A stretch of DNA of 63,801 bases, filler included, from Reticulomyxa filosa (taxonomy: Eukaryota; Protista; Foraminifera): assembly GCA_000512085.1 (NCBI GenBank). It is 21 parts of 21 records of this genome, joined end to end, with 100 filler letters (N's around TTAATTAATTAA, not from the genome) between each part and the next. Parts side by side here need not be neighbours in the genome. Positions count along the whole stretch, not along the records: positions 18,538 to 34,459 come from ASPP01025345.1; 20 more parts are not named here. One strand, 5' to 3'. Numbering within the stretch: position 1 is the stretch's first letter; each line of letters opens with the position of its first letter. Shown here one piece after another: positions 1 to 63,801 of the stretch. A program made the position numbers and the translations under genes. The notes under the pieces were generated by a model that was given only the letters and a program-made list of their open reading frames with translations, ran no database searches and was not told the DNA's origin.

Positions 1-216
1 AATCTATCATCTTCATAAGGTGGCATTTTAGGTGTTCAGTTTTTTTTGCAACATACTGTATAAATATTAACAATAAAGAAAATTATCAGAAAAACTACAA
101 TATTAGTATATATTTTTTAAAAAAATTAGGTTTAAATCTTTATTTTTCATGGAGAAAATCGATTCTCTTCATATAATGCCATTTAGTTATTGCAGTTTTT
201 TAATCCAACTTCTGTC
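1..216 (-). mobile_element. Two tandem copies of a TACAGT-initiated TIR-like repeat end (putative Tc1/mariner-related MITE family)
   Basis: The reverse complement of 1-60 (TACAGTATGTTGCAAAAAAAACTGAACACCTAAAATGCCACCTTATGAAGATGAT) aligns with 12197 onward. The reverse complement of 65-216 aligns closely with 18262-18437 (GAAGAGAATCGATTTTCTC.ATGAAAAATAAAGATTTAAA). Confidence 0.7.
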
Positions 217-229
217 AAAAAACGATTAT

Positions 230-1630
230 ATAACTTTATGTAGAATATCCATTGATACTCCCGCTGATGCAATGAACGCAACGCTAAGTAGTTTTCAATT
301 TTGATTAGGTCAAACCACTAACTTCATTGGAAGTTGAATTGATTATATTGAGATTATATAATTGATATTGACAAAATTTGTTATATATTTTGACTCAATG
401 TTTTGTTGAATGAATTAGCAAATTTGCTTGAAACGTTGGTGCAATTGATTCTTATGAACTTTAAAAGTTGCATGTATGCCTGATTATTAATAATGCAGTT
501 TGTGTGTGTCCCAACTTTAATATGTCGTCGAAATTTTATATTTGTGTCTTCAATATTCTCAAGTATGATTGAATGTATACTTGACTGTGTGCTGATCGAA
601 ATACTGTTAAATGATGTTTCAAAGATTAGTTTTATTTGATTTTTCTTTGTGTGACTGTAGTATTAATTGAATATAAATTAGATCTTTTTCAAATTGAATT
701 CTAATATGTATAATGTATTTATTGCGCAAAGTGCTGATAATGTTGCGAAGACATCGTACGATTGACAGCCTACAGTAAGGTCGTCGTATAAAGATGCAAA
801 GTAAATTGTCATGACAAAATGATTGAAGTCGATATCCAATTTATATGCCAACACTATACTGAAAAATGCCACACTTATTGTATTCACTTGTCGAACACCT
901 TATGTCGAAGTGATAGATACGCTATTTGTAAGAAAAGTATCGAATGTCGACAGTAGCAATAATTTACGTATTGGCAGCGATGTTATCTTTCTATTTACTA
1001 TATGAAACACCTTCGTTCATGATATTAAATTCATTTTTGAAATATCTTTGCAGCTACATTATTTAAGTAAATATTCGCCAGTTGGATTTCCTATTCGGAT
1101 ACTTGCACAAAGAAATAAATACAAAATTTCACTTCGATTCCGAATTGTTTGGTGCAAACTATCTGTTTGATGTCGTATGTGCATATGTCTTAAGATCTTG
1201 AACAAATCTGTAATTATACTTACTATACTTTGCAATTGCGATCGCACCGATTAACATGAACATAGTTTTGCAATTTGTTTCGACTGTTGAACCACATTGT
1301 GTATTGTTTATTCGAAAAATTTTTTGTGTATATATTGTATATAGTTTTGCAACTATTGCAAACAATATGATAAAATTTTTTGCAAATAGTATATTGTTAC
1401 GTTACTTGCAGTTTCTTCTGAGCATATATATCAATTTATGATTGTAATCTAATTAATGTACCATATTGTAATACTTGATTTGAACGTCTATATACTGATC
1501 AGATTTATGAGCTTTTAGACTTGTCTAACAAACACGTAGCAGCTTGCCTTTAAAGTATATATAGATATATTCTTTATAAATATATTTGCTCTATATATAA
1601 TCTAAGTGTTTGCTGTGGTATTTACTATAG
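230..1630 (-). pseudogene. Probable highly eroded family-B DNA polymerase
   Basis: Degenerate motifs appear in the expected order across frameshifts: ExoII-like YHSKHLDYI, MLRRNCK*RNNIL, ExoIII-like IAKYSKYNYRFVQDL, motif-A-like IVLAYKLDIDFNHFVMTIYFASLY and motif-B-like FKQIANSF (after removing 1 nt). No catalytic motif is intact. Confidence 0.4.
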
Positions 1631-3103
1631 TTTTCTTTGTCGCTGTCATAGTCTGAATTTATTTCAATTACAATAGAACGATCATCTTGCAATCGCATGT
1701 TAATATCTTTTACTTGCTCGATTGCGTTCTTACTTATTATGACTGATAATACCACATTATATTTGCGTAGTTTGTTATGTATTTTCCGAATGACTTGGCT
1801 AACTCTTTCAACTAGTTCGTTTATATGTGACAATTTCACTTCATAGTCTACAATCAAATGCATTCTGTTATTTCCACAAACAGTCAATGATATTAATTTA
1901 TGCGAAAATGATTTTTGTTTTTATCAAGTATTGCTTGTTAATAAGTTCTTTGAGTTGTCTACGCTATCTCTGCTTTGAGATTGTTCTCTTTGGGCTTGTG
2001 CATGTGTAGGTCACTTGTGCTATCAGTTTATTATTTGTTCTTTCTGCAAATCGTTCTCATAAGTTATACTCATGGTCGTTGTCAACATCTTCATTTATGT
2101 GACAATGTTAAGTTGTGTAATTAACAATCAATTTCATATTGCATTTGTCTCAAGATGATCTGATCTACTGTAAAATATTCTGATAGTAGTCTTTTCAAAT
2201 GTTTTTTGCAACTACAGTTGGACACTTGACATGCAAGTTCAAATAGTTTGTTGTCCAGTCTTGTATGCTTTGCTTGACTGTACAAAACCGTTAGATATTA
2301 CCACTTGCAACAGATAATACAAGCATCCTTGTCCCTTTTTGTGTTGGGTCGGCCTGTGTAGAATTTTTTTTTTATAGAATAAATTTCTGTTTTCTTAAAA
2401 AAACTCCATTTTATATATTTCCAATATACAAAGTACTACATGCAAACGCAAAATAATGTTATAAGAAAAAGTGAATATGAAAGTTTGTCCTTTTTTTTAT
2501 TATACGTATTGGTTTGACAGCTATACATTAAATGATACTGAAAATGGATTTCAAATATGCCAAACGAGTTAAAGATGTCAATATCCTTGTTTTGTTGAAA
2601 GGGAGTCTTTCATGCTTGCAAAAAATTTCAGCAGATGAATTCAACGTTGGATTCGTTGATGTTGGGGAATATGGGTTCTCCAGTTGAGAGAAATGTTGAT
2701 AGTTCAATAGAATCTGTTTGTACAGCAACTAACACTGTTCAACAGCGAACCCTAGCAGTTCCCCTTGCCCTACCAAATTCACAGACAGAGTCCAGCATCA
2801 GTGACACACACACCTCTTTTGGTCAGCTCGACAAAAACCCGGTATTAACAAATATAGCAAACAATCTCAACGCAACTAACCCTTCAAATAATGAGTTAGG
2901 CCGTTATCCTGACTTTTTTTTCCATCACGTTACCTCTTTTTCTCCGAATTCGGAACCAATAAAATGGTCACACACAAAATAGAGAAGAGGTTAAAAAAAG
3001 GGGTAAAAAAAAAAGCTCAACAAGGGGTCATCCGAGAAAAAACACACGTCCAAAAAAAAAGTGCATGCATGTTGCATGAAATTGTGTTGCTTAAAGACTG
3101 TCA

Positions 3104-5200
3104 GTGATGACAGAACGAGAAAAGGCGAAGCCACAGCTCGTTCCTTCGGTCGATGGCGATAGTAAAATGTGCGGACAATTACCACACCAAATGACCCGTT
3201 CTTGGCACTGTCACAACGCAAGAAGTTTAGAAAAAATTTGCCGACGTGTCCATTCCAAATCGTTGTCTTCAGAAAACATATTTGAAAGATGTTTTCCAAT
3301 CCATTGCCATTCCGACGACAACGACAACGACAAGAATAATGTACATCTTCACGACAACGTAGTATGTAATGACAGATGTATTCCAAGCTACGAACGACCA
3401 ACAACAAAGGCCACACACAAACGCGAACACATTGACCACGACGAATGTTATCACAGTGACGGTGCAATCTATGATTGTCGTGACGAGAGCTACAGCAGAC
3501 GGCCTTGCAGACAGCCCTCGGATGACAATGGTATCACGACCCAAGAAAATAAGGAAAACGATGCGACAAACGACGATGCGATGGCAATGAAATGCGAGGA
3601 ACAAATGATCACACACACGACAAACGCATTCGCGATAAAATGCCTGAAAGAAGATGGTCGAACAGATGATATGAAAATACCAAAATTGCAAATCCCCAAC
3701 ATCAATCACGAAGATGAGAATGAAAGTGAGAATGGAATGTCTTCAGGCGAAAGTACGCCATTGACACCACTGTCGCCACGCGTATATTTTCATTTGGAAC
3801 AAGAACCAAGTGTTCCAGAAGAGTTCCAGCCAAAAAAAGAAAACGAAGCGACGGAAAATGAAATGTCATCGACGAGAGGGTTAACTAGCTCCGCAATTGG
3901 AATCAGCACAGGGACTGACGCCACAATTGGATCCGAAACCAATGGGAACACAATCATGGAATCGAGCATTAGTCAAAGCAAAAGTAGGAGTAAAAGTAAA
4001 AAAAAAAAGTGGTATCATTTCTTTGAAGAACAAAAACAGGACCAATTCATATTCCTAGTCAATATGAGATCAGGAGGACAAAAAGGATCGCTTCTTGCCA
4101 AAGAAGTATCCAAGTATGATGCTTTGGTGTTTGATATGTTGGAAATTGCAAAGCATGTACATATTCGAAATCAATTATCTCGAGGTTAGGTCCATTACTT
4201 AATTTTTGTTCTGTTTGTCTTCTTTGAGCTTTGTCGAATACGCCTCTGTCAATATCAACGGATGAATAAATGCCATACAATATAAAGTGTTGGGAGAATA
4301 TCGAAATCGGTGTGTTGTTGTCATTTGTGGCGGCGACGGGAGTATTGGCTGGGGGTGTTCTCTTATTGACAAAGCCATTGTCGAAACAGAGGTACGCAAC
4401 AAACATGTGCTTTGTGATGTTCTTGTTATTTATGACCAGCACAAATATACTACATAGAGTGAGATAAAAATTCCTTTTCCTTGCATTTGCAGTTTGCCAT
4501 TAGGGACGGGAAATGATTTTACTCGCTCACTGGGATGGGGCAATCTAGAACCCAATTGCAAAAACTTGCTAAATATTATAGCGGATATTCAATTCTGCAG
4601 TAAAATTACAAAACGATGGAGCAGTGTCGATCGCTGGCACGTGAGTTATTCATTTAATCATTTGAAAAAGCAATCTGAAAATGTGCCAAACAAAGAAATC
4701 GACGAAAAAACAGAATGTAATAATGAAAACGATCACAACGACCTCACAGGCGTTAGCTCAGAATCGTCTTTGTTATCATCTGATTATCTCAATGAATGGA
4801 CTGAAGAAATGGAAGCTTACATTTCTCAAACCTTTTCGCCGCCATTGCCCAAAGCTTTTGTTAGTATCTTTTTTTTTTTTTTTTTCAAATTGATTATTGA
4901 TTTACACAAAATAAAATCAAAATAATAAAAGGTTTGCTATTTATCTTTGGGGTATGATGCCCTGGTTGCACACAAGTTTGAATCGGAACGTCGTGCCCAC
5001 CCAGAGAGATTTAATTCGCAATTGAAAAATCAAATCATGTACGTAAAGCATGGATTCACCGAGTTTTTTAAGCCAAGTGAACCTATCATTGATATGGTCG
5101 ACATACATGTCGATGGAAGAGCTATTGAATTGCCAGCAGGGTGTAGGTCTTTCAAGCTTGTCAATATCAACTCTGCGGCAAATGGAGTTTTCTTTTGGGT
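3104..5200 (+). CDS. Diacylglycerol kinase (multi-exon, 3' truncated by contig end; possible upstream exon 2635-2982)
   Basis: DAGK catalytic motifs FLVNMRSGGQKG, VVICGGDGSIGW (4310-4350) and LPLGTGNDFTRSLGWG. Accessory-domain segment YLSLGYDALVAHKFESERRAHPERFNSQLKNQIMY. GT-AG introns separate the blocks. Confidence 0.92.
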
Positions 5201-5243
5201 ATGTCACATTCCCTATTCATCCTAATCACATTAAAAAAAAAAA

Positions 5244-5343
5244 NNNNNNNNNNNNNNNNNNNNNNNNNNNNNNNNNNNNNNNNNNNNTTAATTAATTAAN
5301 NNNNNNNNNNNNNNNNNNNNNNNNNNNNNNNNNNNNNNNNNNN
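5244..5343. other. Artificial contig spacer (44 N + TTAATTAATTAA + 44 N); first of 20
   Basis: The identical 100-bp spacer also occurs at 7160-7259, 8377-8476, 12358-12457, 13650-13749, 15189-15288, 16797-16896, 18438-18537, 34460-34559, 40034-40133, 42087-42186, 45572-45671, 47030-47129, 50243-50342, 52005-52104, 53635-53734, 56973-57072, 58277-58376, 60623-60722 and 62585-62684. TTAATTAATTAA gives stops in all six frames. Confidence 0.98.
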
Positions 5344-5382
<39 letters not shown>

Positions 5383-7119
5383 TGAATGGTCTTGGCAAAT
5401 AATCGAAGTAACAATTCCTCTGGCGACAATTCTGGAAAGGACAAATACTCTTCCTTGATATGATCAAAGAAGTCGTGCAAAGGCAACTTAAAATCGGTGG
5501 TCAATTGCTGCGAGTGTTGATAGATTTGCTTGGCTTCATTGTTGGTGAGCTCCAATTGCAACGTCTGACAAAGTTGCCAAAATTCGTCCAAGTTGATTTT
5601 GCCATCTTCGTCTTTATCAATTTTCTGGATTTTGTCTTTCAATTGCTCAAACGAGTTTTTTTTCTTCGCCGCGACAATGGGTTTTTTGGTCTTTTTATTT
5701 TTCTTTGTCGAGTTGGACTTGGCCTTTTTTTTCGAATTGCTGTTGGCGTTCTTTTTGCCAGAGGATGTCTTCTTTTTCAAAGTTGGGCTCTTGTCCTTTT
5801 CCAGTTCGCTCTGGTTGCCCTGGTCCTGTTCATCCTCTGGCTTGGGTGTCCCCACGGCAAACACATCTTTGATGAGTGAGTCCAGGTCGTTGTTGCTGCT
5901 ATGGTTGCTATGAATCGACGCACTCTTGTTGTGACCCACGCTGTCCTTGTTGCTGTCCAGGCGCTCCATAAACACATCAATCCGAACTGATCGACCATTG
6001 GCCGTGTTCAAATTAAAGATCTGTTGCGCGTCCTTCTTTTCGATGGCACTGAATCCGGTCAACGCGCTGAAGAACTCGTCAAATGTCACCGTGCCATCGT
6101 CGTCGGCGTCATTAAACTCCAAATGGCTCCTCACACGGGACAGTATTATTGAGCCCTTTTTTTGCACAAAACAAATAAATTATACATATATATATATATA
6201 TATATATATATGTATAATTATTTGGTTATCGTTTATTTGTTTAATGTAGGCTCGTCAAGAGATATAGACACATGTACAAATGTATACATGTATATATGTA
6301 TATGTACATATATATACGCATAAGCAAATAAAGTACACAAGTGTATATATTACATATGCATACACATATATATATATATATATATATATGTTAACCTTTT
6401 TTGTTCGGCAATAGGGATCATCTTTCGGACGACATATCGAATGACTTGTTCAGGGGTATCAAAGTCAATGGAGTATTGTTTGATGCGTTGCAGAAAGGGC
6501 CCGATTCGCAATTCGCTAATTGTGGACAAGGTCTTGGTTTTTATGACGACAATTGACTCATCGTCATCATCATCGTCTTCTTCTTCTTCTTCTTCTTCGT
6601 CGTCTTCATTATCATTGCTTTTTTTTTGTTTTGTTTTTTCTTCGATTTCAACGTGCCTTTTTTTTCTTTTGCTTCTTTGTTTGCGATTGCGATTGCGATT
6701 GCGGGTGTGACTGCCCTTGTGGCCCCAACTGCTTCAACATCTGTTCCATAGCTATCATTTCGTTGGTTTCGTTTTTAATGGATTGCTGTTGCAGCTCGAC
6801 AAACATGTCGAACACGTACTTGCACTCTTGTTCCGTGCAACCGCTGTAAAATGTTTTAATCCCTTCGTAAAACTCGGGGTAGTCAATGCGACCGATGCCT
6901 GACTCGTCCAAGTCCATAAACTCTTCGCGGATCTCGTTCCACACACTTTCCCGCAACTCTGGTTCGTGCGGCCTGCGATTCAGCAGCGTCACTTCGTCGA
7001 TCAAGTTTTGGCTCGATATCCTTGCTCCGTTGTTGTTGTTGTTGTTGTTGTTATGACTGGGGTCGTCATGTTCAGTGTTCACTGACCCATTATTTGATTG
7101 TGTTTTATTGACATTATTG

Positions 7120-7159
<40 letters not shown>
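5383..7159 (-). CDS. Multi-EF-hand calcium-binding protein (partial, intron-containing)
   Basis: EF-hand loops DLDESGIGRIDYPEF, DADDDGTVTFDEF and DKDEDGKINLDEF. A TA-repeat intron lies at about 6155-6395. Confidence 0.8.
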
Positions 7160-7528
7160 NNNNNNNNNNNNNNNNNNNNNNNNNNNNNNNNNNNNNNNNN
7201 NNNTTAATTAATTAANNNNNNNNNNNNNNNNNNNNNNNNNNNNNNNNNNNNNNNNNNNNAATCAATGTCTTCTCAAGGAGTTTGGTTTCTTTTTGAGTTT
7301 TTTCCTAAAAAAAAAGGATTCTTTGTTAAAATTGATATTAAAAAAAGTTTCGTTTGTATTTATTTTCTCTTCTCTCTCAATTGATATAAAACACAAGCAT
7401 AAATTGTATAGGTAATTCCAGAACATCTAACCACTCTATTTTCGCAAGTTATTCTAAATAATATTTCATCTATTACAAAAACACAAAATAAATAATATCG
7501 ATTATGTATGTGTTTTTTTGGTATAGAT

Positions 7529-8376
7529 GAAATTGAACAAAAACGAGTTAGCTATCTAAAAATTTAGAGTTAGAGTTTTTCATATGGTTCGCCATTTAAA
7601 ACAATCATAAAAAAACAGATCCTCGAATACTTTAAGCGATACAATTCGAGAACGTGATGATGCCATTTCAAAGCTGAATACGCAAAGCAAAGAACTGAAC
7701 GAGGCCAGAAAGTTCTTAATTATGCCCCAACATAAAAGACAAAAAAAACACATAAAGTATATGTGCACTAAAACATTATTTCGTTTGTATGTTTGTTTCA
7801 AAAGTAAATGTGAAAAATTATCCCAGCAACTCCAAAAATTTGCACAAGAAAATAAAGACCAAAAAGACAAAATCGATTCATTAAATGCTGAAAAGTCAGC
7901 CATGTTTGAGGAAATTGAAGTCTGCAATTCACTTAAACAGTTTACCAGTTATAACACACCTCTGACTTTAACTTTGTTGGCATAGCCAAATGTGCGAAAA
8001 TTTTTTATTGAATAAAAAAAATTATATTGTTGTCTGACATAAATAATGTAGAACAAATGCACAATTGTCTAGTGAAGTGCAAGATTTGAGGGGAAGAATT
8101 TGCAAACTGACAATTGGAGTAGGAATTGAAAGTAAATTTCCAGCAGTGAATGATATTGCGACAACTTATGAAGGGATAAGTGATAATTATCGATTAAATT
8201 TGACAAGTGAAATCATCACACAATTAGAAGATAATGAAAAGATTAAAGAAAAGTATACAATATCATTCTTGGCAAGATTTTCACATTGTGTATCATTCTC
8301 AGTATTGTTGTTATCTTATCAATTTGCAAATGGGTATTGGGAAAATAAATTACAATATTTGCAAAAACCATTTGGA
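7529..8376 (+). CDS. Coiled-coil protein fragment of unknown function (multi-exon, partial)
   Basis: Short heptad-rich exons (KCEKLSQQLQKFAQENKDQKDKIDSLNAEK; SSEVQDLRGRICKL) separated by AT-rich putative introns. Confidence 0.4.
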
Positions 8377-8476
8377 NNNNNNNNNNNNNNNNNNNNNNNN
8401 NNNNNNNNNNNNNNNNNNNNTTAATTAATTAANNNNNNNNNNNNNNNNNNNNNNNNNNNNNNNNNNNNNNNNNNNN

Positions 8477-8722
8477 AATTTCATTGGAATTGGTTTGTGA
8501 ATCAATCAATTGTACAACACAATGCCCATGCATTTTAACATCATCAGGATAAGAGCAGATGTATTTGTATTGTTTTTTGAGAGTATGATAGGAATAACAG
8601 TCGTTAGTTTGAGTGCTTCCACAAACAAGGAGTTCATCCTTGAACAAAAGACATTGTGAATTACTTAGTGGCTTGAGTAAGTCAGGCAAAGTTTGAAAGA
8701 TGTTGTTGAATTGAGTAGACAT
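8477..8722 (-). CDS. Kelch-like beta-propeller family protein, N-terminal fragment
   Basis: MSTQFNNIFQTLPDLLKPLSNSQCLLFKDELLVCGSTQTNDCYSYHTLKKQYKYICSYPDDVKMHGHCVV has Kelch-type spacing. It is homologous to the divergent copy at 9415. Confidence 0.7.
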
Positions 8723-9414
8723 GTCAGATGTGTTTTTTTTTTGTTGAAGTGTTCTGGCAGTCCTTTTTTTTAGGACGAATATTTGGATATGAAAAATTGA
8801 CAATCCACTTGGAAATGATGGAATGATTTGCAGATTTGTTGTGAATTTCTTTGGATTATTTCTTTCTTTCTTGCTAAACAAAATTACAATAGTGGAGAAT
8901 AAATGTATTCATAGAAAAACAAAATAGTAAATAGTATTTTTAAGTTTGAGCTATAATTTCAATACGTATTACTTTGTTCATTTATTAGACAGCTGTTTTC
9001 ACTGCAAAAGTGTGATTAAAAATGTGTTTTTATCAACTTTTAAGATAGCTCAGATTTGTTAATTTTCACACGATGAAAAAAAAAAAAAATTGACAGTTTG
9101 GCATTGTGCATGCTATATAATAATGTATTCGAAAATTAATTTCTCTGAAAAAGAGATTTACAAAAAAATTGGAGTGTGGCATAGAGTTTTTTTTATGTTT
9201 GAAGAATCAAAGAAATTCTACTCCAATTCTTTATTTTATAACAAATAGATCTTTAAAAAAACATTATTAGATTTTGTTTATCCTTTTAAAAGTGACTTGC
9301 CAATTGTACAACTCATTTTTAAAAACAAAATTAAATCCCTTTTTTTTTAAGGCCGTTCAAAGAGTCATTTCACCCCTTTTTTAAACTTCATCATAGTTCA
9401 GAAACATTAACAGC

Positions 9415-10250
9415 ATGAGTAATCAAAACGCAATTCTTTTTCAAACTTCTCCCTTTCAAAGCTTGAAGGAATTGCTCACTCCATTTAAACAGTTCAATGT
9501 GTGCTGTACAAACGCGAACTCCTCATTTGTGGAGGTTATTGTCAAAGAGTCTGTTATTCTTATCATACTCTTAAAAATGAATACAAATGATGTTTATTTA
9601 GATGGGCACTGTGTAATGAAGCTGGTAGACAACAATAATAGCAAAGGCAGCAATTAGATCACTTTGTTGCCTTTTAATGAAGATACATATTTAAAAAGAT
9701 TACATTGGAATGAAATATGTAAGTGTTTGGAATAATGACAATAAAAAAAACAATTACAATCGGTGGATCCCTTTCACAGATAATCATAATAATAAAAATA
9801 TAATGATATTTATCAATGAGCGGGTGCAGTGATTGGTGGAAGCAGTAACTATTCGTTACTTATCATTTATTATTTTAATACCATTAAGTGTTTAATTTAA
9901 ATACATTTTAATTTATTAAACAAGATACTTTATCAACTTGTTATATTAGTTTATCATATCGCATCATTATCTGAATATGCATATGTATATGTCAATGATG
10001 TCATCTTGTTCTTTGGCGAAGATAGTTATAAAGATAATAAGAGTGTTATTTCAAATCATTGCACAAATTAATGACACATATGTGCATATTATTGAGTATC
10101 GGATAGAGAGCAAAAATTAAATGCTTCTTGAAATATTATCTTGTATATTCCTGCAAATATTTTTTCGAATGCTTTGATTAATTTAGATGTTCAATCAATT
10201 TGGGAATATCCAGAAAAACAGATTATGTTTTTAAACAAAAAACAATCAAA
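9415..10250 (+). pseudogene. Frameshifted paralog of the same Kelch-like family
   Basis: FQSLKELLTPF..QCVLYKRELLICGGYCQRVCYSYHTLKNEY..LDGHCVMKLVDNNN, broken by frameshifts, stops and deletions. Confidence 0.7.
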
Positions 10251-12196
10251 ATCAGTTCATTTTTCTTTCAAAAATTACAAAATTTTAGATTGAATATTTA
10301 ATTTTTCATATGATCGATAATTAAATTTTGTTGAGTTATTTGGTGGAATAAACAACAAATTCCCTTATTTTAATCTAAAAATTGAAATAGTAGAATGCTT
10401 GAAAAGGTTTCAGTGAATTGTAGTGATTATAAAATTTAAAGAAGAGCATCCAATATATTCTCCATCTCCAAGCACGTTTTTTTTTTTTTATAATAACACT
10501 TCAGATGACGACGGCAATTCATCTCGGACAAATGTTTTGATAATCGAATGAATATTTTTTTTTCCACTTACAGTTCGAACAGGATCTCAATTTGATTGCA
10601 TTTACAAATAGTCCAAAATGAACTACTTTGCATATTGCAGTCACATTTCAAACCATTCAAATTTGAATGTTCCATTTAGTCCAAGGAACGACGTTTTCAC
10701 GCAAAGTAATAGATAGAGAAAGCAACAGCAAATTAATTTACATTGCTTAAAAAGACAACAGTAATAAATGTTTAACTGCAATGAATTTGGAAAGTTTTGC
10801 TCTTGGTCAATTTCGATAACCATATACGGGATTGGTAAAAAACGCGACGCACATCCAATGGACTATTGTGTCGTCATCTTCATCCACATTGTTTCTGTGT
10901 GAACATCTTCGACCGATACGTTGTCATCGTGGTTTCCCTTCCATAAGATTCATTGCAACTTCCACACTGTCGCTATTCATCGACACTTTTGCCTCTTCTC
11001 TTCCTGCCCACTATTTCACAATGAAAGAGTCAACCACTGAAAATATGATACAAAAACAACATACTTCAAATAGAGCTTCACTTCTAATCGCTCTCCTTTA
11101 TTTTCTTTCTATTTTATATACTTTTTCTCCCACTCCATTGTTCTGGATAATGTATATCCATTCTATATTTGAATTTGAATAATGGCAGGATTGCATGTTC
11201 AAGGAAAGTTTCAATCCATGGAATATGCATCCACTTGAATATCTCAATCATTGTCTAAAGGTGCATCCACTACGACAACTCTGGTACAATTGTTCTTTCT
11301 TTCATTTCTTTTGATTGTGTAATCTTATCACAAAATACACTTTTGATATGTAATTGTGATAAGCACCAAGAGAAGACCCGAATTGAATAACGGCACGTTC
11401 TGTCAACAGATATGGATTCACGTTATCTCCTTCATTCTCGATGTGACGGCGATGTAATTTTGATTGCTTCAAAAATTGCTTAGCCTGATTCCGATATCTC
11501 TGTTCGCCGGATGTTGCTACGTGCAATTGCATCCAAATAGTATTCCGGCACTTATCCAACGATGAGGGCATCGATACATTGGAAGCCTTATTATAATAAG
11601 TTGGTTGGTCACGTTTGGTGAGACACAATTTTGGCGAGCAAGCAATTTGAGTAAGCGATATTGTGGAATATACCCAAGTGTCTACGAACAGTACATACCA
11701 TTTGTTGTAGAAGACAAAACGCTCAATGCTTAAATAACAACCAAAATACAGCCTGCAATGGAATATGAAAAGTTGACTATCAAAAATATTCCACTTGTAA
11801 ATTCGATGATGATAGTACAGTTATCTTTAATATCTAAATCTTTAACTTCAATCAATGTTCCATTTGGAAATTGATGTCTTCTCTTGTGGCTGCATATTTG
11901 AACAACAAGACAGAATAGTCAAACAATGAATACATCATTTGCTTTTCCATACGTCGATAATAACCACGATCACTGGTCGATATACAATTTGTGAGTTGCA
12001 TTATCGTAGTACACAGTCTGCCATTGGTTCAAATGATTGATTGTACGCACTGCCGATGTTCCGGACATATTTACAATATATTGTAAAAGATAATACTCAG
12101 AGTATCTCCTTTCAATAGCAATATTGGTCATGTGGATTGCCTTGGTTCATTGCTTGAAGGATGCTCGTTTGAAAAAATATTTATTTGCTTCCCAAA

Positions 12197-12345
12197 TACA
12201 GTAAGATAAAAAAGAAGTTGAAACCTAAAATGTCACCTTATAGAGATGATTGTGTTTCTCCATGAAAAAACAACATTTAATCAAAATATTTTTTAAAAAA
12301 ATATCTACGAATGGTGTAGTTTTTAAATATCATTTTGGTTTTTTA
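12197..12345 (+). mobile_element. Copy of TACAGT-ended TIR/MITE family at contig end
   Basis: TACAGTAAGATAAAAAAGAAGTTGAAACCTAAAATGTCACCTTATAGAGATGATTGTGTTTCTCCATGAAAAAACAAC...TGTAGTTTTTAAATATCATTTTG matches 1-60 (-) and 59877-60010. Confidence 0.65.
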
Positions 12346-12614
12346 TTAAGTCTTTACNNNNNNNNNNNNNNNNNNNNNNNNNNNNNNNNNNNNNNNNNNN
12401 NTTAATTAATTAANNNNNNNNNNNNNNNNNNNNNNNNNNNNNNNNNNNNNNNNNNNNTTTTCCTTCATCCTTTCTTCGTACTGTTCTGATTTTCTTTCAA
12501 CTATATGTAATTTATAATATCTATTTATTTATTCTCCACTATCTCCTTTTACCCTTATCAACGTATAGTCACTCATTTGGTGAATTCTTTCTCTTGTTTG
12601 TTCCACATATTGAT

Positions 12615-12998
12615 TCACATTGTCATTCGATCATATACGTTATCCACTTGATTCCCCATTACCTTTACTTGGTCAATTGCTTGTTGTACACTCGATTTTA
12701 TTATTTCATTTGTCCACTTATGCATATTTTCAGTCTTCACCTTGATTTCACCAATTTGTTTATTTATCACATTAATATTGTTATTTATATCATGTATATG
12801 TCTACTTATTCTATATGCTATTTCCAAGAACGTATTCTGTGCCGCAGCAATTTCAGTATTGTGTATTTGCATTTCAGATAGCGTTTTCACCACATATCGT
12901 AGGACCTCCAGTATTCTTTCATCATCAATTTCATTCTTTGCTTCAATGTTATTTACTGTATCCGTTTGCAGTGTTTCCGGAATTTCTATCGTTGACAT
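12615..12998 (-). CDS. Coiled-coil ORF of unknown function (possibly repeat-derived)
   Basis: 127-aa ORF with heptad pattern (IHDINNNINVINKQIGEIKVKTENMHKW). No family motif recognised. Confidence 0.3.
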   Translation of the reverse strand: MSTIEIPETLQTDTVNNIEAKNEIDDERILEVLRYVVKTLSEMQIHNTEIAAAQNTFLEIAYRISRHIHDINNNINVINKQIGEIKVKTENMHKWTNEIIKSSVQQAIDQVKVMGNQVDNVYDRMTM

Positions 12999-15289
12999 CT
13001 TTTTATATAGTTTTACTTTAACTTTTTTTCATATACTACTTGTCCTTCTGTTTTTGTCATTGCATCCACTTACATTGTCTACTTACTCCTTTCATTCATT
13101 TTTTTGTGTTCAGGAATACAAATATTGTTCTCTTAATTACTTTTCTTTTCGCCATTCCATCTTGAATATGAACTTTTTCAATCATTTTTTTTTAAATAAA
13201 AATATTAAAATGAAAGTGAGACAGATATAACTGCAATTTAAAAATAATATTCAATTGAAAAGGACAATATCTTTTTTGATAACTTATTTTATGAAAAAAA
13301 AGTATGAAAATCAGTTTTTTCATTTACACTCTTAATCACAGTGTTGACTTTTCACTTTCAAAATTGACTATAATGACAAAGTGTATTAAACAAGCTGTTG
13401 AGACGAAACGCAAATCAATTGTGATGTTTTATTTCAAATTCAAATACTTAAGTTTAAACAAACAAACAATAATTATCCTTTCAAATGGATGTTCAATAAT
13501 TTACAATTTAAGAAACATGAGACAAAGAAGAGATGGCTTGACAATGAAACGCATTAGTGTCAAAATAAAATCGAACCCATCTCTTATCAATTTCTTTGAA
13601 ATCTTTAATAATCTTTGGAAATTTGGACTTATAAAATCGATAAAAATGGNNNNNNNNNNNNNNNNNNNNNNNNNNNNNNNNNNNNNNNNNNNNTTAATTA
13701 ATTAANNNNNNNNNNNNNNNNNNNNNNNNNNNNNNNNNNNNNNNNNNNNCAGATTTGTCCCAACTATCTCTGTTTGAAACAGAAGCGCTTGGTCCATTGA
13801 ATGCAACATAAAGGCTGCATTGCGATGTTTGATCTTTCAAAGCAAGGTCCAGCAGCTTGTGTTGGATGGTGATATATCGACAAGTGACAGGCCGTCAGAA
13901 ATTCTGATATCCTCATTGGAGAAATCTACAGTATGAGACACAGCACGGTGACGTTGGATTACAACAATAATCACTTACTGCACATATTCGGAGGTAGGAG
14001 CGATCAAGAGTATTTGGATTTTGGGTCTGTTCTTCAATCATTGCACATTGCGCAGCCAATAAGAGACCCACATTGATTAAAATGGAACCTTATCGTCGTG
14101 TGGTCTCACACTTATAATAATGGTAAAGACAGGAGGAAGGTTACAATGTCTTCGGTGAGTAAGTCTTTTGCCGACAACACACTGCATGTGTTCCATTCAT
14201 ATCACTTCAACACGACAGCGAACAAATTCATCTTGAATCAATGCATTGTCAGTTTTTCAGTTGAAATGGCATCTCAATTTGATGCTCCACACAAACATAC
14301 ACATATAATCCAAAATGAACTAATTCACATAGAGTTGGTCATATGTCATATCGTAGTTTTCTGCACATTCAAAGGAGCAATCTTTTCATCGTCTATCCAG
14401 CGCAAAGTGATTCAATAACTCTTTTTCTTTGAGCTCTTTCTTTGAGCCTGTCAACGTAGGTGATGTGTTGATCTTTTCTTTCTTTAACATTCGTTGGCCG
14501 TGTCCACTAGATACGTGTCAATTACATCTTTCACAAACAAAGTATCGTACAATCAGGTCTTCTTTGATCGTGATAACTCTGATTCTCTTTGTGTGCATTT
14601 CCATCTCCACCTATATTTTTTGCGCCTACTTGAAGGATTAGATCTCGTTTTGCTATGTGTCAGCAGCATTTTGTGTTGGATAATATTCATTCAGGCTATT
14701 TTGTTTTATAGAGAAAAATAAAATATATCAACATACATTACCTAACATAAAATTTCAACACTTTGAAAATACAAAAATTCAATGAAGATTGATTGACTGA
14801 TTGACAGTATGCAAAGCCCACATATTGTAAATAATTGCATATTGATTCGTATTCTCTACTGGACACTTGATACTTTCTTGTGGTAATTTGTAGTTGTTTT
14901 GAGAATTTTGGAGTATATCAAATCCCACAATAAAAATAAATTCTATCAAAGTAGAGATTGCAAAATATTTCAGAAAGGGCTGCATCCCCAGTCTTGTTGA
15001 GGCTCTGTTTCTGCTTTAAACCTCTGCAGAAGGTTTCAATACCACATGCTTTTCAAAAGTCTTCTTGTTTCTTTTGTATTATCAATGCATTCAATCATGG
15101 GATGGTTCTTGCAGGGCTATCTATTTCCGCAGAAATAATTCCTTCTCTATTTTAATTTGGTTCATTTGAACTGGCCTTTGTTCTTCAANNNNNNNNNNNN
15201 NNNNNNNNNNNNNNNNNNNNNNNNNNNNNNNNTTAATTAATTAANNNNNNNNNNNNNNNNNNNNNNNNNNNNNNNNNNNNNNNNNNNNA

Positions 15290-15320
<31 letters not shown>

Positions 15321-15329
15321 AAGAAAGAC

Positions 15330-16765
15330 AGCAGGGAAGCAAGTGGTGGAATGGCTTGAATGCTATCGACGTACGAATGCAAACGAACAACGAGGCAGCA
15401 AAGACGCGTACATGTCCGAGCTTCGAAAAGAAGTGGAGAAAGGGTGGACGGAAGGAGAGCGCGGTTGGTACAATGCAAGAATGAAGGAAATAGCAATTGG
15501 ATACCATCAACACGAACTACCCTTGCAACAGCATCTATTGCGCTATTATCAATTACACAAATTATCTACGTTGATTGGGAATACAGACGAATTTGGCAGT
15601 TATCGTTATCATTATCATCCTCCTGCTCCTGCCCCTGCCCCTGCCCCTGCTCCTCTGTTGACTCTGCCTGTCGTCCAAACACAAAAGACATAACGAATTT
15701 AATGCAAGTAATGGCCAATGGACATTTGGACATGACATTGCGAAGATCTGCGGCCGATCAATTGATCGTGCTGTTCGTGCAAACAAAGACCCAATGGCGA
15801 ATGCTGCAGAGCGAGGAGCTTCTGGCACAGCTGCTGACGATTCTGCAAGAAATATTCGACTCGTCCATTGTCAAAAAACAAGCGTCGCGAAACACGATCC
15901 AAGAAATGGAGCTGTGCACCGTCACCGTGTTGGAGCTGCTCAAATTGCGAATGGAGTGCAACTGGCTGTTGGACCAATCGGACACTGTGGTGCATTTGCA
16001 CAATCCCCATTCGCTTTTGAAAGTCCATTTTTATGCGACTTTGTTGCCTTGTTACGACAAAATTTTTTTAAACTAAAAAATATATATATATATACATATA
16101 TGTATATGTATATTTCATTTAAAAAAAAAAAAAAAATAGATATGTTTCACACCCATGGTACAATTCGATATATTGTGTATTGCATTATGGCCAATGTCGT
16201 GTTTCATCCCCACGTATTGTTAAGTCATGCAGACCGGTCGCCTTTCCACGTCGCCCGAGAAAAACAATGCTATATGCCCAAGTTAGTGTCTGTGTATCCT
16301 CCGTTTCTCGCCACTGCCGCGATCAGCAACGACAAACTCCCCGCCACAACGGCAGCAACAGTAGTATCGCCACAGAAAAGAAATGAAAAGGCCAAACACC
16401 AAAGTTGGATGGAACACAAAGCGAATCGGATGGAGTTATTTCATTTGTGGATACCGAGATGCGTGTCGCAGTACATTAAACTGTACTGTCCGTTTTACAA
16501 AATCCGATGGACCAGCGTGCACACGCGAGAGTTTGAAAAGGTTGTGTCCGTCGACAAAAAGCTGGCCGCCGTCGCACATTATCACGACGCCGTTCACGAA
16601 CTGGCTGACCACTCTCTTGAGCTTAATTACTATAACCTGGCCGAAACGAGCAAGCCCATCAACGTCACCTTGTTGGGGGAGCAACTCCTGACGCAAAATG
16701 AACATGTGCAAGATATGATTCGAAAGATGATTGCTTGCAAACAGCAATACAAAGATCCTACTTCT
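15330..16765 (+). CDS. Probable rotatin (RTTN/Ana3)-like ARM-repeat protein, internal fragment
   Basis: ITNLMQVMANGHLDMTLRRSAADQLIVLF resembles the rotatin segment I recall as DLVLRKSAAEQLAVIM. Further downstream, MFHTHGTIRYIVYCIMANVVF and LWIPRCVSQYIKL follow in a compatible order. Coding GC content is elevated and there is a TA-repeat intron. Confidence 0.5.
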
Positions 16766-18261
16766 GTATACAATTTTTTTTTTTTTTTTTTTTTTTNNNN
16801 NNNNNNNNNNNNNNNNNNNNNNNNNNNNNNNNNNNNNNNNTTAATTAATTAANNNNNNNNNNNNNNNNNNNNNNNNNNNNNNNNNNNNNNNNNNNNTCGA
16901 AACAAAAGTTGTTTTCGTCAAGTTTTTTTGCAAAACTAAATTTTCATCCTGAAAAGTAGGTAACATTTCATGCTACAAAAAATTCACAGAAAGTAGTAAG
17001 TGACTTATAATTGTATTGCAAGAATAGAAAATGGAAACGAAGAAAATTTAGGGTTTTTCAAAATGAAAGAAGATATTAAGTTTTAGTAAGAAGGAAAATC
17101 GAAAGTATTGTCATTGATGCCATATTTGCTTTAGCTGTAATGTGTTTCTATAGACATTGCGTTAGAGATCAGTACCGTGATATGATATTCCTGTGTATTA
17201 TGCATATGTCAAGAATTTCTTTTTCTGTTTGGTGCCAAGCCATTTAAGGCGATGTTTTCGGTTTGAGATTGGAGTTGGATTTTCTGCTATGATTAATCAT
17301 ACGCTTAAGAGGGTTGAAGCGCAGATCGATTAAATTATGGTGATAAATCCTCCTTTTTTTGTAGGCAGACCAAGGTGTGTCGCCATAAAGACAACATGTG
17401 ATTTACATAACAGGCGCCGCAACATTTTGTACTATGTGAAAGTATAGAACAATTCTAATTCGTATTGTCGAAATAAAATCAGGTGAACGTCTCGAGGAAT
17501 GCATTTGTTTGTATTGATTGCAAGAATTTAGTTATTATACTGATCTCTTTTATAATCTTGTAGATAAATCATGTGATGATGCGTAATAATTTGGATTGGC
17601 ATGTAACGTTTGTATCGATTATGTTGTTATAATTGGATGAATTTGTGTTGTAATAAACAGCTGCACGAATTCAACAGACGAACATAGTATAGATTATTGA
17701 GTTTTGTTGGTCAATGGAAGAGCCTGGTAGTCAGATGTAATGTACGATGAACATGTGTAAGATTTAGTGAGGCGTATGCAAATGCATCCTTATGTAATGA
17801 GAATTTGGCAATGCATCCATTGTGTCTAAACAATATGATGGATCAAAATAATTCAATTGTATGTTCGATTTTTGAATCAAAATGTTGTACTAAACTGGAG
17901 TTTGCACGCAAAATTAAATTTAATAAAGTAATTTATTTCGAAAATTGCAATGAATTCATTAATAATGGAATCATTGTTTGCGCATGACTGTATCGAATTG
18001 GTCATCATATTATTTTCATGCTATATGAATCGCTACCAAATGGAATACTGACCGATGCTTCGTTAACAATGATGTTGTAGATAATGTTAAATTGTGGCGT
18101 TAGCTGTTAAAAGAAATGAATTTGAAAAAGACAATGTAAAGTCGTCAGATGATAAATAGTATAGTCACAATATGACTGACAGTACAACTCAATACGTCGC
18201 CAAATATTACGAACCGATGAATCTAAATAATGAACAACTGATCGTTAATAAATTTTTGCAA

Positions 18262-18437
18262 TACAGTAGACTGCAAAAAAACTGCCTTACCTAAATGGCA
18301 ATATACGAAGAGAATCGATTTTCTCAATGAAAAATAAAGATTTAAAACTAATTTTTTTTTTTTAAAATATATACTAATCTTGTAGTTTTTAAATATTAAA
18401 ATTTTTTTTTTTTGCTAATTTTCTTTATTGTTGATAT
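18262..18437 (+). mobile_element. Copy of TACAGT-ended TIR/MITE family at contig end
   Basis: TACAGTAGACTGCAAAAAAACTGCCTTACCTAAATGGCAATATACGAAGAGAATCGATTTTCTCAATGAAAAATAAAG; its reverse complement aligns with 65-216. Confidence 0.7.
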
Positions 18438-18848
18438 NNNNNNNNNNNNNNNNNNNNNNNNNNNNNNNNNNNNNNNNNNNNTTAATTAATTAANNNNNNN
18501 NNNNNNNNNNNNNNNNNNNNNNNNNNNNNNNNNNNNNTACATTACCAATAATTGATAATAGCTTACACTTGCGTTATGTATCAATTATGATCAACATCTT
18601 TTTGTTTATTAAATATCGTAAATAAGGTTTGCGAGAGAGAAAGATGATTTAATAGCGCATTTGATAACTCAAATGATAAGATAATTTGAAATGCTGTCAA
18701 CCTAAATAAAGAAACAGTTTTAATTCAATTATTTTCAATCAAATTGACATCCCTGAACTAAAAAAAAACGTAATTGGCATTTGACATATTAGATCGGGGC
18801 TTTGATTTTTCAATAACTTGAATTTCAATCAAAAGATAGAAGATGTTG

Positions 18849-19790
18849 ATGCAAATGTATGTTTAATTTTTGTGATTTTATTAGCTTAACTTGGATGTTT
18901 TTAACTAGCTTTGCCAAAACTTTGACCGGAAAAACCATCACTTTGGATGTACAGCACAGCTACAAATACAAACGTGAAAGCCAAAATTCGGATAAGAAGG
19001 CATTCCTCCTGAGCAACGTCTAATTTTTGCCGGCAAACAATTGGAAGATGGCCAAACCTTGTGATTATAACATCCGAAAGGAAAGCATCTTGATTTGGTG
19101 TTGCGTTTGCGAGGTGGTGCAAATGTTAAGTTTGTACAGTAAAACTAAAATTTGTTTGCAGGCTTGTTGTTTTTTTAAGTAACTATTTTTTTTTTTGCTA
19201 GCTTAACTTCTTTTTTTGCTAGTAGTACCTTTTTTTTTACAAGTGGTAATTATTTTTTTTAAGTAGTACATTTTTTGTTATTGTGAACAAAATAGTTTTG
19301 TGAAGACTTTAACCGGAAAAACAATCACATTGGACGTGTGGAACCCAACACAATCCAAAACGCAAAAATTCAGGATAAAGAATTTATTCCTCCAGAACGG
19401 CAACGTTTAATCTTTGCAGGAAAGTAATTGGAAGACAGCCACACTCGACAAAAGGAAAGCACGTTACATTTGGTTCTCCGTTGTTTACGAAGTGGAGCAA
19501 TGCAAAATGTAAGTAGTTCTTTTTATTTTTTATGCATGAGTTGTTTTTTTTTTATACGTATGCGTGTTTTTTCCGAGATTCGTTACGTATTAAATTTGCT
19601 TTTTTGTTACTTTGAAAACAGTTTCGTGAAAAATTGCCAGCAAGACAATCACGTTGATGAACACAACGATACAACCCAAAACGTGAAAGCCAAAATCCAG
19701 GATAAAGAATTCCTCCAAACAACAACGACTGTCTTTGCAGAAAGGCAATTAGAAGATGGTCGCTTAAGTAATTACTATCCAAAGAAAGAA
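18849..19790 (+). pseudogene. Polyubiquitin pseudogene (three degenerate monomers with introns)
   Basis: Repeated [12 protein letters not shown] / NVKAKIQDKE / RLIFAGKQLEDG / KESTLHLVLR segments with frameshifts. Junctions read LRGG-A (19101-19121) and LRSG-A-MQ (19485-19505). Confidence 0.9.
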
Positions 19791-19959
19791 TTTAAATTTG
19801 ATTTTGCTAAGGGCGATTGTAATTGCTTTTACCAATTTTAAATTAGTTTTGCCTTTGAAATTGGCCCCAATTGAATACTTTCTTGTATATAACGACTTGC
19901 ACAAACTTACTGTTCCACAAACAAAATAAGGCCATATCATAAGTATAAGATTTGGAAAA

Positions 19960-20900
19960 TTTTGCTCTAAGCGTCAACAAGCGCATTCACTTTTGCTCCT
20001 CCTGTATTTCTGAGCACGTCCTCAGAAACTAAGTTAGTTAATTGATCTGAGCTTTTCTCCGAATTGATTTCTAATTTCTCGCATCGACCATTTGAAGCAA
20101 GGGCAATATCTTTAAAATTTGCTTAGCTCGCATATCTACAAAGAAAGCATATACATTGATGTTTTCTTTCAGGATATTACATGTTTAAAAAATTGAATAT
20201 TAAAAAAAATGTTTTTGATCAATCTAGGAAAAAGTTATTATAAAACCAATTTCATATTTAAAGACTACAAAATTTGTATATATATTTAGAAAAAATTATT
20301 GCTAAATGTTTATTTTTCATGAATAGAATCGATAGAAAATTATCTGTTTCAAAGGAAAACTCACTTAACAATAGTGCCCACATCGAATAGTGTCCCAAAT
20401 TTTTATTATATGTATAAAGTAAATTTACATATGAATAAATAACAAAATATAACTCCTTTTTTGACATAAATTCGATTTGAACAAATTTTTCTTCTTGTAT
20501 TTGTAGTATTGAAGATCTAATATCGATTCCAGAAACATCATATTGAACTATAAATTTTTATTTTGTATTAGATGATGTAACAGCTATGTATTTTCAATTT
20601 CCTTTTTTAATTGTTCAAATGCTTCGTCATGTATTGTAGTCCATTTACAAATCAAATTTTGTACTTAATTTGCACTTTTTCTTCTGCTTTTTTTACTAAT
20701 TCAAATATTACCTTAATGTCAAAGTGATCTATGTCTTGTTTACTGGTGATTCTTGAACTTGGCAAAGAAGCTGTTACAACGCCAGAGTATATATCTTTTT
20801 CATCATATCACTTATGCGTTGACCCTTGAGTGCTTATTGCTTCTGCAACTTTGGCGTTGATTCGTATTTCTCGTCATTTTTATCTCTACTTGTGCTAGAA
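19960..20900 (-). pseudogene. Internally deleted relic paralog of the giant GTPase-SecA-vWA gene
   Basis: SKQDIDHFDIKVIFELVKK/AEEK (20670-20745) matches KQGEHFNIKLMLELVKKAEE of the giant gene. INVYAFFV..FKDIALASNGRCEKLEINSEKSSDQLTNLVSEDVLRNTGG (19970-20170) matches its C-terminal HAFYV..FEKIARISGGKCAELQINS..SDQLTDIVSTTILKHAGG. Confidence 0.8.
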
Positions 20901-20962
20901 GATGATTTGAAATAATCATAAAAATTGAATTTTTCAAATTTTCAAAACATTTATTGAAATTA

Positions 20963-21400
20963 AACAGAATTTTGCAAAAAATGGCACCTATTACGTTACT
21001 TTATGAAGAAAATCGATCCTAATTTTTTCAACAGTGTCGTTATTTATTTTTATTTAAAGTTATTTTTATTTTTTAATTGTGTTTAGCTTTAAATTTATGG
21101 TTAATTTCTTTGTTAGTCATCCATTGATTTAAAACAAAGCGAAAGTTACATTAGCGACATTATGATAAATCTAACAAAAACAAATGACTAAAAAAATTGT
21201 GAAAAAATACCCATTTAATAAATATTGTGCAATTTAACAGCAAGAAAAAAATTCTGAAGGACAGATATGACGTTTTATATATCATAAAAAAAAATTTTTA
21301 AATTTAAAAAGACATTGAAAAATAAATGAGCATTAAAATTATCAATCCCATTATTAGAAATATTTCATAATGAGTGTTCTATTTTTTGCAAACTACTGTA
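20963..21400. mobile_element. Putative complete ~440-bp MITE with imperfect TIRs
   Basis: Left end AACAGAATTTTGCAAAAAATGGCACC and right end (reverse complement) TACAGTAGTTTGCAAAAAATAGAACAC. The internal TATGAAGAAAATCGAT is shared with other family copies. The interior is non-coding and AT-rich. Confidence 0.5.
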
Positions 21401-21884
21401 TCTGGAAAATGTGGTAATATTTCTGACAGAAGCCAAACATTTTCTACAATTCGCCTATTAAAACTGCGAAATATGTCTAAAGAAATGAAATGTTGAAAAT
21501 TGATCAGTTTCATAGATTACCATTTAATGTCTGCTATTTTTTTACAATATATTTTGCGATATTTATCGCAGTCATTGAACGAAGAAATTGGAATACATTT
21601 AAATTTTCAAAATGATATATCTTTTAGATCTATTGGTCTTTGTGAAATTTTTTGATTTAGTTGCGTTTTGTTTATTGGGATGCTGTTTCTTATGTAAGAA
21701 CTGACTGCTTTTAAACTTGAAAAAAGTTTTGTAATCTATGATACAAATTAATAAGAAAACAAAGCAATCTGAAATACTTCACCCTAACGACAAATTAGTT
21801 TTCGTTTACAAATGCACCATTTTAATTCAAATATTTATGTGAGCAGAATTAATGCTACTCCTTTCACTTGCTCTGAAGTAAGCA

Positions 21885-24800
21885 TCAAATGTGCAATTTA
21901 GGTGTAAATTTGATTTTATAAGCCTCAACAAGCTCATCACCTCTCGATCCGCCAGCGTGTTTAAGAATTGTCGTAGAAACAATATCAGTTAATTGATCTG
22001 AGCCTTGCTCTGGGCCTTGATCTGAATTAATTTGTAATTCTGCACATTTACCACCTGAAATACGGGCTATTTTTTCAAAATGCCTTTTTGCTTGTTTTCC
22101 CACATAGAAGGCATGCACAGTGATGTTTCTTTTTTTAAGAAACCAAGTTCTTTTTTATAGTGAGTGGGAGAAGAGAATTCTGTATCTTTCCAATAGCTTT
22201 CTCCTTCGATCTGTCTTCTCTTTTCCACTTCCTTTCTTTTATTTGGTGGCATGTCTCCAATTAAAATAACTTGTGAAACTTCTATTTTTTTGGCTTGTGC
22301 ATTGACATAAGCGAGCCCAATTTCAATAGCTTCATTTCCCAGTCCATAATCTACACAAATGGTCTCCATAAACTTACGCAAATTATCAGGTTTCGATTCC
22401 CAGGGAGAAGCTTGCAAAATCATATCTTTAGGTGCATTGTAATTGCGATACACCACAAATTGCATCTCAAAGCAATTGGGAGGTAATCCATGTCCTTTTA
22501 AAATTATTGAAATTCGGTCAAACATAGTACAAACTGTGTTTTTTGCTTTTTGCAATAAATACTTCATGGAACCAGTTGCATCCATAAGCACTACTGTACG
22601 CGAAGCTTTTCTCTCTTCTGCTCCTTTGTTTCGCTCAAATAACATTTTCTTCACAGTATTTACTTCTTTTCTTTTTACCGATGCAATCAATTCTTCACTC
22701 GCTTTATGCTCTTTTGCAGCATATTTTATATATTTTTTATTCTCAGAGTATTGAGTTTTAAAGAATTCATTTCGCTTTGCATTGAGCATTGGATAAAGAC
22801 TATCCGATTTGCGTGCATTTTCTATTTCTATTTTGCTTGAAAATTTCTCAAGTAATTTATCACATAATACCAAACTGTAAGAACCAGATCCCCCTTGTCT
22901 GGCAGTACGCCCTTTGATTTGTACTTCCTCAGACAACTCTTCAGAAAGAAAGGTTTGAATCACATGTGGTCCACCATTGGAAGACACAATTTCATCACGA
23001 CAAACAAAGTCAGTTCCTCGTCCAAATGCTTTGGTGAACAATCCCACTTGGCCAGAACTGGTAGCACGCTTAATAAGGGATTCTTTCTCTTCGAACGAAT
23101 TTTCTTCAGTCATTACAATTGCATCATTTTTAATATCAGCAAAATTTGGTGATTCATAAAATTCCATTAATTGTTTTTTGGTCTCAAAGAACACCAATAC
23201 AGCTCTTTTTGTTCCTTGTGTTTTCCCAACAAGTCGATCATCAATTTCTTTTTTAAGAATAGTGAAATAATTATTTTCATCCACAATGAAAATGCTCCCT
23301 TTTTCTGCAAAGACGAGTCGGCTCTTGCCAAACAAAGATGGCAAATAAGTATGTTTGGAAATGTGATACCCTTTCTCCATCACTCCTTTTTCAGATGCGC
23401 TCAATGTCTCTAATGTTCCACTCACACCCATAATGCTATAAAAATGCTCGGGAACCGTTACATATGAGAAACTACCAATTTGAAATGAAAGGAATATGTT
23501 TTTTTTGAAGCTATCATCACTAATTTTATTTTGCTCGTGTTCATGATAATACGCAAATAAAGTCTTGTAACCATATCGAATATTGTAAGAAATACCATCT
23601 TGTTCTTTGTATCCAATTTTATCATTGCTTACTTGATATCCATGCGATTCAAAGACTTGGACATCATTCAACATGTCTTTAATCGCTTCATCCAACAATG
23701 AATCCCATCCTTTCAATACATTACAACATGCCTTGTATTCATTGGATTGTTTTACATTCTCCAATTTCAAAAACAACTCTCTCTTCTTCCAAATGAAGTC
23801 AATAAGTTTGGTAATGATATCATGGCGTAATGTTGCTGCAGGCGAATAGCAATTGCCATAAAAGTCTTTGCTGAAGAATACATCGACTTCGTCAATTAAA
23901 AGTACCTTTGAACGAGCAACTCGAGGAACATCACTAACTTTTTTCTCATCATCATTACCAGGAAGGATTAAATTTTCAACAAGTTTGCGCACATCACCTT
24001 CTTCATTAATAATTCTTTCACAAATCTTATTGAATGTGCCATAATAAATAAAATCAATTACACCCAAGATATTAAATAATGGCTCAAAACTTTTGAAATC
24101 TCTGCTGCTCAAGTATTCACTGTAGGACACACAACTTACATCAAAGCCAAATAATGCTAATATACAACAAGTAACCGCCAAGGTCACTGATTTCCCTTCT
24201 CCTGTTCCGATTTGAATCAAATGATTTGTCAAGCCTTTTGTTTTCTCTTCCACACCCAATATACGGAATATGGAAATCACTTGAGCTGGATGTGGTTGTA
24301 CCAAATAAGAGTCTTGATCTTTCACTCCTTGTGCATCATGATAGTATTGTGCATGTTGAAGTGTCCACAATGCAAAAATATTAGCTATCATTTCAGGAAT
24401 GCTGTTTCGAATACTTACATCCCAGTTTTCATCTTCTGGTATCTGTCTGATACCACGAGCACACATCCTTGCATTATTTGCAAATACGCCAAGTTGTTTG
24501 GAATTGTCCTTGGTTTTAATTAGATTGTCACGCACAAGTTGGCAATATTTTGTGTCAAAATTTTCAAACATTTTTTTTAATTTCGATTTGTCGATTGAAT
24601 CACCTTTGACTCTTATCTTGTCCAAAACATAGTTAATTCCATGTTCTTTGCTTTTTTTATTGAATAACGAAATCGAGTATCCTTTAAACACGCTATGCTC
24701 AGCAACAATCATTTTACCTATTCCGGTTGATTCTTTTTCCAATTGTAATGCTAATGCAGCAATACCAATACCACTGTTCTTTTTTTTGAAAGTATTCAAT

Positions 24801-27800
24801 AGTTCATCAATGAGTTTATTTATAACATCTTTGAAGTCAAAAATATTTATTGATATTATCTCCATTTTCACTAAGCAATTCACAAGATTTTCTGGTCGTA
24901 GATCATCTATTGCATTTTTTTCCAATTGGATGATTTGTTTGTTCACCATTGAGTTAATGACTTCAATTTGGGAGTTTGCAAAGTCTGAAAGGATTGAATA
25001 CTTTTGCATAAAAATAAAGCATTTGTACCAACGATTGAGGCAATTACAATCGGAGGGGGTCCACTTAGAAATGTTCATAGTGTCAATAGAGTTTTGTGTG
25101 TTTTGTTCTAATTGTTTTAAACGCTGTTCAAGTTTCTTAATATTTGTAACGTGGTTTTGCATTGAGACATTTGCTGCATAAAGTCAAGTGTATCTTTCAT
25201 GTTTTGGAAATATTGATTTAGTTCCATATCATTTGCTTTGGTGGTGGTCTCATTAATTATTCCTTCCATGATCATATCATTTAACATTTTCTCCAAATGA
25301 CTATTGAGAGTATTCATTATTTCCGAATACGTCCATAGATTGGAAGATGTGCTAAAGTCTTCAGGGATACCACAATCCATCTTTTTTTGTTTAAATGTTT
25401 TCAATTTTTGCTAAAAATTATCATCGCCAACTATTTTTATGATGTCTAACACTTTTTGTAAATCTTGAGCATTTTTTTGCACAATGTTGATATTGCATTT
25501 CTTTTCCAACGACGAAAAAGAGTTGGAGATTTTTCTATCTAATTCTTTGACTTTCTCGTTAAAATCAGACGGCATCACTTCATTAGCCTTATTTTTCATA
25601 TCTGCCTTAAAATCCATGCATTGAATGAAAAAGTCCAATAACTGTTCTATGGATTCTATTGTCTTGGGGCTAACTTCATAACGATCCAATACACCCAAAC
25701 TAGTTATTGTTTTTGTCGGAACTTTCCAAATTGATCAGTAAATGTGTTTCGAGTCGATTCGAAGCTGTTGTTAGCTGCGGATAGATTTAGTTTTGTTGAT
25801 TTAATATTGAGTAAATCTTTCAGATCCTTTAATACTCCAGTTACATCTTCGTTGGCCCATTTTTGATTTATCCTTTCAACCATATTTCGAATTATTATGG
25901 GTGCTTGGCGTTCAATCTCGTTTTTTTCAAGGTTTGTACATGTATCCAAGAAATAATTAATATGATCCACGTTTTTGGTATTTAATACTTCATCTGCATT
26001 ACGCATAGCTTTGTTGATTTTATCCTTAATTTCTGCTTCACTTTGTTTGATATCTGTATTGAGCATTTCCTTCATGTGATCAGGCAGAACTGCCATTACT
26101 GTCTTACATTGACGGATAAAATGTTGAGTTTGTATTAACGACTCTGTTTCCACATCTCTGCAAGCTGTTTCCAATTGAGCTCGAACCTCTTTAATAATAA
26201 TATCTTCAATTTCTTTCCATTCATTTTCATACTTTGCAGTGATAAATTTGGCATAAATTTCATTGGGTGTAGGTGAAGAGATATATGTAGTCAGTGGAGC
26301 ATTTTTAAATCGATCTACAGTCTCTTTCAATTTGTTTTCAATAGTGTTCTTAAGTTGGTTCACGCGATCCATGATTTCACTTTTTCTTCCGTGCTTCCCT
26401 TCTTTCTTTATGGTCTCCTTATTCGAAGAAATTAACTCATAACAATCCCTTAAAATGTCTGCCATGTCTTGAATAAAACTGATTCTTTTGTTTGCCTCTA
26501 AAAAATTCAAATTAGTCAATAACCTGTCGAATGTGTTTAATTCCGTTTCCATATTTTTTTTAATATCAGATTTAACTTTCTTTATTGTTCTAGCGATTTC
26601 TTTTTTGCCATCTCATTCATGAATTGACTGGCATTATGTGCTTCTTTGATATATTCTAGATTATTCTTCAGTTCCTTCAGATTTTTAATATCTACCTCGC
26701 TCTCCTCAAGTGGCAGTACCTTTATTTTTTTGGCCAAAGTATACAAATCTCTTGACCAAGAGGTTTTAATATCTTTGAATGCCTTTTTTTTATTTGGATC
26801 GTCGATTTGTTCAAGCTCATACATTTTTGTGCCAACGGTAGAATATCGACGATTTTTGATCGCTTCCAGTGCTGGTTTGATTTCAATCTCATCGCTGTAG
26901 ATTTTATTTTGGTACGTCGAAAATAGATCATGAAATTTGTGATTGGGTTGAGCAAAATCATCCAATTCACTAAAAGCTTTAGCAATTGCGATTTTTCTTT
27001 TCAATAATGTAGAGTTTGCTTCCATTGTCAACCCCATCATCTCGTCAGATAGATTCACATACATTCGTTTCAATCGTTTGTCAAATTGTCCAATTATATC
27101 TTGTGGAAAGTATGCAAATATTGTTGGATAATCTTTTTGCAGTTTTTTGACTTCAGTTAATCCATTGGAAACATCTCCGACCTCCTCAATCATGTTTGTA
27201 TCAATGTCGTTGTTATTATCTTTTTTTTCATCACTGCTCGGCGTTGTTCCACTTTCGATAAGAGTCAAAGAGTTGATTTGATTTTTAACAAAAATGGAAT
27301 ACTTTTGTAAAAATTCTTCCACCAAATTCAATGTGTTTGTGATTTCTTGTTTCAGAGAAACTACCCGCCTATTCTCTGTTTGTTTTTTTTCATCCTCATC
27401 ATTGCCACTTGTACCAAGAAGTTGACTTGTTATTGCATCAGCAGGGAAGGTGATGGCTTTGCATTCTTTCAAGTACTGCAATATCTTTACAGTTTTGGGT
27501 GCATTCAGTACTTCAAAGGTATATCCAGAATTTTTCTTTAATTTTGCAATTTCACGTTCGCATTGACGAATCTTGTCATTCAATTCTTTTTCATTATTGA
27601 TTAATCTTTGTATATCACTCTCTACAAATTCGTGGCTCTTTAATGATTCACGAACACTTGCCAACGACATCTCTCCTTTTTGTAATTGTTTTTCGTATTC
27701 TCTCTTTACTTGTTCGTCCTTGTCTAGTTTTTCTTTTAATTCGTTCATTTGTTTTTGATAACTTTCATTCATTCCCTTTGCTTCTTGTTTCAACTTTTCC

Positions 27801-30800
27801 GAATTCTGTTGTCCTTCTTCTGTTTTCTCTTCCACTCCTTCTGTGGGCCACTTGCTTGCTATTTTCAAATGTATCACTGCTTCCTTGTCGGATGTCAGCT
27901 GCGGAGATGTCGGCAACAAATCGGGGATGGAATTTTCATTTTCAGATTCTTGTTTGATTTCTCCTATTTGCGAAAGTATTTCTTGGCTTTCTTTTGTATT
28001 ATCTTTATACTGTTGATCAGGCATAATCATGATTTTGGTTAATTCTTCTATTTTGGTTTTCGTCGCATTGATTTTTAAATCAAGATCTTTTGCATCCTTA
28101 AACTCCATTTTCTGTAAATACAAATTGGTAGCACGGATATCTTCAGCACACAATTTAAGTTGGATCAAACTCTCTCTCATCTTTTTTTGATTTGTCACAT
28201 TTTTTGCTTCCAACGCAAATTCACGACGAATTGTAGCTAACGTGACTCGCACAGATTGCTCCAATGGACCAGCTACTTTTTGACGAAAAGGGATTAGTTC
28301 TGGAATGATCGCTTCCAAACAACGCAAATGTTCAAGATGAGCAAAGACATTACGGACGTCTTTGAAATGCTCAGGATGGTCTAGATCAAGTTCCAATTCT
28401 TGACTTAATTGTTGCAATTCATGTAAATGCGATATTAGCTTTTGTTTGATGGTATCTATCAAACTACCGCTATCATCTTCTTGACGTTCATTAATCCACT
28501 TCGAATTGCTCACACAAAGGACACACTCATACAATCGATTGTAATCAATCGATACATTTTGTCTGTTGAGAGAGCCAAGTATTACATCAATGTCTTTTTG
28601 GACTTCACGTACAAACGCATTTATTTTTTCGATAGTTTGATAATATTGACTTCCCGTCCTTTCTTTTACTACTTTCATGCCTCGAAGTTCTTCCATCACC
28701 AAAATCAATTTTTTGATTTCATCAAATGCTTGATACCTTTTTTTTTTAAACAGGTTCAAAATCTCTTGTCCAACTTTTTCAAAATATTCAATTATTTCAT
28801 TTACAAATGAACGAACTATTTCTTTTGTTGACTTGTCAAGTCCAACATATTCACAAGGTAATTCAAACGTACTTGCTGCTTCCTCCAAGAGAAAAACGTT
28901 CGTTTTCAAGATGTGGCCTTCATTTTTGTCGAGTTTTTCAATTCGGACGTTAATCACTTTTTTCCTTTCTTCTTTTTCTTTATTTTCTTCAATATTGTCT
29001 ACTCTTTCCTCTTTGATTGTTTTTTTCAACACATCACGTCCTTCATTTGCAATATGATCGAGATGAACCAATAATTCATTTTCCAAATCTTTGATCTTTT
29101 CTTTAATATCTACGAAAGAACGAAAATGTTCTTGAAGAATTAAAACCTTTCCAATTTTCTCCACTTCTTTTCGAAACTTCAAAAATTCATTCTTTTTAAT
29201 GCATTCCTTTGCTTCATCCACACAATCTACAACTCTCTTTTTCAACTTTTGACACGCTTCATTGTAAACATTACGAAAATTAGGGAAACAGGCTTGCACT
29301 TGTGCCATTTTGTCCAAATGAACTTGTAATGTACTTTCACCTTCCTTTTCATCTTCGATTGCGTTGATCAACTGTTTCATTTGTTCATTGATGTTTTGAG
29401 TTAAAGACTCGCCACAAATTGCATCTTTCAAATGAATTCGCAATTCATTTGCAGCAACAAGTTCATTTACAACTTTCTGATAAGCCAACATATCATCTTT
29501 ACTTATTGAATGTGGAGATGCAATTCGTTTATTGAGTATTGATTTGGCATCTTCATATTTTTGATTCCATTCATTGGTCAATTTTTTCACACAATCATTG
29601 TATTCACTTTCAATCGTTGAAAGTTTCAATATATTATTCAGGTCTGTAAGTTCATCTAACTTTATTTTAGCAACATGATAATCTCCATTTTGATAAGCCA
29701 ACCAAATATCTTCTTTGTGCTTTTGCACTTGCATATGAACTACTCCTTTAGAATTTTCGGAAACAAAGGGTTGAAAGACCTCTCCAGGTTCTTTAATGAA
29801 ATCCTTTATATCAGAAAGTTCCTCCAACAAATTATTTGGTGAATCTTTCAGTAAATTTGGTGCATTCAGTCCTTTTCTTGTCTTTTTGACAATATCTACC
29901 AAAATGGATTTGAACCCTTTATCTTGTTCGTCTTTAATACTATCGTAAGCTGTCTTCACATGTCCGTTCATATATTGTCTTTCATTTTCAGGCATTTTGG
30001 TAAACACATATGAGAATGCACTGAGATGATTTTCGATGGACGGAATAATAGATACGAGCGTACGAGCTAAATCTTTGACACAGTTCATTCGATTGCCCAA
30101 GGCAGTGTAACTAATCAACACTACAGGTTTAACACTTTTACAATTTTGCAATGCTCGAATGACTCCAATGCCATTGGCAACATCAACTTCAGGACCACTC
30201 GTATCTTCAAATCCAGGAGTGTCACAAAGGACAACACTATCTATGTCTACAAGTATATTCATCCCTTTTAAATTGATGGGAACAGCTGTAATATATCGTG
30301 TCTCAGATTCTGCCTTTGCACTTGTACGAACATTAGCCAATGCTTTATTTTTGATTTGCACTGGGGCTATATGGCGTACTCCATCTACAATTTGTTCCTT
30401 CATAGTCGATCCAGCTAGAAAATGGATTAAAGTAGACTTGCCAGCTCCAGTACCTCCCAACAACAATATCACATTTTGATTTTGAATTGTATTTGCTGCT
30501 TCCTCTGCTTTTTTCACCAACTCCAACATTAATTTTATGTTGAAGTGCTCTCCTTGCTTTTTTGCGAAACTCGTAGATGGAGTGAAGGGAGGATTTATTT
30601 GAGGCGGTCCATCCAATGCGTATTTCGTTTCATCTTCATTGTCATTCAATTCTTGTTTTTCTTTTGAGGTAACTATATGTCCATCAACTCCTGGCTCCAT
30701 TGTGCTGTTCTTCGGTAAGTCTAAACAGATCACTTGAAGTTTCAAAGACCATTTATTACTGTTATGTTGGTCATATCGATCAGCCCAAATACGTTTCAAG

Positions 30801-31370
30801 TCATCTGCAGTCTGTATTTTATTAGCTTGATTTTCGTCCTCTAAATGCTCTTCATCTGATAGTCCTCCAATCAATTGTTTCAAATCTTCAAAATATTTGT
30901 TCCAATTTTTTTGTTCCATTTCACCATAAAAATTTGGATCATTTGAGTCTTTTGGACACCATGTCATTTTCTTGTTTTCTTTTGTTATTTCCAAGCATCT
31001 CTTTTTTTATTATTATTGTTTATTAATATTTTATTGTTTACTTTTTTAAAGGAAGAAAGAAGACCACACACACCATTTTTAATGTGTAGGATGTTGCCTT
31101 TTTATCTTTAATAAGTACATTCCAAAGATCAATAAAATCTTCATCATTGTCGACATGATCGTCAATATTATCTTTTTTTACCAAAAGAAATGAGGATGTT
31201 GTTGCTAGATGGAACTTTTCTTTGATTGTATTCAACAATCCTTCCCAATTTTTCTCTTTCACACTATCTGGCATTCTTCCATCATTTCGTAGGTCAGTTG
31301 CCTTAAATATTGCTTTTTCATGTCCACAGGATTCAATAGCAAAGTGTTTGTCCTTGTATTTTGTTTGCAT
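21885..31370 (-). CDS. Giant (~3,100 aa) multidomain protein: 2x PB1-like modules, P-loop GTPase, helical/coiled-coil region, SecA-type ATPase, vWA; reading frame interrupted as assembled
   Basis: An in-frame GT-AG intron at 31001-31073 joins the first exon to ORF 26582-30994. GTPase motifs: LLGGTGAGKST, SET, LCDTPGFEDT, VFTK. SecA motifs: IGTGEGKS, VSYSEYLSSRD, YGT, LIDEVDVF, GVSGT, FGRGTDF, GGPHVIQTF, QIKGRTARQG. vWA MIDAS-like VLMDATGSM, then VILIGDMPP. Four +1-nt homopolymer corrections and one in-frame TAG (25411) join six ORFs. Confidence 0.88.
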
Positions 31371-31894
31371 ATTTTTTTTGGATCTACTCCATTTTAAAAA
31401 ACTTTTTTGTGCAACTAAGAAAAGTAACTAAACCATTTTTTGCTTCTGTATGGCAAATATGTGAAAATAATTCAACCGTCACTAAATGGAAAATGGCCAA
31501 AAGAACAAAAATAATCTGGCTCCACTTTTGAGAAAATTTTTTGTTACAAAAAAAAAATTCAATCGTGATTGTTTCTTTACAATCAGTACTGAGTATCTTA
31601 TGCTAATGGAACAAAAAAGATTAAATATATAAATAAAATAATGTGTATTTAATCGTTACAAATGTTGACATTTTTATGAGATCGTAATTTACGTTAAAAG
31701 TGAAGTCCTAACGATTGATATTTTTTTACCAATGTATTGTAAGTGTATATAATAATGAGATTATAAGTTTCAAATAAAAACATTAAAATTGATTTGTAGA
31801 TATTAATTGTGTTGTGTTTCATTTTGGAAACAGTCAGTGTAAAAATAGTACATTAAAAGTGTAAGGCTTTGAAAAAAGAACAGTTCTAAACTTT

Positions 31895-34190
31895 CAAGGA
31901 GGTGCCAAAAGACTGGTTAAAAATTTGGGATTTAGGAGAATAAAAACAAGATTTTCTAGCCTCAGGTGTCTCAAGTGTAACAGATTTAAAATACAAAAGC
32001 AGAGGAGGAAATAGCAGAATTGGCAGGACCAGAAAAAATAAATATGAAACCATCAGGTCAAAAAAAATTTGTAAACGAAAGAAAAGGAAATATGGATGAT
32101 ACAAAAAAGAAGGAATTTAGAAAATGGCTTGCATCAAATCGATGGGAAGTATACGAAAGTAAATGTGTAGAAAACGGAGTGACTAATTTAGACGACTTAA
32201 AACAATTGAAAACAGAGAAAGAAATTTTAGAATTAGCAGGAACAGGCAATATTGATATGAAAGATATTGATAAACAAAAATTTGTAAAGGCTGTTTTAGC
32301 TCTTAATTTAAAAAATAGCATTTCTGAAGATTTAAGAGAATGGCTTGCAGCGAATAAACTAGAATAATATGAAAGTAAATTTATTGAAAATGAAGTGATA
32401 TTTGGATGATCTGAAAATACTAAAAAAAGAAGAATTTTTGGAGTTGGCAGAAAATCTAAATATGGGGGTTATGCATCAACAAAGATTTGTAACTGCGGCA
32501 CTGGCTCTACATTTAAATAATGGACCTGGCTTTGACCAAGATGAAAAGAATGCGTTTGTTGAAAACAAATAAATGAAAATGACGATATTTTATTAGATAA
32601 TGAATTAGAGGGGTATAAAAATTTTAAGGAAGAATTGGAGTATGTATATTGTATCATACATATACACATATATGTATATACATATAAAGTATATAAATCT
32701 AAATGTTTTTTTTAACTTATTAATAGAAATGAAGTAAAAAAGATCAAGCGAATGATCAAAAATGATACTTATGTTAAGTTTGTCTATAAAAACCTAATTT
32801 TGACAATTGGATATTTTACAATTAAAAAAAAAATGTGAATAACAGGAATTCGAATCAGATTTCGCAAAAACTTTTGTAAATGCATTGGATATAATAAAAG
32901 ACATGACATCAGAATTTCATTGTTATCCTTATCAGCAATCATTGGCAAGCAACATAGAATATTTGTCCAAGGACATAACAATGACTCGTATTATGATGTC
33001 ATTTTTGTCAAATTTGTCATTTCGATTAATGGAATTTGCTCCTGCTACCAATCCAAAAGGTAAATCGTTATTCAAAACTGTGAAAATGTCATGCCAAGAC
33101 ATTACTAATAACCCATAGAGATAAACAGATATGTTACTGAATATGTTGGCATTTTGAAAAATCTTCGAGATTCGATAACTGATTGTAATAAAAATAGTAA
33201 AAATATGTTTTCATTTCAATCACCAGTAGAAAGCTTTAACAATTCTGTTGAAATGTTAAAGATATTTTATAATAAACGTAAACCATTTTTGATAAAAATG
33301 CGAAACAATTACAATGAAAAATATAAAATGATGTCAAATTTCTTATTACCTGCCAATATAAGTGGTATTCTGGAAAATTTGGAAACATCTGAAAAAAAAT
33401 ATTTTGAAATGCAATCAGAGTATACAAAAAAAGAAGAGGAAATGAACAAAGAAATAGAAACAAAAAAAGATATATTTGATGAAATTATATACAAGTTAAA
33501 TGAAGAAATAGATAAGCTACAAAAGAATTTGGAAGAACTTCAAAATCAAAATCAAGAGAGATGGCAATGGCAAACAATAAAGCTAATGCTGAACATACTA
33601 AACAAAGGAAAGAAAGTATACAAAAGCAATTACAAGTATTGGCAAATGAAATACAAAATGAACACAAAAATGAAGAATCAACAATTGAAAATGCAATTAC
33701 TGAACTTAAACAAGCAGAAAGAGAAAGATAACAACAATTACAAAACTATTTGGATACTTGTGAAACGCAATCACGACAATATAACCAGCTTAAAGAAGAA
33801 ACTTCTTCAGTACGAAAGGAAATAGAGGAGAAAAAAAAAGCATTAACTGAAAAACAAGCCCTTTCACGTGAGGAAATACATAAAAAAGAAAAATATTGTA
33901 AACAATATAAACAAGACTTATTGCAAGCATATCTTACAAAAAAATCAAAATTCAAACAAGAATATGAAGAAAATAAAAAAAAATGAAAGACATTTTAGAA
34001 GTAGTTGGAGTGCAAAAAGGTTTGATCATTCAATTTTTGAATTTGGCCGAGTATCTTAAAAAGGCAATGCACAAATATCACCTATTGAAAAAAACTGATA
34101 TACATTTTAATTCAAGCACAACAAGTGCGACAATTATGTCCATCTCTTGCTGATATTTGGAAAGGTGGAGTGTTAGAAAAGTATGTCTAA
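31895..34190 (+). pseudogene. Triple SAM-domain + helical/coiled-coil protein gene (disrupted), divergent from the giant gene
   Basis: Three tandem SAM-like units (KDWLKIWDLGE*KQDFLASGVSSVTDLK; RKWLASNRWEVYESKCVENGVTNLDDLKQL..KQKFVKAVLAL; REWLAANKLE*YESKFIENEV..LDDLKIL) are followed by introns and a long coiled coil. Several in-frame stops and frameshifts. Confidence 0.75.
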
Positions 34191-34559
34191 CAGCTCTATC
34201 ATCAGATGTTCCAATGCCAAGATTCACAAAATATGCGATTCACAACAGCAGCAATCCACTGGACTTTTTTCAGATTATTTATTAATACAAGTTCACTGTC
34301 ATGATAAAATACAAATGAAAGTGATGTTATATTCTTCTCATTGATATTCATAAACTATTGCACCTGTGGACTCAGTGCCACTTTATGTGCCATCGACTTT
34401 CTTTTTTGTTCCATCTTGAAATACGTCCTTTTGTTTTTATTTCACAATGAAAAAATGTGNNNNNNNNNNNNNNNNNNNNNNNNNNNNNNNNNNNNNNNNN
34501 NNNTTAATTAATTAANNNNNNNNNNNNNNNNNNNNNNNNNNNNNNNNNNNNNNNNNNNN

Positions 34560-35460
34560 GTTTGGTTGTCTCAATATCCCATATTCGAATGGTTTGATCA
34601 TATGACCCAGAACAAATAGTATATCCATTTCCACCAATCACACCAATATTATTCATTTTATTATCATTGTTATTATTGATTTGTAATGGTGAAATATCAA
34701 CACACCAAACACCAGCTTCATGTCCATTAAAAACATGTAATGATCTTGATGTTTCAACATCCCATAAACGAATTGTTTTGTCATATGATCCAGAACACAA
34801 ATATCTACCACCATTAAATGATGAGAATTTAATTTCACCAACACAATTAGTGTGTCCATTGAATGTTTGTAATTGTATATTACTTTTGAAATTCCAAAAA
34901 CGAATGACTTTGTCATCTGATGAAGAACAAATGACATGTTGACGATTATGATAATGATATGATGAAAATTTTACACAAGCCACACATTTCGAATATCTAT
35001 TGAATTCAATTTGTTTGTTGTTATCAATATCCCATACACGAACTGTATTATCTTGTGATGCAGAACAAATGATTTGTTGATCATCAAATGCTAAATAATC
35101 AATACTATGCACCCAATTAGTATGTCCAGTGAGTGTATTGATTAATTTGGATGATGAACAAAACTGATCAAGCATGAAAATAGTGCATGCCTATGTTAAA
35201 TAATGATTACGGGTAATAACAACAAATATATTTTTTTCATTACATGAAAAGACAAGAAATAAAACATAACATAATCAACAACAATTTTGCCAAGACCATG
35301 AGTCCATCCGAATGTAATGTGTAATCTTCGAATCCATTGTTGAACGATTATCTGGATCTCTTTTTTCTTCTGACTGGTTCAATCATAATGAAACAAATAC
35401 ATTAAGACCTAAAGACAAACAAGGTTTGAATAAAACTTACCAACGCTAGTTCATTGCTAA
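34560..35460 (-). CDS. WD40-repeat protein (5' part; truncated by contig end)
   Basis: Canonical GH...WD repeats (GHTNWVHSIDY..SASQDNTVRVWD; GHTNCVGEIKFS..SGSYDKTIRLWD; GHEAGVWCVDIS..SGSYDQTIRIWD). A short upstream exon reads IQIIVQQWIRRLHITFGW. Confidence 0.92.
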
Positions 35461-35795
35461 AAGTGGTTATTCTTTTGATCTCTCGGCTTTTTTTAAAATG
35501 AGTACACATTCCTTTCAATTTTTTTTTGGTTTTTCTCTTGGAATTGCTTCAGATATAAGATGAAAAAATGTTTGAACTTTTTTAACATCAAAGACGGGGG
35601 CAGTCAACGCAGAAGCAACTTTCTTTTCTGAAAAAGGTGTCAAATGTAATATATTGACAGCCAATCATTTCTTTTTCGTTTCATTACAAAAAAGATATCA
35701 TTGAGATGAGTTGCTTTGTTTATTTGTTGAAGCAGCATTTTTAAAAACATTTCCCTTTTTTCAATATTAGCCATAGTGATTTAATACGTTTTCGG

Positions 35796-37319
35796 CTATA
35801 ATAATTTCCAACAACTTTGCAAAAATTTTACAATCAGTTGTGAGTTTGACGTTTTTAGTCGATGATCTCCATTGTCAGGCTCCGCCTTTTTTTTAACGTA
35901 CACTATGTAATGTAACGTAGTATATATTCCACTGTTCCCGAGCGTGTTTTCTCTTTTGGTACTGAGAGTAGGTGCAGTAACTAAGTAATGAAAAAACAAT
36001 ACACAAGCTTAGAATGACAATGACAACGCCAACAGCGTCGGTCTTTTGGAAGATGTTTTTTTTTTGGAGGAGCCCCACTGACTCCTTTTTTTTGGTTTGA
36101 TCACCGGTTTCGCCGCTGCCAGTGCCATTGCGTGTTGTAGTCGTCTCTTTCTGCGTAGTCAGCGAAGTGGGTGCCTTGATCGGAACCAACGAGGTGGATC
36201 TTGTTGCGAGCCCACCGTTATTTTTCGTCTAAAACATATTATATGCACGTATAATGTGTCAAAAAAAAAAAAATTTGATATTTTGAGTTGTGTTTGTTTA
36301 ACATATGCCAAAGCAATGCCAGAGATAGTCATTGAATTGGAACCGGTTGATGTCCCCGAAATTGTGTAAAAAAAATGGGGAACACACAATCGCTTGAACT
36401 TCCTCCGTTCAAATAATCTTTATTGCACAATACCACTTGCAAAGTGCATGTGGTGTCGTCAAACGGCCTGCTCGAAAATTCAAACGTGTAGTTTCGATAC
36501 AATACTATCCTCGTTGGTTGTTGGAATTTGTTTGCAATTTAAACCAAAAGAAAAATATTGCACTTTTTTCACACGCTGGGATAGATAAGCAGAAAAGAAG
36601 TATAAATTTTCTTGTTACCTCCAAGATGCAACGAAAACAGAAATAAAACAACACTAATTAAATCCATCTTGGATTATTTATGACAAAAGATATATCCTTT
36701 TTCATTCTTGTTATTAACTCTCGTCAAATCTGTTTTTTTCAACAGAAAAGAAAATCACCTTTCCATACAGTAATAATTATGTGTGTCATAGATTACAAAA
36801 AAAGATTGGTCAAAAATATTTCTGACATGAAATGAATATTTTGTTGATTGTCGCGCTACTAAGGAAGTTTGACATACGTCCCAATTCGAAAAGTCAACAA
36901 CAGGCGCTTGTGCAGGAAAGCAATCTCGGATTTGGACATTCATAGTGTTTTTTGTTCGCATAATGTCCCCCCTTGACTGTTGGACTTTTCTTTAAGCGGG
37001 TAGTGTACATACGTATTTATTTATTGAAAAAAAATAGAAATATCAAGTGTGTCATCAGTTAATTGTACCAAAGATAGAGAAAATTTGATAAATGAATTAC
37101 GAAAAACGGCTGCTGAATTACATTTGACACACAGCTTGTGACCCATTTGGCATTGATATGTGAACTTGATAGCGACATTTTGATGCTACATCTAAAAAGT
37201 CGGATGTCGACGGCGCCAAAAGAATAGCAACCATCATTTAAATCTATGTTTACGAGGTGACAAGTGCAGTCGCACTTGGCATCATCGGCAATGTTATGGA
37301 TTCTATTAGAAACTCCCAA
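35796..37319 (-). CDS. Putative single-pass membrane protein of unknown family (multi-exon)
   Basis: Cys-containing upstream pieces, a Thr-rich linker (TSLTTQKETTTT), a hydrophobic helix AVGVVIVILSLCIVFSLLSY and then basic residues. The exon structure is unresolved. Confidence 0.35.
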
Positions 37320-38255
37320 AATGAAAAAAATGATTTTCAGTTATTGCTATATACTTGCTTGGCGTTTCGCAATTTTAGTGATTATTATTATTAATATTCT
37401 CTTTGTCAAGCTTGTTTATTATCATAGTGACAATCGAAAAATCATGACATCACTTATTGGTCAAACCTTGGCATTAACTATACTTTTTTTTTGTCAACTA
37501 GTACTTTGTCTTTTGAACATAGATACATGGATTTGGCCATTAAGAAAATTTTTTTTTATTTGTTACGTAAATGTACAATGTTTTCAAATAAATAATTAGT
37601 GTTTGTACGTATTTTTTTTTTTGAAAAATAAAATTTAAATTTTCTTAACATTGTCTTCAATAAATAATTTTTGGTCCAATTTTGTGTGCTTTTTATTGCT
37701 GGACATGTTCTAATAGTGATGTTTTTTTTAATTTGACTTTTTTGAATGATAATTAAAAAAAAAGAACATTAATCAGTTTGATCAGTACTAGACCAGCCAA
37801 ATATCATAATAAATGTTTTTTTTTTCTGAAAATGAAAAATGATGACTGCGAGATGTTATTGAGTTTTTCAAAATTGGATCATTTTTAGTCATTTTTGAAC
37901 CGATTTTTACAAAAAAAGCACTTTTTTCCAAAAAAAAAATTACAAAAGTCTTGGATGGGGGGGATGTTGTTCAAATTTTTTTATGTTTGTTTTTTAATGC
38001 AACAAAAAATACGCTTCAGTGGCCTTTGCTCACAGAAAACAAAAGAGAAAGCACGTTAGAAGCAAATCCTAGAAGTAAATATGCGATTGACGACATTAGT
38101 AAATCAAGTCAACGACAGAAGAAGCAAAGACAGACAGAACGAAGAACTATAACTTAACGATTGAGCCAATTATCAAAAAAGATCAAGTGATTGCTTGGTA
38201 AGTATGTGGTCCACGTAGTCGAGCACAAGATTGTGCAATTGGAAAAAAATTAAAG

Positions 38256-38438
38256 GAAAGAGATATTCCTTCACAGCACAGCTGAGAAGGAAATTATACG
38301 AGACACTAATAAAAAATTATCACGTTTAGCTACTTGGAACAAAAGTACGAATTGCCTAATGGTCAAGTCATCACTGTTGGTGCTTTAGCGATTATGATAC
38401 CAAGAAGTTTTATTCAAATCAAGCTTCATTGGATTAGA
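38256..38438 (+). pseudogene. Actin gene fragment
   Basis: ER.YSFT.TAEKEIIRDTNKKLS and KYELPNGQVITVGA..EVLFKSSFIGLE match actin [22 protein letters not shown] and [32 protein letters not shown]. Frameshifted and internally deleted. Confidence 0.85.
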
Positions 38439-39410
38439 AACATCGATTGCGAAAGGAAGCAATAAAAAAGGGTATGTTTGTGTGAAAAAAAAAAGGTAAT
38501 AATTTTTTAAAATCTTTTAAAAAACAAAAAAAAAATAGAGAAATTCAAGGACAAGCTCGACAGCATGCTCGATTATGCTACTTATTTGGAATTGAACAAT
38601 TGATAGCATGAGTAAGTAAAATGGATTGTCCTTCAACCAACTACGCTCAAGATCGCTTTGAGGAAATCAAATCAGATTTCCTCAAAGCGATGTCGAGAAA
38701 ATGTTAACAAAGATTGGATACGAAGGAGAAAACTTGACAAAAGTTAGTGAAAACATGTCATTGGTGGAAAGAGTTTTCGGTTTAAATTGAAAAAAATACC
38801 ATTACTGGTGTAACATTAATGGATGCTTTGGAGAAAACCTGTAGTCCAAAAATACAAACAAAGAGATCAAGTCAGTGTGCTATAACATTAAAGAAGTGGA
38901 TGATGTTATCACTGCGTATTGAACAAGGGGCAATTACCAATTGGTATCACTGTTCGTTTTATCCAACAAACGCATTTTTTATTGAAATACACCACAGAAT
39001 AATCGACAAGGCCGAAGCCGGTGACGTCTGTGTGAACATGAAAAATTTGAAAAAAGAAAATATGACACACGCCGGTGATTTGCATTGATGACCCTGTTTT
39101 ATATCATGGCCCATCAAAACAAGCCAACAAATTTACTCATTTTGTATCTGTTCAGGATCACCCAGGACAAGTGAAAGCTGCAGTTAGTGATAGAAAAGGT
39201 AACTATGAAGTATAAAGGATTATTTATCCAATTAACTCATATCCGAACTGATAAAGGTCCTTGTCAAATGTTGGAAATCAAATGGAAATGGAAAAGCAAC
39301 AAACAATGCAAAATTTGAGGGTGCCACTTTTCATTGAACTGAAGTCATGTTTGCTTCAAAAATGCGATTAGTCATGATCTCGTTTGATGAGCGCAAACCA
39401 TTTGGTGTGT
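38439..39410 (+). pseudogene. EFL (EF-1alpha-like GTPase) pseudogene, central and C-terminal part
   Basis: TSIAKGSNKKG[intron]EIQGQARQHARLCYLFGIEQLI, NYAQDRFEEIK, GENLTKVSENM, EIHHRIIDKAEAGD, VQDHPGQVK and PCQMLEIKWK are EFL-type signatures. Many indels. Confidence 0.8.
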
Positions 39411-39905
39411 GAAAAGAAGTAATTTTTATTTTATTTGGGTCACTAAATAATAAGTATATTTTCATCTTAATCTTTCCACAAAAACAAAAAAAGACATTCA
39501 TTCACTCTTGAATTTGCTTTTTTCATTTTTCAAAAGGCTATTCGCACACCTTTTTTTTTAAAAAAAGTAAAAACTACAGCATGGATAATCAAATTATACA
39601 CAAACATCATGAAAGATAAACTTTGGTACACTTTCAAAGTTTGATAGACAACAAAAAAAGCAACAAATTCACTTTGATATCTTTCGGTGGATAAGAAAAC
39701 ATTAATAAAAAAATATGTCAGCGACAATAAAAAGAATAAAACAAAACATAACATTAATAAACTCTTTTCACAAACAATTATAATCATCAAATTGACAAAA
39801 AATTATAACAATTATCATAAAAAAAAAAATAATTTTTTTCAAGTTCACCAACAATCCGGTCGTGCAGACATTGCAATATGTTACAATAATTAAGCACTCC
39901 ATTTT

Positions 39906-40023
39906 AAAAAAAAAGCAAAGAAAGGGAAAAGCGAAAAAGAAAAAATTAGATCAGGCGGCGCCTTCAGGCGCCGCCCGAATTAATTCTTTCTTTTTGCTTT
40001 TGTCTTTCTTTGCTTTTTTTTTG
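39906..40023. repeat. ~120-bp imperfect palindrome with GC-rich hairpin core
   Basis: Core GGCGGCGCC-TTCA-GGCGCCGCC (39954-39975). The left arm AAAAAAAAGCAAAGAAAGGGAAAAGCGAAAAAGAAA pairs with the right arm TTTCTTTTTGCTTTTGTCTTTCTTTGCTTTTTTTT. Confidence 0.9.
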
Positions 40024-40209
40024 CATTTCAAAANNNNNNNNNNNNNNNNNNNNNNNNNNNNNNNNNNNNNNNNNNNNTTAATTAATTAANNNNNNNNNNN
40101 NNNNNNNNNNNNNNNNNNNNNNNNNNNNNNNNNAAAAAAAAAAAAAAAAAAGTGTAAAGACTAGCCCCTCTGTTTCCCTTTTTTCTCTTCATTAAAGTGT
40201 ATACGTGAC

Positions 40210-41400
40210 ATACAGATTTTCCCCAAAGTTGATGATAGAATCTCGTAATTTACCATCACATTTCGGACGTTCGCAAAGACGTCCAGTGAATCGGTCATTT
40301 CTTATTTTCGTTACATCAAAGGGTCGTAAATACTCCTCACCACAAGAAGCACAGTATTCTCGGTATACATTTCCTATTCATTTGTTTTAGGCCCCTTTTT
40401 TTTTTTTTTTTTCCTTTTCCCTCTTCTTCTTATTTCTCGTAAACAAATAAACAAACAAAAAGAAGAATAGTTAATTAAATGGACTACCATGCAATTCAGC
40501 CATTTGTTTTTCAGTGACCCCACTTCTTCGATGCAATCCATCGACATTCGTAGATACCAGATATTTCAAGTGCCCGGCCTCTATAATTTGAAAAAGTTGT
40601 ACAACAACACATTTCAACGTAAGATTTATCGCATATGTGCGTATACGTTGTTTTTGTTTGTTTGTTTTTTCAAAGTATTGTAAACCAGTAACACATACCG
40701 AGCAGCTTAACAATGGACATGTGTGAATACGTTGGAACAGCTTGCTCAACAGTGACATCGAAATGCATTTCGTATCCTTGGCTGGTGATTGTCCACACAC
40801 CCATCGGTCCTCGATAATCTGGTAGCTTTGCTGCTGTGGAAATACTATTATATTTCAATTGGACAGTTTCAAACATTTTTGTTTAAGAAAGACAACAAAA
40901 GAATGTGCACACGTATACATATTGCAAACACTATAATTTAAAAATAAAATTTGTTTTGTCTTGTTTACACACATGCAAATATAGAGAGTGGCTGTACATA
41001 CCCAGCACCCGTGTAAAACACTGCATGCTTTGCACGCTTCAACATTTGTGCAAACTCTTTGGCTTTAGTTGCCAAGACTTCAGGAGGATCAAAAAACTCT
41101 TTAATTTCCTCCTCATCTTTGATTGCACTGTCCGGTCCTGCTCCTTTGTTGTTGGACAACACAATGAATGCGTTTGGCCGCACCACTGTTTCTGTTGGCT
41201 TCAGCTTGCTTTGGTTGAAAGATACCAAGCCCTTCAGTAGGGAGGCATTCACCTTTGGTTGCGTTTCTACTCTTGTTTTTCTTCCTCAGTGTCATTTGTT
41301 GTTTTTTCCACTGGGACCGGAGGAGGCTTCTTGGACATTTTTTTCTCCTTTTTTTTTCTCCCTCCCCGCAGTGCCCCGTTTCTTGGTCCTTTTGACGACG
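40210..41400 (-). CDS. Class IV sirtuin (SIRT6/SIRT7-like NAD-dependent deacylase), multi-exon, 3' truncated
   Basis: EFFDPPEVLATKAKEFAQMLKRAKHAVFYTGAG|ISTAAKLPDYRGPMGVWT, PTYSHMSI, LVSTNVDGLHRRSG, AELHG|NVYREYCASC, CDGKLRDSIINFGENL. Confidence 0.93.
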
Positions 41401-41615
41401 CAAAAAAAAAACAACCAATTTTAGTGAAATTGCATTAATTTTTTTATCTTTCAGTAGTGGATACGAATAAGAAAGAAGGTTGCCAAACAAACCCTTGAAT
41501 CCCTTTATCGCTCTCAATGTACTTGAAATGTGGCGAAATATCAATTAATAAATGCATAAAAAAAGATGGTTAAGAAAAGTTCTTTTTATGTGTATCTTTT
41601 GAAAAAAGTGTGTGC

Positions 41616-41978
41616 TTAGCAGCAGTGGATATTCCTCCAATCATTGGACACATTATCCAAATGATCTTCAAAATCAAACAAAGAATTTTCTTTGCGAGAA
41701 TTGATCAAGTCTTGTAACTGTAATGCATTAGGTTCAACTAGCAGTTGTTTATTGTCAAAGTTGGTCAAATACTCTTCATAGGCTTTCATTTGTTCAGAGC
41801 TTTGCTTTTTTGTCCATTTTCCATATAAATCACTGTTCGTTAAAAAAATGTCCGTTTTTTTCCAATCTTTGTCTGTGGATACATTGCCGCCGTTACGGAG
41901 CATATAAAAATCGATGCATGTATCTTTATGTTTGTATGCTTCGTTGATGCGCTCATTATCGATTTGTGCCAACACCAC
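41616..41978 (-). CDS. ER membrane complex subunit 8/9-like protein, C-terminal exon
   Basis: The C-terminal LFDFEDHLDNVSNDWRN matches the EMC8/9 signature (LVDFDNHLDDIxxDWxN). Confidence 0.7.
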   Translation of the reverse strand: MVLAQIDNERINEAYKHKDTCIDFYMLRNGGNVSTDKDWKKTDIFLTNSDLYGKWTKKQSSEQMKAYEEYLTNFDNKQLLVEPNALQLQDLINSRKENSLFDFEDHLDNVSNDWRNIHCC

Positions 41979-42186
41979 ATTACTTTTTTTTTATTTTAAT
42001 TTTATTTTGAAAAAAAAAATCACATTTCAAACTGTTTGAATAACGAGCAAAAATTTGCATTACACGCAAACGCAAGTTAAAATAGANNNNNNNNNNNNNN
42101 NNNNNNNNNNNNNNNNNNNNNNNNNNNNNNTTAATTAATTAANNNNNNNNNNNNNNNNNNNNNNNNNNNNNNNNNNNNNNNNNNNN

Positions 42187-42222
<36 letters not shown>

Positions 42223-42314
42223 TTTGTTGTCGGGGGTCCATATAATCCTTGGTGTATGTAATGTCGGAATTGTTTGCCTAAACCAAGTACTTTGGTCCAC
42301 CGTCTATTCCGTCT

Positions 42315-43154
42315 TTGATTATTAATGGCATTGGCGAAGGACCTCTGCCCTTCAATACGTACTCCGGCTCTTCGATTGGTCCATTGAACCATATCAATGG
42401 CGGCGGCGGCGGTGGCGGTGGCGGTGGCGATCCTGTCAATACGTTGTCGAGCCAAGACCTCGCCCAGTTGGGAAGGAAGATCTTTGACGCAACGTTTGAC
42501 CATAGTAACAATAATAGCGGTAGTGGACACAAGAACATCGGCAGAGAAGAACACGGGAACATTCCAGACAATACGATAAGTAAAGTCCAGGGGTCCGAAG
42601 ATGTCGCTATTGTTCAGAAAAAAACAAAAAGTCAAACTGCTGCGGCCAATCTGTCCCAAACTAAAACTGAAAAAACAAAAAAAAGCAAAAAAACGTCGAA
42701 ACTTGCTTTCGACTCGCCTCAACAAGTGTCATCGGTATTAGCGATGATGGAGTTTCGGGTGGCCAGTGGCCAAGCCGGACACGCCATTTTATTTGATCAC
42801 AACGAATATTCAATGAATTTCAAAAAACAAATTGCCAAAAAAAATATCAACGAACACAACACAAACTCTACAAATAGCTTCGGTCATGTTGCAAAGCACA
42901 GCTACCTTCACGACGATGATAGTCGAAATAAAGACAATGGCGTCAACGAACATATCAACGGTGAGAGATTATATAGCTATCACTATTTTTGCACAAAATA
43001 TGACGACGCCGCGATTAAATGCAAAGCTAAAATTATCATCAGAGCATGCCAAGACTACGATATGAATGTACTCTCCTCCGACTCGTCCGCTCATAGCGGT
43101 ATCTCTAGAGTCACTTTGAAAGGAACACACAATCATAAATCGATAGCCCCATGA
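42315..43154 (+). CDS. Low-complexity protein with C-terminal WRKY/FLYWCH/FAR1-like zinc-binding domain (partial)
   Basis: YSYHYFCTKYDDAAIKCKAKIIIR...VTLKGTHNH gives a C-x9-C...H-x-H pattern typical of the WRKY-GCM1 fold. No WRKYGQK motif. Confidence 0.55.
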   Translation: MIINGIGEGPLPFNTYSGSSIGPLNHINGGGGGGGGGGDPVNTLSSQDLAQLGRKIFDATFDHSNNNSGSGHKNIGREEHGNIPDNTISKVQGSEDVAIVQKKTKSQTAAANLSQTKTEKTKKSKKTSKLAFDSPQQVSSVLAMMEFRVASGQAGHAILFDHNEYSMNFKKQIAKKNINEHNTNSTNSFGHVAKHSYLHDDDSRNKDNGVNEHINGERLYSYHYFCTKYDDAAIKCKAKIIIRACQDYDMNVLSSDSSAHSGISRVTLKGTHNHKSIAP

Positions 43155-44101
43155 ACAATTGTAGTAGAATATTTTTTTTTTTTTTTTTTGCTTTGTAAAA
43201 TGCATGTTTTTCACTCAATTTGGAACATTGTCCAAAATATCGTCTTAGACTGATCGCTATGGGTCCAACAAGACTTTTTAAAAATTTGTAAAGAACGAGA
43301 GTAAAACATAAAATAAAATAATAATACATCGAAAATTATCATATAATTTTTTTATTCATGTGTTGTGTTCACCGACGATTTCAGTTTTCCATTTTTTCTT
43401 TTGTAAAAAAAAATTTTAAGTACACCTTTCAAAAAAGATCGATCAAAAAATTTATAATTATTTCGTGCGAGTGATGATACACAAAGATAGCCATGACAAC
43501 TTATTTTATGCTTGTCGATACAACAAACTTGCAATTTAAATGTCATATCAATTTCATTCTGACAATCACTTTAACTTCTGAAACGATGTGACCCGTTGGT
43601 ATTCGTATACCAGTTTACCTGGAAAAAAAACGTTAAGACATTGTACGTTGCACCTTTTTCGTCACAGCATTCAAGCCTGGCCAAACAAGTAGACCAGTGA
43701 ATTATATTAACAATGATAAATTGGAAAAATACTACTTAGATCATTCAGGGAATCGAAAATCCGTTCTTAGGTCACGAAAAACCCTTTTTGTTTCAAAACG
43801 TTTCCAACAAAACTGTTCGAATTGCTGAAAAATGCAATTCTTTTCAATTGCTAATCGGGATAAAGTACAAATTTAAATATAATCGTGGAGAAAATTTGCC
43901 AATTACTTGTCTAATTTTTAATTTAGCACTTTGTCATAGATCAGTTATTTATATTTATCGTTCATGTTTTGTTCATATGAAATTCAAATGAAAGCAAAAA
44001 GACCAACCACTACATTTTCGCTGGATGAAAAATAGATCTGTCTTAATTAATGATATCAAAGGTACAAAGTTTTTTTTCCCTCCACAAGAGAGACACTGTA
44101 C

Positions 44102-45470
44102 ATGTCTCAATCGAAGGATTTCTCGATCAATAGGGATTTACATTTGGGTCTGCCTCAATTATCACAATATCAATGTAAATGTTGTCGTAATGACGCTCTA
44201 CAATCCAAGCAATCTAGTGAAAGCAAGCCAGAACGAGGCTGCTTGAAGGATTCACAAAAGAAAATTGAGTCATGGTATTGTTGTTGGCAATGGACAACAG
44301 AGATAATGCTATCCCCATACCAAGAGTACTTGGGACAATGGGAAAAGGAAAGAGTAGTAAAACAAGAGAAAAAAAAAGAAGATTCGCAAAATGAAGTGTC
44401 AATAATTTCCGAGTTGTTTTATAATTTTCTATTTGTCAAAGTATTGATAGTTTGTTTGGGTAGTTTGTGTTACTACCACTTTGCATCGTTTGATAAGTCC
44501 AGTACTATATTGCACAAGCAATATAATGACCCCAGTAAGCATGCAATCAATAAAGTGCTCTATGAGTGGTTGGGGTGGTCTACACATTGGGATGGGGAGC
44601 ATTTCATAAGTTTAATTATGCATTATCCTTCTTCACATGCCCAAACACCTACATCGATGTTATCGATATCAATTGTTGGATATGAGCACGAAAAAGAATA
44701 TGCATTTTTTCCAGGACTGCCATTGATTATTCATAGCATCTCTGTGAACTTACATTATCACTTGTTTCATTCGTTTCTCACGCTTCGCACATGCCATCTC
44801 GTTGTGTCCTTCATTTGGAATAGCTTCACTTTTTTCATGGCCAGCGTTTTGCTATACTATTTAACCAAATTTACATTTTTCAATAACCACAAAATGGTCT
44901 TTTTTTTTTTTGTATGTAAGTCTCTTTTATGTCTATTAGAAAATAAGATGATTTTTTTTTTTTTTTGATTGGGTTGATTTTTATTATTATTATTTTTGAT
45001 TGGGTGACAAAAAAAAAAGGCTTTACTATCAAGCAAATTGTTTTTAATGAATCCAGCAAATATATTTTTTAATGCAATGTACACCGAATCCACCTTTTCG
45101 TTTTGTAGCTTGTTGCTATTGTTATCACTGGAAATGCTGTACTTTCATTTGAACAGTAGTTTGTCGAAATATCAATGCAACATGTATCTCCTACTCTTTG
45201 TGATGGTCATTTCATTGTGGACGTGCGGTTGGGTGAGGTCAAATGGCATCTTGCTCATCGGCTTCCCCTTTTATTATTTACTGATTTCATGGCTTGCAAA
45301 GTGCTCAAACCAACGTTTGCACGGGTTTGTTCAGCGCTCTTATTTGGCCTTCAAGTACATTGCATTGCTGCTATTTGTTGTTCTCATCGGCTTCATGCCT
45401 GTCGCATTATTTCAATACTATGCCATCCGTAATTTGTGTCACTGGGATCAGAACGAAGTTGACACCTCTT
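44102..45470 (+). CDS. PIGV: GPI mannosyltransferase 2 (PIG-V/Gpi18), 5' part
   Basis: HWDGEHF, GYEHEKEYAFFPGLP, NPANIFFNAMYTESTF and RSNGIL motifs with multiple TM segments. An intron lies at about 44900-45020. Confidence 0.9.
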
Positions 45471-45532
45471 CCGGGTCCATTTTTCAAAAACAAAACAAAA
45501 CAAAAAAAAAGAACTGGATAGATTCCCTTTTA

Positions 45533-45570
<38 letters not shown>

Positions 45571-47129
45571 ANNNNNNNNNNNNNNNNNNNNNNNNNNNNN
45601 NNNNNNNNNNNNNNNTTAATTAATTAANNNNNNNNNNNNNNNNNNNNNNNNNNNNNNNNNNNNNNNNNNNNATTATCACAAGGACAGGGTACCGTAACAA
45701 CCGTTGTGTTCCTTTCACACTCAGTTGAGCGGCATTAATGGCCGAGCCTCGTTTCATTCCTTGAAACTTTTTTCACCCTTGTACAACTTTAAATTTATAA
45801 TCTTACACCTGTTTCAAAACGTTTTTGGTTTTATCCAATTGAAATGAATCTCTGTCATTTGAGACATTTGTCACATGATTATTGAACAAAAAAATTTACA
45901 ATACATTTGGAGAATAATATATTTAACAGAAAACTTCAAATGTTTGTTTTGCAAAGATTCTAAGAATTCACTTTTGAACTGAAAAAAGTCTTTATGATTA
46001 AAGTAGCATTAATTGAATAGTGCTGATATAAGAATACATTATTATAAGGTAACATATAGCGACAACTTACTGACAATTAAATCATTAAAATGTAGTATAG
46101 AGCTACACTAAATGTAATATGAAAAGGTTTTACTCAAATTGAGAGTGGCTTTCAGTAAAACAAAGTAAACTAAATAACCGAAATTAATAACTTAATAAGT
46201 AAAAAAGAAAGACCAAAAACAAGAAGTGAAGAAAGTTTGTAGAAAAGTTTAACCCAAAGGGAGCTCATCAGTTCCATAAGAGTTCGGCCATGTGTAATAG
46301 GGGCTTGACCTACAACATTACAGTTGAATGAAAAATGGATATTTATTGATATGGTACTATCAAATATTATTAAATTAACAAAAATGCAAGATTGAAAATA
46401 GTGTATATATTAAAAATAATAATTAATTCATAACATTTCTTTGCTAAATAATTTGTTTAATTCTTTTTTGTGGGAGATTGTTCAAGATGAATGGGAAAAA
46501 ATACGGTAGAATTTTGTCAGAAATTAATTAGCAGTATGCCGGAGATTGTTTTAGAACTGAAGAAAAAAAAGGAAGTTATACAAAATGTTAGTTTTTTATT
46601 TTTTTTAAAGTAATTTCTTAATAGTGTTTCTAGAAAAAGCGTATGTACGTAGTTAATAATTTTGAACATGAAATATATTATAAATTATCAATATGAAAAA
46701 TCAAAAAATTGTATATTTCTAGAATATAAATGTAAGATATAATTCATATAAATTTTCAAAAAATTATCTTTTTTCGTTATGGAGATATTTGTATTTAAGT
46801 AAAAAACTTCAGAAAATTCGCAACATCTCAACACTTTTGACCACAACTGCATGTATTAGACAAAACACTAAATATAATTAACAATTCCATCAAATTTTCT
46901 GATGAAGAAATCCAATTTTCATATTCTTTTAATTGATACTCGTCAATTAGTCTTCCTGCAATTACTAAATCTTTTACACTATTTTGTTTTGTATGTGGCA
47001 TTAAACCAAAATAATATACTTGAAATTTANNNNNNNNNNNNNNNNNNNNNNNNNNNNNNNNNNNNNNNNNNNNTTAATTAATTAANNNNNNNNNNNNNNN
47101 NNNNNNNNNNNNNNNNNNNNNNNNNNNNN

Positions 47130-47170
<41 letters not shown>

Positions 47171-47199
47171 GAATGAACAGATAAATAAAAAAAAAAATA

Positions 47200-48319
47200 A
47201 AAAACAAGGAAATATTGTTATACTGCGCAGCTGATCGAATGCATTTGAAGGCACGCGAAGACTTTACTGATAGTGGGGTACGTGTGATGGACGTGCCGAC
47301 GAAGCGCAAGCAAGAGTCAGTGGACAAGCGCATAATAGCGGACTTGGCGTTGAACGCGGCCGACTTGGCGCAGCGTCGCCAGCGTGTGCGATCTGTTTGA
47401 TCAGCGGCGATTCGGACTTTGGCTACGTGTTGTCACGCCTGCACGGGCGTCCGCAGACTGCGTCGATCATTTTGATCACCAAAACCACCCACGTTCGAGA
47501 GTCGCTCAAGTCGCACGTCGACTTTGTCATCCCTTTGTTCCAGCAACTGAGCAATGTGGACAATCCATTCAGCAAAAGAAACCAGCGTTTTTTGGACATG
47601 CATCATTCGACCCATTTCAATTATGTGTCTTCTTTGCGCCAGTTTTGAATCTTTTAATGACTCAATACATTTATATATATATATATATATGTATGTATAT
47701 ATAATTATCTTTATATTTATAAATGACAGTTTTAGTCCCCAACGTAGTCACCAATCATTTGGTGGAAGTAATGCAAATGGCAATCCAAACTCAATGAATC
47801 GTAGGCATCGCTCTAATGTCACGTCTGCGAATGCTGGTCCTTCGCTCCATCTCCAAACCCAATCGCAGTCGCAGTCGCAGTCGCAGACTCAAACGTCCAT
47901 GCCAATACCCATCCCTAACCAAACGCATCCCCACACGGTGTTGTACCCGTTGGATCCGGCCTCGGGCGAGCGTGGTGACACCGATAATGATGCCCCTGTG
48001 GAAGCAGAGGAGGTAGAAATAGACGTAGATGCAAATGCGAATGTGGACGTGAGCGTAGACGCAGAGATGGACACTAGACCCGGACATAAGGGGAAGGCAG
48101 ACAATTTGTCTCGCTCGCAGCCGAGACTCGTTGGCGACGCGTTTCACGAGTTCCACGAGTCTCATGGACACCCCCTCAAGAGCCCTCAGCGCAACAACGG
48201 GGCCCCTTTGCCATTGCACGTGAGTTCGCTAGTGGAAATCAGTTCCAATGCAAATGGCTTGTACCGCTCGTACAGACCCGTCATCACCAGTAAGAACCAC
48301 AACCATGACGGTATCGTCA

Positions 48320-48374
<55 letters not shown>

Positions 48375-50170
48375 CAATAACACTTAAAACAAGATGACAT
48401 ATCAATGAAACTAGAAGAACAGCCATCTGGATTTGTACCGAGTTTGGAACCTCGCACTGCTGTGAATAAGACAGTGACGACGCTGACGTCTTGTTTGACA
48501 GGCAATGACAAGATGAAAAAGCCCGTGCCGTTTCCGTACGTGACTCCGGAAGACATTGAAAAGCAGCTGAAGATGACCCGCCGTGGCGGTGAGCACGAGA
48601 AAGCGGGCGGCAGTGTGACTGCGCCGCCGACCCACGGCGTGTCGCCCTTTGCTTCCGAAAAGCCAAAAGCGCATCGCAATGTAAACACAATTCGTAGTCG
48701 CAATGATGGTGCCAGTGCTGATGACACTGCCACACATGGCAACTGTAACAGTTGCAGTAGCATTAGCCTTACCAACAGCAGTGCCACTAGTAGAAGCAAC
48801 AGCATTGTCAGCAGCGTTCGAACCGAGCATACACCGGCTGTCATTGCTACCGTCACCACCACCACCACCACCACCACTACTGCTGCTACTACTGCTACTA
48901 CTACTACTACTGCTACTGCTGTTGCTGCCAAAGAAAATACAACAAAGCCAATATCCAATAACAATGAAACCACCAGAGAGCCATACATTGAAATCTGTGA
49001 CATCTCTTCGCTTCACGACTTCACCAAAGAGAAGGATTCAAAGCGGACGTTACCTTCCAACTGTATGTTTTTTTTATAAAAAAAAAAAATTGATTTGGAG
49101 ACCGTATCCCCCCCCCCTTTTTTAATTTTTGTTAAAAAAAAAAAAAAAAAAAAAGTGTTTGATCCGAACATATCGTTGGATGACTTGAAAATGATTCCGA
49201 CCCAGTGGAACACGGAATTCTTTTTGGAAAACATCGTGCCGTCCCAAGCGGACTTGACCAGCTCTTGCGGTCTGTTTGACAATGTGCTGCCGACCTGGGA
49301 GGAGGTCGTCGCCGACACAAACACGCTGCAAAACAAGCTACCGATATCTTCGTTGCAAACAGAAGAGCAAATCGCAATGACGAAGCTATCCAAAAAAAGA
49401 GAAAAAGAAAAGGAAAAAGATAAGAATAAGAAAGACAGTAATTACAAAGCCGGTAATCTTCACATGAAAAAGTATTTGAACAAAACATCTGCTTCATCCT
49501 CTTCCTCCTTCTCCTTCTCTTTCTCTTCTTCTTCTTCTTCCTCTTCGATTCAGAGGGACGACCAAATACTTCGAATGAATTTAGTGGTGCAGGCCGTGGA
49601 GCAATTGTCCAAGCAATCACTCGGTGGCAATCCCACGCGAGAGGAAGTCGCCGCATCCATCCGACGAAACTATCCGTCGATCGAAGACAAAATGTTAATG
49701 GGTGGGGTGTCCACGCAAAATTGGATCGCAACGTCGATTGAATATGCCCTTTTTTATGGGCTTGTCGAAGAATATTCTGGCAGACTTTCCACTCCTGTCG
49801 TTTCGCCAGAAATTGTCAACTTCTTGCGTGGCCATTCGTCAGGTGTTTTTTTTAAAAGAGTATATGCTATTGTTTTAATGTTATTTATTTATTTATTTTT
49901 ATTTATTTATTTTTTTTTTTTTGAATAAATTTAAAAAAATTTGTAGATTATCTAGACGTAAATCACATTTCAAAACATTTGCAAGAACACGCGTCTCCAG
50001 AAATTTCAGAGCTGTGTGGACCTTCCAACGTGTTCAATATTTGCTACAAGTGTCGCCATAAATTTAGTATTTGCGAAGATGACAAAATGTTAAGCAAGAA
50101 ATGCTTCATGGGCACATCAAATGATATTGGCATTGTTCGCATCAGATTGCGAAGTAAAAAGTTATTTTAG
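47200..50170 (+). CDS. NYN-domain (PIN-like) ribonuclease, MARF1/limkain-b1-like, with long low-complexity linker and C-terminal helical domains
   Basis: SGVRVMDVPTKRKQESVDKRIIADLAL..LISGDSDFGYVLSRL..IILI carries the NYN catalytic aspartates. Poly-N/T/S tracts follow. Multi-exon with apparent frameshifts. Confidence 0.8.
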
Positions 50171-50402
50171 TTTTTTCCTTTGCTAATGCAATAGTTACTT
50201 TAGCAAAAAATTCACAATCGTTAAAAAAAAAACAAAACAAAANNNNNNNNNNNNNNNNNNNNNNNNNNNNNNNNNNNNNNNNNNNNTTAATTAATTAANN
50301 NNNNNNNNNNNNNNNNNNNNNNNNNNNNNNNNNNNNNNNNNNAAAAAAAAAAAAAATGGAGGTATTAAATAATTAATAATTAATAAAAATAAAAAGGAGC
50401 AA

Positions 50403-51443
50403 ATGGAGATATTTCAAATGATAGACAAAATGATTCCATTGTCTTCGACAGAACAGCCGAAAACATTGTTTGTGATCCACAACGTGCAGTTGAAGACGCC
50501 AGAGGAAGTGAGATTGTACATGTCGAGAGTTGCAACCGCGTTTGATGCGCTTGAACTTCCAAATCCGCGCTCTGATCAGCTGTCGCAACAGCTGAAGTAC
50601 GTCGGCACAAATGGGTTGCAGGTTTACCATTTGTTCTATTCGACCGCAGAGAATCAGCCGTACGATCAACGCGTCATCACCACTTTGCGCGGCCATCTCA
50701 ACACTGTCGAGTGTCGACACCAGTCATTACACGTGCTGCAACACTTCCTCCATCACTCCGCCACTTTATTAAGACAAATATTCCCACTTCGAACACGCGA
50801 CTATCTTATTGATGTCCCAAAAAAAGTTATTTATACATATATATGTATATATGTTTATGTTTATGTTATATTTTATGTTTATGTTACATATGATTTGTCC
50901 AAATACTAAAACTAAAGATTTGACTTGTTTTGATTGTAACAGGCTAAACAGGGCTGGTTCGGATCCACTCCAGAAGTTCCCCAACTTATTGGGGCGCGAC
51001 GTTCAAATGGTGAACCGTTCGAATTGCAATGCGTGGTGGATAAGCAAAGCTTGGATTACTATGGAGTTGTGACACTGAAAGACAAGCGGAAATTACAGTA
51101 TTGCCCAAGGTCGACAGCCCAATGGAAACGCGATCCATTGTCGTGTCGTCGTCAGTACAGCAATTGCCAGGTCCTGTGGTCGGCAAGGACTTGGATATTT
51201 GAGTGCAGGCTCCCGCCCGGGCAATTCACTAATTACGCCGATCAGATCTCACAGAAAACGGTGGTGTTGCGCGACGCTGCAAACAGGGAATTAATTGTAC
51301 TTGGCAACCTGGATGATCCTTCTCAATTGCGCAACCCTATTTTTGAAATTTTTAAGATTCCTGAAAATGTCCATCGACGATGGTCTTACAATTCTGCTAC
51401 ATACGAAAATGGCGTCTGGAAAGTCTCTGTAAACGATGTTTAA
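50403..51443 (+). CDS. Unknown protein, 3' part, ending in a possible HSP20/alpha-crystallin-like domain
   Basis: Two coding-like exons. TLFVIHN resembles a post-G4 GTPase strand. The end WIFECRLPPG...FKIPENV..SATYENGVWKVSV resembles the sHSP A-x-Y-E-N-G-V-L motif. Confidence 0.4.
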
Positions 51444-52104
51444 ATCTGAATTATGATTCCCACACAAACACACATTGTATCGTGCACATGATAAAAATCG
51501 CTTTGCGGTCATGTTGACAGCTTTTTTTTTGTGGGAGAATAAGAAGATTTTTGTTACGAAAGCCTTTTTTTTTTTTTTTGACATGACAAACTGATCACAA
51601 ACTTAACACACTTTAAATCAATCAAGTTATCTAACTTGTTTCAATTTATTTTACAAAATTTGTCATTGTCCTGATTGACAAATTTTCAAAAACACTCATT
51701 TTTTTCTAATTTCCATCTTTCCTTTTTTCACACGTTCATCTGAAGATTGCTAAGTTGATGATAGAGGTGGCAGCACACTGTTAATATATCAGCTAACTAT
51801 AGCTTTGTTTCGCAGACTTGCAAAACATTATGTTTGCGGCCATATAAAAATCATCTTTACATTACAATTTTCATAAAGATAGTTTTTTGAAGATTTAAGA
51901 AAGATTAAAGAGTAAATAACTTTGAATACCATATGAAAAAGTTTTGGGTTTGATACTCCAAACAAAAGGCAAACTGGAGGGAAAAGAAGCTTAATATTGA
52001 ACGTNNNNNNNNNNNNNNNNNNNNNNNNNNNNNNNNNNNNNNNNNNNNTTAATTAATTAANNNNNNNNNNNNNNNNNNNNNNNNNNNNNNNNNNNNNNNN
52101 NNNN

Positions 52105-52141
<37 letters not shown>

Positions 52142-52232
52142 GAACAAAGGCACATTTACATATATGTATGTATATGTATATGTATATGTATGTGTATATG
52201 TAAATGTGCAAATCAATAACAACAAAAAAAAG

Positions 52233-53541
52233 GCAACTACGGAGTTCCAAATGAAGAAGAGAAAGACGAGTTTGGACTACCAAAATGGTTTGAAAGTGAC
52301 AAGATCCAAGCGAGTGCGTTGATAGTATCGGACTACAGTTTCGATCACAGCCATTACAGCAGTAACATGAGTTTGTCGAAGTGGTTGATAAAGCACGAGG
52401 TGCCAGCGCTGTTCAACGTGGACACGAGAGCACTGACGAAGAAGCTGCGCATGAAAGGATCGATGTTAGGAAAAATCGAGTTTGGGTCATCGTCATCGTC
52501 ATCGTCGTCGATCGAATGGTTCGATCCAAACAAGGTGAACCTCGTGGCCCTTGTCTCACGTAAGCAGATATGGGAATACGGCAGTCCGAAGGAGTCGACC
52601 AGCACTGCCGCCTCATCCGAAGAAGTGTTGATATTGAAAAACATATTGAAAGACAGTGGGAACAACAAGAGTAGCAGTAGCAGCACTACTAGCAGTAGCA
52701 ATTGCGACAGTGAGGATGAACACGATAGTCTCTACAGCGAGTTCAAGCGTAACAGAAAAGCCAAAATCATTGCCGTGGACTGCGGAATTAAAAACAATAT
52801 CATCCGTTATTTGTGTCGCAAAAACGTGCATTTGAAAGTGGTACCTTGGGACTATGACTTCAACCAAGAACAAGATCTCGATGGCTTGTTCATCTCCAAT
52901 GGCCCCGGAGATCCAACCATGGTCAAGAAGACCATCGAACATGTTCGCACCTTTATCAAAACTCGTTCGCAAACTCCGTTGCTGGGAATTTGCTTGGGAA
53001 ACCAAATTCTGGCGTTGGCCGCTGGTGCAAAGACTTACAAAGTACTTTTTTTTTTTTTTTTAAAAAAAAAAAAAGAGTGAATGAGCATGTTGTTGTTGTT
53101 GTTGTTGTTGTTTTTTTTTTTTTTTTAAAAAAAAAAAAAAGATGAAATTTGGCAATCGAGGAATGAACCAACCTGTAATCGATCTACGCACGTCTCGATG
53201 CTACATAACGCCGCAAAATCATGGGTTTGCGGTGGACGAGGCGACGCTGCCTCCTCATTGGAAACCTTTCTTTCGCAATGCAAATGACTACACCAACGAG
53301 GGCATCATTCACTCGTTTCGTCCATATTTCAGCGTGCAGTTCCATCCGGAGAGCAAAGGGGGCCCCAGCGACACAGAGTTCTTGTTTGACATGTTTTTGA
53401 AACGAATCCGCAATAAAAATGGTTACGAAGTCACTTTGGTCGACCCGCCTCATATGATCGCTTCCGATAATATCACCAAAGTATTGCTCTTGGGATCCGG
53501 AGGATTGTCTATTGGACAAGCTGGGGAATTTGATTATTCAG
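52233..53541 (+). CDS. Carbamoyl-phosphate synthetase II (CAD-type; glutaminase domain fused to start of synthetase domain), internal fragment
   Basis: VDTRALTKKLRMKGSMLGKI, VDCGIKNNIIRYL, GLFISNGPGDP, LGICLGNQ (catalytic Cys), KFGNRGMNQP, ITPQNHGFAVD and SVQFHPE, then KVLLLGSGGLSIGQAGEFDYSG. Intron at 53042-53141. Confidence 0.97.
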
Positions 53542-53597
53542 GTTGTTGTTGTTGAAAATTAATATTGTATACATAATATATATATATATGTATATGC

Positions 53598-53628
<31 letters not shown>

Positions 53629-53784
53629 TTTTTTNNNNNNNNNNNNNNNNNNNNNNNNNNNNNNNNNNNNNNNNNNNNTTAATTAATTAANNNNNNNNNN
53701 NNNNNNNNNNNNNNNNNNNNNNNNNNNNNNNNNNACAAACAAGTTTTTAAGAGATACTATTGGATATGTGCAGACTTATTTTGT

Positions 53785-56700
53785 ATGCTATCAGAGAGAT
53801 TAAATGAACAACAATTGGATGATGTTATTGAATCGTTAATGAATGGACTTGTTGACAAAGATAATGATATTCATGCAAGCTGTGCATTATCAATTGCAAA
53901 AGTAGCATGGAAATTGAATGAGAGACAATTGAATAAAGTGTTTGAATGTTTGATGAATGCCTTTGAGAGTGGAATAATTACTATTTGTAATGAATGTGCA
54001 CACGTACTTGCAACGATTTCATCACAATTGGGAGGAAAACAGTTGAATTATGCATTCCAATGTCTCATTCCTTCATATTTTTATGATTGGCGTTATGATG
54101 CGACTGAATTTCTAATGAAATTGAAAGAAGAACAATTAGATGATGTCTTTCAATTTTTGATTAATCGATTATCCGAAAAGGGATATGATGATAATCGTGG
54201 AAAATGTGCAGAATTACTTGGAAAACTCTCAATGAAATGGAATGAAAAACAATTGAATGGTGCTTTCAATTCTTTAAAAGACATGCTCAATAAAGATGAT
54301 TGGAGATATAGACAAGCGCTTGAGACAATTACAGTGAAATTGTCTGGGGAACAATTCGGTAATGCTTTTAATTATTTCATTAGTAGATTCAATTGTGAAG
54401 AGATACGTATATATCATGATAAATATGCTGATCTACTTTACAGAATTGCACAGAGATTGGATGAAAAACAAATGAACATTGCATTGAATTGTTTGATGGA
54501 TAAGTTAAATGATAAAAATGAACATCGAAATATTCGTATCAAGCTCATTCAATCACTTGGAAGAATTTCAAAAAAATGTAATGAACAACAATTGAATGAA
54601 GCTTTTAACTCTTCAAGGGATATATCCACTGATAAAAATCATAATGCATATGTGCGTCGATGTGCAGAATTACTTGGGACAATTGCAGTAAATCTAAATG
54701 GAAGACATTTCGATGATGCTTTTAAATGTTTGACAAATGGATTAAAAGATTGGAGTATTCGGAAGTCATGTGCAAAATCGCTTGTAACACTTTCAAGGAA
54801 ATGGAATGATAAACAGTTGGATATTACTTTTAAATGTTTGATTAATGGATTTCAAAATAAAAATGGATATTATTGTGATACATCCAGAGATTTACTTGAA
54901 GGAATTGCAATGAAATTGAATGAAACACAAATTGATTCTGTTTTCACATGTTTGATCAATGGACTCAAAGGTAACTTTGAATGGGATTGTAACTTGTATG
55001 CAAAATCTATTGGATATCTTTCAAAGAAATTAAATAAAAAGCAGCTGGATGATGCTTTCGAATGTTTATATGGATTAGAAAATGAAAATGAATGTATTTG
55101 TGCATTATGTGGACAATCATTTGAAACAATTTCAACAAAATTGAATGATAAACAATTGGATAGAGTTTTCAGTGCTTTCATTCATGGGTTAAAAGATACA
55201 AATCAATGTGATCGTGTATCATGTGCAAAATCACTTGGAGTAATTTCAGAGAAATTGAATAAGAAACAACTGGAAAATGCAATTCATACTTTGATCGATG
55301 GATTCAAAGATAAAGATAAAAATACTCGTCAATCATGTGCAAAATCACTTGGAGTAATTTCAGAGAAACTGAGTGAGACACAACTGGAAGAAGTTATCAA
55401 CGCTTTGATGAGTGGATTAAAAGATAAAAATAACGATGTTCGGGGATCATGTGCAAAATCACTTGGAGTAATTCTAGAAAAATTGAATGAGAAACAACTG
55501 GAAAATGCAATTAATACTTTGATCGATGGATTGAAAGATGAAGATAAAAATACTCGTAATTCATGTGCAATATCACTTGGAGTAATTTCAACGAATTTGA
55601 CTGATAAACAACTGGAAGGAGTTTTCAACGCTTTGACATTTGTTTCCAAACATTCGATCAACACAAACAACGACGAATATAAAGCGGAACGATTGGTGGA
55701 ATCACTTGAATTAATATCAACGAAATTGAATGACAAACAATTGTATTTATTGGTGATACATTTGTTGGAAAGAGCGAAAAAGAGATATAAATGGTATGTC
55801 CGAGATGCGTTGTCAAAAATATCCGAAGATATGTGGAAACGTGCAACAATTTGTGGACTGAAAGAATATACGCAGGTAGTCAATGAACAAAATACTTGGC
55901 AAAGATTGTTTAGTAATATGAACAAAAAAATAGAATTGTTGGCTTTCGGTTTGATGTCATTCAATCCCCGCATTCAATTGAGTTGTAATGATGATAGTAC
56001 CAATTTCGATGCTTTGAATGAGTTAATCAGATATTGTGATGAACAAGCCATTGAATGGAAATTTCCAACTCATCAATCAGAGTGGAATAATAGTAATATT
56101 GACAGTAATATTGAATATCCTTGTTTGAATGATGAAATTGAAGAAGTTTTTAATGATGAGAATGCATTCAAAGGATGCTACACTGTTGTTCATGAAGCAG
56201 CAAGGTCAGGAGACTTGTCACAATTTAAATTGGTATTGCAAAATCATCCTGACATTGACATAAATGATTCATGTAATGAATATCGACAAACTCCATTGCA
56301 TTTGGCAATCAATCATCAACATTGGGATATTGCTCATTATTGCATTGAACAAGGTGCATATATTGATATCAGAGAGGGTACTGCCAACTCTCACATCTTA
56401 AGAACTCCTTTTGAAAATATTATGGAATTGATTTTAAAACATAAAAATGACAAGAATAATAAAAAGTATTTAGATGCAATGGATATTTGTAAATTGATAT
56501 TAAAACAACGAACAATGTATCCAATAGAAAGAATCAAATATGCAATTGATTATGTAAAAGATAAGTTTATTGAACAAAATGGTGTGATCAAAACCTTTGA
56601 TGAAGAGAGTTATGAAATATTATTGGAAAAAGGTGCAACATTCTTATTGGGAGTAAATCAAACAGGATTAAAAGAAGCATTAATTGAAAAAAATTTATTG

Positions 56701-56972
56701 TATTTGGCTGCTGGTCGAAATGTCATATCCGTTAATATAGAAAATTCAATTGAAATAAAATTTAATGAGGGATGGGATCCAATGCCATTTTTAATCTTTC
56801 GAATATTTTTGTTATTTGAAATATGTATTGGATTAAGTCAGGAAGGGACAAGTCAAATACGATTACCAAGAGGTTCAACATTCAAACAAGTATATGAAAA
56901 ATGTGTGAAAGAATTGCAAGTACAATTAACAACTTATTGGGATTATATCACAGTTGGAGAGTTTAAACATAA
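53785..56972 (+). CDS. HEAT-repeat + ankyrin-repeat protein (partial at both ends, >1060 aa)
   Basis: About 16 repeats of ~39 aa (KLNEKQLENAINTLIDGLKDEDKNTRNSCAISLGVIS), then ankyrin motifs TVVHEAARSG and QTPLHLAINHQHWDIAHYCIEQGAYID. Confidence 0.9.
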
Positions 56973-58376
56973 NNNNNNNNNNNNNNNNNNNNNNNNNNNN
57001 NNNNNNNNNNNNNNNNTTAATTAATTAANNNNNNNNNNNNNNNNNNNNNNNNNNNNNNNNNNNNNNNNNNNNGAAAGTTCCTGACAATAAGCCTGTCAAC
57101 AAAAATCAAAACGAAATGCAAACACCTTTGCATCGTCAATCTTTCCGTGCTGTCTCGCCTGCTCCTCTACAAAAATACCATCCTTTTTTTTTTCCCATCT
57201 TTACTCATAACTGATTACTAAATAAATTACAGACTTGTGAAAAAAAGGTCGTGTTTTTGTATGATTTTTTTTTTAAAACTTTGACTAGCATTTTGTAAAG
57301 AAAAATCGCGTATCAAAAAAATGTCTCTTTTTTTTAGCATATCGTTTCAAGAAATTTTTTTAAAGATTTTGTCAAAAGTGTTGATCGAAATATGAAGACT
57401 CAATTCAAGCAGAAAAAAGGCATTTGAAAAACTTGCGAGAAAAAGAAATTAAAAAATATTCATACTAGAAGTGAGGTGTTTATTTCTCAATTTAACTTTT
57501 ACACATTTGATCTGACGTTTTAAAAAAAAATAAAATTACCAAACACAAGACAATTATTTGATGATCCTGAACAATTCATTGATACTTGCTTGTGTGCATT
57601 TTGGCATAAAGAAATAAGGAGAGACGGAGGTGTATGAAAAAAGGCAAAGAGAATCTGTGAAAAATTATTAAACTCAAAATTTATTGAAAAAATTTTACTC
57701 ATTTTTGTTTTCTGTTCTCAAAAAACACAATTTCACAACAAAAAGAGACATATTACATGAAAATGCCAATTATTAGTATAAAGAAAGATTGTTAAATTTT
57801 TCAGAAAATCAATGAGCTCAAATAGGATGATATAACTTGTTTTTGTTTGGCAAATATTTTGGATATGTTTTTTTGTAAAAAAAATTATACTGCTTGTTCT
57901 AGCGATTGTCCTATGATTGCTAATATAAAAAGTGTTAAATCCAATGTTTGATTGGTCATCATTTTTATTGTCTTGTTTTTATTCCCAACAAACGCAAATC
58001 TCTTACAAGAATTAGAATAAGAGATTAATACCACCAACGTAGAAAAGGGCATTGTTCAGAGTATAGTCTCCATATTTCAAAAGTACTGTTTTCTCTTCAC
58101 TTGTTTATAGTGTCGGCTGCTGAACTTTTTCGCATTAACACTCTTGAGTTTGCTTGTCTTTCTTTTTCATTTGCCACACTTGACGAGGTATGAGATTTTT
58201 TCAACATTTGCAATAGAAACCATGCAGCAAGTTTTTTAATTTTGTTTTAGCTCATCGGTGTCCCTCTTTCAAAATGNNNNNNNNNNNNNNNNNNNNNNNN
58301 NNNNNNNNNNNNNNNNNNNNTTAATTAATTAANNNNNNNNNNNNNNNNNNNNNNNNNNNNNNNNNNNNNNNNNNNN

Positions 58377-59270
58377 CATCTGCCTTTGTCATTGTTTCCT
58401 CGACACTGCCATCTTGAGCAGCTTTGTTTTCACTGTGCTTTCATTGCTTTAACTTTTTTTTTTTTTTTTTTAAACAATAAAACAAACCAAATAAAGCAAT
58501 GATTCCAACAATAATCTTCAAATTAAATTTTAATTTTTTTTTAAAAAAAAAAATTTAATGTAATATATATGTACATATATATAATAAACACATATACATA
58601 TACATATATAACCCGTGACAATAGACAAAGGAGAAGAGGATGAGATAATGTCTGGTAGTACAGTTGTGTTAAGGGAACCACTGTTAGAATTGACGATATC
58701 ATGATCATGGTCATCATCCGTTCGAATGGTCGATTGGTGATGACCATCCTCTTCTGGTGACACTATCGTATTTCCATCCTCTTTACTTGCATTTGCTTCT
58801 GTTTCTTCCAATTGTCCTTTTTTTCCTTTTTTTCCCCCCCCCGTGTATGTAGTTTTGTTTGCTCTGGTTTTCAACCTGCTTCATTTTTCAAAAGAACTCA
58901 TTCAATGTTTTGTCATCAACCTTCTCTTTTTTCCGCTTCAAATACAATTTTCGTCGTTTTTCGACGGATAATTTTAAATCATTCCAAGTGGGTAATTGTT
59001 TCAATAAGTCAAACTCTGGATCCTTTTTTTTTTTTTTTTTGTGTGTGTATAAATGTGCAACAGTGTGTCAATTGTGTCATGTTTTTCTTCCAACTGCATA
59101 GTCGATAAAATCGGCTTTGCTTTGCTGTTCAAGTGCTTGCTCTGGTGACAACAGGTTTTCATATGGCAATTCGTCACCATCAAAGGTTCTGAATGTCCGC
59201 TAGGTTTTTCAAAATATATAGAACATGCTACAATTGTTTGCTTTTTGTGCTTTCTCTGTTCATTTGACAT
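58377..59270 (-). CDS. Unknown low-complexity protein, 5' fragment
   Basis: Coding-like ORF pieces (59001-59270, 58530-58874) followed by a GT..TA-repeat intron. No family motif. Confidence 0.3.
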
Positions 59271-59876
59271 TGAACAAACACAACTCCACCTCTTCTTGGC
59301 CTTTTGAACTCATGCACTTTGTAGAGGGAAGTTAAAATCTATCACAGGAGCTAAAATGCATTTCTCTCGAGATTATACTTTTTTTGGCTCAAAATTATTC
59401 CCTGTTGGTCAAAAATCAAAGCTGTGGACATATTTCTTGTTCACTTACCTTATGTTCGAAAAGAACAAGCTATTTGTAAATTTTGATGTGTTTTTGTTAA
59501 CTGCAAATATTATTTGAAGGTAGGTCTATTAGACAATTTTTACCATAACAAATTTGTTGAAATTAAAGAACGAAACGTGCAAAATCGTGCAGCAAGTATG
59601 AAACAAGTATGTCAACACAAAGACTGCATGCAAATACCAAGACAAAGTCAGAAGAGGGAAAACATAAAGACGTCAAAACTAGTACATGCAAAGTTCATAA
59701 AGATGGATACGATGATCGCGGCGGTGTCTTTGACTGTGTCAGTGCAAGTTGCGACAATCTCACCCGCACCAACAAGTTTGTCATTTTTGTCAGCTATAAA
59801 TATGTAGTAATGTCGTTCGAATTGTCGATGCAAAATAATCATTTTTTTCGTTTGACTAAATCATTTTCTTTTATTT

Positions 59877-60010
59877 TACAATAGAATGCAAAGTTGACAC
59901 ATTATAGAGATAATTGATTTTCTTCATGAAAAAACAACATCTAGACACAATTTTTTTTTTATTAAAAAAAATATCTATAAATATTGTAGTTTTTAAATAT
60001 CATTTTGACA
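59877..60010 (+). mobile_element. Diverged copy of TACAGT-ended TIR/MITE family
   Basis: TACAATAGAATGCAAAG..TTATAGAGATAATTGATTTTCTTCATGAAAAAACAACAT..TGTAGTTTTTAAATATCATTTTG aligns with 12197-12345. Confidence 0.6.
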
Positions 60011-62759
60011 ATTATTTTGAGTATTTTATCAATTAGAATTTCTTTGTATATATTTGCATTAACATATCAACATAAATCTCATAACACTACAAAGCAAGAC
60101 TACACAATTATATTATCACAAACAAATTTTGATATTTTTATAATTGCATTTTTGGTAAGTGGTGCTAATTGTATATTGAAGCAAATTTTGGTCCACAACA
60201 GATAGACAGTCCAGAAATGAAAAACGAAAACATATTATTATTTTCTGAACTTTTGGCGCGTTACCCAAGTTTTAGTTTGCTTTCTAATTAGCTTTTTTTC
60301 AACTTTTTTCACAAAGCAATACCTTTCAATGTAATATGTTCATCACAATATTAACATATGTTGAAATCTATATACTGTTTCTTATGGGGATTTGCCTGTT
60401 TTGCATTTTGTCTATTCTCAGATTATTTTTATTTTTCACTAAATCATCTTTGGTCAAATATCCTTTAGTTTTTTCTTTAACATATTAAAACCTTCTTGAT
60501 ATGTTCCAAACTTTATTATCATTTGAAACATTTTTCATTCAACCTTACCTATAAAAAATTTTTAATTATGTATATATCGAAAAGGTGTTCTTTCCAAATA
60601 CAAATAATATATACTATCCATANNNNNNNNNNNNNNNNNNNNNNNNNNNNNNNNNNNNNNNNNNNNTTAATTAATTAANNNNNNNNNNNNNNNNNNNNNN
60701 NNNNNNNNNNNNNNNNNNNNNNTTAGGGAACGTTTGTTGAAGTTGTACGAGCATGATAATGATGAATTAATTTCAAAGCAACCCTTTTTTTTTTTATTTT
60801 GAAGCTTCAGAAACTCGATTTAAATTGTTAAATGAATTTCATTATAAATTTGTAATCTTATGAATTTTTGATTTTACTTGAAATAATCCAAATCTATTAC
60901 GAATGATTTCTTAAGTGAAAAAACGAATTAATTTATTTAAGCAACAAGAATTGAGGGAAAATAAATTGAATGAAAATAAAAGGAATTAGAAATATATGAA
61001 AAATGAAACAGAGTTAAAATAGAAATAGTTTAAGTAAAGTATTGCCATATGTTTATGAATTGTTAAATTTTTATCATTTAATATTAATTCATCTCCATTT
61101 TTCTTTTCATTAAAATAAATTTGTTAATTTAAACTAATCAAATAACCATTCTCTATCACTTCGTGAAATAGTATTTGCAAATGAATTGCTTCTTGTTATC
61201 TGTAAATATTATGTAATAATACATCTTTACCATTCATTTGTAATATTTTTGATATATCCACGCTTCATCTTTTACATATTGTATTCCTTGGCCAAAGTCA
61301 TTAAATATGGATTCAAGATTCTTTTACGTATTCTATTATCAAAATTTTTCAAATGATTGGAAAGGGTTGAATCTATGTGTAGTTGAAATCTAATTTTATT
61401 ATTTAAAAGTGATTGAACTGTACAATTGATAATAATAAACAAAGAATCTTGAAAAATATCAGGAGAAAAGCAAGGACACAAAAATCAATCAAACTGGAAT
61501 TCAAAAGACTAAGGAAATGAAAAATTATTTAAACAATTCATGTCAATTAATCAAATTATTTCATTGGCGAATTTGTGTTATTATTTAACCAAAGGTTTAA
61601 TTCGTGTTCGGTTCTATTTTTCAATTTAATTGTGTTAAAATGTGGAATGTTGTTTTAGTGATATTTGCTTTTTTATAAAAGGAACACAATTATTCTATAA
61701 AAAAAAGAAATGAAGGTATATAAAACAAAATCAAATTTATCAATAATCCAAAAATTTCTATAAATTAATTTCAGATTTTGTATTTTGTAAAAAAGTAAAA
61801 GACATAAAGAGGATTTTCAATTTACAATCAATCCTGAAAAAGGGATATGGTTTTATTATTATGCATATTTATATTCATTGTTCTATTTTTGACATGAAGA
61901 AAAAATAAATTGATATTAAAAAAATTAGAAAATAGGGAATTTCTTTTTTTCTTAAGTCTTTCAAACTAAAAAAGAATGATAACATCTTTAACCACCAATT
62001 CAATATTTCCGCCATGATTTGCTATTGTTTTTTGCAACTCTTCTTCGTTAACAGAATCTCTAAATAATCGAACTAATGTTTTTATTTCCTTAATATATTT
62101 TCAATCCTTTTCATTTGTATCATCATGATTGTTATCTTGCATGCCTCCAATACATTTTACTCTTTCTATTGAAATATGGTTCAACTTTTCAAAATAAGAG
62201 CCTTTCCTTTCTTTCATTCCATTTTTCTCTAAATCACACAAAATATTTTCAACGAGTCAAAGAACTATGACTTTTGACAAAATTGTCCTTAATCGAGCCT
62301 TAAGGATCTTGTAACAATTTTTGAAATAATTTCCAAGCAGCAATGGTAACAGTTTTTTTTCTTTCAACGAATCAATGAAATGTGGAAAATGTAGCCTTCC
62401 AAGAGTTCTGCATGCACATTCGGACAAGTACTACAAAAAGACAACAAAAGTATAATAATATCTTATCATTTATTCAAAGAAAGTACGTAAAAGCAATTTT
62501 CCACCTGTTTGGATTGTCTTTCAATCATATCCTCTACCGTTTTTTTTCAAATCTTTTTGCAATGATATTGTGTTCGTTGATAGTNNNNNNNNNNNNNNNN
62601 NNNNNNNNNNNNNNNNNNNNNNNNNNNNTTAATTAATTAANNNNNNNNNNNNNNNNNNNNNNNNNNNNNNNNNNNNNNNNNNNNTCGTCGGTCCAGCATC
62701 TAGGCAAATACCAGTATTTTGTGTATGCTTGATACCAGAAACAAACAACGACGATCCAA

Positions 62760-63730
62760 AATGACGTCGAATAATGACATGGACGTTGACACAAAGCATC
62801 GATCATCGACGTTTCAAGTTGTATTACACAGCTCAAGTATGCAACAAAACGAAGAAAAAAAGATTGACGAATCATGCAAATTCGACGACAATTCTTGTGT
62901 ACGAATACTCCAACGATCGTCGTCACTCCAATCGAGTCCAAAGAACTTAAATCAGCAACATCGGTGATTAAGTTCCTTGGATTAAGAAACAAGAATACAT
63001 TGTCCAGAAAAGTATTAGCTGGAAATTTCCGGACATTTTGCAGTTGATGTTAATGAGCAGCAACTAACTCAACTAGCTCATAACTTCAATGATGTGAAGG
63101 ATGGACAAATAGAACAAAAAGAAAATCAAGATGGTAAATATATTGTAAGGCAACCAAGAACCAAGAAGAAGCAGTGCGAAAGCAATGCAGAAATCATTGG
63201 AAGATTATCCAAGACTAAAGATGTTGTCAAAATATTGAAAGACAATGATATTCAGATTGGATATTCAATGGTGAAAGTGGAACCATTCGACAAAGGCAAA
63301 TCAAGGCAAAAATCGCATTTCAAGCAATGCAGGAAATGCTACAGATTGAACCATATTGTTCGGATTGGCAAATCACGAAGCGGCAAAATGCCGACAAGAA
63401 TGACACAAGCAACACAAATGTGTATTATGTCGAAAGCAGCACCCAAGCGATGCATTGCAATGTATGATTCGTATCAAATTGACAAGGAATGAAGAGCGGC
63501 AACCAAAGAATTATTCTTATACTGATGCTGCCAAAGGACAAGAGTTAAATGGAAATGAAAGCGAATGGACCTCAGAAATCAAAGAAAAGGACCAATAGAA
63601 AGAAGAATAAAAGAAAAAATAACAATGATGAAATCTTATTGCTAAGACGTGAATTAGCAGAGATTAAGTCAGCATTCCAGCAATTATAATCTTTATTGCA
63701 ATCAATTAACCCGACGTTGATGCAAGAATG
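62760..63730 (+). mobile_element. Non-LTR retrotransposon ORF1 (gag-like) remnant
   Basis: IQIGYSMVKVEPF..QCRKCYRLNH (first zinc knuckle) and, in a shifted frame, KCVLCRKQHPSDALQC (CX2CX3HX6C third knuckle), followed by a short coiled coil. Broken by indels and stops. Confidence 0.65.
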
Positions 63731-63801
63731 ATTCAATCAAAGAAGAAGGACATCGATTATAATTTCCAGTATCTTTATGTTCATCACTGGAGTGAGACAG
63801 A

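Follow-up and report, generated by a model that had tools for sequence, protein, structure and literature searches.

A conserved and apparently undescribed GTPase–SecA motor–vWA architecture among eukaryote-like SecA proteins, with a damaged gene copy in Reticulomyxa filosa

SecA is commonly presented as a motor of bacteria and plastids that functions only together with SecY. Rea1/midasin and the MoxR-vWA chaperone systems are MIDAS-coupled pulling machines, and Rea1 has a long helical linker. MoxR-vWA systems have been described in biological conflicts (PMC8195603), and GIMAP-like GTPases are known endosymbiont effectors (PMC3417536). SecA domains are also found outside the canonical motors. 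PMC3639933 described a clade of eukaryotic genes that are long and contain a secA domain, from insects, Daphnia, Tetrahymena, Polysphondylium and Salpingoeca, and transfers of such genes into Wolbachia and Amoebophilus; PMC5062602 lists genes of this kind in phage WO. According to these descriptions, the eukaryote-like secA genes resemble the family presented here: they are very long and poor in introns, carry the secA domain in the C-terminal half, have undergone expansions and exchange with intracellular bacteria, and are of unknown function. The passages that describe them also set them apart, since they report neither a GTPase nor a vWA domain, also for the phage WO genes wBol1_1091/1092. 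The phage WO genes probably represent another subfamily, because a tblastn search of a phage collection with the motor gave no phage WO match at E 0.01 and only weak SecA-like matches. Divergent SecA motors are further shared by effectors and giant proteins of Legionella, Chlamydiae, Mycoavidus, Megaira and Omnitrophota, several of which are host-associated or predatory lineages. Unlike the family presented here, these proteins (22-30% identity) lack the GTPase and the vWA domain, those of Omnitrophota lack the scaffold and wing, and those included in our tree fall outside the family clade. In the literature searched, which mostly did not extend to subscription papers, no paper on a GTPase-rod-SecA-vWA protein or its function was found, and in databases the family proteins bear automatic names alone. 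An earlier reading of the sequence had known of no functional characterisation, and this agrees with the literature searched, in which the nearest precedent is the notice of long eukaryotic secA-domain genes in 2013 (PMC3639933). The architecture is thus apparently conserved and undescribed within the loosely known eukaryote-like SecA proteins, and the copy presented here is damaged.

The window, i.e., the whole stretch of DNA that was analysed, comprises 63,801 nucleotides of Reticulomyxa filosa. The gene occupies the RFI_29278 region on the minus strand of a 15,922-bp contig and has about 3,138 codons (Table 1). RFI_29278 itself is the annotation of the GTPase half, and the fusion gene is divided among three gene calls. 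All GTPase, SecA and vWA motifs cited in the sequence-only reading were found on the minus strand where it had placed them. Its proposal of a single, nearly intronless gene stood in part: there is one intron and the domains follow in order, but the frame is broken in the assembly by four frameshifts and one TAG. Being broken and spliced, the gene was searched as separate pieces.

Table 1. Features of the gene and its surroundings, in coordinates of the window.
Feature	Position	Strand	Remark
Exon 1 = N-terminal module 1, 99 aa	31074..31370	-	Reticulomyxa-specific; PB1/ubiquitin-like fold unconfirmed
Phase-0 intron, 73 nt, GT..AG	31001..31073	-	in paralog gene models, these flanks are likewise joined
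Exon 2	31000 to TGA 21887-21885	-	
N-terminal module 2	30716..31000	-	weak likeness to module 1
GIMAP/AIG1/Toc34-like GTPase	29801..30520	-	AF2 model, GIMAP7 match
GTPase motifs	G1 GGTGAGKST 30457-30431; G2-like SETRYI 30307; G3 DTPG 30223; G4-like FTK 30004	-	
Long all-helical rod, ~170-aa internal repeats	24300..29800	-	contains three frameshifts and the TAG
Frameshift 1 (~26603)	A6 run 26601..26606	-	one base short relative to paralog RFI_06773
Frameshift 2 (~25712)	A5 run 25710..25714	-	one-base loss relative to RFI_06773
In-frame TAG adjoining T5 run	25411..25413	-	RFI_06773 has a sense codon there
Frameshift 3 (~25156)	A4 run 25155..25158	-	one-base loss relative to RFI_06773
SecA-like SF2 ATPase: NBD1, PPXD-like insertion (~23845-23459), NBD2	22830..24295	-	
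Motor motifs	TGEGKS 24205-24188; SEYLSSRD 24121; DEVD 23893-23882; GRGTDF 23023; GGPHVI 22975; QIKGRTARQG 22921-22892	-	
Long helix after NBD2, predicted counterpart of SecA helical scaffold	22622..22829	-	P0051 model, structural alignment
C-terminal vWA with MIDAS-type DxTxS (DATGS 22582-22568)	21885..22621	-	frameshift 4 inside; TGA 21887-21885
Frameshift 4 (~22133)	A7 run 22130..22136	-	in vWA part
Additional, broken copy of the C-terminal vWA end of the family, lying downstream of gene	19970..20170	-	tblastn E 7e-8

The motor was compared with known ATPases by sequence and by fold. The window pieces match SecA_DEAD (E 1.8e-9) and Helicase_C (4e-5) in Pfam, and the best PDB sequence match of the motor is SecA (E 2.4e-9). 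The SecA-specific motifs are present (Walker A TGEGK, motif Ia YLxxRD, DEVD, GRGTD, QxxGRxxRQG), and hhalign aligned the family profile to residues 98-596 of E. coli SecA with a probability of 98.9, PPXD included. The AlphaFold model of the SecA-vWA part was made on the relative P0051 (53% identical, pLDDT 87) instead of the window protein. Foldseek ranked SecA first for this model (E 1e-19 vs 3e-8 for DinG), and in the structural alignment SecA reached Z 30.1 over 525 residues vs 21.6 for eIF4A, the best DEAD-box protein. SecA structures took the first 24 places by Z and the first 36 by Foldseek E-value, and DinG, DDX21, MDA5 and eIF4A came next. Both hhalign and the model place the PPXD as an insertion in NBD1, and a 42-residue helix after NBD2 (H562-603), through which the structural alignment extends, is the modelled counterpart of the scaffold. 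A DEAD-box RNA helicase was rejected, as SecA outranks the DEAD-box proteins in both sequence and fold and the PPXD is present; the Z values, Foldseek and hhalign uphold the earlier claim of a SecA-type motor. Judged by the model, the motor is closest to SecA and keeps the PPXD clamp and the scaffold helix, so that canonical SecA and SecA2 share with it the order NBD1-PPXD-NBD2-helical scaffold and all motor motifs.

No SecA_SW match was obtained in Pfam for a helical wing or two-helix finger, and in the modelled fold, the vWA domain is in the position where SecA has these elements. The window piece itself gave no Pfam match to vWA. Nevertheless, the terminal vWA with DATGS proposed from the sequence found support among relatives: VWA_4 matches 7 of 26, the MIDAS DxTxS and the later acidic residues are invariant in all 26, and vWA structures are among the fold matches. 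The two-helix finger, by which SecA pushes the chain, seems to be missing according to the model, and therefore processive pulling is not assured. The family also differs from canonical SecA by an N-terminal extension of ~2,100 aa that includes a GTPase, by forming a separate clade and by its surroundings, as no sec genes are annotated next to the bacterial loci. Membership in canonical SecA fails because the wing and finger are missing and the clade is separate, whereas the motor and clamp are kept.

The GTPase and the start of the rod (residues 30562-28163 of the window) were modelled with AF2 at pLDDT 89.7. The G domain has an AIG1-type fold with G1, G3 and G4-like motifs, and its best match is GIMAP7 (Z 13.6, rmsd 3.0, 184 aligned residues), followed by GIMAP2, GIMAP4 and Toc34; identity to these GTPases is 15-19%. 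These matches agree with the AIG1/GIMAP-type GTPase suggested before. In Pfam, no AIG1 match was found for it and only MMR_HSR1 appeared, below cutoff (E 7e-4). In the model, the GTPase is nearest to GIMAP/Toc34 by a small margin, since the lead over other GTPases is narrow (13.6 vs 12.7). Unlike the GIMAP/AIG1/Toc34 proteins, it has no membrane anchor, with no convincing transmembrane segment or CaaX box in the window protein, and is fused to the rod and ATPase. The modelled sequence beyond the G domain is all helical with internal repeats of ~170 aa, Exo70 matches the rod weakly (E 0.004), and across the family the median distance from GTPase to SecA is 1,656 aa, in keeping with the long helical stretch that had been described. 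The two PB1-like modules proposed at the N-terminus are unconfirmed, with no PB1 match in Pfam, PDB profiles or the ESM Atlas. The two modules are weakly alike (hhalign E 0.004) and are confined to Reticulomyxa paralogs. Among 105 members, the N-termini vary: a U-box was found in three, all of them bacterial, a RickCE/Ulp1-like peptidase was found in two, and most are without a known domain.

The fusion is a real and conserved trait with the fixed order [variable N-terminus]-GIMAP-like GTPase-helical rod-SecA motor-vWA. With the motor-vWA piece as a query, 1,018 clusters (50% identity) were retrieved at E < 1e-30. GTPase, SecA and vWA are all present in 132 of the 139 retrieved relatives of at least 2,600 aa, although the SecA-vWA pair is favoured among these because it was used to gather them. 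The order GTPase-SecA-vWA holds in 143 of 143 three-domain proteins, and 141 long members carry DEVD (141), MIDAS (138), Walker A (137) and G1 (133). In choanoflagellates, complete transcript-derived ORFs are available for Helgoeca, with 3,535 aa, and for Microstomoeca, with 2,809 aa, so the whole architecture can be encoded by one mRNA. The single ORFs and the constant order rule out separate genes for GTPase and SecA in the family, and the joining of GTPase, SecA and vWA in one polypeptide, as read from the window, is confirmed at the family level.

The named carriers include Reticulomyxa, bdelloid rotifers, Hydra, Tetrahymena, Blepharisma, Arcella, Epipyxis and Diplonema, and the giant protein extends over Rhizaria, alveolates, stramenopiles, amoebozoans, discobans, choanoflagellates and some animals, with a patchy spread among the named matches. 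A further search that started from a divergent member gave two matches only. Copies have expanded in Reticulomyxa, bdelloids, Hydra and ciliates; at least 14 paralogs are present in Reticulomyxa (14 annotated proteins from a GTPase search), and a Blepharisma cluster holds three SecA_DEAD genes in 32 kb. The initial description as a eukaryotic protein holds across many eukaryotes but has to be widened, as members also occur in Legionellales, Gammaproteobacteria and Chlamydiae. Of the 185,579 prokaryotic species genomes covered by a pattern scan, about 13 carry close members, all in these three groups apart from two contigs that are possibly misbinned; several come from Legionellales and Chlamydiae, and several belong to lineages whose bacteria live within protists. 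Legionella, Coxiella, Chlamydiae and Mycoavidus have more distant SecA-like proteins that lack the GTPase and the vWA. The bacterial copies are surrounded by ordinary bacterial genes. PADLOC gave a single weak GTPase match. A viral origin was rejected, as no member was found at any IMG/VR locus or in the phage collection and BFVD yielded nothing beyond generic vWA and helicase folds.

When 92 motor cores were placed in a tree, the members of the family grouped as a single clade (SH-aLRT 100) on a branch of 2.45 changes per column, separate from canonical SecA as well as from the Legionella and chlamydial SecA-like proteins; the tree holds three canonical SecA rows and no plastid SecA, and eight family rows and several others without anchor motifs were left out. 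Bacterial members are found at several places in the tree. In the complete transcript-derived ORFs of the family, the GTPase and SecA were unsplit, the motor matched SecA ahead of DEAD-box helicases, and no characterised family was found in the literature searched, so none of the outcomes named in advance as contradicting the sequence-only reading was seen.

The state of the Reticulomyxa copy can be read in two ways. No alternative genetic code rejoins the window gene, and this explanation of the broken frame was rejected. An intact gene damaged by assembly error has a slightly better than even chance. Each of the four frameshifts falls within a run of 4-7 A's (chance ~2e-4), and three of them are one-base losses relative to the paralog. 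One-base losses in homopolymer runs are the usual error of pyrosequencing, although slippage also prefers such runs, which tempers this argument. The catalytic motifs are intact, and the window protein departs from the conserved columns at 0 of 26 positions in the GTPase, 0 of 34 in the vWA and 4 of 118 in the motor, for which the family median is 5. The dN/dS values indicate purifying selection (0.33 in the motor, 0.58 in the rod) and no positive selection, and the value on the window branch (0.33-0.35 for motor and vWA) is the same as that of the sister paralog (0.31). A recent pseudogene falls just short of an even chance. A very recent loss would leave no trace in dN/dS. The window gene has five lesions in 9.4 kb vs two in 26.8 kb of the paralogs (Poisson p 8e-4), one lesion is a substitution to TAG, and the neighbours, a decayed polyubiquitin gene and a damaged repeat gene, are also broken.

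It can be imagined how the parts of the protein would work together. The GTPase, in its GTP state, would dock or dimerise on a target membrane (phagosome, symbiont vacuole or microbial surface), like the GIMAP and Toc34 GTPases, and the rod would span the gap to the target. The metal-dependent vWA MIDAS would hold an acidic residue of a substrate protein, and the SecA motor would clamp the chain, with ATP driving pulling, unfolding or extraction without a SecY channel. Rea1/midasin and the MoxR-vWA systems likewise combine an NTPase motor with a MIDAS-bearing vWA grip; this is an analogy without homology, as the motor here is of the SF2/SecA type rather than AAA+ and a GTPase is added. Such a machine might serve in cell-autonomous defence in bacteria-eating eukaryotes and as a host-directed effector in intracellular bacteria. 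Host-microbe conflict is suggested because of the expansions, the patchy spread among bacterivores, the variable N-termini, the ubiquitin-system add-ons and the intracellular bacterial carriers. We infer that a GTPase-anchored polypeptide-pulling machine used in host-microbe conflict has an even chance of being the correct reading. More tentatively, and with rather less than an even chance, the family may represent an undescribed class of single-chain, GTPase-gated, channel-independent pulling machines, with a MIDAS grip in place of the SecA finger, acting in defence in bacterivores of at least five supergroups and as a TPR-chaperoned counter-effector in their intracellular bacteria. Purifying selection, the apparent lack of the finger, the narrow GIMAP lead and the many N-termini without a known domain speak against a pulling machine in host-microbe conflict. 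If true, the pulling machine would be the first concrete, testable function for the eukaryotic secA-domain genes noticed in 2013. The SecA motor and clamp are here part of a conserved giant protein that also carries an immunity-type GTPase. The idea can be tested in laboratory organisms, since Tetrahymena, Hydra, bdelloids and choanoflagellates carry copies.

A housekeeping role is unlikely, though best placed among the other functional explanations. The protein would be a remodeller for protein quality control or membrane tethering, with the GTPase on an organelle, the rod as a tether and the motor-vWA part extracting the cell's own proteins. Strong conservation under purifying selection fits such a role, as do the Toc34-like GTPase match and the helical-bundle repeats of the rod with their weak likeness to Exo70. 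The patchy spread, the multi-copy expansions, the bacterial copies and the variable N-termini would be atypical of it. Less probable still is a nucleic-acid-dependent ATPase or sensor, similar to RIG-I or DinG and directed against viruses or mobile elements, in which the SecA likeness would be a matter of ancestry. DinG, DDX21, MDA5 and eIF4A do follow SecA in the fold matches. However, the protein still has motif Ia in its SecA-specific form, the inserted PPXD and the scaffold helix, and the MIDAS is nearly invariant, which points to protein ligands.

Equally improbable is a mainly bacterial secreted effector or toxin, with a TPR chaperone and a truncated paralog as an antidote, the eukaryotic copies being repeated captures that serve as weapons or selfish genes. 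At six bacterial loci (L001, L002, L006, L008, L013, L087), the gene immediately after the giant one is a TPR gene, shortened paralogs without a motor follow the giant gene at L001, L002 and L007, with a degenerate P-loop at L002, the deepest branches of the tree are mostly bacterial, and the eukaryotic copies are poor in introns. Against this, copies and lineages are far more often eukaryotic, the Hydra gene is 103 kb long, and a eukaryote-only clade was not rejected by the AU test (p-AU 0.054, 23 rows). Transfer from eukaryote to bacterium was also argued for related secA genes in PMC3639933.

In Reticulomyxa, tandem copies of the gene occur. Downstream fragments of the vWA end that resemble the broken copy at 19970..20170 are also present at two paralog loci (L092 and L093).

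Immediately upstream of the GTPase, P0016-P0107 and other fetched relatives carry a conserved helical module starting MPxCxE. There are 79 occurrences of it in the fetched set, some of them in bacterial proteins. The two lineage-specific N-terminal modules take its place in Reticulomyxa. The giant family is paralleled in its GTPase-plus-motor design by another fetched protein, P0049, but the motor of the latter differs, consisting of tandem AAA+ ATPases. Its GTPase is of the same class as that of the giant family, though more distant, its helical region is unrelated, and its OTU-like stretch was recognised by eye.

At the bacterial loci L001, L002, L087, L006, L008, L013 and L007, the gene order starts with the giant gene and a TPR gene; third comes a truncated GTPase-rod paralog or else a conserved uncharacterised gene of ~360 aa. 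Other bacterial variants lack the vWA domain (L014, L015, L017, L018) or the GTPase (L010, L022). Ca. Megaera polyxenophila, a ciliate symbiont, has a plasmid that bears two giant SecA-like-domain genes in tandem (L091 1-8793).

Downstream of the giant gene, three Reticulomyxa loci carry the vWA C-terminal end in additional copies, which could be spare C-terminal cassettes or else tandem duplicates that have decayed. Among the genes flanking the giant gene in the window, the one with SAM-like repeats is oriented divergently from it; these repeats were judged by eye, and the gene has no Pfam match. The sole match of the coiled-coil-like gene is a weak one to Dam1.

Coordinates of the features discussed (L numbers, fetched loci)
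Feature	Location	Strand	Remarks
Polyubiquitin gene	window 18870-19790	+	three units; decayed, many frameshifts and stops
Extra vWA C-terminal copy	window 19970-20170	-	
SAM-like-repeat gene	window 31990-32570	+	in-frame TAA, frameshifts
Coiled-coil-like gene	window 33112-34000	+	apparently frameshifted
Extra vWA C-terminal copy	L092 7125-8071		called gene, 356 aa
Extra vWA C-terminal copy	L093 6051-6377		downstream of paralog gene
P0049	L095 228-7250		2,340 aa; GTPase, helical region, OTU-like stretch, tandem AAA+ ATPases
Bacterial gene-order region	L001 13905-17908		
Bacterial gene-order region	L002 9982-13601		
Bacterial gene-order region	L087 19122-20794		
Bacterial gene-order region	L007 12940-14799
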